Positions 1-64,000 of a stretch of DNA of 64,000 nt are shown here, piece by piece. A program made the translations under genes and the position numbers. The stretch's first letter is position 1; every line of letters starts with the position of its first letter. The notes under the pieces were generated by a model. It worked only from the letters and a program-made list of their open reading frames with translations, was not told the origin of the DNA and did no database searches. This DNA is from Rhynchobatus australiae. Taxonomy: Eukaryota. Where the stretch lies: contig JAUZTB010000077.1 of assembly GCA_034780895.1 (NCBI GenBank), forward strand, positions 11,831,615 to 11,895,614, read 5' to 3'.

Positions 1-2619
1 CTTGTGGGGAAAGTTGTAGTGGCAGCAGATGTATTTAGATACCTCCTTTAAACAGCCTTTCAGAAAAAGATGTATGTGACTCTGGGCCCATTGGCAATGT
101 GGTTGATATTTAACTGGCCTCTGAAACAGCTTCACATGTTCTACGGCACTTAGCAATAAGCAAAAATTGCTGGCCATGTCCACATCCTATGAATGAACTA
201 AACAAAACTTTTTAGTCATTCCTGGTGTATTATTTTTACAATATTGAAGATTGCATTATTGCTGAATTTTATGTTGGCTACATTTTCCTTTTCACCTCCC
301 ATCTTCTATGCAAATACAGTATTTTTAAAACCTGGATCAGTTAGTTTAATAATGCAATTTTAAAAGTCTGAGTAACTCATCACTTTCCTATTATAATTTA
401 ATATGTCAGCAAGGAGTTGAATTGAAATGTCCTTGATCCTGATCTTGTGCTTGTATCCTGTGGGATGCTTGTGGTCACATGTTTGTGTGAATGCACAGCA
501 CACAATCACACTATTGTCGCCATTCCATGAGGTGGAGCAGGCTGAAGAGTCAAGTGGCCCTTGGATGGCTTAAGGATTGCNNNNNACATGACGTCTGCTA
601 TCAAGGAGATTAGAAACAGTGAAAATAAGTTTAAAAGTTAAAATAAATGCATTTTTGATAAATTTCAAAATGTATTCAGATGTAAATTAATTGAAAACGC
701 TAACTAACATTCAGGAAAAGCATCTGAACTTTTTGAAGGTCGACAACCCTATTCAATTGAATGGGGCCATGCCAATAAGATTAGCGACTGCTCCTAGATT
801 CAGTGGTGAATTCAGAACTGGGCATCTGATCACCAGTGGGTACAGTACTTTTCAAGCTTCAGTGTGCAGGTGCAGAAACCCATAACTTGCCAGTGTACAT
901 ATTTCAGCTAATTGACATTGCTGTTTGGAACTGCTTGCTCATCAGCAGTGCAGTGCAATCCAGAGCATTGCCATTTGTACAACGCATTGTTTGGAAAATA
1001 CAGTTTCTTTTTGATGTTGCATTAGTTTTGACTTCTGCAATCAGTATAGAGTCTTAGTTTTAGGTTCCAAATTGGCTTTAAAGACTTTGAACCGGAGATT
1101 GTTAAATTTCTGAGAATAGTTAAGTTTTACTGCTAATTATTTTTAGTCAAGAGAAACATGTTTTGTCTTTTGTTCTGGTAACTAGTAAGGAGTTTAGGTA
1201 TGTTGTCCTATGAAGCCTTTTTCCTTCAATTTTTAAGTTGCTTTATCTCAATTTGAAGTTTGAACTTTTCATGGATAATTTGTCTGACAAATGCTAAAGC
1301 AGGTGCAGATAGTTGAACAAAGTAATGCAGACATTTTACTGTTGTAAAAAGGTGTTTAAGAAACTGTTAGATGGACACATGTATATGCAGGGAATGGAAG
1401 GACATGGATCTTATAGAGGCAGAAGAAATTTAGTTTAATTCGGCATCATGTTCAGCGCACATATCATGGGTCGGAGGGCCTGTTCCTGTGCTGTACTGTT
1501 CTGCAAAGTGCAGACATCATTATATCATTGTTAGGGTTTCTGAGGCCCTTGCTAGAATTTTACCAGTTCTTCTGACACCAAAAGAACAATTAGTATATCA
1601 AAAACGTTGTGGTTGGGGCGGGGGGGGGGATACAATGACACTGAAATTAATTCATTTTTAAGTCAAATAAGGAAAGGAGACCAAATTCCTGCATTTATCA
1701 AAAAAATTATCGATAAATGTTTAAATATTCATAAATAATAGAGGAGAACCAAGGGACCAAATAATAAAGCAGCAGTTTACAAAAAATTGGCCCTTCTTTT
1801 CGATTGTCTCTCAATAGAAATTCAGTGAAGTTATGTTTAATGCAGGTAAACCCTAGAGGCAGTTACAAGAGAAATTATAATGCAGAATGTGAAAATGGAA
1901 GAAATGCTAAACAACAATTTTCTGTCTTTGCAGTAGAGAGAATGGCCTAGAAATTGGATCCATTTGGACATCTTATTTCTTGTCCAAACATACAAAAGTA
2001 ATTTTTTTTTAAAAATTGTGTTAGATTGTGCTAGCAATCACTTCCAGAGATAATTGTATCCATCCAGGTGCAATTCACCTTGGTGTGGATGATGTTTCAC
2101 TGTCATTCACACTTAATGGGGTCACAAGCTGCACAGTTTCCTCCATTGTCAACAGAAGTTGGAGCTTTTGTGTGTAACCTGTGAACTTCATTGAACACTC
2201 AAACAAAAACCTAGGAGAACATCATACAAGGATCAGGAATTAAAGCTACTGCACTGTGACATCACCATCTTGCACACACCATCTGCCATGATCAGTTTTC
2301 AATGATTAGGATTATGGGAAACATCATCAGTTGCCCCTTTACTGTTCACAGCATTTTTTTTTGCACAATTCATTTGACAGAGCTCCGCTGCAGCAGACCA
2401 CTGCACTGGAGGGGTCGTAGGCCTACGCAGCTACACAAGTGATCGCTGTGTTTCTTATCACCTGCATGGCATCTTCCTCTGTAGCTGTTCTGTGGCTGCC
2501 ATAAGGAGAGTCCTTTAAGTTCTGACACACTTGAAATCCTATTTCTAGGCAAATAAGCATTTCAGAAATGATGGTAAGCCAAGGATCTAATGAGTGAAGC
2601 ACTTCAATCTGATATTACT

Positions 2620-4020
2620 AAAGACAAACTTCAAGAAGAATTGAAATAATCCTGTGCCCTGAAAGCAAAAGATGGTTACATTTGTTTTGACCTTCCAAAA
2701 TTCCTTGTATTCTAGAATGGTTCTACTTGGGAAGTAGAAAATGAAATCCAATTGTTTAAGAAAGGGAAACTGGGAACAATTGGCCAGCTAACCTGACAAC
2801 GAGGATATAGCAGGGCATTTAGAAAATCCTGGGTTGGTAGAGTCAACACTTCAATGAAAGGGAAGTTGACACATTTTTCAAGATATTACTAATAAGGATG
2901 GATAGAGAGGAACCAGTAGATGAAGATACTTGATGAGATTCTCAGTAGAAATTGCTTTCAGTTTGGAACCTGAAATTTGGGGTAATGTATTAGGGTGGAT
3001 TGACAGTCTGCTTAAGGGAGTAGAAATTAATGGGCTGTTTTCAGGATAGAATGCCTCTGGGTTCAGTGCTTAGACTCTGGGTATTTACAACCTTAAGTTT
3101 GATGGGAGATCAAATATAATGTATCCCAGGTTTGCTAATAACTCATTGCTGCGAAAGTAAGCTATGACAGTGACATGAAGATGCTTTGGAGGGATATAGA
3201 TAGATTAACTGGGTGGGAAAGAAATGTGAAATTGCATACTGTGGTAGGAAATGTTGAAATACAAAATACTTTTAAAAGGTGACCATCTACTAAAATAAAA
3301 ACACAAAATGCTAGAAAAATGCTTTACACAGATGCTGCCTGAGCTACTGAATGTTTCCACCATTTTCTGTTTTTTATTTCAAATTTGCAGCATCTGCAGT
3401 TTTTTTAACTGATATTTTATTGAATGATGATATTCAGATTGTGTCCTTTTGCACAAATCAAAAAGTTAGCATACTGGTTCAACAGCACTTCTGAAGGAAA
3501 GTGATATTTTGGCCGAGGGGGAAATAGAGAATAATAGTGAGAAGGACTTGCAGCAGTTACATAATTACATAGGATTTTGTTGAGTCTACACCTTTAGTAC
3601 TGTTTGTAGTTTTGGCCTCCTATCCGAAGGAAAGATGCTTTTGGCTGGGTGCAATATAATAAAGGTTCGCTGATTTGATTCTTGTGATGACAAAGTGATC
3701 CAGTGAAGAGAGGATAAAATCATTGAGTCTACATTTTGGTAGCTTAAAAGAATGAGCAGTTATGCCATTCTTAAAAGGGCTCGATAGGGTTGATGCTGAG
3801 AAGCTGTTGAAAATTCTAAAGGGGTCATTACTTCAGCTACTTCTTTTCAAAACAAGTGGGAATTTCGTACCAAAATTTGTAGATCTTCACAATTCTCTAC
3901 CCCAGAGGCTTGGACATCGGAAATTAGATGGATAGATTTTTAAATACCTAAGGATATCATGGAACAGGGAAAGGTAATGCCCATGACCTGAATAAATGGT
4001 CTACTTCTGCCCCTGTTTTA
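2620..4020 (+). mobile_element. Decayed CR1-type LINE ORF2 / 3' end
   Basis: Degenerate CR1 signatures (aatcaacatgg/gaaagggaag-like, tttgctaataac for FADDT, gggtgggaaagaaatgtgaa, aattctctaccccagaggct). A Penelope-type terminal fragment is inserted near 3300-3400. Boundaries approximate. Confidence 0.6.
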
Positions 4021-5294
4021 TTAACCTTAATTAGGCCACATAACATTTTGCAAAAGGGATACAGAATCACCGGCAAAGATGCAAGGAAGATTAGGGTGAT
4101 GACAAGTAAAGATTAGACCTATCAAGAAAGGGTGAACAATTAGAGGCTCTCAAATTGATCCTGTGACAACCTAAGACATAATGGTGGCACGGGGCTTTCA
4201 TGAGGTAGTGGTGGAAAAGGTCCTTCCACTTATAGGGAAGCCAGAACTTGATTCAAACGTGTATGGATGTTAGATGGCAAAAGGAAGGAGGATATGTGCT
4301 GCAGTTAGATGAAGAATGAATGCATTGTGTGGAGCATAAACATTGGCATAGCCTTGTTGGGCCAAATTGCCATCCTGACTGCGATACTACACTAATTGGC
4401 AAATTAGAATAACCAGTTAGTAATCTTTAAATGCTCTCTTTAAACATTTAAAATGGTCTGTAAAGTCAGTGACCAAAGTAATTTCACTACTCCTTCTATT
4501 GTGATTGATCCTCCCATTTGCTTATGCTCTCAAGAAAAGTGAGTTAAAAGCAATAATCCTAGCAGTGGGTGCAATAATGCTAATTGTTCTTGATTTCTTC
4601 AGCTACTCTCTATTACTTGTAATTTTTGACATTTCTCTATATATTGGTGTCCTAAACCCAAACTTGTCTGATTTATTTTTTTACCATTTTATTTTTATTT
4701 AATGTATACTTAGTTTTAATTGTCTTTCAAGTGGCTGCTTTCTTCCATTCTCTAATGATTCAAGCCAGTGTTTGAAGTCGGAAGATTAAATATGCTACTG
4801 AAGACCTGCAGTTCTGAAGTACTAACGTTCAGGGTTTGTGGTCCCAGAATTTTAGGATAGAAATTTGTAAACCATGGGTGATGAATAAGCATTGCACTTC
4901 ACCATTTTTTTTAAATCACTGTCAAAATTGCTATCTCTTGCTTCATGTCAGTTGTTTTATTAATGGACTGAATTGCTCAGCTCCCTACTAAATCCAGTTA
5001 TTGCCATTTAACTTTGTGCACTATCAAATAAATCTAACTGCTGCATACAAGTTTCTCAAAGGGCTTTAGTTGTTGTTGACATAGTCATGGACACTAAACT
5101 TCTTTTAAAGTGTTGATTTAATTCTAATACACAAATATTTGCAGGATAATGAAGAAAAGGGGAGAGTGGGATGAGAGCTGGCATGTCCCAGATGAGCCAA
5201 ATGTCCTGCTGTGCTGCAAGATTCAATGTCTAAGTGATTGATTATAGCCTTTTCAGATCTACAGGTGGTATTTTCCTAACCCACAAATTGCAAG

Positions 5295-5466
5295 ATGTCA
5301 GCTCGAAGTGGAAAAAAGAAAATGACCAAGTTGTCACGCTCAGCCAGAGCAGGAGTCATTTTTCCCGTTGGCAGGATGATGCGTTACTTGCGGAAAGCAA
5401 CATTCAAATACCGTATTGGAATGGGAGCACCTGTTTACCTGGCAGCAGTCATAGAGTACCTAGCAG
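5295..5466 (+). CDS. MACROH2A2: macroH2A2 coding exon 1 (histone-fold N-terminus)
   Basis: [57 protein letters not shown] matches macroH2A2 ([20 protein letters not shown]...) better than macroH2A1. 172 nt, ending at a CAG|GTAAAA donor. A candidate acceptor (tttcag) ends at 5256. The non-coding first exon/promoter was not seen in the window. Confidence 0.97.
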
Positions 5467-5804
5467 GTAAAAAGTATAAATTTAGAACATGAAGAACAAG
5501 CTAATTTACAGTTTTAACCATAAAGCCTTTATAAGGCAATGAAATGGATCTGTTTATTTTGGTGAATGTTTTATCAGGATTGACCATTGACTTTTGTTTA
5601 TTGCTTTTTCACACCAGCAAGATGATCATGTAATTTTTCCTTTAATTCTATGAATGTGATACTTTATCTTATAGATTTCCTAATATTCAGCAATCCTTGT
5701 GTTNNNNNNNNNNNNNNNNNNNNNNNNNNNNNNNNNNNNNNNNNNNNNNNNNNNNNNNNNNNNNNNNNNNNNNNNNNNNNNNNNNNNNNNNNNNNNNNNN
5801 NNNG

Positions 5805-5911
5805 CTGAAAGTCTGGAACTGGCTGGAAATGCAGCCAGAGATAATAAGAAGAGTAGAATAACTCCAAGGCACATTCTGTTGGCAGTAGCAAATGATGAAG
5901 AACTAAATCAG
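5805..5911 (+). CDS. MACROH2A2: macroH2A2 coding exon 2
   Basis: (A)[35 protein letters not shown], 107 nt, donor CAG|GTAAGG. The acceptor is mostly hidden by the N gap; only its final G at 5804 is visible. Confidence 0.95.
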
Positions 5912-6224
5912 GTAAGGCTCATGGTGTTAATTGTGTTGGTCTATATGAAACCCAATTTGTATGTTTTATTTATGCAGGTGGAATCTTTAATTTTCAAAAA
6001 TGAAAATGTGTTTACTTAAATGAAGGCTTTGCAAGACTTTGGAGAGTGAAACTAATTAGATAGATAACATTATTACAACATAGAAGGACACCATTCAACC
6101 CATTGGGTCCATTGCTGGTTCCCAGCAGAGCATTCCCATCATTCCTATTCCCTCTCCTTTTTTTTTCCTGTAACACCCCCTCCTCTCTTCCTCCACACAT
6201 GTTGACTCTTTTGCCATTTATCTA

Positions 6225-6345
6225 CCCTGGGGTAATTTTACAGTAGTCAGTTAACTTCCAGAACACCTGTGGGAGGTTGGAAGAAACTGGAGAACCGAGA
6301 GGATTTCCCATGTAGTCAAACAGACTGTATTGGAGGTTGGATCAG
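6225..6345 (-). mobile_element. V-SINE-like fragment
   Basis: ggggtaattttacagtagtcagttaac...ggaagaaactggagaaccgagaggatttcccatg, related to the copy at 36400-36570. Confidence 0.55.
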
Positions 6346-6809
6346 AGTTTATGAAAATCAAAAAAAATGTTACAGATGCTGGAAATTTGAAATAAACTGG
6401 AAATGCTAAGCTGGTTAGGAACATCTGTGGAAAGAGGAACATTTAGCATCACATTTCCTGGACCCTTCATTAGAATTGTATGTGTGCATGAAATGTTTCT
6501 TTCTGTGCTGTAAGATTCTATAAAGATTTTGAAAATATGGATAATGTGAGAAGAAATTAAGCAGTTGTGAAGGACACCTGCTAGTTATACTGATCTCAGG
6601 TAGGTTCTGAAATATATGTATCTTGAATTGAACTGACTTTTCTTAAGTTCAGTTGCATCATGCCATATACTGCAAAATCCTCTTGAGAATTGCCACATGT
6701 CTGCCTTTTGACCTGTCTGCTCCTTTCATCGAGGACCGTTATCTATTTTGAAGGGTTGTACTGTTGAGTGTAATAAAAACTTTTGTCATCCATGAGTGAA
6801 TTGTTATTG

Positions 6810-7060
6810 TCATCTTGGCCCATTGGGAGCACTCTTGCAAATCAAGACGATTTTAATTCCAGTTCCCTAGAGAATTTGAACGCATGGTCAATGCTGCACT
6901 TTTGGAGGTGCTTTCTTTTGCTTCGGGTGTATGTAGAAGATCCTCTGGTGCCTATGTTTTGTACAGTCATGCATCTGTCAACATTGTTAGTAGTGGTTAC
7001 AATTTAAAAACTAATTAATCAACTACAGAGTAATCCAAAGCACTCCCAAGTACCTAAGAA
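6810..7060 (+). mobile_element. Degenerate Deu-domain SINE
   Basis: gcactcttgc...gctgcacttttggaggtgctttctttt...gtagaagatcctctggtgcctat resembles the Deu core. Related to 16520-16760. Confidence 0.45.
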
Positions 7061-7689
7061 GTGCCACACAGAAGCAGTCATTTCAAAAATTTAAAAGTAG
7101 TTGATTGCATACATTTTCCTTTTCAAATTTAGTATGCAACAAGGACTATTGTACTGTAGTTTCTCCTGAAAATAAGTATCATCAATAATGAGACTAATGG
7201 TTGAAATATTATACATGTAATTGGTAGAATTCTATTATGCTCTGCAGATGTCTGGAGCAAAGCTTATTACGAAGATATTTAAAACATAATATATTTTTAT
7301 ATTTCATGGAATNNNNNNNNNNNNNNNNNNNNNNNNNNNNNNNNNNNNNNNNNNNNNNNNNNNNNNNNNNNNNNNNNNNNNNNNNNNNNNNNNNNNNNNN
7401 NNNNNNNNNNNNTTTATAAATTGGCTGTATTGGAGTAATTACAGGGGTGTGTGTTGGAAATCTTAGATACACTACCCTTGTTGATAAACTTGCATCTAGT
7501 TTTGTGCATTGACTCAGTTAATTCTGTATACAAATCAAATATTTCACTCATAAAGTGGTCCATTTGTATAAAGAGGAACCAAAAACAAACTGTCCCTTAT
7601 TTTGAAACTTACTGGTTTCAGATGCAATTTGCTAGAACATTAATGTTTTGTAAAGCTATGCCTATACAGTATTACTTTTGTGTCTATAG

Positions 7690-7902
7690 TTACTAAGGGG
7701 AGTAACAATTGCGAGTGGTGGTGTGCTGCCCCGAATTCATCCTGAGCTCCTGGCAAAAAAACGTGGTGCCAGAAGTAAAGTGGAAACCATTCTTTCTACA
7801 CCATCAGAAAAGAAGGCAAAGAAAGCAAAGCCGTCTCCAATCAAAAAATCTGCCAAGAAAGCATCTGTCAAAAAGGCTGCAAAATCCAAATCGGCCAGAA
7901 AA
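7690..7902 (+). CDS. MACROH2A2: macroH2A2 coding exon 3 (end of H2A fold and basic linker)
   Basis: ctatag|TTA... LLRGVTIASGGVLPRIHPELLAKKRGARSKVETILSTPSEKKAKKAKPSPIKKSAKKASVKKAAKSKSARK |gtatgt, 213 nt. Confidence 0.96.
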
Positions 7903-9099
7903 GTATGTATCGAGCACAAAATTCTTCCTCTCTTTTGAGGGATGCACTTATTGTGCGACAAAGGTGCTACGCTGTTTAGTCTTAGGAAATAGCCAATTAT
8001 TATCTTTAGAAGCTTCAATTCAGTGTTCCATGGTGCCAGTAAAACTCTAATCTGTGATTTGGAAATCCTGATGGTTAAGCATCTGGCTCAATGGTGATGT
8101 TTGCTATGTTCCCTGGGGCCATGGTTCCTCCTCTCCCTTCCTACTCTCTGGAATCTGTTCCTGCACTCCCAACTCATCAGGGTTCTGGTTCCCACGTTCC
8201 CTTTAAACTTGCCTGCCTTCACTGCAAAATATATTGCAGTACTGTGTAACATCTTCTTAAAAAGTGAACTAAGTGCATTGGGATATTAATAGAAATGATA
8301 TCCAATGGTCCAGAAAATTTGCTGGTCTGACACCACCAAAATCCAAAGCATGTCAGATTATCAGAGTTTTACAAAACCAAACTTAAGTTCCCAATGCATC
8401 TCAATTTAAGTTGTGCATTGTTTTTTTTTCATTTTCATCTCTGATATTGCACTTCCCTCATCAAACCAGTAAAAAGTAGCGAGGAGCTAATGTGATATTG
8501 CAGAAAACCCTCTAATTTGGTAAAAGTTGTGTTGATTTAACTTGTAGGATGTATAATATAAATTAAATGCCTCCATATTGAAGTGTAGGTTACTGGCTAA
8601 ATTAATTTGGATGTTTACAGTGTCATTTAATTTAAAATCGCATCCTCAAATATATAATGAATAATTGAGGTAGCTCCCTGAGGTTAAAAACCTGAAAAGT
8701 TACCTAATTTTTAATAGAGGAAATTTAATATGGGGCAAGAAAGGGGTGATGCAACAGGTTTGTAAATTTGGGCTTCAATCACAACAGTTCCAATAATGAA
8801 AATTATTCATTGTTGTTAGACAATTTATTACCAAGACGTTGTTAGTTATTCTAAGTTGTACTTACTGAGAATTTTTGAGTTTATTAGCTGGAGTACATTA
8901 GTGAAGGGAAATTTAACATTCGGTTTCCCATACTTTGCGCCTAACATGATTTTTTTTTCTAAAAATTGGTATCAATCAGGCTGTGGCGAGAGGGAAAAGC
9001 ANNNNNNNNNNNNNNNNNNNNNNNNNNNNNNNNNNNNNNNNNNNNNNNNNNNNNNNNNNNNNNNNNNNNNNNNNNNNNNNNNNNNNNNNNNNNNNNNNN

Positions 9100-9330
9100 N
9101 NGGGGGAAGGGGAAAGGGGGCCTCAGGAATGAGGGAAGACAAAAGAGGGGAAAAAAAGAGAAGGGGGGAAGAGGAGGGGTTACTGGGAGTTAGAGAAATC
9201 AGTGTTGAAGCCGTATGAGGTGTTGTTCCTCCAAGCTATGTCTGGCCTCAATGTGACAGTAGAGGACACCATGGACAGACATGTCAGTATGGGAGTGGGA
9301 TGTGGAACACAAGTAACGGAACCAACCTGA
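9100..9330 (-). mobile_element. Penelope-like element 3' fragment (C-terminus of GIY-YIG region)
   Basis: Minus-strand translation SHSHTDMSVHGVLYCHIEARHSLEEQHLI, typical of the end of a PLE ORF, followed by a pyrimidine-rich tail. Confidence 0.65.
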
Positions 9331-9395
9331 GTGCATTTCCCAATGACCTAATTTCTCAGGCAGTGATCTAAAAGAAAATTGCCTGGGTAATGACA

Positions 9396-9397
<2 letters not shown>

Positions 9398-9426
<29 letters not shown>
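9398..9426. repeat. (TG)n microsatellite
   Basis: About 14 perfect TG units. Confidence 0.95.
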
Positions 9427-9444
9427 CTGACACTGAAATATCAC

Positions 9445-10290
9445 CCAAAATCAGGTTTATTATCACTGACATATGTTGTGAAATTCATTTTGTGGCAGCA
9501 ATACAGTGCAAGACATAAAAATGACTATAAGTTACAGAAATAAATAAATCGTGCAAAAGAGGAATAACAAGGTAGTGTTCAGAAATCTGATTGTAGAAGT
9601 TGTTACTGACATGTTGAGTGTAGGTCTTCATGCTCCTGTACCCCCTCCCCGATGGTAGTAACGTAAAGAGGGCATGCCCCAGATGGTGAGGGTCCTTAAT
9701 GATGGGTGCTGCCTTCTTGGAGGCACTGCCTCTTGAAGATGTCCTCGAGGGCTGGGAGGGTTGTGTCCATGATGGACCTGGCAGAGTCTACAACCCTCTG
9801 CAGCCTCTTTCAATCTTGCACACTGGAGTTTCCATACCAGGTGGCGATGCAACAGTCAGAATGGTGTCCACTGTACGTGTGTAGAAATTTGCAAGTCTTT
9901 GCTGACGTAGCAAATCTCCTTAAACTCCTAATGAAGTAGATCCGCTGGCATGCCACCTTCATGATTGCATCAATGTGTTGGGCCCGAGGTAGACCCTCCT
10001 GAGATGTTGACGCCCAGGAACTTGAAGCTGCTCACCCTTTCCACCACTGACAACTCAATAAAGACTGGTGTGTTTTTTCCCAACTTCCCCTTCCTGAAGT
10101 GCACAATCAATTCCTTGGTCTTGCTGATGTTGAGTGCAGAGTTGTTGTTGCGACATCAGAATTGAAGCCAACCAGCCAATCTGTTTCACTCCTGTATGTC
10201 TCTTCATCACCATCTAAGATTCTGCCAACAACAGTGGTGTCATCAGCAAATTTATAGATGGCGTTTGAGCTGTGCCTAGCCACACAGTTT
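9445..10290 (-). mobile_element. Rex1/Babar-type LINE 3' fragment
   Basis: Minus-strand CVARHSSNAIYKFADDTTVVGRILDGDEETYRSETDWLV (RT motif C), followed by the ORF C-terminus and an aataaacctga-type tail. Confidence 0.75.
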
Positions 10291-10768
10291 ACAAGTGCCC
10301 TGTTTAAATTTTTAGCAGGCACAATTCGGCCCAAAATTCTTCATGAAAATATTCCACTCTCAAAATAACTGATTTTCATAAAATGTAATAATGTTGTACA
10401 TGCACATTTTCTGGTAAGATTTGTGTTTCTGTCTAGATTAAAATTAACTACACCTGAACATACATACAAGTAGAAAGCTGGTGATTTAATCTTAGCAGAA
10501 TGAAGTGCTCATAAACCATCCAAAGTTTATAGTAATATGTAATATCAAATATAAGATTTGTTTTCCTACTAAGGTTAATAAGAAAAATGAATATACTATC
10601 AAGGTCATTGTCATCCATGTTTTCACTGGCAATTCTGCTTTAGCACAGAACAAATAAAAGTGGTGTCCTTAATTCTGTTGGGAAATGTACCTGGGTCTGT
10701 ATTATGGACGTTTTGCATTATTTCAGCAACAAAAAATGAATGTTTCAAAAACCTTTTTTTAAAATCAG

Positions 10769-10879
10769 GGTAAACGAATAGAAAGCAATAAGGAAGGAGC
10801 ATCTAGTTCCACCTCAGATGATGTACCTGGTGAAGGTTTCACAATTCTTTCGACAAAGAGCCTTTTCTTGGGGCAAAAG
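10769..10879 (+). CDS. MACROH2A2: macroH2A2 coding exon 4 (linker to macrodomain start)
   Basis: atcag|GKRIESNKEGASSSTSDDVPGEGFTILSTKSLFLGQK|gtaagc, 111 nt. Confidence 0.96.
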
Positions 10880-11094
10880 GTAAGCTGTGTGGTATTTTTA
10901 ATTCAAAATTGTATTTAAATAAATTCAGACCTCTGGGTAGTGTGTATATTAAATGCATAACACATCAGTTCTGCAATTTTTATTTTGAGGATTAATGCCT
11001 GTTATGGGTATGTGCTAACTTAGCATAGTATAAATTGATATCAATTTAAGACTGGATTTAATTTAATTGTAATGTTTCAAAGTATGTCAATAGT

Positions 11095-11845
11095 TAACAA
11101 AAAGCTGGGTGAGATTGTGGGTTGCCAGGTGTATTCAGAGCCTGCAAGTTAAGTGACTGGACCTATATGTGGCAGATGCAGTGTAATAAATCAGTATTAT
11201 TTAAATGAAGAATGTCAATATACAGAGTGATCTGAATGCCTTTGTACCCAGTCTCTGAAAACAAACATGTAAGCAATTAAAATGGCAATTGGTTTGTTAC
11301 AAGAGGTTTTGTGTATTGGAGCAAGGATGTCTTGCTACATTTGTAAAGGACCTTGGTGACACCATAGCTGGACTATTGTATGTAGTTTTGGCCTTACCAA
11401 AGAAAATATATTTGCCATAGAGGGAGTGCAGTGAATGTTTGCCAGACTGTTTCTGAGATGGTGGGACTGTCACATGAGGAGAGATTGGCCTGACTAGGCA
11501 TTTATTCACTAGAGTCTGGAAGAATCTCATTGAAAAGTATGATGGGGCTTGAAAGGCTGGATATAAAAAGGATGTTTCCCCCAGGTTTGGTGAAGTTCTA
11601 GAATAATCTGGAATAAGACTTTAATATGAGGTGAAATTTCTCAGAACTTGGTGAATTTTTGGAATTCTCTAACACAGAAGGCTCTGCAGGCTAGGTATGT
11701 CTAAGAATGAAATGGATAGATTTCTAGACACAAAGCGTCAAAAAGTATGGAGAAAGAATGGGAGTGTAGTATTGGGTCAGCCATGATTATGTTGATTGGC
11801 AGAGCAGATGTGAAGGCTGCTCACTCAATGTCCTCGCTCCTGTTT
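11095..11845 (+). mobile_element. Decayed CR1 LINE 3' end
   Basis: aagctgggtgag...ggcagatgcagtgtaat...ccttggtgacaccatagctggactattgtatgtagttttgg (LVRPHLEYCVQFW-like)...ggaattctct. Confidence 0.7.
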
Positions 11846-11917
11846 TTTTAAGTCAAACTATCTTGACCATCTGATTGCTCTTAAAATGTTTACTAAATCT
11901 TTTTGGGTTTTTTTCAG

Positions 11918-12017
11918 CTGTCATTGACACAGAGTGAAATCAGTAACATTGGTTCAGTTAAGGTTGAGTGCATCATCAACCCAACAAATGCTGAAATAGA
12001 CCTTAAAGAAGACGTTG
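11918..12017 (+). CDS. MACROH2A2: macroH2A2 coding exon 5 (macrodomain, 1.2/2-type 100-nt exon)
   Basis: ttttcag|LSLTQSEISNIGSVKVECIINPTNAEIDLKEDV(G)|gtatgt, 100 nt. Confidence 0.96.
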
Positions 12018-12839
12018 GTATGTGTTTTTGTTCCCAGTGGGCCTGTAGTAGTTTTCCCAATACCTCAAGGGAGCTTCTTAGTAACAATTAAAAGTCTGCT
12101 GGATGTGCTTCCATTAAATTAATGATATAAATAAAGTTGCTTGAAAATATTGAAATATAAAAATGACTAACTTTGAGTTGAGTACATAACTACATGATTC
12201 ATTGTCAGCTCTAATCACTTTTTTAAAAATTTGCTTCCTCAAGCAATAAGTTCATCTAGCTGATTAATACTCCAAATAACCTTTCAAATGTTGAAGACAA
12301 TGCATTGACAAATCATTGTTTTGCTTAATTTATTTTATTTAGGTGACTAAAACTTTTCTGGAAAGATGAGAATGGATAGTAATGTGCTTCTATAAGATGG
12401 TTGCCCTTTGTCTTCATCTGCAAAGCCCTATAGCTCTCAAATTCCCCCTGTAAACCTCCGTCTCTTGGTATTTAAGGTTTCTTTACAATCTACTTTTTTG
12501 AAAAACCAAGCTTTTGGCCACTTGGCCTAATATCTCCTTATTTAACCCCGTCATTTTTGTTTTGCTTGATAACTCTATTTGGGATACTTCAGCAAGATTA
12601 AAGGCATAATATAAATGGGAGTTATTTCATAAAATAATCTTCCAAGATGAATGAGCAAACAAAGCATTAAACCCTTTTCTTGAATGTGTTCATTTCACAC
12701 TTTGATTTAAGATGTAATTAGATTTCTATTATGATGCCCTCCCCTCTCACATGTTGAAGTGGGCAACCGGAGTTACCATTAGATGTTTATGAATTTGCCA
12801 ACTTCAAGCAGATTTATCAATAGCCTAAGTCTCTTCTAA

Positions 12840-12953
<114 letters not shown>

Positions 12954-13629
12954 TAGCAATTTGTAATTGTTTTTACTATCTCTTTGATTGAGGTTACTTG
13001 CAGCATTGACAAAGCTGTACTTTGTCATGTGTGAGGAATATGCTTTGAAATATAATATTAAGATAGTCAAGGTGAGTGAAAAATTAACATTGGCACATAG
13101 TGATATCTCATCTTGCAAATGTTTCAACATTGCATGCAAAGTTAATCTCGTATTTTACACCAATATCCACTTTGCAGAATAGGCATGATGGGAGAACAAA
13201 GCAAGAGTATGTAGAAATATAAAAGACAACATGCCTCTGTATTTTAATTATAATTTAATAGCAAAGTTCTATAGTTACTGCATATTTTGCTTGTTATTCA
13301 ATTGTGTGGAACTGTAATGGTTTTTCTCTAATTCACGGAACATCATTGAATCCCAGAAGTACTTTCTGGATCTGATTTTTTTTTTGAGCTTGTTAATGAT
13401 CAGATTCGTGGGAGCCTATCTAAATTACAAGTTAATGGCATCAATTGAGGTTTGGTGCCTACTGAACTTGCAGTGTTCCTCTTATCAATGTGGTTAAATG
13501 TCATTCTCAGTTTGCTTTAGCTCAGTACTCCTCCATGTTTCTCTGGGTGTTCTGTTCATTTTTGCAAGTGTGGTGTTGCTCCCTTTTTGAGCATGTCAAC
13601 CAATATCCCTTTCATTGCATTTTACCCAG

Positions 13630-14040
13630 GTGTAATACAGCATGGAAACAGGCCCTTCAGCCCAACTCATCCTTGCCAGCCAAGGTGCCCTAGTCCCACA
13701 TGCCCACGTTTGGCTCGTATCTATCTAAACCTTTCCTATCCATATACTTATCCAAATATCTTCTATGTTGTTATTGTACCTGACTCTACTACTTTTTCTG
13801 GCAGCTTGTTCCATATAGGTACCACACTCTGCATGAAGGAGTTACCTCAGGTCCCTTTTAAATCTTTCCCCTATCATCTTCAATCTATGCCCTCTACTTT
13901 TTGTAAAGACTGAGTGCGTTCACCTTATCAATGCCCATCATGATCTTGTACACCTCCTTTAAGGTCACCCTTCAGTCTCCCATATTCCAAGGAATAAAGA
14001 CCTGCCCAGCCTCTCCCTATAACTCAGGCCTTTGAATCTG
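13630..14040 (-). mobile_element. CR1 LINE 3' end, reverse orientation
   Basis: cagcatggaaacaggcccttcagcccaac...ctggcagcttgttccata...aggtcacccttcagtctcc, the reverse complement of the CR1 3' UTR seen at 15325-15545. Confidence 0.7.
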
Positions 14041-14694
14041 AGGATTTTGAAATATTTTCTTAAAACCTTGCCATTGTTTATCTACAGGCAAATCTAATTT
14101 CCCAATCTACAATGAGCAATGCACCCCATATAATTGGCTGTATTTAACTTCAAGACTCCAAATGACCTGTCCCTCAAATGGAATGCAATTCTATCATATT
14201 GTCAATAGTTTGTCTTGCTCTGAGTTTACTAATTACTTTTGTGACATTACACAGATAAAGTCTAAGGTAACCTGTTTCCTAGCTGGTTCTACGGAATGTT
14301 GCCAAGACCACAATAAGTATTAAATTGAAATGTATTTGAAGTTCAAAGCAAGATGTGTTACAACTTGAGAAGGATGCTTTATATGCCTGCCAAGATGCAA
14401 TTGGATTTACAGTTTAGAAAAAAGAATGTCATTTTCGGATGCCAAGTAAAATTTATTTTCTTGATTCAACAAAAATGGTCATATCACATGACAGTTTACC
14501 TTAGGCACTGAATTGCAACTTATAACAATAATCATCCATTTGCCTTTCAGCATTCAAATCTGCACACTACCAATGCATCAGACTTTTGGCTTGGTTGCTA
14601 GACTTTACATTGAATTCAGTGGCAATTCCCTATGGTGCTGGGTTGGGGGGTAGATGCACTTCACATTCCAACCCCTCAGCTGTAAGTGAAAATT

Positions 14695-15545
14695 AAGAGT
14701 AGTGAATAGTGAGGAATTGTCAAAGGATAGAGCAGGATATAGATCATTTGGAAATTTGGATGGAGCAATGGCAAATGGAGTTTAATCCAAACAAGTGTGA
14801 GGTGATGCATTTTNNNNNNNNNNNNNNNNNNNNNNNNNNNNNNNNNNNNNNNNNNNNNNNNNNNNNNNNNNNNNNNNNNNNNNNNNNNNNNNNNNNNNNN
14901 NNNNNNNNNNNNNNNNNNNNNNNNNNNNNNNNNNNNNNNNNNNNNNNNNNNNNNNNNNNNNNNNNNNNNNNNNNNNNNNNNNNNNNNNNNNNNNNNNNNN
15001 NNNNNNNNNNNNNNNNNNNNNNNNNNNNNNNNNNNNNNNNNNNNNNNNNNNNNNNNNNNNNNNNNNNNNNNNNNNNNNNNNNNNNNNNNNNNNNNNNNNN
15101 NNNNNNNNNNNNNNNNNNNNNNNNNNNNNNNNNNNNNNNNNNNNNNNNNNNNNNNNNNNNNNNNNNNNNNNNNNNNNNNNNNNNNNNNNNNNNNNNNNNN
15201 NNNNNNNNNNNNNNNNNNNNNNNNNNNNNNNNNNNNNNNNNNNNNNNNNNNNNNNNNNNNNNNNNNNNNNNNNNNNNNNNNNNNNNNNNNNNNNNNNNNN
15301 NNNNNNNNNNNNNNNNNNNNNNNNGGTTTTTTTTACACAGTGTGCCTGGAACGTGCTGCTGGGGAGGAGGTAGAAACCAATCCGATAGCAGTATTTAGTA
15401 AGCATTTAGACAGATACCTAAACAGGCAGGGAATAAAGGGATATGGACCATGTGCAAGCAGATTGGATTATTTAGATTGGCATCGTGGTTGGCATAGTGG
15501 TGGGCTGACGGGCCTGTTCCTGTGCAGTACTGTTCCATGTTCTAC
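14695..15545 (+). mobile_element. CR1 LINE 3' part (mostly gap)
   Basis: NCQRIEQDIDHLEIWMEQWQMEFNPNKCEVMHF, then after the gap a CR1 3' UTR ending in gggcctgttcctgtgcagtactgttcc. Confidence 0.8.
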
Positions 15546-15805
15546 AAAATGGCGCTCCCAACCACTTTCCAAAGTTTGTTCAACTGTACTTCCAAAACTC
15601 ATAACCTCTAGTGCGTGCAAGGGAACACAATCACTTCTAAGTTCCTCTCCAAAACACATTAAATCCTTGGAAATTGCTGCTGCTGCTCCTCACCAGTATG
15701 ACCATGAGAGCATCTTCACTGCAGGATTATAATAGGAGCAGGAGTAGGTTAAGTGAACCTTTAAGAAAATAGGAATGGTTACTAAATGCTGTCAACTATT
15801 CCTAG

Positions 15806-16027
<222 letters not shown>

Positions 16028-16519
16028 TAAAATGTATTTTCTGACTTAAAGTAGAGGTATGTTCACAGTTATTGGAACATGCATCAGTATCTTGAATAAA
16101 TTTGACTTTGTTCTTTTAAAACAAAAATATGGAAATATCCACTTGAGAAAGCTTATTGTGATCATTTACTATGAATTCCCATTGACATTTATGGTGTGCC
16201 ATTATTCTGCTTTGCTTTGCCAGGATTCTACTGGTTCAGTAAAATGTGAGATTCATGTTTCTGCTTAAACAGGTATTGAGTGGAGAAATTTTAAAATCAA
16301 ATCTCCAAATGCCTCTTTTTAGACAAAAGGTTGTCAGATCATTTGAAGAGGTTCACTTTTATTTTGGAGAAAAAATAAAGACTTGTCTTGGGGTCACGAA
16401 AGGTTCTATTTAAATATATCTCAAAGCACTTAACAAGCAATACTTTGCATTTTAATATTTGGTAAGCAATTTTACATGGACTCTGTAAAATAACTGTGCA
16501 ATAACAACCAGGTCTGCTG

Positions 16520-16760
16520 TATGAGTGCAGGATAAATGTAGTGCAGGACAGTGATAATAACTCCAGTGATTGTCTTCAAAGTGGCACTATGGGATATTTT
16601 GGCTTCATCTAAAAGGGCAGACAGGTCTTTAATGTCATGTTCAATAAACAACAATGTCAGCATTCCTTTAGTATTTGCTGTATTGGAGTATGAACTTTTT
16701 GTGCTGCTGTCCCCAGAGTGGGATTTGAACCTACAGCCTCCTGACTCCGACAAGTGCGAG
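16520..16760 (-). mobile_element. tRNA-headed Deu-domain SINE (SacSINE1/AmnSINE-like)
   Basis: The reverse strand reads gagtcaggaggctgtaggttcaaatcccactc (B-box)...ctgtctgcccttttagatg...atcccatagtgccactttgaag...tgtcctgcactacatttatcc (Deu core). Confidence 0.6.
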
Positions 16761-19700
16761 TATTAATTAAGCTACTGCTGATGTGTTGTGGTAACGTGAA
16801 TGCTTCCAGTTAAAAAAAAACCTACACATTTTGTTTTGTCCATGGTTACTGCTGGTGCAGAATTCACTACCTCAACCTTTTTTTTTAAAAAAAAGCCTAC
16901 TTGCAACTGTGGACAAGTGGTCCCTATGGTGGGGGAGGGGTTCTTGTCAAAGCTAAAGCTACAATTTCTTGCAATTCTCAATTAATATGAGGGAAGTATT
17001 GTATTTAATGTACTTCGATCAGAATTTCCAAATTGGGCAACCTTCATATTTGTTGGGTAGAGTAAGAAATCCATCAAAATCCTCATTGTTATTAAATTAA
17101 CTTTAGGCACTTGGCAGTGAATATGCTGTTCTACAATACATTCCATCCTGANNNNNNNNNNNNNNNNNNNNNNNNNNNNNNNNNNNNNNNNNNNNNNNNN
17201 NNNNNNNNNNNNNNNNNNNNNNNNNNNNNNNNNNNNNNNNNNNNNNNNNNNTTTAGGTATTCCTTTCTCCAAACTGAATTTTAATTTATTTTCATGCATT
17301 AAATATATAGAGCATCTACAGTGTGGCTAAGTAGCTGATATAATTGCTAGAGTAGTTCTTTTAGATGAATACCAGCTGAGTGGATCAAGACACTAAAAAT
17401 GCATCCAGTGCCTGTGAGAGTGGTCTCTTATCTTCGCGGGTATGAGGAAGATTCGCCAGAAAAGACTTGATGTTAAAGCCATGGATTGTGACCAACGCAG
17501 TTTTTTATTTTACTTTGGAGTCCCTTGGTTCTAACTTTGAATCGTCTGAAAATGAATGGGTTGGTGAAAAGGAGAGCAACACTTTCAGCCAGGCTTTGAT
17601 TTAAACAAATGAATCCACACATGACCAAGTTAATTGATGCAAGATCATGGACTCTACCAGTCTTCACGGAACCTATTTATTCGTGGAATAAGATCATAAC
17701 TCCACTGAGGAGATCCACTAGTTTGCTGCACTTTTCAAGTGATGGGCAGTTGATGTGAGAATGAATGTTACATTGAGGCTTGAAGGAAATACTTGGAGGT
17801 GTCTTGTAGACTGCTGTACAACCATTGAGAAATGAAAGCTGAATTGAGAGGACAGGAAAAGCTACATCAGGTCTTTCAGAATAGTGTCTATTGGGTTACC
17901 ACAGTAACCTGTTGCGGCTTTGTAAAGTGTTGTCATCAAAGATTGTGCTAAAAGGCTTTTAAATGTAGCAAGTTTCATCTGAGAATTTGTAAATCTATCA
18001 GGAATTCATCCAAAATTCTATGGATTATCTGAATATACCTAAGCTTGCATGCATTTAGTAAACAGTTTTTGAGGTTGCTGTACATGCCTGTTTTGCAATA
18101 TAANNNNNNNNNNNNNNNNNNNNNNNNNNNNNNNNNNNNNNNNNNNNNNNNNNNNNNNNNNNNNNNNNNNNNNNNNNNNNNNNNNNNNNNNNNNNNNNNN
18201 NNNCAATATAAATACTTGAAGGGCATATGAAACCACTAAGTTTATTACAGGTATAGATAAAGGACACTTGTAGTTTCTCCTTGTACTTTCTAAAATTTCT
18301 TAATTTTGAAAGCCAATTCCTCACATTGGCTGCTGTGGATCTAGCCTGCACTTGCTGAATAAGTGACACAAGATTTCCGAAAAATGTTGAGCTTCCTGAC
18401 TTGGTTACCTAGTAAATAATAACTGCTTTCTCTCCCCACCACTGAAATTGACTAGAATACATCATCTTTTGACTAATACTATTTTGTCTTTGAATAGAGG
18501 AAAGGGGTGTATAAACTAGCTGTACAGCCAAGTGAGGATTATAGTTTTCCAAAGGACCAAAAAAATCCTTGTGGGTTTCTAAATTCATGCCATTCAGTTT
18601 AAATCCAGTCTATTTAAGCCAAAAACTGATCCGTAGCTAAATCTAATCTAAGAATCTGCCTAACAGTAACTTCAGTGTCATGGGTAGATATTGACATGAC
18701 CAAAGGAGTAGATACTAGAATAGTTTAACAAATGCTGTCAGGGGTAGGTCATTGGGCTGAAGGTACAACACTAATTGGTGGTTCAAAGCAAATGTCTGTG
18801 CTGCACAATATAACTTCATAATTCATATACAGCACGTGGGGTGTTTCTGACTAGCTAGACTTTGTGAACACAATCAATCTGCAGTCACTGCTTCCCTGCT
18901 AATACTTAACCACAGCAGCAAATAAGTCCCCAAAGTTGTCTCTTTATCATTATGGTGCTGTGGATGGCAAGCCCTGCCCCAGAAATGCTTTGACAGTTTT
19001 ACTGGCTCTTAAAACGTTTTGAAAATTTTTTTTCTATGATATTTGCAAACAATGGAAAACACTAATTATTATATGAAACTTAACACTCTTCCCTTAGTTG
19101 TTGTCCTCCGTTGAAATGATTGGTTTTGCTGAACTTGACAGAAGCTCATTGATGCATTTCCCTGAGTAATTGCAGGGAAATTCTAGGAAATTATCTTTCT
19201 GCCACTGGACCTCATGATCTGAGTGCAGATGGAATTATAGTGGAAAACTGGAACTTGTGTAATCACATGGGCTCAGAAATTATCCAGATCGTCAATGTAG
19301 TCCTCCCTGCAAAAGTTATTTTTACCACTAGGTAAGGAGATTGGGGGGCAATGAATTAATCAATATGGCAATGCAGTTCCATTTCTGAAACAGCAGGATG
19401 CCTTCATCAAAGATACTAAATTTATTTGATATTATAAACTACACTGCCTTTACAATTAATAATTGATTTGAATAATACAACATCAGGTGTATGATCAAAG
19501 TTAGGAAAATAATGGGAGGTATTACAATAACCATTATGCATTTGCAGTAGTAAAATAATGGTGGTGGTGAAGTAATTAATAAAGTGGAGGGTATTTCATC
19601 TTCCTCTAAACAGAGGTTCCATTGTTTAAGGTAAGCCAATAATTGAAGTTTGTGAAGGATCTTTAATTACAAATGTTTGCTGCTGCATTAGTGTCCAGCA

Positions 19701-21972
19701 AATGTAGTTCTCTTGCTTTACAGCCATTTGTCTTAATATTATCAGGTTGGTCTTGGCACACAGTTTAAACAAATTTAGTGTTCCCTGTCTGACTAACATC
19801 CCGCAGATTCCTTGAATTGATGATCTAATATAATAAGGATGGTCTGCTGTTGAAAGAACATCACTTGATTATCAGCTACAATCTAAATGTTCACATCATT
19901 CTCAGAAGTGAGATGGGAATAGGTTTGTGCAGAGCACAAATACCAGCAAATGGCCTTTGTGCTGTAATTCTGTGCCAGCTTCACAGTGGAAGCTCTGCAT
20001 TAAGAGAGCACCCCAGAGTGAGGGGAGAGTCTCCTCCTAAAATTAATAATAAACTCTTTTGTCTTTTGGGGTTGATTTCCATGTCATTGGACAGGACCAG
20101 CTCTCGAGCTTCAGGTCGGTCTCCAAACCAATCAAGGTAGGATGTTCAAATGCTTCTACTCTGGTGGTCATCCACTTTTAACATTTTCCTTTAACTTGAA
20201 GATTGTTGTTAGAAAGGGTGAGTTGCCATATCTGGTGTCTTGAAAGACACCACCTTTGGTATCCAACAATTACTTTTCCTTGTTATACAATTCCATTTCA
20301 TTAGTTATAAAATCCATGATCTATCAAACAAGCTTGATGAATTAACCATTAATAATATTTTTAGATAAAATGATGGCTGAAAATGAATATTTCCCAATGT
20401 TTTAAATTTTTAATCTTGTTGCACAGTCTTAATATACTGTACCTAGGGAAAAAACAAAGCTATGCAGGTGATCCAGGACAGGAATTGTGAACTATACTCT
20501 ATTTCAAATGCCTCTGATCAGATAGTGGAATTGGTTAAATAAGATGAACCATTTTGTCATGGAAATCAAGTTATCAGTAGGTTTAGTTGTTACATGTTTA
20601 CATTGTTAATCAGTATACATTGGAGCAGTTAATGAAAAACTGGATTTAAAGGGGCAAGGAGAGCAGCCCTCACTTCTCCAAAAACCTTGTGACAATTCTA
20701 CATATGGAGCTGAACCTCAATATTCTGGATTGAGCACAACTGGACAACTGGAAATCAAGATGGCCTCTAGATCAGGATGGATTACATAATGGCTTAGAGT
20801 TTGTTAAATACATGGGCTGTAATGTAAGTGTTGCTCCCAAAGGGGTTCACATGAAGTTTAGGACTAATTACATGATCAGGATATTTCCATTTGGTCTCTT
20901 TGCTCATCTCAGTTGAAACTGCCAAGTCAACCAATGGAATAGAAAACCTACACTACCGACATTCTTCATGGGACATATGCAGCTGCACTGGAAATAGTTT
21001 ACTCTGTTCAGACTGAAGACTTATTGGTAACAACTTTGTGAATCTCATGAGCAAACAGAATACTTGTTAACAATTGTGAAGTATGAAGACGAGCACTCAG
21101 ACTGCTAAATTTGGAATTGATAATGCTGCTGAATTTAGTGCTTGCTTTTCCTGTGATCACTCTGCACTGAAGAAAGTAGCCATGGCACAAAACTTTTCTC
21201 ACTTGATCATACACCTTGGAGGCTTGTATATGGGAAATAGAAAGGATAAAAGAGACTCTGGGAGCAGCCAGCAACATTAATATTCAGAAGTTCAACTAAG
21301 GCATAACTATACCAGAAATCATTTGTCTGTGGAAGAGGAAAAAGAAACATGCATTTGGTCTACATACAGTAAATAACCTAAACATTAGGAGGGATTATCC
21401 ACCAGCAAGCTTTTCCCAGTGACTTTCAAACTTAGTGTAAAAAAAATCCATGGAACAAATAAGAAATTTGCTCGAGTTCATGACGTAAGAGAACCATGGC
21501 TTGTGTATGTGCTGGTTCTTGGAAATAAGATGGGGAAAAGAAGTCTGTTTTGAATTGTTACTTTCATTTACTTCAAATATTTATCCACTTTTCCCTTGAA
21601 AGGTCTCCTAACATTCTCTGGAATACAAAATAAATATCCAGCCCCTCTATTTTGTCCCTTTGTGACCATGTAAATGTACCATATTCAATGTAGCAAAAAC
21701 TTTTAAAGTGCTATGAATTCTTTTCCTTCCCTCTGTTCTCCCTCAATGTAACATTTTACAGTTGCCCATCCCTATAGCGTATTCTTCAGAATTGTCCTTT
21801 TCATAATAAATGTCTAAAATTGTACATTAGTATTGAAACTAACCTAATCATTGTTACAAATGTAGACTGTTGAGCAGCTGTGAAGCATTACAAGATTTTG
21901 CTTTTTACAGCTCTTTGGTACACAATTAACAATAATGTGAGAAGGGAGCATTATTAGTGAAGTAATCATTAA

Positions 21973-22158
<186 letters not shown>

Positions 22159-22474
22159 CCTGTTTTTTTAAAATGGCAAGCTGGAAATTTTAAACAGCGT
22201 TTTGTCCAACAATGCAGAAAAGTGTGCGTGAGTGTGTGTTTAAAAAGTAAATGAGAAGGTGCAAAGTATGAGTTCTGTGATCACAAACATGGTCTGAAGT
22301 GTAAACTTTTGATTACATTTTTATAGCACTCCTCCCAAATAGGGAAAATGTTTTGAAATTTACTTGTGGAAAATCAGAAAACAACCTTGATACTGTGCAT
22401 CTTTTACAGTTTTTTTTGTGATTTTACTAAAATATTGAAAGTTTAGATTTTTATCACTTATTTTATGAATTATA

Positions 22475-22480
22475 AATAAA
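22475..22480 (+). terminator. Candidate polyadenylation signal of MACROH2A2
   Basis: AATAAA about 320 nt after the stop, in a U-rich context and followed by U/GU-rich sequence. Confidence 0.6.
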
Positions 22481-24177
22481 ATTATTTATTTATATCCATT
22501 TACCTTTATCATACTGTGTGTAGCATTTTAGGAAAAAGTTCAGATATGTTCTTAATTATATTTCAAGTATGGTGAAAAATGAGTAAGTTGTTGTTCTATG
22601 CCTCTACAGAATGAGTTGTTGAAACACGGGCACTTAATGTGGAATGGTTTGCTGCTAAAATGATATTGAATACTTTATTGTATTATGTGATTGGTGTGAC
22701 TTATTTCATGGCATTCATTAGTGTAGACAATACATATTAAGAGAAGGCAAATAAAAAGGGAAATCTCTGTTTAAGTTTTAATCAGGAATTTAACTTTTCA
22801 CTGTTACCAAGTGATCCACAGTTTATACCAAGTAATTTGCCATTACTTGGTTAGATTAAGATTACAATGAAGGAAAGGATTATGGTGCACAAGCAAAGGA
22901 AAGAGGAATTAAATTTTATTATATTTGGTTGATTCCAAGTTATTAACATGAAATTGCTTGTGTAGCTCTTCTTGCCATAGGTGCAATGGCAAATAGCTGA
23001 AAGCTATTTTTTAGATATTTTAGAGTGGGGTAGGTATGTGAACTGATTAAATATCCAAAGGTTCACATTTGGATTCCTAATGATGCAATGAAGCCTCTTA
23101 TTGAAGGATTCAGTTTATTGTGCTGCAGAGATTTCAAGTAGTTTTGTTACTGCAAGAGCCCACTCCAAAAACTCTACTTAACTCCTGTTAGCATATTAAA
23201 TTTGTAGTGAAACACATTTTACTGAAACAAATTTCATCTCATGAATAGCTAAGACACATGGATCAAGATGACATTTGATTTCCATCTTGTAATGAGTTGA
23301 CTGATCTCAGCAAGAGTACCATTAGCCACAAGACAATTGGTTAAAGTGCCCCCCATATCTTTAGATGAGTATTTGGGGAGGGGAGAAGAGGGGGTGGTGG
23401 AGGAGGCTTTTCCTTCTGATCCCAGTTTAGCAACTACTACTAGAATTTTATGAATAAGCACAAAATGAGCTTGGTTGCATTGCTGTCCTTTGTTATTCAC
23501 TGGCAAAGTTTATGTGTGAATGAATAATCATACTTGGCTTGGATGTTTGAGGCAAGCAGCACTCTTAGAAATATCTGCAGGAGAGATGTAAAGCAATTAA
23601 AAGGAAAATGGGAGAAACTGCTAAAATCTATTTATGGATTTGTCAGGACAGGTGATATGTAACTGCATTATTTTTATGTATTTGTACAAATTTGTGTAAC
23701 AGGTAACAATGCTGTTGAAAACAGTGCACAGTTGAATGTACTTTCAGAGATTGTAATACCCCTTCAAAGTCAGATATCATTATTAATGTTGGTCTTAAAG
23801 CTCACGATGCATTTTCATTTTTGTTCATTCAGTTTTGCCCATTGGCACCAGCATTAGTTATAATATAGTTAACATATGGATCGAGGCATCTGATTATGCA
23901 GTGAATATTATCTTACTGATATTCATTAGTAAATCATGATGGAATCAATCCAGCTGCTTCATTTTCTATTTTTAACTAAAACATCTCGCCATGACATGAA
24001 GCATTGTGTTTTCCGATATTTACAAAATAGACAGAAGTGTGATATAGCAGAAGTCAATGGTAATTATAATTGACAGTTGCCACAAAATCATTGTAATATG
24101 TGAAAAACATTCTTACAAAGGAGGATAATTGTACATTTGAAGTGAACTTGTGTATCTCTGCTTACACAGCATTGAGT

Positions 24178-24470
24178 ATAGTCTGTCCCTGGGTTATGAA
24201 CACCTAACTTATGGACACCCGTACATATGGACGAGTTCCCATAATATTAAATTCAAAAGATGGTCATGCGTCCATATCTTCATTTCAGAACTAGTTTCCC
24301 CTCTCTCTCCACTTTGAGTAGTTGTTCTTTCTTATCAGCCATGTGTGCTTTTGATACGTTAGTTACAATATGGTTACCATAGAGAGTGAGTTTTGTGTAT
24401 TTTCTGAGAAAATTGATTGATGGACGGTTGTAAAAATGGAACACATTCATAACCTTTGACTAGCTTGTAT
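24178..24470. mobile_element. Possible Tigger/pogo-type MITE
   Basis: Left end tatagtctgtccctgggttatgaacacc..acttatgg and right end ...ttcataacctttgactagcttgtata form degenerate inverted ends with TA flanks. Confidence 0.4.
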
Positions 24471-24792
24471 ATGGGCTTTTGGAATTGGTACTTATCTGCA
24501 TTAGACATTTCCTTGGCCCCATTCTCTGAGAGGACACAACTGTCTCTTCCAAAAGTAACCTTGATCCTTCTGTAGCAGCATCTAATTAGCAGAAAGTACA
24601 AAGATGAAAACTTTTGCCCTATATCAGGGATTCATATATTTTCAGAGTAACAGATGTCCTTAGTACCATCAAAACCAGCTGAGATAATACTTGGCCTTTG
24701 AGTCTTGTTCAGAATATTTTCAGGATTTGGCTTGCCTTCCAATTGATCTTTTCTATAGTTTCACTACTGAGCATGTGTCCATTGAAGTAGTA

Positions 24793-24842
24793 CATCTGGC
24801 CCAAAAGTCTTTTGTATCATCTGGCCCAAAAATCTTTTGTAC
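24793..24842. repeat. 25-bp tandem duplication
   Basis: catctggcccaaaagtcttttgtat followed by catctggcccaaaaatcttttgtac. Confidence 0.85.
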
Positions 24843-25004
24843 TCAGGGCATGAGATTTTTACAATTTTTTTCTTTTGTGTTACCTATTACATTGAATTCA
24901 TTATTTAATTTAGATTCTTGCATGATTTTATGTATCGACTGTTCTAATTCTGATATTCTGTGTGCTCGTAAATGCATCCCAAATTATGGTTCACTATTTT
25001 TAGT

Positions 25005-25690
25005 GGAGGGTTAAAGGTGGACAAGTCACCAGGAGCTGATGGACTGTGCACTACGGTTTTAAAGGAAGTGGCTGCAGAGATAATGGACCCATAGGACGAA
25101 TTTTTTTTTATAACTCGCCTTTTAGGAGGGTACACAAAGAATAGAATATGGCCAATATGACTCCCTTGTTCAAAAGAGGAAAAACAAAAGGCAGGGAAAT
25201 CTAGGCCAATTAGTTTAAAACCTATTACAGTTAAGATGATAAAGTCAATAATTAGGAGAAAATAACTAATCAATTTGGAAATGGAATATAATTAAACATC
25301 ATCAACATGATTTTATGAAAGGTAAACTATTTTTGACAAATTTTACTTCAATTCTTTGAGGATGTGACAAGGAGAGTTGATGGGAGGAACCTGTTGATGT
25401 TGTGTATTTAGATTTCCAAAAAGGCATTGGAAAAAATTGCCAATGATACAAAACCAGGTGGAAAGGCATGTTGTGATGAGGATACTGTGAATCTGCAAAG
25501 GGATACAGATAGTTCGAGCGAGTGGGCAAAAGACTGGCAAATGGAGTTTATTGTGGGGAAGTGTGAGGTCATGCACCTATGTAAGAAAAATAAGATGGGC
25601 AGATTACTGTCTAAATGGAGGCAGACTGCAAGTGACTGAAGTACAGAGAGGCTGCAAGTGTATGAATCAAAAAAAGCTAACAAAGTAGTT
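25005..25690 (+). mobile_element. Decayed CR1 LINE RT fragment (internally deleted)
   Basis: gacaagtcaccaggagctgatgga (KSPGPDG-like), gtgtatttagatttccaaaaggca (VYLDFQKAF-like), and ANDTKPGG...LQRDTD...WAKDWQMEF...KCEVMH. Confidence 0.8.
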
Positions 25691-26194
25691 NNNNNNNNNN
25701 NNNNNNNNNNNNNNNNNNNNNNNNNNNNNNNNNNNNNNNNNNNNNNNNNNNNNNNNNNNNNNNNNNNNNNNNNNNNNNNNNNNNNNNNNNTCCTTTTGTT
25801 AAGCTAGTACATTGGGTTTCACATTCCAGTGTGTAAAGGAACAACTGAAAAATGAAACAGCAATTTGGCTGCATTGTCTCTCCCAATACCATTTGCTGTA
25901 GTTTGATAGTGTGACAGCTTTCTTAAAAAAAAATAAAACACACAAAAAATTCTGGATGTTCCTTCTGATGTTATAAGATAACCCAATAAGATGGTGGGCA
26001 GCTTCAAAGAAACAAAGTGGAAGTGGAGGGGAGGGGGGGAATTGGCCAGGAAGCTTAGTGTTATTTAAAAAGACAACCCAATAGGATACAAGCACATTTA
26101 ACCTTGGCTGAGACCAAGAGAGTAGTGGCTGCAGTTTAAATCCTAACACTTGATATCCATAGCTTGTATGTGCATGTTTCCAGTTTTACCCAAA

Positions 26195-26480
26195 TTTGCT
26201 ACAGTGAATGCTGTTGCCTCAGCTCCAGTGACTTGGGTTTGATACGGACTTCGAATGCTGCTCTCCCTGTAAGCATGTGGGTTTCTCTCCCACCCTGTCA
26301 CCCATGTGCTGGTAGGATGGTTATCTCAAGCATAGGTAAGTAGCAAAAAGACTCAAAGGTGAGTTGCTGGGCACATCAGAGAACAAGTTGCAAGATAACA
26401 GGGAAATTAGATGGGAATGCTCTGCAGGAAGTTGGCATGGACCTGGTGGGTTGAATGGCTGCCTTCTGTAGTCAGAATAA
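26195..26480 (+). mobile_element. V-SINE-like element with CR1-type tail
   Basis: gctgttgcctcagctccagtgacttgggtttgat (tRNA-like head), ctccctgtaagcatgtgggtttctc, and tail ggcatggacctggtgggttgaatggc. Confidence 0.55.
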
Positions 26481-27435
26481 ACTAACTTGGCACTTATAAC
26501 CCTGGCTGATCCCTTTGGGTAACACAGAGCAGTTTGGCAAACTTTTATGATAAAAGGGCAAAATAAAGCAACTTTCTTCTTTGCTGTTCATGAGTCTTTT
26601 AAACTTGTCATTGTCCAAATGTATAAGGAAAAAAAAGTATATATTTCAGCTTCTCAAATACTCATTTTCAGATAGATTTCAAATATTGCAAATTCTGGAA
26701 ATCAAAAAACTGAAAATGTTGCAGATACTCAGCAAGTCAGGAAGCATCAATGATCAATCTGAAACATTCAAGTTGGATAAATGAAGCTATGTCATTGAAA
26801 GAATTAAGCACAACCTTAGCAGCTCTTTAGACTAAATGTTAGGCAAAATATAACTCATGTGCCTAGCTTATGAATATAAAATTAGATTTTCAGAAATACC
26901 TTTCTGCATTATTCAAGTCAATTATAATACTGAATTCCTTGGATCCTATTTATCACATTTCATTCATCTGAGATCTGTTTACTACATTGTGATGAGTTAA
27001 TTCTGTGTCAAATAAATAAGTGGATTATTTTGGTTTAACCACATAACTACTTCCTACCTTTTTAATTGGAGAAGACCAATTATTAGTAAAATTAGGATTG
27101 CTGCTATGCCTTATCAAAAGACATGTTTGAAGCAAGATGATAAAATAAGAATGTAAGTACTAAATGATTCCAAAGATTTATCATAGGATAGACATCACCA
27201 GATAGTCAGGTCTTACTATCTTTGAACTGGAGAGTGCAAGCTCATCCTTTGTAACCTTCCTGGCCCAGACAGGCTCTTCAGAACAAGATTTTACTTAAGT
27301 ATAATACCTTATGTCTAACTTTATTTTAAATAGAGCTTAAATAATGAATGAACAAAGTATATAGTCCACTGCAACTGCTAACAGAGCACCTACCCAAATC
27401 CATGAACCACAGCTGAATTTCTTTACATTTTGATA

Positions 27436-27441
27436 TTTATT
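27436..27441 (-). terminator. Candidate polyadenylation signal of GBF1
   Basis: tttatt on + (AATAAA on -) about 1.4 kb past the GBF1 stop, followed on - by GU-rich tgtggttcatggatttgggt. Another candidate lies near 28293. Confidence 0.45.
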
Positions 27442-28854
27442 ACTGTAAAAAGTACATTTAAATTTTTTTTACCATTCTTTTTATATACATTATCTATCAT
27501 TCCTCTCCCATTCTAATCCAAAGAATGCGGGACAGATCATTTTACCATAACCACANNNNNNNNNNNNNNNNNNNNNNNNNNNNNNNNNNNNNNNNNNNNN
27601 NNNNNNNNNNNNNNNNNNNNNNNNNNNNNNNNNNNNNNNNNNNNNNNNNNNNNNNTTACCATAACCACAAAGTTTTGCTGACATTTTCCACATATTACCA
27701 TTAAATTAAAATAATTGTGAAATGTACAAAATCTAGAACAAAGTAACAAAGACTTTAAATATAGATTCTGTTGGTCTCAAATTACACAAGCTTTGGCCTT
27801 TCATGCCTATTTATCAGTGTTGGGTCATTTACAGCTAATCCAGGCTTAATGGGAAGCAAACAGGACAGGAATGTAAAGCAAGGCTCAAATGCACCAGCAA
27901 TTTCTTTATATTACAATTTCATATCTCTAAATATAATGATACAAGTGAAAATCTTAACTACTACAAATTGATTTATATTTATACATTGTTAATGTTTTAC
28001 ACTCAGCTCCCATATACTGTGCAGTATAGGAACTTATTATCAGGTACTGCAGACAATGAGAATTACAAACCGAAACAATTGAGAAAATTACTAGTTTGTA
28101 ATGAAAATTTAAAGCTCAGAAATTTACATTTGACATGGGAAGAAATCTGGGCCATGTCCTGGGAAAGAGATAAATGATGCTATTATGAAACCTGTGTTTT
28201 TTTTTAAATGGGTGGAACACTTCGATTATCTTATATTTGGGTTAGGTAAAACATTCTTCCTGCTACAGCATGTTTTAAAAAAAAACATGCATTTTATTAC
28301 TGTAACAAAATTGTGTATCATTTGTTCTTTTGTATGATGCAACCTGAGTATCAGGGTCCTGTTGTAGCCCTTCACATTGTCACTTGTCTTCTGAAAATTA
28401 CTTAAACAGATCGGCTAAATAAAGGGCTACTGTACAGATGACAATGTTAGTTTGCAGCCAAAATACAAATGAATTCTCATGTTCATTATAACATGGCACA
28501 CAGCATTTTAGGAATATCAATAATAGAGCAGACAGGGAATAAAATATTGCAGTGCACCACAGATGGCTTTTGCCTTCGTTTATACTCTATAGTGGATGTT
28601 TAACAATATCTGGTGCTCAATATGGCTAATGCTCCAAACGAAAGAAAACCCTGCTGTAATGCTACCTGTGGAGCAATACATTCTTTGCAGTGGTGGATGC
28701 ATGATCTCTTTGCTACAGATTGTACTCTAACGTCAGTGACTTGTTTGAAAGGACAACAAACTATAAAATAAACAGGTCAAAAGGAAGTAATATTGTCATA
28801 ATGCAAAACAGAAGTACATGTTAAATAAACTGATTACTTTCCAAGCTAGAACAA

Positions 28855-29120
28855 TTAATTCACCTCAGATGCTGTAGATGTGTTTGCAGGACGGGGTGGG
28901 GACAACAGTGGGACAGGAGATGTAGCTTCAATTAAAGCTGGATTAAGTATGATAGGCAGAGGCATAGGTGGGACACCAACTTGAAGCGATGAAGTTAGAG
29001 GGTGCAGAATTAAAGGAGACTGGGTGACTGACTGATTGATATCTGGCCCAACACTCATCTTCACTGGTGTAGAGAGTGGAGTAAGGCTGGGAGTCCCTCC
29101 AAATTGTATATTTTCAGAAT
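28855..29120 (-). CDS. GBF1: GBF1 last coding exon (proline-rich C-terminus)
   Basis: (D)SENIQFGGTPSLTPL...SSLQVGVPPMPLPIILNPALIEATSPVPLLSPPRPANTSTASEVN* matches the GBF1 C-terminal LQVGVPPM.LPIILNPALIEATSPVPLL...SEVN. Acceptor ctcag. Confidence 0.96.
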
Positions 29121-31254
29121 CTGAGGACAAAAAACAGTAAAAATGAACTTTAATTGAAATCTTTTTAAAAAGTTAGAAACAATGCATCTTGAAAGTATAT
29201 TTACTAGTAACTTTGCAGAGTTTGGATTTTGAACCCTGAAGATGCTGATTATTCCTGACGAATGGCGTGACAGGAACTGACACTGTAACTACTCATCACA
29301 TGGAAACACAAAAATTGAGGTGTTTTGGGGGTGGGAGAAGGTGCAGTCTTGGAAACATGCAAAATTCCATTAGTATTTGTGATAGTTTAGGTTTCTGCTG
29401 AAACAAAATCTTCCATTAACCAACATTATAACCCCAAATGTATTTTTTGGCTCTTTTTGAATGTCATTAATATAGGTGGGTCTATCAGAAAATGTCTTTC
29501 TATTAAGTGCTTATTTTTTTCACGATTGAGTCATGAGTAGCTACTTTTAAAAAGTACACGTGCTATTTACTAACTTAGTTTGGTGTAGATTACCCACTTT
29601 TAGTAAATACTTTAAGGTGCCAAAATTGCTTGATTTTAAGACCTTCTTCATAGACCACAAATGGGCTTACAAATAAATAATCAGTTCATTCTGGGGCCAG
29701 TTGTGGGCTTCAAGTGCTTTTGTTTAAAATTCCTCTCTTTTGCATTGCTTTAGATAAGTAATTAAATTCACTGTAACATAAACTGCTCACATCCCAGGCA
29801 GGCTTTTTGACCCTAAAGTATCATACTCCACAAACAGCAATCAGCTTCAGATGGTCAGGTTCCCTCTCTAGCCTTGCAAAAGTTAATTTAAAAGACACCT
29901 TTATTTTAGAATTTGTTTGTTTTGGCTTACAGAATGGTTTGTAAACAGAGTTGCAAACTAAACAAGTGATTCACATAAAACTATCCACAATTTTTGCCTG
30001 ATGGAATGGACATTTAGATAACCTGTTAATTTCATACTGATTACCAAAAGGAACAGTCTACTTGTTCTAGGTTTTAAATCCTATATTGTGTGGGTTAAAA
30101 TTGCTATTTCTAGCATAACATTTTGCAAATCATTCCCTTCATTTGTTTCTACATAATGAACTAATGCTATTGGCGTAAGTGTGAAGCAAGAACAGTTACA
30201 AGAAAGTGTACTCTAGTAAAAAAAAGGTGTCTGGAATTTAGTGTAACACATGTCAAATCTGTGTTAATTAAATTAATTAATGACACATTAATTTATTGTG
30301 AACAACATGCTCCGAGCATCTAAGGGAGAAACTTTAATAAACCCGTCTCAAAAAAAAAGGATCCTCTTTCACCGAAGCGTATTCATATTAATGAAGGATG
30401 GTCAGGTTGAGTAAAAGGGAGTTAAAATATATAAAATCAGTAATAGTTGGAAGAAGTTAATTCATCAGTTGCATCATGGTATCTTAAACTAAATTATTAT
30501 TCATGTCCAGAAAGAATGCAGTTAAATAAGAATGTTTCCTGCTAACTCCATTTTATCAACTAAAACTATTATAGTATAATGAAAATAGTTTGAAAAGGAA
30601 CCTCCACTTCTGCAACACATTTCACATCTCCAAAGGTGTGAAATGAATTGATTTGTTCCTGGAGCATATTTTTTCCAAAAATACTTGAGTAATTATTACT
30701 TTTGAAGCAGCCATAAGCAATTTCCTTGGTACAAGAAGCAAGGTTGTTTGATTTATCTTTTCATTACTAAGTTGTGGCTCTTACTAGCAAGTCAGCATGT
30801 ACTACTCATTCCACCATGACCTTGAAAATCTTTCTAATCACTGCAATTTATTTTTGTGAGCAATTAAACGTTGGCTAAATCATTGGCAGAATTCTTTGCT
30901 CTCAAGAGTGTTTGGGATTTAACACCATACTTGCAGTTTAATAATTCATCTGAGCAACTGCCAACCAACATTATGTGGCCAAGCTCTGCTGTGGAACTTT
31001 CGCTCAAACCACTTGATTCATAGTGATTGGATCGAACAAAGCTGACACCAAGAGTAGCAAATGCATGCTACATCTCAGTGATGGTAAGATTCAGCAGAAA
31101 AAAAAATAAAGGGAAAGACTGACAACTAAAGGCAGTAAACCATAAAAATCTTAAGTTCAATTTCAGCTAATTTTTATAATGAGAAGATAGAATATGACTA
31201 TGTCAAAGCTCTCCTAGCTTGATAAAATTACTTAACTAAATGGCTCCAACTCAC

Positions 31255-31393
31255 CTTTGGCATTAGCCTCTGTGAGGTTTTCTGATGCTGTAACTTGACC
31301 AGATGGATTTGTATCTGAGCCTGGTAATATAGATGCTTGTCCACTGCTAAGATGCTGCATCGAATTANNNNNNNNNNNNNNCAAGGACAGGAT
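31255..31393 (-). CDS. GBF1: GBF1 penultimate exon (interrupted by a 14-N gap)
   Basis: ttgtag|(D)PVL..gap..NSMQHLSSGQASILPGSDTNPSGQVTASENLTEANAK(D)|gtgagt. Phase 1 at both ends, as the neighbouring exons need. The gap size is inconsistent with the frame by 1 nt. Confidence 0.8.
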
Positions 31394-32929
31394 CTACAAA
31401 TTAAGCATAATTTACTTAAAAATATGTTTATGAATTTTCTATCCAAAGAATACTTTTGAGACTCCCTTTATATTGAAGTTCTTATTCCAAGAACAATGGT
31501 AACATTTCAAGAGGTATGCTGGATAATCAACACCTAGTTTCTAAAGCATGTAGTGGATTAACGCTGAAAAACTACTGAAACAGGCAATTAGAACACAGCA
31601 TTAATACAGCAACATGGAAAATATTCTAGATGTTCTGCACTGAGGTAAATGGAATAAAATTCTGAGGCAAAGAATACAAAAGTCACCCAATAGTGGAGGA
31701 CAAGGGTCCATGGTGGAAGTATTTACTTATTATTTGTGTACACTCTAGCCAAATACAATTTTGATTCTACAATTGGCTAATATAGGTATATATTATATAC
31801 ATTTAATTCCTTGTCTAATGGTACTGGTTTATACCAACTGATTGAGAACAAAAATTGTGCCCCCATACTCATGCACAGAATGCTATCATTAATTATTTGA
31901 GATTACAGGAAAGAATGAAATATACAATGCTTTTCACAACCTCAGTTCAGCCCAAAAATGAAGCTAATCAAGGAAGCCTGCTGTAGTTATTGGTGCCATG
32001 ATGGAAAATGCAGGAGTCAGTTTGAACACAATAAGATCTTCAGTTTCATGTCAAAGCTGAAAATGGAGCAATTCCTCAAATCTTGTACAAAGCATCTATC
32101 TAGATTATGTGCTTAATCCTTTCAGTGAAGCCTGAACCCATAATCTGACTCAAAAATGAGATGACAGTAAACTGAGGTTGACATTGTTTATGGAGTGTTT
32201 GCTTTTGTCAACATATTATGAACTTGCATAAAATTTTTATGTGATTTGAGGTTTAAAAACTCCTGAGCAGCTGGTAAACCCAGTCTGATACTGTACTGAA
32301 GTTATTATAATTCAAGCAGCATGAGATGATATCTACTGGTGGATGAAGTTAAAACCTGACCAGAGCCCAAACACGTAGTTTTCCTTACCTGACCAGAGTC
32401 AGACTTAACATCCAGGCTTGAAAATGACCCTCAAAGCCCAGTGAATTTACCATCACCAACTGATCATGGAAATGCAGCCAACTTGAAGCTGATTCCTAGA
32501 AATCACTCCCCTGATCCAGGGCAGCATCCTCTGTCCAGTCTCATCGTGTATCACATCTGTTAGTCAAACTTGAAATCAACACTAAGAAAATGCCACCTCA
32601 TCCTGGATTGATTCCCTCATTTGCTTCCTGGCCAAGTATCTCATCTTAACAAGCAGCCAGCCATTGACATCAGCAAACTAACGCGGATGAAGTACTGAGC
32701 TGGCTGGCACAGCAAAGTCCAACCTGGACTCTAATATTTCAGCAGAACACAGACCTGATTCAAACACATACAGTCAGGTTCTACAATGAATGCTGTCAGA
32801 CCATTATTCACCAGAGACACAGATCAGGGTTAATTTCACCTTCTCACTATTTTAATACAATAATTTCACACTGTGTCATGGGGATAGAGGTAAAATTCTT
32901 CCATCAAATAAAAGAATGCTCATACCAGG

Positions 32930-33860
32930 GGGGCTCCGTATTGAACCAAATATTGAGGAAACATCATACACAATTGAGACCATTCCCTTGGCAACATTCT
33001 GATTCACTGTTCCATCTCCACAACAGTGAATTCCCTTCCCGCATGACCACAGAGATGCAGTACCTGTCTTTTTATCTCTTTCCTACCCACCCAAACACTC
33101 ATTCCAGATGAAGCAGCGAATCACCATACTTGGTCCAATTTGGTACACTAGATTTGATGTTAATGTGGTCCCTATGTTTGGAAAACCAAGTGCAGATTGG
33201 ATGAGTGCTTTGCTGAACAACGCCATTTAGTCTGCAAGGATGAAACAGAGCTGAGCTTCCTGTCACTTAAATTCTCCCATTCTCACTCTAACCAGCTTGT
33301 GGCCTCTCCTACTGTTCCAATAAAGCCCGATGTAAGCTCAAGAAACAGCACCTCATCACCCAGTTAGGGACATTACAGCCCATAGGATGCAACACTGAAT
33401 TTCAGGTAATTAGTCCTTCCAGTCTATAACAGAAGTGCCCAGTTCCAATAACGAATGGTAACATGTAACATTTTACTCTCCCACAGCTACTGCCTGACCT
33501 GCCAAAAAGTTCCAGCATTCTTTTATTATAGATTTCCAGTACTTGTTGTATCCTGTATCCCACATTTCTAATTTTTTTTTAATCATATAATTAAGCAAGT
33601 CTTCAGCACCCTCTCAGCCAGCACAAACACCATCTGTGTCCCTCTCGGTCTCCAACCTATCAACGACATCCTCTTCATTTTCTCTCTCTTTCCTCCTCTC
33701 CCCCTCAGTTGTGTTTGACACAGTTTTTCCTAGCTCTGATAAAAGATTATTATCTCAAAACTTTACCTGCTTCTCTCTCACTGGGTGCTCCCTCACTTGC
33801 TAAGTGTTTCCAGAATTCGGTTTAGTTCAGATTTCCAGCATCAGATGTTTTGCATTCCAA
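32930..33860 (+). mobile_element. Penelope-like element remnant (GIY-YIG endonuclease region plus terminal repeats)
   Basis: cattccagatgaagcagcga (FQVKQR-like)...ggaaaaccaagtgcagattggatgagtgctttgctgaaca (GETKRRLGDRFAEH-like)...gaaacagcacctcat, followed by two terminal-repeat copies (about 33470-33545 and 33735-33855). Confidence 0.65.
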
Positions 33861-34514
33861 ACAACAAAACTCTGCCCCTTTATACAGCAAACAACCGCCA
33901 GTTTCCACTAGTTCTACCTTAGTGCTGAAAAATTTGTCCTGAAAAATTTGATCATACTTCAGATGTTTTATAGCAAATCTTCTGCTGCATTTTCCATAAC
34001 TTGCAATGCTTCTTTATCATATCAGAATGGATAACTTACAAAACTATGCCTAATAAACATAAACAATATTTTGATGCTTTAACTTTTTAAACATATAAAA
34101 AAGGGGAATTGAAGAAAAAGTGTACAATATTCTACTTTCTTCCACCCTGATTATTGCTAGCATGTTTCACAGGAAATTTTGGCAGAAACTGCCAGCTCCA
34201 AGATTGGAATAAATTTTACATTACTTTTTAATTTTCCCATTTCAGGCCAATATATTATCTCTACTTTCACTGATATGAATCAGTCCATTTTAGAATGATC
34301 TCCAAGGGAGCTGGGCAATTAATGTGAACATTTTGTTTGGTCACTGAATTTCTTAGGATGTAGACATGTTGGAGACCTACTTCATATCAACATTGCTGGA
34401 TATGTGGATCACAATTTAATCATCATTTTTAAAATTACCTTAATTTAGGTATGTATTTTATGTGCAAGAGAGATATCAAATCCAAGAGTTAAACATGGAA
34501 TGGAAGATTTTCAC

Positions 34515-34692
34515 CTTGAATAACTGTTTGTTTAAAGAGTTCGTCCTTTAGTCGAGGCAAGAAGCAATCTATTCTTTCCCATGTAATCTCCCAAAGCTGA
34601 GAATAACCAGTCCTCGACTCAGCACAGTGGAAAATGCCAGCTGTATCCATAACCAGGAGCATGTTCTTCAGCGATTCTGGAATTGCTTCCAA
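34515..34692 (-). CDS. GBF1: GBF1 exon (HDS3 end)
   Basis: LEAIPESLKNMLLVMDTAGIFHCAESRTGYSQLWEITWERIDCFLPRLKDELFKQTVIQ, 178 nt, AG/GT flanks. Confidence 0.96.
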
Positions 34693-36399
34693 CTGAAAGG
34701 AAAGAAATGATCAACATTCCACAGCAGGATGAAAAATATTCAAATAATAGAATCTTTGTCAGCAAATTCCATAACGGCAACTGGAATTCAGTTTTGCTCA
34801 CTTGACAGATATAAGCATACAGTGTGACAGGCCGAGCGAACTGCAGCTTATGAACAAATTCTAGCCCTCAAAGCGAAGGTAATGCTGTTCTATTTGTGGT
34901 TATAAAATTGGATGTTAAAAGTACAGAATGAGGTGCATCAATGCTGGGTCTGTATAACTGCAACGCAAAACTGATCCTACTGTTGTTATTTTTTTAAATT
35001 TCAATGAATCAATAGGTTTTGGGAGAAAGGTTTTCAGTGCTGTCACGTTATTGATGAATAAACCCCAAATCAGAATACCCAGAAGAAATGTATTATATTC
35101 AATGATTGCCAGTAACGGCTGGCACGGAAACAAAGCCATAAAGCTCTGACAGTCACGCTTTATAAAAATGCCCTGAAGTCAAACATTGAATATTTCTCCT
35201 CTTCCAAATTGATAAGTAATTTGTATCAGATACAAGGAGCACCTGCAATTCTGTAATCTGCTTCTGTAAAGCTACCAACTATGTAGATTTGTTGCAGAAT
35301 TAACTCTTTACAGTATCATGATGCAAATAGTTGTATGAAGCTAAAAGAGCTTGAAGCTTTGAGAGATGCAAAACAACGCCTGTACTAGTGGTCCAAACTG
35401 CAGGGATTTGAGTGGACAGACGAACAATGTGCACGCTCATTACTCATGCTTATAACTGTCTCAAACCAACCAATTAAACTCGAAATTGATAGCAGAGAGA
35501 ATGATGTAATTAATATCTTTAATCTGTTTGTACTATTTCAATAACTGCGTTAGGGAGCAGAGAGACAGAATCAGAGGCTATATGGTTAATATAGGAACCA
35601 GACAAGAACCAACCTTTAAACTACTTCCACTTAGTTTCTATATTACATCATGAAAGTATTTTATTGATAGTTATAAGCAGTAATTGGCATTGGAATCACC
35701 GTTTACATAAAGGTGGTTCTCTTATTAGAATAACAGCTGCCAGATGCTTGCACAGACTGCAGATGCCTGACACAAGTGTTCCTGGAAACTAACCAGGATA
35801 TTTATACAGAGAATAATCAGTTCTCGTGTACATCAAGTACTGGTAAATTATGAATGGGAGAAGTCAGGAAGGGTGAGATTTCAAGACAGACTAGCACAGN
35901 NNNNNNNNNATACCCTCAATTTTTGTTATGTAACTATTCAAGAGCTGTCTGTGTGCACATGAAGAGAAGATTTTGTTTAGTATGAGAGGAAGTTTTCATC
36001 TTCCAGGAGCTACATGAGGAATTAGCTGTAGAAAAGGAGCTAAGCTCAAAAGCTCCAGAAGTATAAGAAAGAGGAAAACAATTAAAGACATTAGTCAAAG
36101 CAAATGTCACAAGACCATGAGGTATTCTGGGTTGGTTGCCCAAATGTGCTGGGTACATAATAGGCCATAGGGAGACAGATCAGACAGAGGGTTGTTGACT
36201 GGATTCCAATCAACCGCTTGAAACGCCTATCAAAACTCCCAAGCCACAACACATTGATTTTAGATTCCTAATAACCCAGCAAGAGGCCTCTCAGCTCAAT
36301 GGGTCATGACAACTCTCAGGGAGCNNNNNNNNNNTCACTGCACTTGCTCTCTCTCACACATTAAAATCAACCCCCCTTTGATTTGCTTTCCATTAACTA

Positions 36400-36572
36400 T
36401 ACTCAGGGGTAATGTACTTGGACAATTAACCTACCAGCAAGACTTTGGGATATGGGAGGAAACTATGGCACCTGGAAGAAACTCGCATGGTCACAGAGAC
36501 ATGCAAAGTCCACACAGACAGCACCTAAATCAGCCTGGAGCTGTGCGACAACAGCACTAACTTGTGTGCCAC
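36400..36572 (-). mobile_element. V-SINE-like element
   Basis: caattaacctaccagc...gggaggaaac...catggtcacagagacatgcaaagtccacacagacagcacc...ctggagctgtg...cagcactaac...gtgccac; the tRNA-derived head is at the right end. Confidence 0.7.
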
Positions 36573-37670
36573 AAGTTCAGTTGAGATCACGATCAGGGAA
36601 CCATTACATGGTTAGAGGTATGAGATGGCTGCCAAGAGCCATCCATGTGAAACAGACAAGACATGAATGCATGAGGCATTAGTGCTACTCTACATTTTAG
36701 AGTTAAGGTGATTGGCATCATTAAAGCACAAAGAGCAAGAGGGACCCATCTCCAATTTATGCAGCACACCATGGAAGGCTCCAGATTGCTGCCTGGCGAC
36801 CTTGCATTACCAAAAATGGCTATGACCACATCTGATAAGTTGTCATGTATTATCAATGTATTTAAAGCAGATAAAAGTAAATGTATTTTGATTCTCGAGG
36901 CAACTCAGCCACCAGACATCCCCTGCACAGATGCTGGTGCTGGGACTGACTGTATAAAGACTTCTGACATCTATGGCTCCAGTCTCTGAATGGCTCCATA
37001 ATCCCAATGCATTTTATGACACCAAACTGTCCTGTCATTTAACCCTGGAAATAAACAAGTAACACTTTCAATAACTTTTGAAGTTCTTTGGAAAAAAAAG
37101 TCCTAATTTTGAGGTTTCAGTTAAGAATCCAGGCCACTGACATCCAGAAGAGTTAAAAGGAACTTCTTTTCTCCTGAAGCAAACTGTAATCGTATGAGAC
37201 TTGGGCAATTAGCTTTTATCATATGATGAATTATATTATGTAGCACCTCTATTGTAGTAAACACCCCGACTATTTCAGTGAAGCACAAGCAAGCAAGCAA
37301 ATTGTGACATCAACCCCACAAGGGAGAGGGAGTCAAAATTCTTGGTTTTGAAGAGAAGTTGAATGGGAGAAAGAAAGGTTGGCAGGAGGGGATTCCTGGG
37401 TTCAGGGCTGATGCAGTTGAAGGCTCTGTCACCAATGGAAAGTATGAAAGATAGAACTGAAGGAGCATAGAGATCTTAGAGTGAATTGGAAGAGGTTTCA
37501 GAGAGAAGGAAGGGAGAGGACCCAAGGAAATAGTCACTTACAAGGTGCTGAAAAAAATTGCAAGATCATCTCCGAAATCAAGAATTAGATCATAACCTAG
37601 AGAATTTTATTTCAAATGAAAGTTTTGGGGAAATTTTGTAGAAATTCTGATATGAGACTGATTTTCCTAC

Positions 37671-37784
37671 CAGCAAGTCACTGGATCCAGCATGCATGTA
37701 TTTGTCCATGAAGTCCAGGATTGTTAACCACAGAGCAGCAAATGTTGGTAGAGATAACAATGGAGACAAATGTTGGAGGAAAAC
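37671..37784 (-). CDS. GBF1: GBF1 exon
   Basis: VFLQHLSPLLSLPTFAALWLTILDFMDKYMHAGSSDLL, 114 nt, AG/GT flanks. Confidence 0.96.
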
Positions 37785-38598
37785 CTTTAGGAAAAAGATC
37801 ACATAACAAAGTCAATGTTGTCAAAAAAGTATAATTGTACAAGGTAAATGCAGCTTAGGAAAATAACTGGTCTGGATCACTTAGTACCACCTTGTGTTTC
37901 AGTTCTTTGAGAATTCCAGCCTAAGTTCTAATGAGTGGCAACTCAGGCCCTTCACCGACAAGAAATTACCACGTCACTACCTTATAACCACATACATTGA
38001 TTGAAGTTCCTTCACGTTAACAGTGCATTTGACTCTTTATTCTCATTCAACTATACTGCACACAGTTTTGATACAAATCAAATTCAGTAAACCCAATAGT
38101 TAATGTAGAATACACTCTGATGAGAGAGGCATCAACACTAAAAAGATTAAGCTCAATTTTGAACAAAAATCACTTAATGACTAGTTTATTTGATTTTTCA
38201 GCAACCTTACTAGATGGTAAGAGAAAAATAAAATTGTTGGGAAGTGGATTTCTAAAAAGGTCAAAACATTACCTGCTGGGCTTTCAGTTCGGCAATCTCT
38301 CATTTATTACAGAGGTAGCAAACAATCATGTAAATAAAAACCAGAAAGCATTGGTGGCTCTCCAACACAATAGTATTTTGCCACGTTGTGCATAGCATAA
38401 ACAATGTGGATATAAACAAATACATCACTGGAAGCTACACCATATACTTCTGAGTAATTAACTCAAATTCTGAAGAATTTGCAAAGAATTCAAAACTTTA
38501 TAACTAATACAGCAAAACATATCATTGTAAACGCACCACCCAAGTGTACAGTCAAGAACCCACCACAGTCCTGGACTCTTGTTTGATAACACACTCAC

Positions 38599-38700
38599 TT
38601 TGCAAAGTAAGGTTGAAGCTCTCATTCTGGTCTCTTCCATCCCTCCAACGTCAGCTGGGCTGATATTCTCCAAAAGCTTGGTCAGTAATGGAAATAATAC
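38599..38700 (-). CDS. GBF1: GBF1 exon
   Basis: VLFPLLTKLLENISPADVGGMEETRMRASTLLCK, 102 nt. Preceded by a 91-nt intron. Confidence 0.96.
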
Positions 38701-38791
38701 CTTCACAAACAAGTCACAGGACATGATGCTTCAACTTAATCTGTTTTAAACATTTTTTTCCAATTTGTCAAGAGGCGAGGTTGCTATGTAC

Positions 38792-38922
38792 CTTGTTAAA
38801 GCAGGATTCCCATTCTAAAGCATCCAGTGTTTGCAAATCATGCACTAAAAGTGCTCTCTGCAGGTAAGTAAGTGCTTGCATTCTGACTTGGCGCCTGGCA
38901 TCACAACAAAGCCATGCAATGC
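38792..38922 (-). CDS. GBF1: GBF1 exon
   Basis: (G)IAWLCCDARRQVRMQALTYLQRALLVHDLQTLDALEWESCFNK, 131 nt. Confidence 0.96.
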
Positions 38923-39900
38923 CTGAAGAGACAAGATACAGATTTGGGTATGAGACCCTTCTAAAACTCCTGCAGAGTTTCAATTCATTGTACAATGCAA
39001 CACAATCCAAGTTATCTGGTCTGAATAAACGCTATCCATATCTCCTGCGAGATTACATCAGAACCCAGCAATAGGCACTTCAAAGTGAGACCATGTCATT
39101 CCTACAATCCAAGTTTGGAAACTGCAATGGTTCACTGGAATTTTAAATAACACTATAAATCAAAAAGTGCACAAAGGGTTAATACTATTGCAATTTAAAA
39201 ATCTTGTGCTTAGTCAAAACTACTCCTTATAACAGGCATGAACTGTTCAAGCAAATGAAGGACTGCTATACATCCTGGTATAGAAGGGTCTTTCCTTGAT
39301 GGCTGCCCCAGCTTCAGCATATGAGACAGATCAGAGTATATGCAGAGCAGGAATATTAATAGGATATATAGGACTATTCAGTCCATCTGCTACCAGACAA
39401 CTCAAATGTATAAATTTTAGATCTACACAGAATTTAGCGCTACAGTTCCATCATACCAGTTGTGTCAGTACAGAAGTCATGGTGGCTTTATAGTTAAACC
39501 ATTAAGTATCATTTTATACCATTTAATCTAACTGAGAGAAGAACTTAAAGACCAGAGCAGTAAAAAGCCCTACATCATTTCATCTACCTCAGTCAGAGAC
39601 CTTCCCTTTCTTTCTCTCCTCCACTTATTATCACTGCATCTTAAAAGTTGTTTATCACTAAATGATGAGAGGTCAGTGACCTGAAACTAAAAACTTTTCT
39701 CTACAGATGCTGCCTAACCTACTGAGCATCTGTTTTCATTTCAATATTGAAATACGTTGTAATGAGACAGAAATGGAAAGAGAATACAAGTAATAGCTAA
39801 TTTCCTTTCACCATTTTGAAAGCAGGAATTCCAAGAGATCATTAGCAAAACATACTCAACTTATGAGCCATTTCTCCACAAGCCTGTAGCACTGACTCAC

Positions 39901-40051
39901 CTTGCAGCAGTGGACACCAGCAGTGCGACCATAAAGTTCTGGCATCAGCATCAATTTTCTTTCCTGCCGACTCCAGGTGGCGCTGTTCTTCAGCCCACGA
40001 ACTATAGATGTTAGCAGCTCTTGTGTGGAGTGTGTGCATCAAATCCAGTAG
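39901..40051 (-). CDS. GBF1: GBF1 exon
   Basis: LLDLMHTLHTRAANIYSSWAEEQRHLESAGKKIDADARTLWSHCWCPLLQ, 151 nt. Confidence 0.96.
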
Positions 40052-41164
40052 CTGAATCAAGAAACACATGCAAGTTAACTGGATATCCTGCAAGCAAACC
40101 ATGTAGTAATGTAGCAAATTTTCTTTTGAAACAAACAAGAAACCATTCATTCCCTTGAGCCTGGTCCATCATTTAATTAAATCAAGGCTAGTTCTTAACT
40201 CCATTGGTTCCGTTATCCTTAATACCCTTGTCCAACAAACATCCATTTTGAAACCTTCAACTGATCCACAGCTTCGAAGCTCCTATAGAAGGCAGCCACT
40301 GTGTGGTTGTGCTACCTCACATCATTCCTGAGTGGCCCATTTCTAATTTTAAAGTTCTAGACAACAGCCAACTAAAAGAACTGATGTCTCTATTTATCCC
40401 ATCACCCTAAGCAAATGAATTTGATCACCAATTAATTTTCAAAAGTTATGGGAATACAAACCTTGTATTATTTTTGCAATTTAACCTGATGATTTAGCCA
40501 TTTTATACCCAATATTATTCTGGTAAAATATGCTGCACTTCTGTAAAATCTAACATCTTTCCAGGTGCTGGGCCCAGATTTGAAGATTGCACTGACATAC
40601 TCACATGTGTAGCACAGTGTACACAATAAATCTGTGGAACTTCTATAAATTACATTGTAAATCTAAAAGCACAGAACAATTTCACCAGTATAATTGTCAC
40701 TGAGCAACTACCCTGCAGTTCCATTGCCAAAGATCAGGGTGCAATATATGCATTCTATTACAAATTATGTACATTGATATAGATTGTAAAGCTTTAAAGA
40801 GGGAATTGAGGCAAGAACTGGAAAGCCACATTGCAACACATTTATCCATTAACACACTGTTCCAGAGGGATGGCAATGCCTATTAACCTTCTGCAGCCAT
40901 TAAAAATAAATATACAAAGTGCAATTACTAAAGAACTAATGTAACATTTATTTCTGAATAACAAGATCTAAAACAAGTGATTATATTAATTTTTGATTAG
41001 CATTCTCTTTGGTACAAGTTAAAAAATTAATTTCACACAACACCACAGATCAGTATCAAACTCATCAAAACTAGGCTTACATTATCAGTTAAGGGTTGAG
41101 AACAGAAAAAAATTCAAGATGAAACTGAAACTCACTACCTTTAAGAGAATCTCAGCAAGGCAAA

Positions 41165-41710
41165 AAGTTATACACTACAGGAAGATACAGATGGCCTGGT
41201 CAGTTGGTAAGAAAAATGGCAAATGGAATTGAATACAGAGAAGTGCAAGGTAATGCATTTGAGGAGGTTCAACAAGGTAAGGGAATATATAGACAAATAG
41301 GATGTGTGTGGTGTGGAGAAACAAAGGAATGTTAGAGTATATATCCACAGAACTTTAAAAGGTGGACCAGGTCTATAAGGTAATTAAAAAGACATACAAG
41401 ATACTTCCCTTCACTGATCAAGGCACAGAACATAGAACAGAAAGGTTTCTCTAGAATTATATACATGTGCAGGCACAGCAAGTACTACAATTCAGATTAC
41501 CATATTACTACAGAAGAGATTTACAAGGATGTTGAAAAGGCTTAAACGTTTTTGCTAAGGGGAAAACGATGGATAAGCTAGGGTTGCTTACTTTAAAACA
41601 AAGGAGACTGAGGGGAGACAATTAAAAAATACAACAGTAAAGTCCAAATAAACAAAGAGGGAATATTTCACTTAGCATAGGGGTCAGAAATCAGGGGGCA
41701 TAAATGTTAA
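41165..41710 (+). mobile_element. Decayed CR1 LINE 3' fragment
   Basis: ctacaggaagatacagatggcctggtcagttgg...tggcaaatggaattgaatacagagaagtgcaaggtaatgcattt (LQEDxD..WQMExNxEKCxVMH). Confidence 0.7.
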
Positions 41711-42109
41711 TAAATAAAAACTTAATCAATAAAAATTCCAGCCAGCAAAAGTTATCTGAGAAGGTTAAAGGAGGTTAAAGGTTAAAGGAATGTTAGCATG
41801 AATGTTGTGTGTGATACTGCCCAAATGGTGTGCTGCTAATTTAAATCAGACCACAATAGGATACATCTTGATCCAAGGTGGGGAGGGAGGTATTGGAACA
41901 GGAAGACAGAAGGAAGGTAAATTCACCAGGTTACTTGTGGTCAACTTAACAGCAAATGGCAGAAATTTCAGAACAAGGATCTCTGAAAAATTAGGGGAAA
42001 GGAATAAAAAAAACATCAGATTACAAGTTCTACTAGGTGACAGAACAGTCATATTGAGAACAGGTAGCATGAGGCAAGAACAGGAATGGGAAAGACCTGC
42101 TATACTTAC

Positions 42110-42312
42110 ATCCTGACTAACCTGTAATGACACAGTGTGATAACTTGCTGGTACACTGTCATCCTCATCATCGTCGCTATGTGACTTTGATGGGCGATGG
42201 TTAAAAGTTTTTGAACGCTTCATGGAGCTCTCCTTTTCCTTTTGCTTCTTCTTTAGTCGGTTTGATTTGTCAAACTTGTATGTTTTAGATTTCCTTTCAT
42301 GTGTTTTGTACC
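42110..42312 (-). CDS. GBF1: GBF1 exon (basic/acidic linker, tandem donors)
   Basis: (G)YKTHERKSKTYKFDKSNRLKKKQKEKESSMKRSKTFNHRPSKSHSDDDEDDSVPASYHTVSLQVSQD|gtaagt, 203 nt. Confidence 0.95.
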
Positions 42313-42887
42313 CTGCATTGAGCCCCAAATTACAAAAACACCAACTTTGAAATCAGCAAACCAATGTTCAAACAAAAAAAAATTCCAGAAGAAATGACTG
42401 ATGAACCACGAGGATGGTTACACCATTCTTTTAGCCACATGCACTTTAGTAGACATGCTCTCAAACAGTTCTGAAAAAAATTACAAGTGGTAGTTTGCTA
42501 AACAATTTTCTCTGCCTTTGTCCAACATAAATAAAACACTCAACACTCTGCTTCTTGTCTTACCATTTCACAAACATGCAGAAAATACCATGCAATAATG
42601 TACAGAGATCATAGCTGCCTATTAATCTTTATTTAATAATGTTATGTAATTAAGAACATCTGGATACTCAATTTGTAACATGTGGCTCATAACCAATGTT
42701 TTGCATGACTATGCCTTGGATTGATTTGTGGCAGACACAAGAGGTCCAAGTTATTATTGTTGGACTGTAACATAAAGTAAAAGATATTTATGAAACTTTA
42801 ATTTAATACTAGTCACAATTTGCTGAATAATGAGAAATGCAGATTTTTAATGTGGATTAGGGAAAAGCAAACACTTCCATAACTTAC

Positions 42888-43128
42888 CACCATTGAGATT
42901 TGCTTCTACAAAGATGCGAATTGTTTTTACACAAAGTTCAAAATTTTCTGGTGTCACATGGGCAGCATCTCTCACAATGAACGATAGTGACTCCACACAC
43001 TTGATAAGTGACTTAGTATCGTGTGAGCCCAGATCCTGCCCCAAGGTTAGGCTGTACTGATTGACAAGAGGAGAGCATCCCTGCTTTGGGCTAGAAGTTT
43101 TGTTGGTATCTAAGTCATCTCTCCCCAC
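42888..43128 (-). CDS. GBF1: GBF1 exon
   Basis: VGRDDLDTNKTSSPKQGCSPLVNQYSLTLGQDLGSHDTKSLIKCVESLSFIVRDAAHVTPENFELCVKTIRIFVEANLNG, 241 nt. Confidence 0.96.
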
Positions 43129-44659
43129 CTGCCAAAAATACCATCAACGTTATGAGCAACAAGACTTTGAAAAAGTTTAGANNNNNNNNNNNNNNNNNNN
43201 NNNNNAAAGAATTCTCATATTATTGCTTCTTTTAGGTACATGGCATAAGACTGTTTCATACATTTCCAAACATATACAACTTGCATTATGTAGCACTTTA
43301 ATCAATGTAGTGTCCCAAGATACAGGTATCTTGTGCACACAACATACTGTAAAAGATTTTGAATTATATGTACACTAAGTATTATTTGGCTTATTATTGA
43401 AGATGTGATTCAGGGAATGAAAGCACAAATGGAATCAATGCCAGGTGTTACTAGAGTAGAAGCAGTTCTGTATCTCTCTCCTTCATGTGTTACTGACAAT
43501 CCTGCTGTTCCTGGAACCTGTTGTTGACAGGCTGGGGCAAGGGGTGCAGTTGCTCAGCACTGAGATGTGGGGCTCAGTGCTGCACCCTGGCTGGCACAGT
43601 GAGTGGGGCCATTCCTGGGAACTGGAATCCACTCCATTTATTGACCGACCACCCGATCCTACAGTCTTCCTCATCACCTCCTGTTAAATGTCTAGGAAGC
43701 TACTGTCTCTCCCTCTTTGTTTAGCTGCACAGTTTACCGCAGACAAATTTCCAGGCTGAGGTGATGAGCTCAACTGTGTTTCCTGGCCATTGTGTTTATT
43801 ACCATACAGAAATCTCTGGACTGGGCAGAGCTGTGAAGCCAAACAGAGGGGGAGAAAGCAGCTTCCATTATATCCAGTAGGTGATAAGAGAGACCACAGA
43901 TTCCAAGCAATCTGTCAACAGGGAGCTGCTGCACAGGGTGCCCAGCGATGCTCCGCACTTCACTGTGGCAGCAAGGATGTAGCCCCAAGCCCCACATCAG
44001 AAATGAGTGGCCACACCATTTGGCTGGCCCGCCCAATGCAAACCCTCCCAGGCACCCTACCTACATCAAGCCGAGGGCCGATTCATTACTACAGCATGGC
44101 AGGGATTCACATCAGCTGGCAGGCACAGCAATGCACAGTCCACATTGATGTCTTATTTAAAATTCTTGGGGTACGCACCTGCGAGTGTTTGGACTGGAGG
44201 ACCAAGAGTGCTATAATAAATCAGTCCTCTGCAGGGTAGGGTTTGAGGGTGGGGCGATTGGAGGAAACAAGTCTGTGATTTTGTTAGGCTTGTGACCAAG
44301 TGAAAAACTTGATGGAAATCGAGCTGCGTCAACAATCATCTCCAACCACCAACCCAAATACCTCAGGGACTGATATTTTTTAATAACGACATAAACATCA
44401 GGTCCTCATAGAATCTGCAACTTTACAATATTGGTATCAGAAGGATAGTGTGGGCTCAAATGAAAAATTTTGGGAAGGGATATGCATGGATATTCAAGCC
44501 GAACAAGATGCTTCCAGGAACAGAATTCAAATGTAGCTCACACTGATGGAACAAAAGCCCTCACACAGTAAAGTGAAATATCACCAAAAGCTTTGCAACT
44601 GGACCTTTGTGTGCTTCCTAAGCTGGGGTGGCAATGAAAACACACTATACTGATTCCTA

Positions 44660-45060
44660 GCAGGTTTACTCTATGAGGAAAGATTAAGAAGACCAGGCCT
44701 ATGTTCTCTGGATTTTAAAGAATGAGAGTGGACCTCACTGAAGTGCACAAAACTGTTACTAGTCCTGACAGGGTAGATGCAGGGTGTCTAGAACCAGGGG
44801 TCACGGTCTCCAATTAGGGGTGAGCCATTCAGGACAAAAATAAAAGCAACCTCCTCTGGGAGGGTAGTGAATATTTCAAATAGTCTACCCAAGAGGGCTG
44901 AGAAGGCTCAGTCACTGAGTATATTCAAGAAAGAGAGTGATAGTTTTCTGGATATTAGATTGAATCAAGGGATATGGGGTCAGTGCAGGAAGTAGTGCTG
45001 GGGTAAAAGATCAGCTGTGATCTGTGAACAGAGGAGGCTTGCGGGACTGCATGGTACAGT
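44660..45060 (+). mobile_element. CR1 LINE 3' end
   Basis: ctatgaggaaagatt...ggcctatgttctctgg...agaaccaggggtcacggtctc...ctacccaagagggctg...aagggatatggg. Confidence 0.7.
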
Positions 45061-46337
45061 CACTTGAAGCTGGTTAAGGCACAGTTAGCAATGGTGAGAC
45101 ATTCAGATGCTGAGTGGTCTGGAGATAGATGGGGACAGAGATCACAAAGCTCTTGTAGGACCAGAAGTGATTATACAGAAGGACAAGAGTGAGGTGATGC
45201 TGGACTAGGAGCTAAAATATGGCAGCCAGCGTAGCCGTGATGGCCAAACTGTTTCTGTTGAATTGCATTCTGATCTTGCACTTCCCATCCTTGTGGCACA
45301 TTTCCTAAGGACTTTAAAGATCTCTTCCTTCTGCACAAGTAAGTCTGATGGTTCTCATTCCTCCAGTGTTTTGCTATTCAACTAATTTGTTGCTGAAACA
45401 TTTCTTTTGTCATCTATTCACTGATAGGTTGTGGGTATTCCTAGCAGGAGTAGCCTTTATTGCCCACCCCTAATTGTCCTTGAGAAGGTGGTGGTGGTGG
45501 TGAGTTGCAGCAGACCTTCTGGTAAAGGTACTCCTACAGTGCTGCTGGGGAGGGTGCTGCAGGACTTAGATCCAGCAACAATGAAGGAACAGTGAAGTAT
45601 TTCTAAGATGGTCTGGCAGGAGTAGGCCATTCCGCCTTTCACCATTTGACATACCATCATGGTTGATCATCCATTTCAGTATCCTATTCCTGCTTTTACC
45701 ACATATCCCTTGATACCTTNNNNNNNNNNNNNNNNNNNNNNNNNNNNNNNNNNNNNNNNNNNNNNNNNNNNNNNNNNNNNNNNNNNNNNNNNNNNNNNNN
45801 NNNNNNNNNNNNNNNNNNNAGTCAGATGGTAGGTGAGCAAAAAGGTGAGTTTTCCAAGGCTGTAGATAGACAGTTACAGATGTACAAACCACACTGCTTT
45901 CTTTCTGATGTGCAGCAACTTTTCAAATCGAAAGGAACACACTGAAGTTAGTTGGCCAAAGATCCCAAGAGAGAAATAGGAGATTTCTTTTTAAATATGG
46001 TTTGTTATAATCTTGAATATGGAAAAGATTCAATAATAACTTGCAAAATGAAAATGCATAAATGTTTGAAAAGGACAAAAATATAAGATTGATTGAGTCA
46101 TTCTTTCAAAAGAAATAGCATAAGCACAACCGTTCTGTTAGACCTCCTCGACACTTCTGTATCATGGGCAATTGTATAGTGCTCCGTTACCTTAACCCAC
46201 CACTAATAAATGCTCTCACTCTAGATCAGTAAACTGGGCTGAAGACACCAGACTTTTTGCAATAAATGATTTTTAATAACTTTAGAACATGGAAATAAAA
46301 AGTCAGAATGTGTACAGTTCACTTGTATATAACTCAC

Positions 46338-46498
46338 CACCAGCCAGCCACTGCTGGCAATGTCCACATCAGTGGCAGAACGGTGTACCTTGGTCTGCTT
46401 CCCATGCTCTGCATACACTTCAGAATCGGAGGTGTAGCCACGATCTGAACGAACTTCACTAGGATGGTAAGATGCAATTTCACTGTCAGACTGTGCAC
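46338..46498 (-). CDS. GBF1: GBF1 exon (phospho-rich linker)
   Basis: (G)AQSDSEIASYHPSEVRSDRGYTSDSEVYAEHGKQTKVHRSATDVDIASSGWLV, 161 nt. Retains the HRSAT motif, which is the AMPK site T1337 in human GBF1. Confidence 0.95.
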
Positions 46499-46544
46499 CT
46501 TTAAAAGAAAGACAACACTCATTACTGTAAGATCACATAGCACA

Positions 46545-47835
46545 AAACTGCAGCTAAAAATCTGAAATTATAATAGAAAATGGCAGAGATACTCTGCAGG
46601 TCCAACAGTATCTGTGAAAAGACAAGGTTAGCACTTCAGAGCTATGATCTTTCATCAGAACTAAGAAAGGGAGAAAATAATATTATTTAGGTTTCAGAGA
46701 AGGAGAAGAGTGAAGAGAACAAGAGGAATGTCTGTGACAGGTTGGAGCCAATTGTCCAAGTGACAGAAATGCTAGTGACAGTCTGAGAGAGGATGGTGAA
46801 CGCTGATCTGTCTGGAGTGCAAGCTGGCAGATAAAGAGGGCAGGTGAAGCAACACTTCATTTGCACTTGTTTCAATTTAGCACATCGCACAAGAACAAGC
46901 AAAAGCAGTAGGCCAATCAGCCTCTTTAGCCTGCTCTGCCATTCAATAAGATCATGGCTATATTAATGTTGGTCTCAACATCACATTCCCTCTTTGCCCC
47001 CACCATACCCCTTAGGTCAAATATCAGTCAATCTTTGCCTTGAATATATTCAATAACTCTGCCTCCAGAACTCACTGGGGTAAAGAATTCCAAAGAGTCA
47101 TAAGCCTCAGAGTAAATATTCCTCCTTATCTCAGTCTTAAAAGAACGACTCCTAATTCTGAAACTATGAGCCTTATTCTAGATTCCCCAACTAGGGGAAA
47201 CATCCACTCACCACCGCTCAGCATCTTCAATAAGATTGTGATTCAATGCACGACCCCACTTCCACTGATCTGTCTTTGGTCTCCTACGGTATTCCAATGA
47301 AGGCCAGTGTAAGCTAATGGAACAAGTGCCTCATCTTTCACCAGGAATGCTCAGGCCACAGAACTAAATATCAAATTCAATTTCAGGTAACTAGCCTTTC
47401 CTATTTGTGTCTGGACCGGCCACTTCTGATGCAAGGTTATCAACCTACAACAGTAATTCAGTTTTTCCTCTCTCCACAGACACTACCTGACCCGAGTACT
47501 TGTAGCATTCTCTTTTATTACAAGTCTACAGCAACTGCTGTGTACTGCATCTCATTGTTCCAGTGTAGTTTTTCTGCTGTCTGCCCTCATTCACTGCCCC
47601 CTACTTCTAGTTCTGATAAATAAGCATTCATCAGCCTCTCTCAGAAATCACCAACAGCATGTCACAAGGGCAATCTCGACCTCTAACCAATCAGAGACAT
47701 CTTGCTGCAACTTTAAATACGGTTGCCTTCTCACTTTTCTTATTTTGATGAAAGGTCGACCGCCTGAAACTTTAACTCTGTTTTGCTCTCCACAGATGAC
47801 CTGCTGAGTATTTCCAGCATTTTTTTTTATTGTTG
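46545..47835. mobile_element. Penelope-like remnant with inverted terminal repeats and a nested reverse CR1 3' end
   Basis: Reverse terminal repeat at 46545-46670, forward copies at 47460-47550 and 47740-47830, a GIY-YIG C-terminal fragment at about 47240-47390, and a CR1 tail at about 46890-47230. Confidence 0.55.
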
Positions 47836-49248
47836 ATCAGTATAGCCATGTGGGTCTCAGCAGGGACAAAATGGGAGAAGCGTTAACAATTAAAAACTTG
47901 AATGCTGACATTTTTAATTAACTGACCACCACCCCACTCCCTTCACCAAGCATGGCACAGCCACTATTACTCCAATCTCTGGAAATCCCTCTTCAAATAG
48001 CTGCAAACCTCGTTCCTCCTTTAATATCTCCATAACCATGCTTTTAGTCGCTTGTTCTAATCTCACTTGTTTTAGCTCAGCCAATTTTATAATGATAGTT
48101 CTGTGAAGCATCATGTCATATTTTTCTATGTCAAAAGGTGTTTACACAAATTAAATTTAATTGCTAAACTCTCAAAATGGGGGAAGAAAGGAGGGCAGTA
48201 TGTATAGAATTTATAATACAAAACAGGAGCAAATAATGAAAATCTCCAAAGTGAGAGTGGATATTCCATCATTAAAAAATTCTCAATGTAATCATACATG
48301 TTCAGTGAATATACTTTCAATACTACTATAAACCAAGCTCCAGCAAAAGAACTAAAAGCCAATGCAGATTAATTCCATTATTTATTCTTAAAGGGAGTCC
48401 TAATCTGAACACATCCCCAATGAGGTACAACTGCCCAAGATGTAAAATTTACAGATTTAAGCCATTTTGTTGCACTTTCCCACTGCATATTTCCTATTAT
48501 TCACTGCCAGGGAAAGGAGCCTTGGAACATCTTCCTTCTGCTTTTAGTTGTCATGTTGCTACTAGTTATGCTGGGAACCATGTACAAGATAGGGCCCAGC
48601 TGATCATCAGAGAATAAACACAGAGATGTTTCACACATTTACTCCATGAAAATTGCCCACTTTCAGCCAAAAGCACATAAATAAACTCATATTTGAAATC
48701 ATGTTAGCTCTCCAATGAAAAATGAAAAAGGCAAATGATGTGTTGCAAAACTCTGGCTCTCTTCTGCTATAAGGTTACAAAGACCAATAAGAAATACTTT
48801 GCTACCAATTTCCTGTTAGAGACCCCTCAAAATAACAGGATTCCATTTTTTTTTTAAAAAGCAGTTAATTGGTATATCCACCTACGAATACATTAGATTT
48901 GCCACTTCCCTTTATTGTTTATAGCAATAAGTTCAGCTCAAGCTCAATTAGCGAAATTCACTGCACTCATTAATTAATGGAACCCATTAGATCAATGAGA
49001 ATTTATGGAATATATTACAGCACTAATTAATAAGGCTCAGTTTACAGTTAGCAGCTGAACCACCAGCTATCTAATTTCACCGTGTCCTTATTTTCAGTTT
49101 ATTTTCTTCCCCACTACCTTTTCTGCATCTGTTTTGTCCTCAACGACTAACTGAAATGAAGCAAACACCAGCTGCTTGTTAGTGGATAGAGCTTCACTTT
49201 ACATAACATCAGAGGTTTCTTAGTAATGGGGTAATTCTGGAAATTAAC

Positions 49249-49474
49249 CTGCGTCATGGCTATCGGCTCCAGATGCTATCTGCAGAGCAGGTGGAGGTTT
49301 GACTCCTGCCCCAATACATTCTAAGAGAGTAAACAAGGTACACCAGTCATCACTCGAGTGAATGTTGGCAGCATTGGTCTTCAACAGCTCGTGTAACCCA
49401 TAAGCAATTTGCCGGCTCACTCTTGATAAGACAACCGGTTTCATCATGAGCAGAACTCTCAAGGACAAGAGGAC
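49249..49474 (-). CDS. GBF1: GBF1 exon (HDS2)
   Basis: VLLSLRVLLMMKPVVLSRVSRQIAYGLHELLKTNAANIHSSDDWCTLFTLLECIGAGVKPPPALQIASGADSHDA, 226 nt. Confidence 0.96.
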
Positions 49475-50038
49475 CTGAAAAATAAATCAAAATATTTTAA
49501 ACAAAAAAAGATTCATATTGCTTCATTCTGGTATATGAAATGTAATTAGAACTGTCTTTATACAACGATCCATGGGAAGAGTTGAGAGAATCCTCACTGA
49601 AAGCTGTTGAGCACTCAACAGCACTGAGTTTACAATAATGCTTTTTTTTAGGAAATTATATTTACCAAAGAAAAATTGACATTGGGTCAAATCTCACTGG
49701 CTCCAAACCCATCCTCTGGCTCTTTGCTGTTTAAATAGCATGAAGTCCAAAACATCCACACAGGCACTGTCAAACTGCAATATACTGGACTTATTAACAG
49801 ATTTTGAATTGCATATTTATGAACTTACTTCATGAATTCTATATAGATTCGAAAGGTAAATGAATGAAAGGAATATGATAAAAAAATGAAAAAGGCAAAT
49901 AATCTGTGTTGCAAAACTCTGGCTCTATGTTTCAAGGAATCTCTGAATTTACCTTGAATGTTCATGTACAAATTCAATTCCAGTTTACATTAAGGAAGGT
50001 GGATTTTTATTTTAGCTTGGTTCTGCATTTCCTCATAC

Positions 50039-50192
50039 CTGTGAGCTGATCTCCTCTCTGCGCAGTAGTCGTATTGCCAGCCTCAGAAGACCCACAACTG
50101 CTCTTTCAACAAGGAAGCATTGTTCTGTGGCATGAACAGTCAAATGATAGAGATGGTCTCTTACAGTTTGCCAGACACAGGAAACACGGTCT
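50039..50192 (-). CDS. GBF1: GBF1 exon
   Basis: (R)DRVSCVWQTVRDHLYHLTVHATEQCFLVERAVVGLLRLAIRLLRREEISSQ, 154 nt. Confidence 0.96.
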
Positions 50193-50554
50193 CTGTAGGA
50201 AAGAATAACCAAAGGCATCAAATAAAAAATACAATTCTTTCGCTCATAGATTGCTTAAGCAATTTCAAGAAAGTGGAAGAGTTTCTGCTACGAGACTACA
50301 TTATCTTAGACAGCAGCACTCCACACAAATTCCTTCCTGATTAGGGTCAATTGTCGTTCGTGGTCTTGAAGCAACCTGGTCCGCATCAATTTGATAATTC
50401 TGAGGATCACTGAATCATCGTGAATTAGCTTGTTTTTTTTAATCTGGAATTTATTACAAGTTTTAATACTACAGATGGTATTTACCTCCATTGGACATTA
50501 AATCTCTAAAGTAGGGTCTGATCTCATCTACGGTTAAAAAAAAGCAACAACAAA

Positions 50555-51800
50555 GCAAGATGCTGGAAACTGAAAGAAAAACAACTTCATTCTCTTACAT
50601 CTCCACCTCAATGAATTACTGGCCCAACATGATGTCGAGCTCCTCTTCTGCTACCTTTGCCTCTACGTCCATTTGAGTGACTGGACACTGAACAGCAACT
50701 TGCTCCAAGTCAAAGGAGTAGCAATGAGAACCCAAATGTATCTGTGCAATGCTCGCCTTTATGTGGCACATATGGAACAGTCCTTGGTTCAACCCTGCTC
50801 AGGGCTCCTCCCTCACCTCTATTTCTTGCACGTTTTGATCATGTATTGGTGCTGTTTCCTGCTCTCATGCAGAACTCAAATATGTCATCACCTTTTGCTG
50901 CCAAGTTCCACGTGGCCCACCTCTGATTCATCACTTTGCTTTCTTGACTTTCCATTTCCCTCTCAGAGGATAGCTCACTGATGTCCACAGCTACCTTGAC
51001 CACACCTCCTCCCATTCAATTCCCTTCAAGGATTCCATTCCATTCTCCCAGTTGCTCTACCTCCATTGCATTTGCTCTCATGAAGCCAATTTCCATAGCA
51101 ATACTTCTGAGATTTTTTCCCTTTTCCAAACTTTGGTTTTCTCTCCATTTACCAAACCTACACTCACCTCCATTCCTCCTCCAAAACGACAGGGTTCCCC
51201 TCATCCTCCCTTCCATCCCGTCTCTCTGCATTTTCCACTACCTTCAATGTGATGCCACCACCAGACATCTTCCCCTTTCCTTTCAGGATTCCAAATGGAC
51301 CATTCCCTGGGTGATGCTCTGGGTCATTCTTCCACTTCTCACTGCATCTTCTCATGCAGCTCCCGAAGATGTAACACCTGCCCTTTCTTCCCCTTCCCTT
51401 CATCGAGGAACCAAATCACATCGTCCAGGTTCAAACTTCCAGCATCTGCAGGGTCCTGCTTCTCCACTTTGTATCTCAGAGTTCCTACATTTTCTGTTTA
51501 ATTTTCTCACTTTTCCCATCTATTTTAAATTGATCACCTCTTATATGTCCTCCAGAGAGAAAATCTCTAATCAATCCTTCATCACCCTCTGCCTCGATGA
51601 TGTTTACCACCCTCTCTCAGCTGACGCCACTATTTACGTCATTCACCCGTTCACAAACGTTCCCTGCTTGATCTTCAACTTTTCTCAGTTCTGATAAAAA
51701 GTCATTGACTGTAGACATTAATTCTGGGTCTTTCTCCATGCATGCTGCCTGAACCACCGCGTACTGCCAAGAAATCTGATCCATATTCAGTTTCTGAGAG
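50555..51800 (+). mobile_element. Penelope-like element remnant (RT region plus terminal repeat)
   Basis: LLQVKGVAMRTQM...LYVAHMEQSL (PLE RT motif QxxGxAMG...) and NDRVPLIL, with a terminal repeat at about 51685-51795. Confidence 0.75.
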
Positions 51801-51847
51801 TAATCACTGTTGAGCAACCATGAACTGACCCAGATGTTTCCTTGTAC

Positions 51848-51942
51848 CTGTTTTCCAGCACTATCCGTAGCAGCATCTCAAGGGAAAAAGCCGCATCTTC
51901 CTCATCGTAGGTGTCCTCGTCTGGTGTCACAGAAATGAGAGC
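51848..51942 (-). CDS. GBF1: GBF1 exon
   Basis: ALISVTPDEDTYDEEDAAFSLEMLLRIVLEN(R), 95 nt, translated manually. Confidence 0.95.
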
Positions 51943-52369
51943 CTAATGAAATTACAGGTGAAATAAAACTGCTTTAGTGGGAAGCTGCCCAAATCAAAGC
52001 ATGCAGGTAAAGTTCCAAAAAAAGAAACACCAAAATTAGATCAATGTTGCATTAAGAATGCAACATGACCAATCCAACGGCTTTTTGAGGAAATTGTCAA
52101 ATGTGGTAGATTTGTGCGCATTGTAATTTGGGACAGTTATACAGCACAAGTAAACTGATGAAATAGATTGATACATCTTGCTTAATTTAGCAGATTCTTG
52201 TACTGTCCTCCAAAGGACCTGGGTCTTCCATAAGTTACCACAATTACCTGGATTTGCATCAGTGTAGCAAAGGTCTTAACTAAATAAGCAGATAAACACA
52301 ATAAGCTTATGCCAAAGGACAAGAGCATGAGACTTCCCATTTGGATTGTTTACTTTATAATGATCAAAC

Positions 52370-52441
52370 CTTCATCAGCTCTTGAAGAGACTCCAACTGA
52401 AGGAATTTGCTCTCAGTAATCAGCTTTTCAGGGTCACATTG
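52370..52441 (-). CDS. GBF1: GBF1 exon
   Basis: QCDPEKLITESKFLQLESLQELMK, 72 nt, translated manually. Confidence 0.95.
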
Positions 52442-53462
52442 CTGGAAAGAAAGAAAAGTTAAAAGAAGATACGTCACAACTAATGGAGATGGAGGTAACA
52501 TTACTGCAGATCACTGAGCAATAATTTGACTGACAAATACCCTGATGATAAATCATAACAGTACTGTCAAATAATATGAAATAGTTTGAGGAATAATTAA
52601 ACTTCATTGCAAATCGCATGAAGTTGCAAGGAGAGAATACTATCAAGATTTCTAGTAAATGCCACAGCCACTCTGCAGGACACACATAAAGAAAAAAAAT
52701 AGAACGAGGCAGGTCCTCTTTGGAACATGAGTACGGTAAAAGAATGCTATTGGCGTGCTGTGAGAGGTGGCCCCTCTAATCCTGAAGGATAGGGAGGAGG
52801 ATATTGGGCTGGTAGATTCTATGGAAGAACAGCAGTAGAATGGCAGGTAGGAGATGAAGTGTTATCGCTGCAACTGGTTTGTTAAACAGATATTAAACTC
52901 ACAGCCTATTTCATTTATATAATGGCATTTAGGAATTTTGCCTATTAGAAGTTAAAAACTCCATTTCCAGAGCTCAAGTTCGCCTTCTCAAAATGGGCAT
53001 CACATGCAATATGCACATAGCATAATTTCAGGGTCTATCATTAATGCAAGTTATCCTTTCATTCATAATAAAGAAAACAAATGCAAGAAGATACAAGGAC
53101 TATTTCAGTTCTTTACAATGTCCACAGATATTAAATGATTCTTAACCAAGCAATTGGTATAATCACCATAGAAAACTTGCTTTTATTCTCTGGCTAATCT
53201 ATTAAAAGGCATTGAGAAATATTAAATAATGAATGGAACAAAATGGAAAGTGGCAATAGTCTGAAATAATGCAATGCAGCAATTCTGTATAGACAAACTA
53301 ATTTTAGAAAACACCATTTTTCCATTTCCACAGCAAATCTTTCCTTGAAGGATGTGACATTCAATATATTAGAAGCTATAAAAGTCTACCAACTGTTAAA
53401 CATCTTGCAAAGAAAAGCATGAACATATTCCAGGCAGTTAAGCAGCATTAAGTTTAATTTAC

Positions 53463-53586
53463 CTTAATGCATTCCAGAGCTGCTTGTTTGGCCTCTTCAT
53501 TCTCTATAGAGGGCCCCCTTAGACCAGACTGTTCATTACCACTTAGTGTGAGCCAACTAACAAAGCTCAGAACTGTGGATTCACCA
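53463..53586 (-). CDS. GBF1: GBF1 exon
   Basis: (R)GESTVLSFVSWLTLSGNEQSGLRGPSIENEEAKQAALECIK, 124 nt. Confidence 0.95.
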
Positions 53587-54550
53587 CTGCATTTCAAAAC
53601 AAAACAATTTACTTTAGCGGCAAAGAACTCTCAGATGCCTTGATTGTACAGAAATTTGACAAAAACTGTGAGTGGTTTTACATTTTCTTAACAATACATG
53701 CTATCGCACAGTTGTTAAAATTGTGCTCAATTTTACTCAATATTTTAAATCAATATTACTCAAAACTATTTAATTTTGATGCATTTTGAACTACGGCAAC
53801 CAAGTAGAAAACATCTTAGTATTAGCTTCTATAAAATATATAATGGGATTGGAAGAAATCACTTATTCGAGACGGTACCCTTAAACTGTGAGACAAGCTT
53901 AATGTCTGACCCATTCATTCCTTCAATTTCAATTAGCACATAAGCCTATTTTTTGCTCAGAAAAGATACAAGGACATGATCCGGAAGAACTATTAAGGAA
54001 ATTATCACTGTTCCTGTGACTCTTACCCCAAACAAAAGTAAAATAACAAACTACCAATTCTCCTTTTCCCACCTCTAGGGTGATGAATTCTGCCAAATTA
54101 TCTCATCATCTCAAAAAAGGCATTGAAAATGTATGCATTTTTATAACAAAATATCATTAAAATATGAGAGATGGGAAAAATGTGACTAGATAGAGTGAGG
54201 CTACATGTTGTGATGAAATCTCTTGGATTATAGCCAGTTAGCTATTTTACACTCCAGTAGTTACCCAAATATCCTGGTCCACTTTACTCCCTGCCCCTAC
54301 TATTTATCCCTTTTCCTCTTTCATTGTTCCCCCAATTCCTTACCTTCATCACCTCATTCACTATTCCCTCCTCTTCTCAACCTATCTCTCAAGAGCATCC
54401 CCTTAATTCCTTTCCTCTCTTCCCTCCGCTGCTCCTTATCCAAGTAATTCAACACATATATATTCTCCAAATGAACAATGCAGGGGAGGTTTAAAATGAA
54501 TCCAACATCAGAATCATATTATGAGTCAGCAATGAAATTATGACTCCTAC

Positions 54551-54615
54551 CGATTTGAGGGAGTTTCCACCCGCTGGAGTGAGATTTTCCCATTGGGTTC
54601 CACAAAGTCTTCTAC
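54551..54615 (-). CDS. GBF1: GBF1 exon
   Basis: VEDFVEPNGKISLQRVETPSN(R), 65 nt. Confidence 0.95.
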
Positions 54616-55419
54616 CTGCACAAACAGAGTCACTTGCTAATGAAATGTTAGTCAGTTTAGTCTAAGTACTTTCAGAACTCAGGTTAGAGAAGATTATGCT
54701 GATTTTTTTTGTTTAAAACTAAATAATCATGCAATTATCAAACAGGTGCAATAGCTACTAAGAGTTATAAGAGATTACATAACAAAGGCAAAATACTCCA
54801 AAACCAAATTAATTGTTTTCAAAAAAATAAAAACATGGAAAATAATTAGGTATATTGTGTGCCTGCCTTGTTAGAAATTCAAATCTTGCCCACAAATGCA
54901 TCTTTACTGTGTCTACTACAGAACTGCTAAAACATTTCCATAAACTTTCAACAGAGTAACAATAAACTGACTAAAAAGGACCTTAGCAGGCATTCAACTA
55001 CTTTTGTAAATACTATTTTTTTTAGCACTTTCATCTGCATAACAATTTTATTTCACAGCTGTTTCAAATACATCAGTTGGACAGTTCAGTGAGAATAATA
55101 AATAATTCAAAAGCAACTGGTAATCTCTTGACTCAGGTAAAGCATTTCATCTGTTTTTAAATACAACACAAAATATTTTAGATAAAAACTCATGTAAAAT
55201 ATTTACTTGGGATTTTTAAAGTTGATGAACCATGATTGGCTACTGAAGTAATTTAACAATGTCTATCCACAGAATAAAGATTCCCTTCCAATGACACATT
55301 AATTATTTCATTCAGAAGCAATGAGGTAGAATTTTTGTCTGGGTTTCCTAATCTGCCATGAGTGAAAGTTCAGCACAAGCTCTAGAAAAATAACAAATGG
55401 GTTCACACCAAGATAGTAA

Positions 55420-55625
55420 CAGAATGCTGGAAATCGGTCAAGCAATATCTGCAAAGAAAGAAACAGAGTTAAGGCTTCAGGACATTCTAACTTTCCTTAG
55501 TTGTGATGAAACTTCATTAACCCAAAATGTTAACTCTTTCACTCTCTACAGATACTGCCTGGTCTGAGCAGTTCTCAGATTCTCTGTTGTTATTTCAGAC
55601 TTCCATAACCCACAGCATTTTGCTT
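55420..55625. repeat. Head-to-head pair of Penelope-type terminal repeats (hairpin-like)
   Basis: gaatgctggaaat...tatctgc...aaacagagttaa is mirrored by gttaactct...acagatactgcctggtctgagca...ttcagacttcca. Confidence 0.55.
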
Positions 55626-58377
55626 CTCCACCTCTCCAATCTTCCAAACTATGAGATGAGGAAAATCATGTCAGAAATCATAATCCATCAACTCTAAATA
55701 ATTGCAGTTGAATAAAAGGAGTGAAAGGTTTCAAACTGCCTTTAAGCATCAGTGGATAATGATCTGAACAGCAGGTGGCAGTACCATCTCAGTATAAGCA
55801 CAAGTAGGCAATCATTAATTGGCCTAATTTTAATTAAAAGCTTTTCTTTATTAAAGACCTTTCTGTTCTTTCCACAGTGTATTTAGAATTATTCAGCCAG
55901 TAAGGACAGAACTAAACTGAAATATGGTTTATAACTTGAGGCACTGAAAGACACGTTTGCATATTTCCCAAGCCAGCTTCTTAGGGATTCCACCACCCTC
56001 CAACCCCCCTATTGCAACCTATTATCAAATGTCAGTTGTATGGAGGTGTTCCCCATTGAAGGTTGAAATCTATAAGTCATGCATGGTGCTACTCCTTCAT
56101 CCTGTAGTCAAAGGTCATCCCTCTAACTCCAGTAACACGATGTAAGGTATGCAGTATTTCTCTTTACAAACAAGGCTCACAGGCTTTATTCAAACATTAT
56201 TGTTTTCTTTTAATAACCCCTTGTCGAAGTCTCAGTGGAACTCACTACTGGCCAGAACTCAGTAATTTCAAGCTGTTCTACTGTAATGCAAATTTTGTGA
56301 CTTAAATACTTCAGCTTGGGTTCTGCGTAGTGTGACAGAAAGAGAAGAAGGTACTATCGTGCACAGTACCAGCTTTTATTAAAAACTTGGATTAAAGTTC
56401 AAATGTATATTGTAATCCAAGATTTATGGTATGCAGGAACGATTTCTGCCACATCACAAAAATGAAAGACATGACTTGTACTCTATCCATTCATGCTTCA
56501 ATCATTCTAACTGAATGAAAATGCTGCCCCAACACTTTCAAATAAATCTGTAATGCCAGCCCACCACTGTAGAATTTCACAGAAAACAAAACATGAATGT
56601 TTTCTCCAAGACTAAACTTGAGTTTGAAGATATTCTGATGGGGAAAAAGTAGCTGTTTCTCATTGAAATCACAAACTATGTTCTCATTTCTGACAATAGA
56701 CTTTTGTTATTTATGACTTGTCGAGCTGGAATAAACATAACTCGATGCAACTACTGAAAGGTAATTTAGTGCTTAACAAATTTCAAATCATGGCAATCAG
56801 TTAATGTATCTGAGATTAACATCTAGCTCAGATTTCAGCAGATTGATAAAACCAGCACTCCAGAGCAGTAGTTCCATGAGGTTCAATGCTTATTCTCTGG
56901 AGGGATAGGAAATGAACAAGCAGGTAATCACAGAAGGGGAAAAGAGAGTGATATCACTACAGTTTCAATACAAATGCCCCACTCAAAATATTTACTTCAA
57001 ATTTTCTAGTTGACCAAACACAATCTGGATTATGGCTCATTAAACATTTCCACTCAACATGACCACAATCTCTCAGCAGTTAAGACTTGGACTGCTTCAT
57101 TCCCATTCCCAATGTTCCATCCTTGGCTTCCTGTAGCAAGCTCAATGCAATTTCCGGGGGTAGTACCTCAACATTTTTATTCCTGTTCCTCAAACAGCCC
57201 AAACACCAATTTTAAAAATTCCAACCAGGTCCATTTTCCCCACCCAGTCAACATTATTCCCTGCCATTACTCACCTTGTGTTGTCCTGATGCTTTTTTCA
57301 TAGCCTGACTACAATCACCAGGGTGTGTGACCTAGATCTTTGCACCCTTCCAGTTTTTAATACTGCCATTAAATTTATGAGCTACCTCTTTTTGTACCAA
57401 TCATTGAAGTTGACTTGATCTATTACTGCTCCCTCCCTCCTTCTACTGGCCAATCCCAAAAATTACCTCATTTTTCTTTATGCCACTGTTTTATGATTGA
57501 GTGCGTCCACACAATGTTAACAACCTTGGTTTGAGGTCAATAAGCATTGCATGTATCCATAGCATTTCCAACCTGCGTTTTTGTACAATTTGCGTTTAAT
57601 ACATTTTCTTGTACTTGCACAGTGTGCAGTGTTCCTGACTAACAACCACATCATATAGTCAATAAATTTGATTAGAGCAAAAAAAAAACAATCTTGTGCA
57701 GCACTTTTCAATGACATCAAGTCTCTCTCAATGGTTACCCATCCTTGTATGTTACCGTTCTTCACGAGACATTTTTTTTAGAAATGAATAATCATTCCTC
57801 ATTTTTCTAGTTTTGATATTTTTCTCATTATTCACATTATCAGCATCATTCAAGAGCATCCTTAGTTGCTTTTGAGAAGATAACGGTGTTACCTTCTTAA
57901 ACTATTTCAGTTTATGTAGTGATTGTACTCCCACAGTGCTGGTACTGAAATGCTGCATAGAGATAAGGGATCCTGTCAACTCTCATGCTGTATTAATTCT
58001 TTACTCAAGTGAATTATTATTCTATGGAGCAAGGAAATGTCTCCCTCAAAGAATAACTATGGCTCTTGATCTATCACATGCATGGACTATCAACTGATTC
58101 CTTGTAGTTTGAACTTCTGTGTAGCATGAAGTTAAGAAACTAAAGGAAGCAATTTAAAGTAGATTGTCATCCACCAATGTTATTACCTCACTTTACTACG
58201 TGCATTAGGATTGAGTTTTATGAAAAATTTACATGCTTTTACCGCTATCAATAATTGTCAATCTTTTTGCTTGGCAAAAATGTATTGCTTTATTTTACAT
58301 TACATCACAATCAGCAGAAATGGCCATGTATTGCTGTATTTGTAAGCAAGTCATCTCAAGTAGGAGGAAGTCCTTAC

Positions 58378-58554
58378 CTCTACCATGGCCTTGGGCAAAA
58401 GCTCAGCGCGGAAAAGTTGTAGCATTGCATCCATAATGTTCTTCCACCCCTCTCTTAGAATATCACCATGACGATGTGACAAATTAAACACAGTCTTGGC
58501 TGCCAGTTGAGCCTTCACGTTACTACCAAAAACATTTGGAAGATTCTCTACAGA
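58378..58554 (-). CDS. GBF1: GBF1 exon (HDS1)
   Basis: SVENLPNVFGSNVKAQLAAKTVFNLSHRHGDILREGWKNIMDAMLQLFRAELLPKAMVE, 177 nt. Confidence 0.96.
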
Positions 58555-59387
58555 CTGCAGGAAAAGAGCAGAATACAACTGATTAGCAACAAATAGAAAG
58601 CCCAGTACCAACAGCTCATTTAATTAAGACTGACAACACATGAAAAACTGAAGGAGAAAGATTCAGCCCAAGAACGAACTGAATTGGAGTGATAATAGAA
58701 AGGGAGAGGAACAAGAATAATGCAGAGTGCAGGAATACATGAATGAGACCATAGTTAGTTACGGATTTGTACATTGTCACTCAGGATATAACAAATCCAT
58801 GAGCACATTTTAACAAGTGGATAATATGCACCCAGATGTGTTACGTGTGTTTGAGATGATACATAATATCACACAAATATTACTCAATGATACTAAATAA
58901 GTGAAAGAGGGGAAAGAAACATACTGCAAATCTGCTCATTACCCACTTCTGAAATCTGATCAGTTCTTTTGAAAGTAATGTGATCCTCAAAGTATGAGTA
59001 TTATATTCATAGTTAAACAGTTGAACTTTAAAGCANNNNNNNNNNNNNNNNNNNNNNNNNNNNNNNNNNNNNNNNNNNNNNNNNNNNNNNNNNNNNNNNN
59101 NNNNNNNNNNNNNNNNNNNNNNNNNNNNNNNNNNNCCTCCTCTTCCTCCCGCCCCTCTCCTCCTCTCTCCACCATTACCACCTCCTCCCCCCTCCCCCCG
59201 TCCCGGCCCCGGTGCTGAGGAGACTGAGTGCGGCAAACTCCGTGCGCCTCTGCACGGCTGCTCGCCTGAATCTGCCGGAACAGCGGGAGGGGAGGGTCTG
59301 AGGACACCACCCCCACTCCCCACACCCCCGCCGCGGGCCGGGCCCGGCCGGGCGCGGAAACGGAAGGGTTAACGCTCTCCGCCGACT

Positions 59388-59397
59388 GGAAAGTCCC
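59388..59397. promoter_or_regulatory. Canonical NF-kB binding site
   Basis: GGAAAGTCCC is the reverse complement of GGGACTTTCC (Ig-kappa/HIV kB element), about 205 nt upstream of the ATG. Confidence 0.75.
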
Positions 59398-59473
59398 GAA
59401 GCCCGGCTCTAAGGCAGCGGCGGACGGCGGCTGAAGGCAGAGGCAGCCGGAGCAGCGGACGCTCGGAGCGGGA

Positions 59474-59590
59474 GCGGGATCCACTGCGGTAGGACCCCGG
59501 CTGCGGGATCCACTGCGGGACCCCGGCTGCGGGATCCACTGCGGGAGGACCCCGGCTTCGGGACCGGTGCGGGACCCCGGCTGCGGGAGC
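59474..59590 (+). repeat. GC-rich minisatellite in the presumed 5' UTR
   Basis: About 4 copies of a 25-29 nt unit gcgggatccactgcgg(..)gaccccggct, directly upstream of the ATG. Confidence 0.85.
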
Positions 59591-59601
59591 CGACAGCCGG
59601 C

Positions 59602-59893
59602 ATGGAACTCCCCGCAAACCTGTCGGACAGTAACTTGGGGAAAGCGGCGCGGCTGCGGGCTGTGATCGCGGACGATGTGGTGAAGCCGGCGGACGGACGG
59701 CGATCCCTGCACCACCTGCAGAATCTGCACACCCACACGCTGCAGCTGCCCAGCACCAAGCCCTACCCGGCCCCGCTGCGCAGCGTGTTGGAGCGGACGC
59801 TGCTGGACCCGGAGCTGAGACGAGCCCTGCACGCCGCCAGGACCCTCAATTGGTGCCCGGAGCTCCGCAGGCAGCACCCGCTGCGGGTGTCTG
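59602..59893 (+). CDS. First coding exon of a divergent A20/TNFAIP3-like OTU deubiquitinase, antisense inside a GBF1 intron
   Basis: Strong Kozak context ggcATGG. MELPANLSDSNLGKAARLRAVIADDVVKPADGRRSLHHLQNLHTHTLQLPSTKPYPAPLRSVLERTLLDPELRRALHAARTLNWCPELRRQHPLRVS-G|gtaag aligns end to end with A20 residues 1-99 (LP..L..SN..KA...R....D..KP..G..HH....H..TL...LNWC.E.R...L...G). The phase-1 donor falls just before the expected GDGNC catalytic motif. Confidence 0.85.
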
Positions 59894-60424
59894 GTAAGCG
59901 AACTGTCCTCGTAGCGGAAACCGCTCTCGCTCGGCGGCTCCCACCAGGCGCCCGTTTCACGGGAGCTCCGAGTGCGCGGGGGTGGGGGCGAATTTCAACC
60001 ATCCCACAGTCCACCGAGCCGCACCACGGGTCTGGGCCCGGAGACGGAACATCAGACACGGGGGACCACCCTGGGGCCAGAGTCTTTGTTCCCGCGGGTG
60101 TGAGGGGATTTGGGGGAAAGGCAGATAACAGATGGGTGAAAGATCAGGTAGTGTCCCGAACCTCGGAGCCTCTCCCGGGACTGACTGACTCCCTCCTCCT
60201 CATTCCACGGTTGTTGCAACAGCGAATTCCGTGCAGTGACCTCCCACGGCGGGCTGATCCGCTCGTTCCTGGCAGGACGTGGGTGAAGATTCCTCCCCTC
60301 CCCTCAGGAAGTACCTGCTTAAAATCAGAGCATCATCTCCCGGGTGTCGGGCTACCACACTCGGACAGCGCCATGGGAATTATTGAGTACCAGACAGCGG
60401 ATCAGCCGGCCCCTGTGGAGAGGG

Positions 60425-60570
60425 GAGCTGTTAACGTTCCGGGGAACAGCTCTGATGAAGGGTCCTTGACCCGAAATACTCGCCCCTTTTCTCCCTCCAC
60501 AGATGCTGCCCCCCTGCTGAGGATTCCCAACGTTTTCTGTTTCAGGTTTCCAGCATCGGCGGTGTGTTGT
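60425..60570 (+). mobile_element. Penelope-type terminal repeat with a hammerhead-like core
   Basis: CTGATGA-A-GGGTC-ctt-GACCC-GAAA...ctccacagatgctgcc...ctgctgaggattcc...tttccagcatc. Confidence 0.6.
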
Positions 60571-61971
60571 GGTTTTCCAGTTAGTGTGGCAACTATTTAA
60601 GGCAATAAATGCTGGTCAGACTCTGAACCCAGAATAGAATTATTCATTAGTCGATATTTTATGTAGATAACTTTCAGAGGTTGAGGCATTTTTACACGCA
60701 GAGGCCCTCCCTTAAACAGATGGAGTCAGGGGTTTTGCTGGGCATGAATTAATCTCACTGAAGTGATATCCGCTCAGGTGAATTTCGGCATCTCCAGAGC
60801 TGGCAGAACTCCCTCACTACCGAGTCGGAGACAGCTGGGAGGGGAAAGGGGGTGAGACCAGCCTGCGCCCAGTCTGTAATCATTTCAACACAGAATAATC
60901 AGTGGCAGATACTAAATGATCCATGAGAGACATCGTTACATAACGGCTCATCATCCCCAAAGTTCCACAACTGTTGTGTGGGAAAATGCGACATTAAGGC
61001 CGTCCTGTTACCCAGCGAGCTGAAGAGAATAATCCAGAGAGGGTGAACGTCAGAGGGGCGCTGAGCTGTTCTGTCATTGATTGGAAGGGGATCCAACACA
61101 TCAGGTAATTTCCTCGGGAGCTTCCCTCACTAATTATCCACCACTTCCTCCAAGTAGCAGTAAAGAATAAATATTTTATGAAGGCAATGCTGAGGAACCA
61201 TTCACAGCATTTGTCTGCCCATAAAAGATGTTGATTCGATGAGATATGATATGTTCTATTTAATCATTGCCATTTGTGCACCATCTTCCTCGTATTGTAA
61301 TTGCTGAGGAAGATGAGAAATGTCTTGCAATCCTTGAGTAGATCATAAGTATGTTTCCACCTAGTGTTGAGGTAGCCACCTTATTACCTGCCACCTACCG
61401 CACCTCCGTGAAGTATCACCTGAGACCAGGGCAGTTTTAAACCTACATCCAGATCTGTAGCCTTTTGCCTTCAAAGAGTCCTGGGCTGAGTATTTTTCAC
61501 TTCACCCATTGGGTCCAGACCACCAGCTGCTCCTGTTCCACCGCCTTCAGTATATTTCTTTAACAGATGTGGTAACTAAAATGAACCAATGACAGAAACA
61601 ACAGCTCATCTAAATTCTTCTGAATTTTTGTTTTGAGAGGCATTGACTATGAAAATCATTCTAATTTAATGAAGATTAACCGCAGGTATGACTTTAAATA
61701 AATGTCAATAGGACGGGATGCAACTCAAAACTATAAGCATAAATGCTGTAGGAATCTTTTGTGATGGAAAATGCAGCAAAGTTGATTAAAGCAAGAGATA
61801 AAACAACATGTTTCACTTAGCTAAACGACCTCATGACACACATTATTACTATCTTGCACAGAATTCATTCCAGTATGTTTGAAGCATGCATGTTCTATGC
61901 ACACACTTCTGCCAAGCAAAGATGGATAAAATATTGAACATACAATTGATTAGCATTTGGTAACATTTTAC

Positions 61972-62208
61972 CTGAAACCAGATATTGCTTTCTGTATTAT
62001 TGTTTCATCTAAACTCTTGTCAAAGACATAGGAGAGTGCCGCTATGGTGGGACCCCAGGTCATGGTGAATAGGTCATGATCAAAGCTTCCAGGAGGCACG
62101 TGGAGGAATATGCCTTCTGGTGAGCTCCCACGATTCAAAAGTAAGTTCCATATATAGTTCTCTCTCACAAAACCCGTTTGTTCCTCTGGCATCACAATTT
62201 CATCATTC
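61972..62208 (-). CDS. GBF1: GBF1 exon (end of Sec7 domain / start of HDS1); the gene continues beyond the window
   Basis: (K)NDEIVMPEEQTGFVRENYIWNLLLNRGSSPEGIFLHVPPGSFDHDLFTMTWGPTIAALSYVFDKSLDETIIQKAISGF(R), 237 nt, ttttag acceptor and gtaaaa donor. Confidence 0.96.
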
Positions 62209-64000
62209 CTAAAAGGTAAAAGAATTATTTGCTTTCAGAGATATTTCAGTTGCACAGAGAGCAATAGAGAACTATAATGACATTTGATTCTGTAAATTCA
62301 GTTTGAGTCTTTTGTTTCTAACCAACATTTTCTTTTAATATTGCAGTAGTTTACTTTTGAACAGGAAGAAAAAAGTATTCCAGGGATAAGCATATTTTTC
62401 AACTTGTGTACTGTTATGTCAGCTTTTATCTGTAAATTAGGTATAGCTAACATTTGTCCAGCCCAAAAGAAATCTCCCAAACAAAAACACCTTTCAACAT
62501 CAAACTGTCATAAAATCTAAAATAAAAAACTCTACCTACTAATATAAAATCTAATTGCCATATTGTACTATTTTGTAACTTACAATCCCTTTACAACCAC
62601 ATTTCTTGTTTAGTTAGTATTCTTCTCAACAATAACAAACAGCAGTTAATCTATAACAATAGTAAAGATATGACTAAGAATTATTAGGATTTCATTGAGT
62701 AAATGCTCCATCTGCTGTGATACCGATTTACACACAAGAAGAAAAACCAATCCCTGGAGCGTGTGCATGTCAACCATCAGAATTGCTCACAAGACTTGTT
62801 GACTGGGATCAACATTTTCTGATAAAGATCACTCAAACAAGCCTGTCAGGTTTCAGTTTCCAGAGATAAATTGACCATATGTGATTTTGAAAACACTAGT
62901 AAAAATCCTGGAAGTCTATTCAAAAACAAGAATTTAACTAATCAGTAGCCATAAACTCATAACTGAACCATATTCAGGAGCCATTTGTGGATTGCCAGCT
63001 GTTTTGTTTTCGAACTTTTTTTTTTAAATGTCTTCATCAGTTTTATTTTTCCAGTTTTCCAAATTGACACAAATAAGAATGCTGATCAATAACTCCAAAT
63101 CTTTTGTGTTACAATACAAGATTATATAAAACAAATCAACTCATGCATCTTTATATTATTTTGTAGCTAAATAGAAAATAATTCATTGGATGCGAAGTCC
63201 TTTGAGGATGTGTCAAGTTGGTTAATAAATACTTCATTCTTTCTTTCCAGTTAAATTTAGAAACATGAAAGAGTCCCATGAATCAGTTACACTTACCATT
63301 AATACCCTTAGTTGGTTCGGATAAAAGTTTTTTTTAAAACACTAATTCCAGAAGTAAAGCTAACTTTCAATAATTAAAAAGCATGATTCCCATCATCAAA
63401 CAACCTAGGTAAACACAAGAACATTCTGCATCTTGGGTAACTTGAGCTGTTAATCTTTGATGCAGCCAATCCTTGCATTACAGTGAATTAAACTACATCT
63501 CTAAAAATCTTTGCCAAGCTCTTCCTCTCTGACACTTCCCATGAACTTATAAACGTTACAAAAATCAAAATCTGCATACTCAGTGGCAAGACTCCAGTGG
63601 TGGGAAGGGCAATGATACAAATAGTTTCCAACATCTAACTGGCTTATCCAGCTTATCACTACACATTGCTATTTTTAAAAAGCATCACAGCCACTGAGGT
63701 TTATGAGGAACATACGAACCAGATCAAAAGGACAATCATCAAATTTTGCTTCCTACATAACTGGCCTATCAGTCCTTAATTGAAGTGATTTGCACTTAGT
63801 GTATTAGATATATTTTTCATATTTCTGAGCGGTCCCCAATGAGTTCACTCTCACAGTGATCACCATCTCTTTTGAAAGTCAAGACTTCAAAATGAACCCA
63901 AAATTGCAACTAGCCACAGAAATGCTTTATTAAATTTATTTACAAGTTACACTAACAGTTCACATTGAGTAAAAACAGCAAGCATTGATGTCAACAGATG

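Follow-up and report, generated by a model that had tools for sequence, protein, structure and literature searches.

The locus described here raises the question of whether a perfect NF-kB binding element (kB site) in the DNA of the ray Rhynchobatus australiae belongs to a working gene, what that gene is, and whether it is likely to respond to NF-kB. The window, by which we mean the whole 64,000-nucleotide stretch that was analysed and to which all coordinates refer, holds most of the 3' half of GBF1 and, within it, an A20-like exon preceded by the kB site (Table 1). Exons at 5280-16030 on the forward strand read, we presume, like macroH2A (a histone H2A fold, a lysine-rich linker and a macro domain in the list of open reading frames). 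We lean, by a little, toward the view that jawed vertebrates have a second, ancient A20 gene, NF-kB-inducible and putatively non-catalytic, and that the site and the exon represent its proximal promoter and its first coding exon.

Table 1. Features of the locus, with positions in window coordinates.
Feature	Position	Strand	Remarks
100-N scaffold gap	59036-59135		Abuts the island on its left; truncates the upstream promoter
CpG island	59136-60600		GC 0.71/0.60, CpG o/e 0.82/0.73
GC box GGGCGG	59149-59154	-	Sole canonical GC box 5' of the ATG
Two CGGAA ETS-type cores	59355-59359, 59361-59365	+	Tandem
42-nt block around the kB site	59360-59401	+	In relative C the flanks have 16 listed differences, the block none
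Canonical kB 10-mer GGAAAGTCCC	59388-59397	+	Exact match; 204 nt 5' of the ATG at 59602; reads GGGACTTTCC on the - strand
Tandem repeat, period about 29	59474-59588	+	Presumed 5' UTR; relatives B and D have it shorter by 51-61 nt
First coding exon of the A20 paralog	59602-59893	+	Length 97 codons and 1 nt; Kozak context strong; GT donor at 59894
GBF1 3' half, 18 exons in order	28858-62213	-	Lacks one exon, at the 59036 gap
GBF1 exon, left flank	58378-58554	-	From about residue 1059 of P0127
GBF1 exon, right flank	61971-62210	-	To about residue 1027 of P0127

A sequence-only reading of this DNA had reported the kB element, and the exact 10-mer is confirmed as the sole exact copy within the 64 kb window. 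The element, which we take to be the Ig-kappa/HIV-type consensus kB site and at which binding in the ray is putative, fits both the GGGRNWYYCC consensus and the canonical NF-kB probe. It is contained within the standard NF-kB EMSA probe as given in a passage of PMC4106899. In dinucleotide shuffles of the 466-nt island 5' of the ATG (59136-59601), the exact 10-mer arises by chance at 0.0012 on either strand (20,000 shuffles) and at 0.0006 per shuffle on the same strand, with GGGRMTTTCC at 0.007 and GGGRNTTYCC at 0.065 per shuffle (30,000 shuffles for each of these three). The loose consensus GGGRNWYYCC is common by chance (0.33 per island shuffle, 20,000 shuffles) and is not enriched across the window (2 observed against 4.3 expected), the other match, at 54559, being inside a GBF1 coding exon. 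The weight of the match thus lies in an exactness that is predicted from human A20, not in the mere presence of a kB-like site, and the motif is real and probably meaningful, though unsurprising. A role for the site in serving GBF1 was set aside, as its position is mid-gene for GBF1, yet ahead of an ATG exon.

The human A20 (TNFAIP3) promoter has the identical 10-mer, likewise oriented, with a second kB site 2 nt beyond it (passages of PMC2278136; probe in PMC2778522), and the claimed match to the first human kB site is thereby borne out. The ray and human promoters share this 10-mer, its orientation and a GC-rich setting, and one flanking base on each side also matches, giving 12 nt in all; such a 12-mer would look the same whether it came by descent or by convergence. 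Where human has two adjacent kB sites the ray has a single one, there being no second GGGRNWYYCC match in 59136-59601, as the earlier reading had remarked, with the stretch left of 59136 hidden by the gap. The ray promoter is also without the E-box and the GC-box array, and has one GC box and tandem ETS cores instead. Of the regulation proposed to be shared with A20, the promoter architecture matches in the first kB site, in its proximal-promoter position, but not in the second kB site, E-box or GC-box array. The two promoters differ also in the place of the ATG, which in the ray lies downstream of the site in what is apparently the first exon, whereas exon 1 of human TNFAIP3 is non-coding.

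The island upstream of the ATG is distinct in composition from the GBF1 introns (GC 0.33-0.36, CpG o/e 0.16-0.27), and searches of it found no E-box, TATA box, upstream ATG or pyrimidine-rich splice acceptor. A transcription start may lie close by, given the CpG island together with the lack of an acceptor and of an upstream ATG; contigs cannot show starts, and those of the run taken to be RNA (X6) give no cover of 59136-59475. Other start sites may exist, since RefSeq isoforms of 656-659 aa in three rays (P0003, P0004 and P0007) are without the N-terminal OTU part. The tandem CGGAA motifs noticed beside the kB site are real, with a chance of 0.005 per island shuffle for a pattern that was picked after being seen, but relatives C and D both carry A>G at 59359, which alters the first core; the second falls within the 42-nt block that has no listed difference in relative C. 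The mention of 'GC boxes' in the plural was overstated, there being one GGGCGG, about 230 nt from the kB site, against 2.0 expected.

Conservation of the site was examined with contigs from 4 of the 12 listed runs, representing three related organisms (X2 for organism B, X3 for C and X11 for D, with X6 RNA by guess), aligned to 59136-60135. It is readable in one of the three, C, which is close to the source species, and in which a single DNA contig spans 59267-59512 with all 16 of its listed substitutions falling outside the 42-nt block. The differences listed for C number 37 of the 43 counted, and because lower-depth rows are still among those listed we infer that the kB site is intact there. 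In simulations at the divergence of C, chance alone leaves the 10-mer unchanged in 40% of cases and a block of this length around it in 6% (p about 0.06), so that an apparently intact site in one close relative of the three compared is suggestive only. No RNA run was among the matches listed in the run search, and metagenome contigs gave 526 pattern matches with 0 confirmed relatives.

The exon behind the site is homologous to the N-terminal OTU region of A20, matching human A20 residues 6-95 with an E value of 1.6e-11, and a Pfam search with the 97-aa translation found no family. Its identity is 91% to Pristis over 56 aa, 70% to Mobula/Hypanus, 51-53% to Heptranchias and chimaera, and 36% to shark canonical A20, a ranking that identifies it with the 'TNFAIP3-like' gene of rays, sharks and chimaera. 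That gene is already known in the sense that it is annotated in RefSeq, the annotation being automatic only, and in the relatives it is not on the GBF1 chromosome. The Pristis RefSeq model (P0002, 1068 aa) has the 5' UTR and exon start read in another frame, which is probably an annotation or assembly frameshift. A contig of run X6 departs from the genomic sequence at the donor and then adds 10 letters that translate as G-E-G-N, with which the following exon opens in relatives, and a DNA contig of the same organism reads through into the intron. Between the window and relative C the exon has 10 synonymous and 7 non-synonymous differences (pN/pS 0.26, p=0.006), a pattern by which it is judged to be under purifying selection. 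The splice junction and the pN/pS ratio together argue that the gene is live in this group. What had been called an A20-like gene is accordingly an A20-family exon that is spliced in a relative, but it belongs to a distant paralog and not to A20 itself.

Sharks and bowfin have both canonical A20 and the paralog, and a profile search extended the set to a second bowfin gene, one protein from an eel and five further proteins. A tree built with IQ-TREE from the OTU region of 29 chosen sequences (363 columns) recovers a paralog clade of shark, ray, bowfin, eel and the five further proteins with support of 100/100, sister to canonical jawed-vertebrate A20 (99.4/100), with 97.1/98 at the joint node and the lampreys outside it. 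By this phylogeny the ray gene is not the ortholog of A20 but a member of the sister clade to all jawed-vertebrate A20s, to which it is only about 30-33% identical. The duplication would fall after the lamprey split and before the split of sharks and bony fishes, as expected of a 2R ohnolog; canonical TNFAIP3 has OLIG3 and PERP as its neighbours. The paralog persists in cartilaginous fishes as well as in bowfin and an eel; confinement to cartilaginous fishes was rejected given the bowfin and eel members of the clade, and no named tetrapod protein was found in it among those examined, five members being without species assignment. Two A20-like proteins of 1290-1390 aa (P0392 and P0371) lie on ENA/JGI contigs of 10-90 kb. 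Literature searches returned no description of the paralog or its promoter in the text they covered, while subscription journals, an ohnolog database, bioRxiv supplements and gene-tree resources may list the gene; TNFAIP3 was not found in one supplement of PMC13450315 or in the searched supplement files of PMC8455134.

The age of the duplication bears on whether the paralog responds to NF-kB. A20 is LPS-regulated in amphioxus and zebrafish according to passages of PMC7644770, which implies that inducibility predates the duplication, and NF-kB inducibility of the paralog is plausible on the strength of its promoter sequence. Alternatively, the gene could be live with a promoter that is mainly constitutive, of CpG-island/ETS type, to which the lone kB match contributes little. 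The single site, the lack of a TATA box, E-box or GC-box array, the loose kB matches in a third of shuffles and the block conservation p of about 0.06 all agree with such a promoter. We nonetheless regard it as unlikely, in that chance seldom yields the exact high-affinity 10-mer, which was predictable from human A20, and the inducibility of A20 is the older trait.

The placement of the exon requires separate consideration, as it stands antisense between two GBF1 exons, inside a GBF1 intron. The GBF1 exons from residue 947 on are all in order save for residues about 1027-1058, whose exon is expected in exactly the interval that holds the A20-paralog exon; a sensitive search did not find it in the window, although a control exon of equal size was recovered with an E value of 5e-16. 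The paralog and GBF1 are on different chromosomes in 15/15 relatives with both genes, six of them rays (lengths of 27.5 against 38.4 Mb in Pristis, 72.1 against 40.6 Mb in Mobula birostris), the chromosomes being told apart by length and the relatives comprising six named by genus and nine assigned by accession series. Callorhinchus and Scyliorhinus, for which the assembly or species was not matched, are left out of this count. GC and CpG drop to GBF1-intron levels near 61600. The gap, the missing GBF1 exon, the composition step and the differing chromosomes are signs of misassembly, and the placement is by the chromosomal comparison probably that, or else an orphan fragment. No assembly gap separates the paralog exon from the GBF1 exon at 61971, and a misassembly would consequently require a chimeric contig. 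The segment at 60450-60580, which we take to resemble a common elasmobranch SINE/LINE tail, is a candidate place for the join, and self-comparison of 58500-62500 by blastn found no repeat marking a junction. A 23-nt inverted repeat (61062-61084 and 61586-61608, 78% complementary, 501 nt apart) has its right arm at the GC drop, and may be due to chance. The window has 15 N gaps, ten of exactly 100 N, typifying a fragmented, scaffolded draft.

Chimeric assembly is the likeliest of the explanations for this placement and we think it probable, followed by an orphan duplicated fragment, which is doubtful, and by true nesting. If the window piece is a real orphan duplicate of the 5' end of the gene (promoter, exon and start of the intron) in the GBF1 intron, the kB site would be a passenger and the working copy would be elsewhere. 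The window has only the one paralog exon, is contiguous with GBF1 on the right without a gap, and presents an arrangement found in no relative, all of which such a duplicate would explain. Moreover, 5/6 changes that set the window apart from a letter common to B, C and D are G/C to T, with 0 in reverse, but five GC-to-AT changes are within ordinary mutation bias. The open frame, the intact ATG and donor, the strong CpG island, and the lack of any listed promoter position at which B and C share a letter not seen in the window are at odds with an orphan duplicate, and a disturbed assembly is indicated by the GBF1 exon that is missing and the gap next to it; as an account of the locus as a whole a duplicate is therefore not likely. 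Very improbable is a true move of the whole gene in this lineage, interleaved antisense with GBF1 and with later exons beyond 64000: the window sequence as given and the lack of a gap to the right of the exon would allow it, but the two genes lie apart in 15/15 relatives including six rays, 59894-64000 contains no further paralog exon, and a GBF1 exon is missing at this very spot. The window has a single exon of the gene, placed within a GBF1 intron beside a gap, and no relative shows this arrangement, so that the kB motif does not independently prove a live gene here, for which it had been taken as independent support.

Returning to the favoured reading of an ancient, probably misplaced paralog, the catalytic and zinc-finger features of the gene are read from relatives, the catalytic codon and zinc fingers being outside the window. 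The catalytic Cys is replaced in 19/19 species of cartilaginous fishes (17 Ser, 1 Asn, 1 Arg; five short isoforms missing the region are not counted), and outside that group the position is Ser in bowfin, Gly in eel and Ser in the five further proteins, while it is kept in 105/106 canonical hits and in lampreys and invertebrate outgroups. The catalytic His is variable and often lost. In the alignment the ZnF6 cysteines are missing from the paralog, which hence does not have seven zinc fingers, but it shares with canonical A20, including that of catalytic-Cys mutant mice, an OTU domain followed by A20-type zinc fingers; the ZnF4 [YF]FG motif is present in 18/18 species and the ZnF7 FG motif in 17/18, the exception being an incomplete gene model, and ZnF7 is very close to that of mammalian A20. 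Ubiquitin-binding residues of ZnF4 and ZnF7 matter for A20 function according to passages of PMC13646509, and catalytically dead A20 mice are healthy whereas ZnF7 mutants are inflamed (as summarized in PMC10919355). The same review takes a missing catalytic residue as the criterion for a pseudo-DUB and warns that some pseudo-DUBs proved active, and its pseudo-DUB passages make no mention of the paralog; by that criterion the paralog of the relatives is a pseudo-DUB, and is predicted to be inactive. Databases label the Cys-less paralog as plain 'TNFAIP3' or 'ubiquitinyl hydrolase 1' (P0474/P0321 from Amia, P0018 from Callorhinchus), the latter being the UniRef name of the chimaera protein.

As the paralog family has no catalytic Cys, the parallel brake on NF-kB that was proposed for this gene must, if it exists, be a non-catalytic one. 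We predict that RelA/p50-type dimers would bind the single kB site with assistance from the conserved ETS core, which lies some 22 nt upstream, that transcription of the paralog would rise after TNF/TLR signals, and that its product would damp NF-kB without cutting ubiquitin by binding linear chains through ZnF7 and K63 chains through ZnF4 at receptor complexes, where the dead OTU domain would serve as a scaffold. The position of the fragment in GBF1 would in this scheme be an assembly error, as is probable, and the rest of the gene would lie elsewhere. A variant in which the gene is NF-kB-induced but acts as a modulator or decoy of A20, by pairing with it or by competing for ubiquitin chains and partners, draws on the lost catalytic Cys, the variable catalytic His, the absent ZnF6 and the low identity to canonical A20. 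We consider this improbable given the closeness of ZnF7 to that of mammalian A20 and a report that non-catalytic binding carries much of the inhibitory role of A20 (in part of PMC10919355).

That an A20-family gene should have a kB site in front of it is expected, and by itself this would be ordinary; the gene behind the site is the more interesting part. Two annotation traps attend it, in that databases name these proteins hydrolases or plain TNFAIP3, and the nested gene that the assembly implies is probably not real. Tentatively, and as one possible history among others, we suggest that early jawed vertebrates duplicated A20 and that one copy lost its Cys at once, was retained by sharks, rays and chimaeras and by some ray-finned fishes, and is still wired to NF-kB via a kB site that was already present in the promoter before the duplication, making it a natural inducible 'enzyme-dead A20' that acts purely by its ubiquitin-binding fingers. 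On this history the Cys-less copy would have been retained for over 400 million years. The importance of the deubiquitinase activity of A20 in vivo is debated, as set out in sections of PMC10919355. A paralog that was without the Cys from its origin, that kept ZnF4 and ZnF7, and that may have kept its NF-kB feedback wiring would constitute an evolutionary test of that question.
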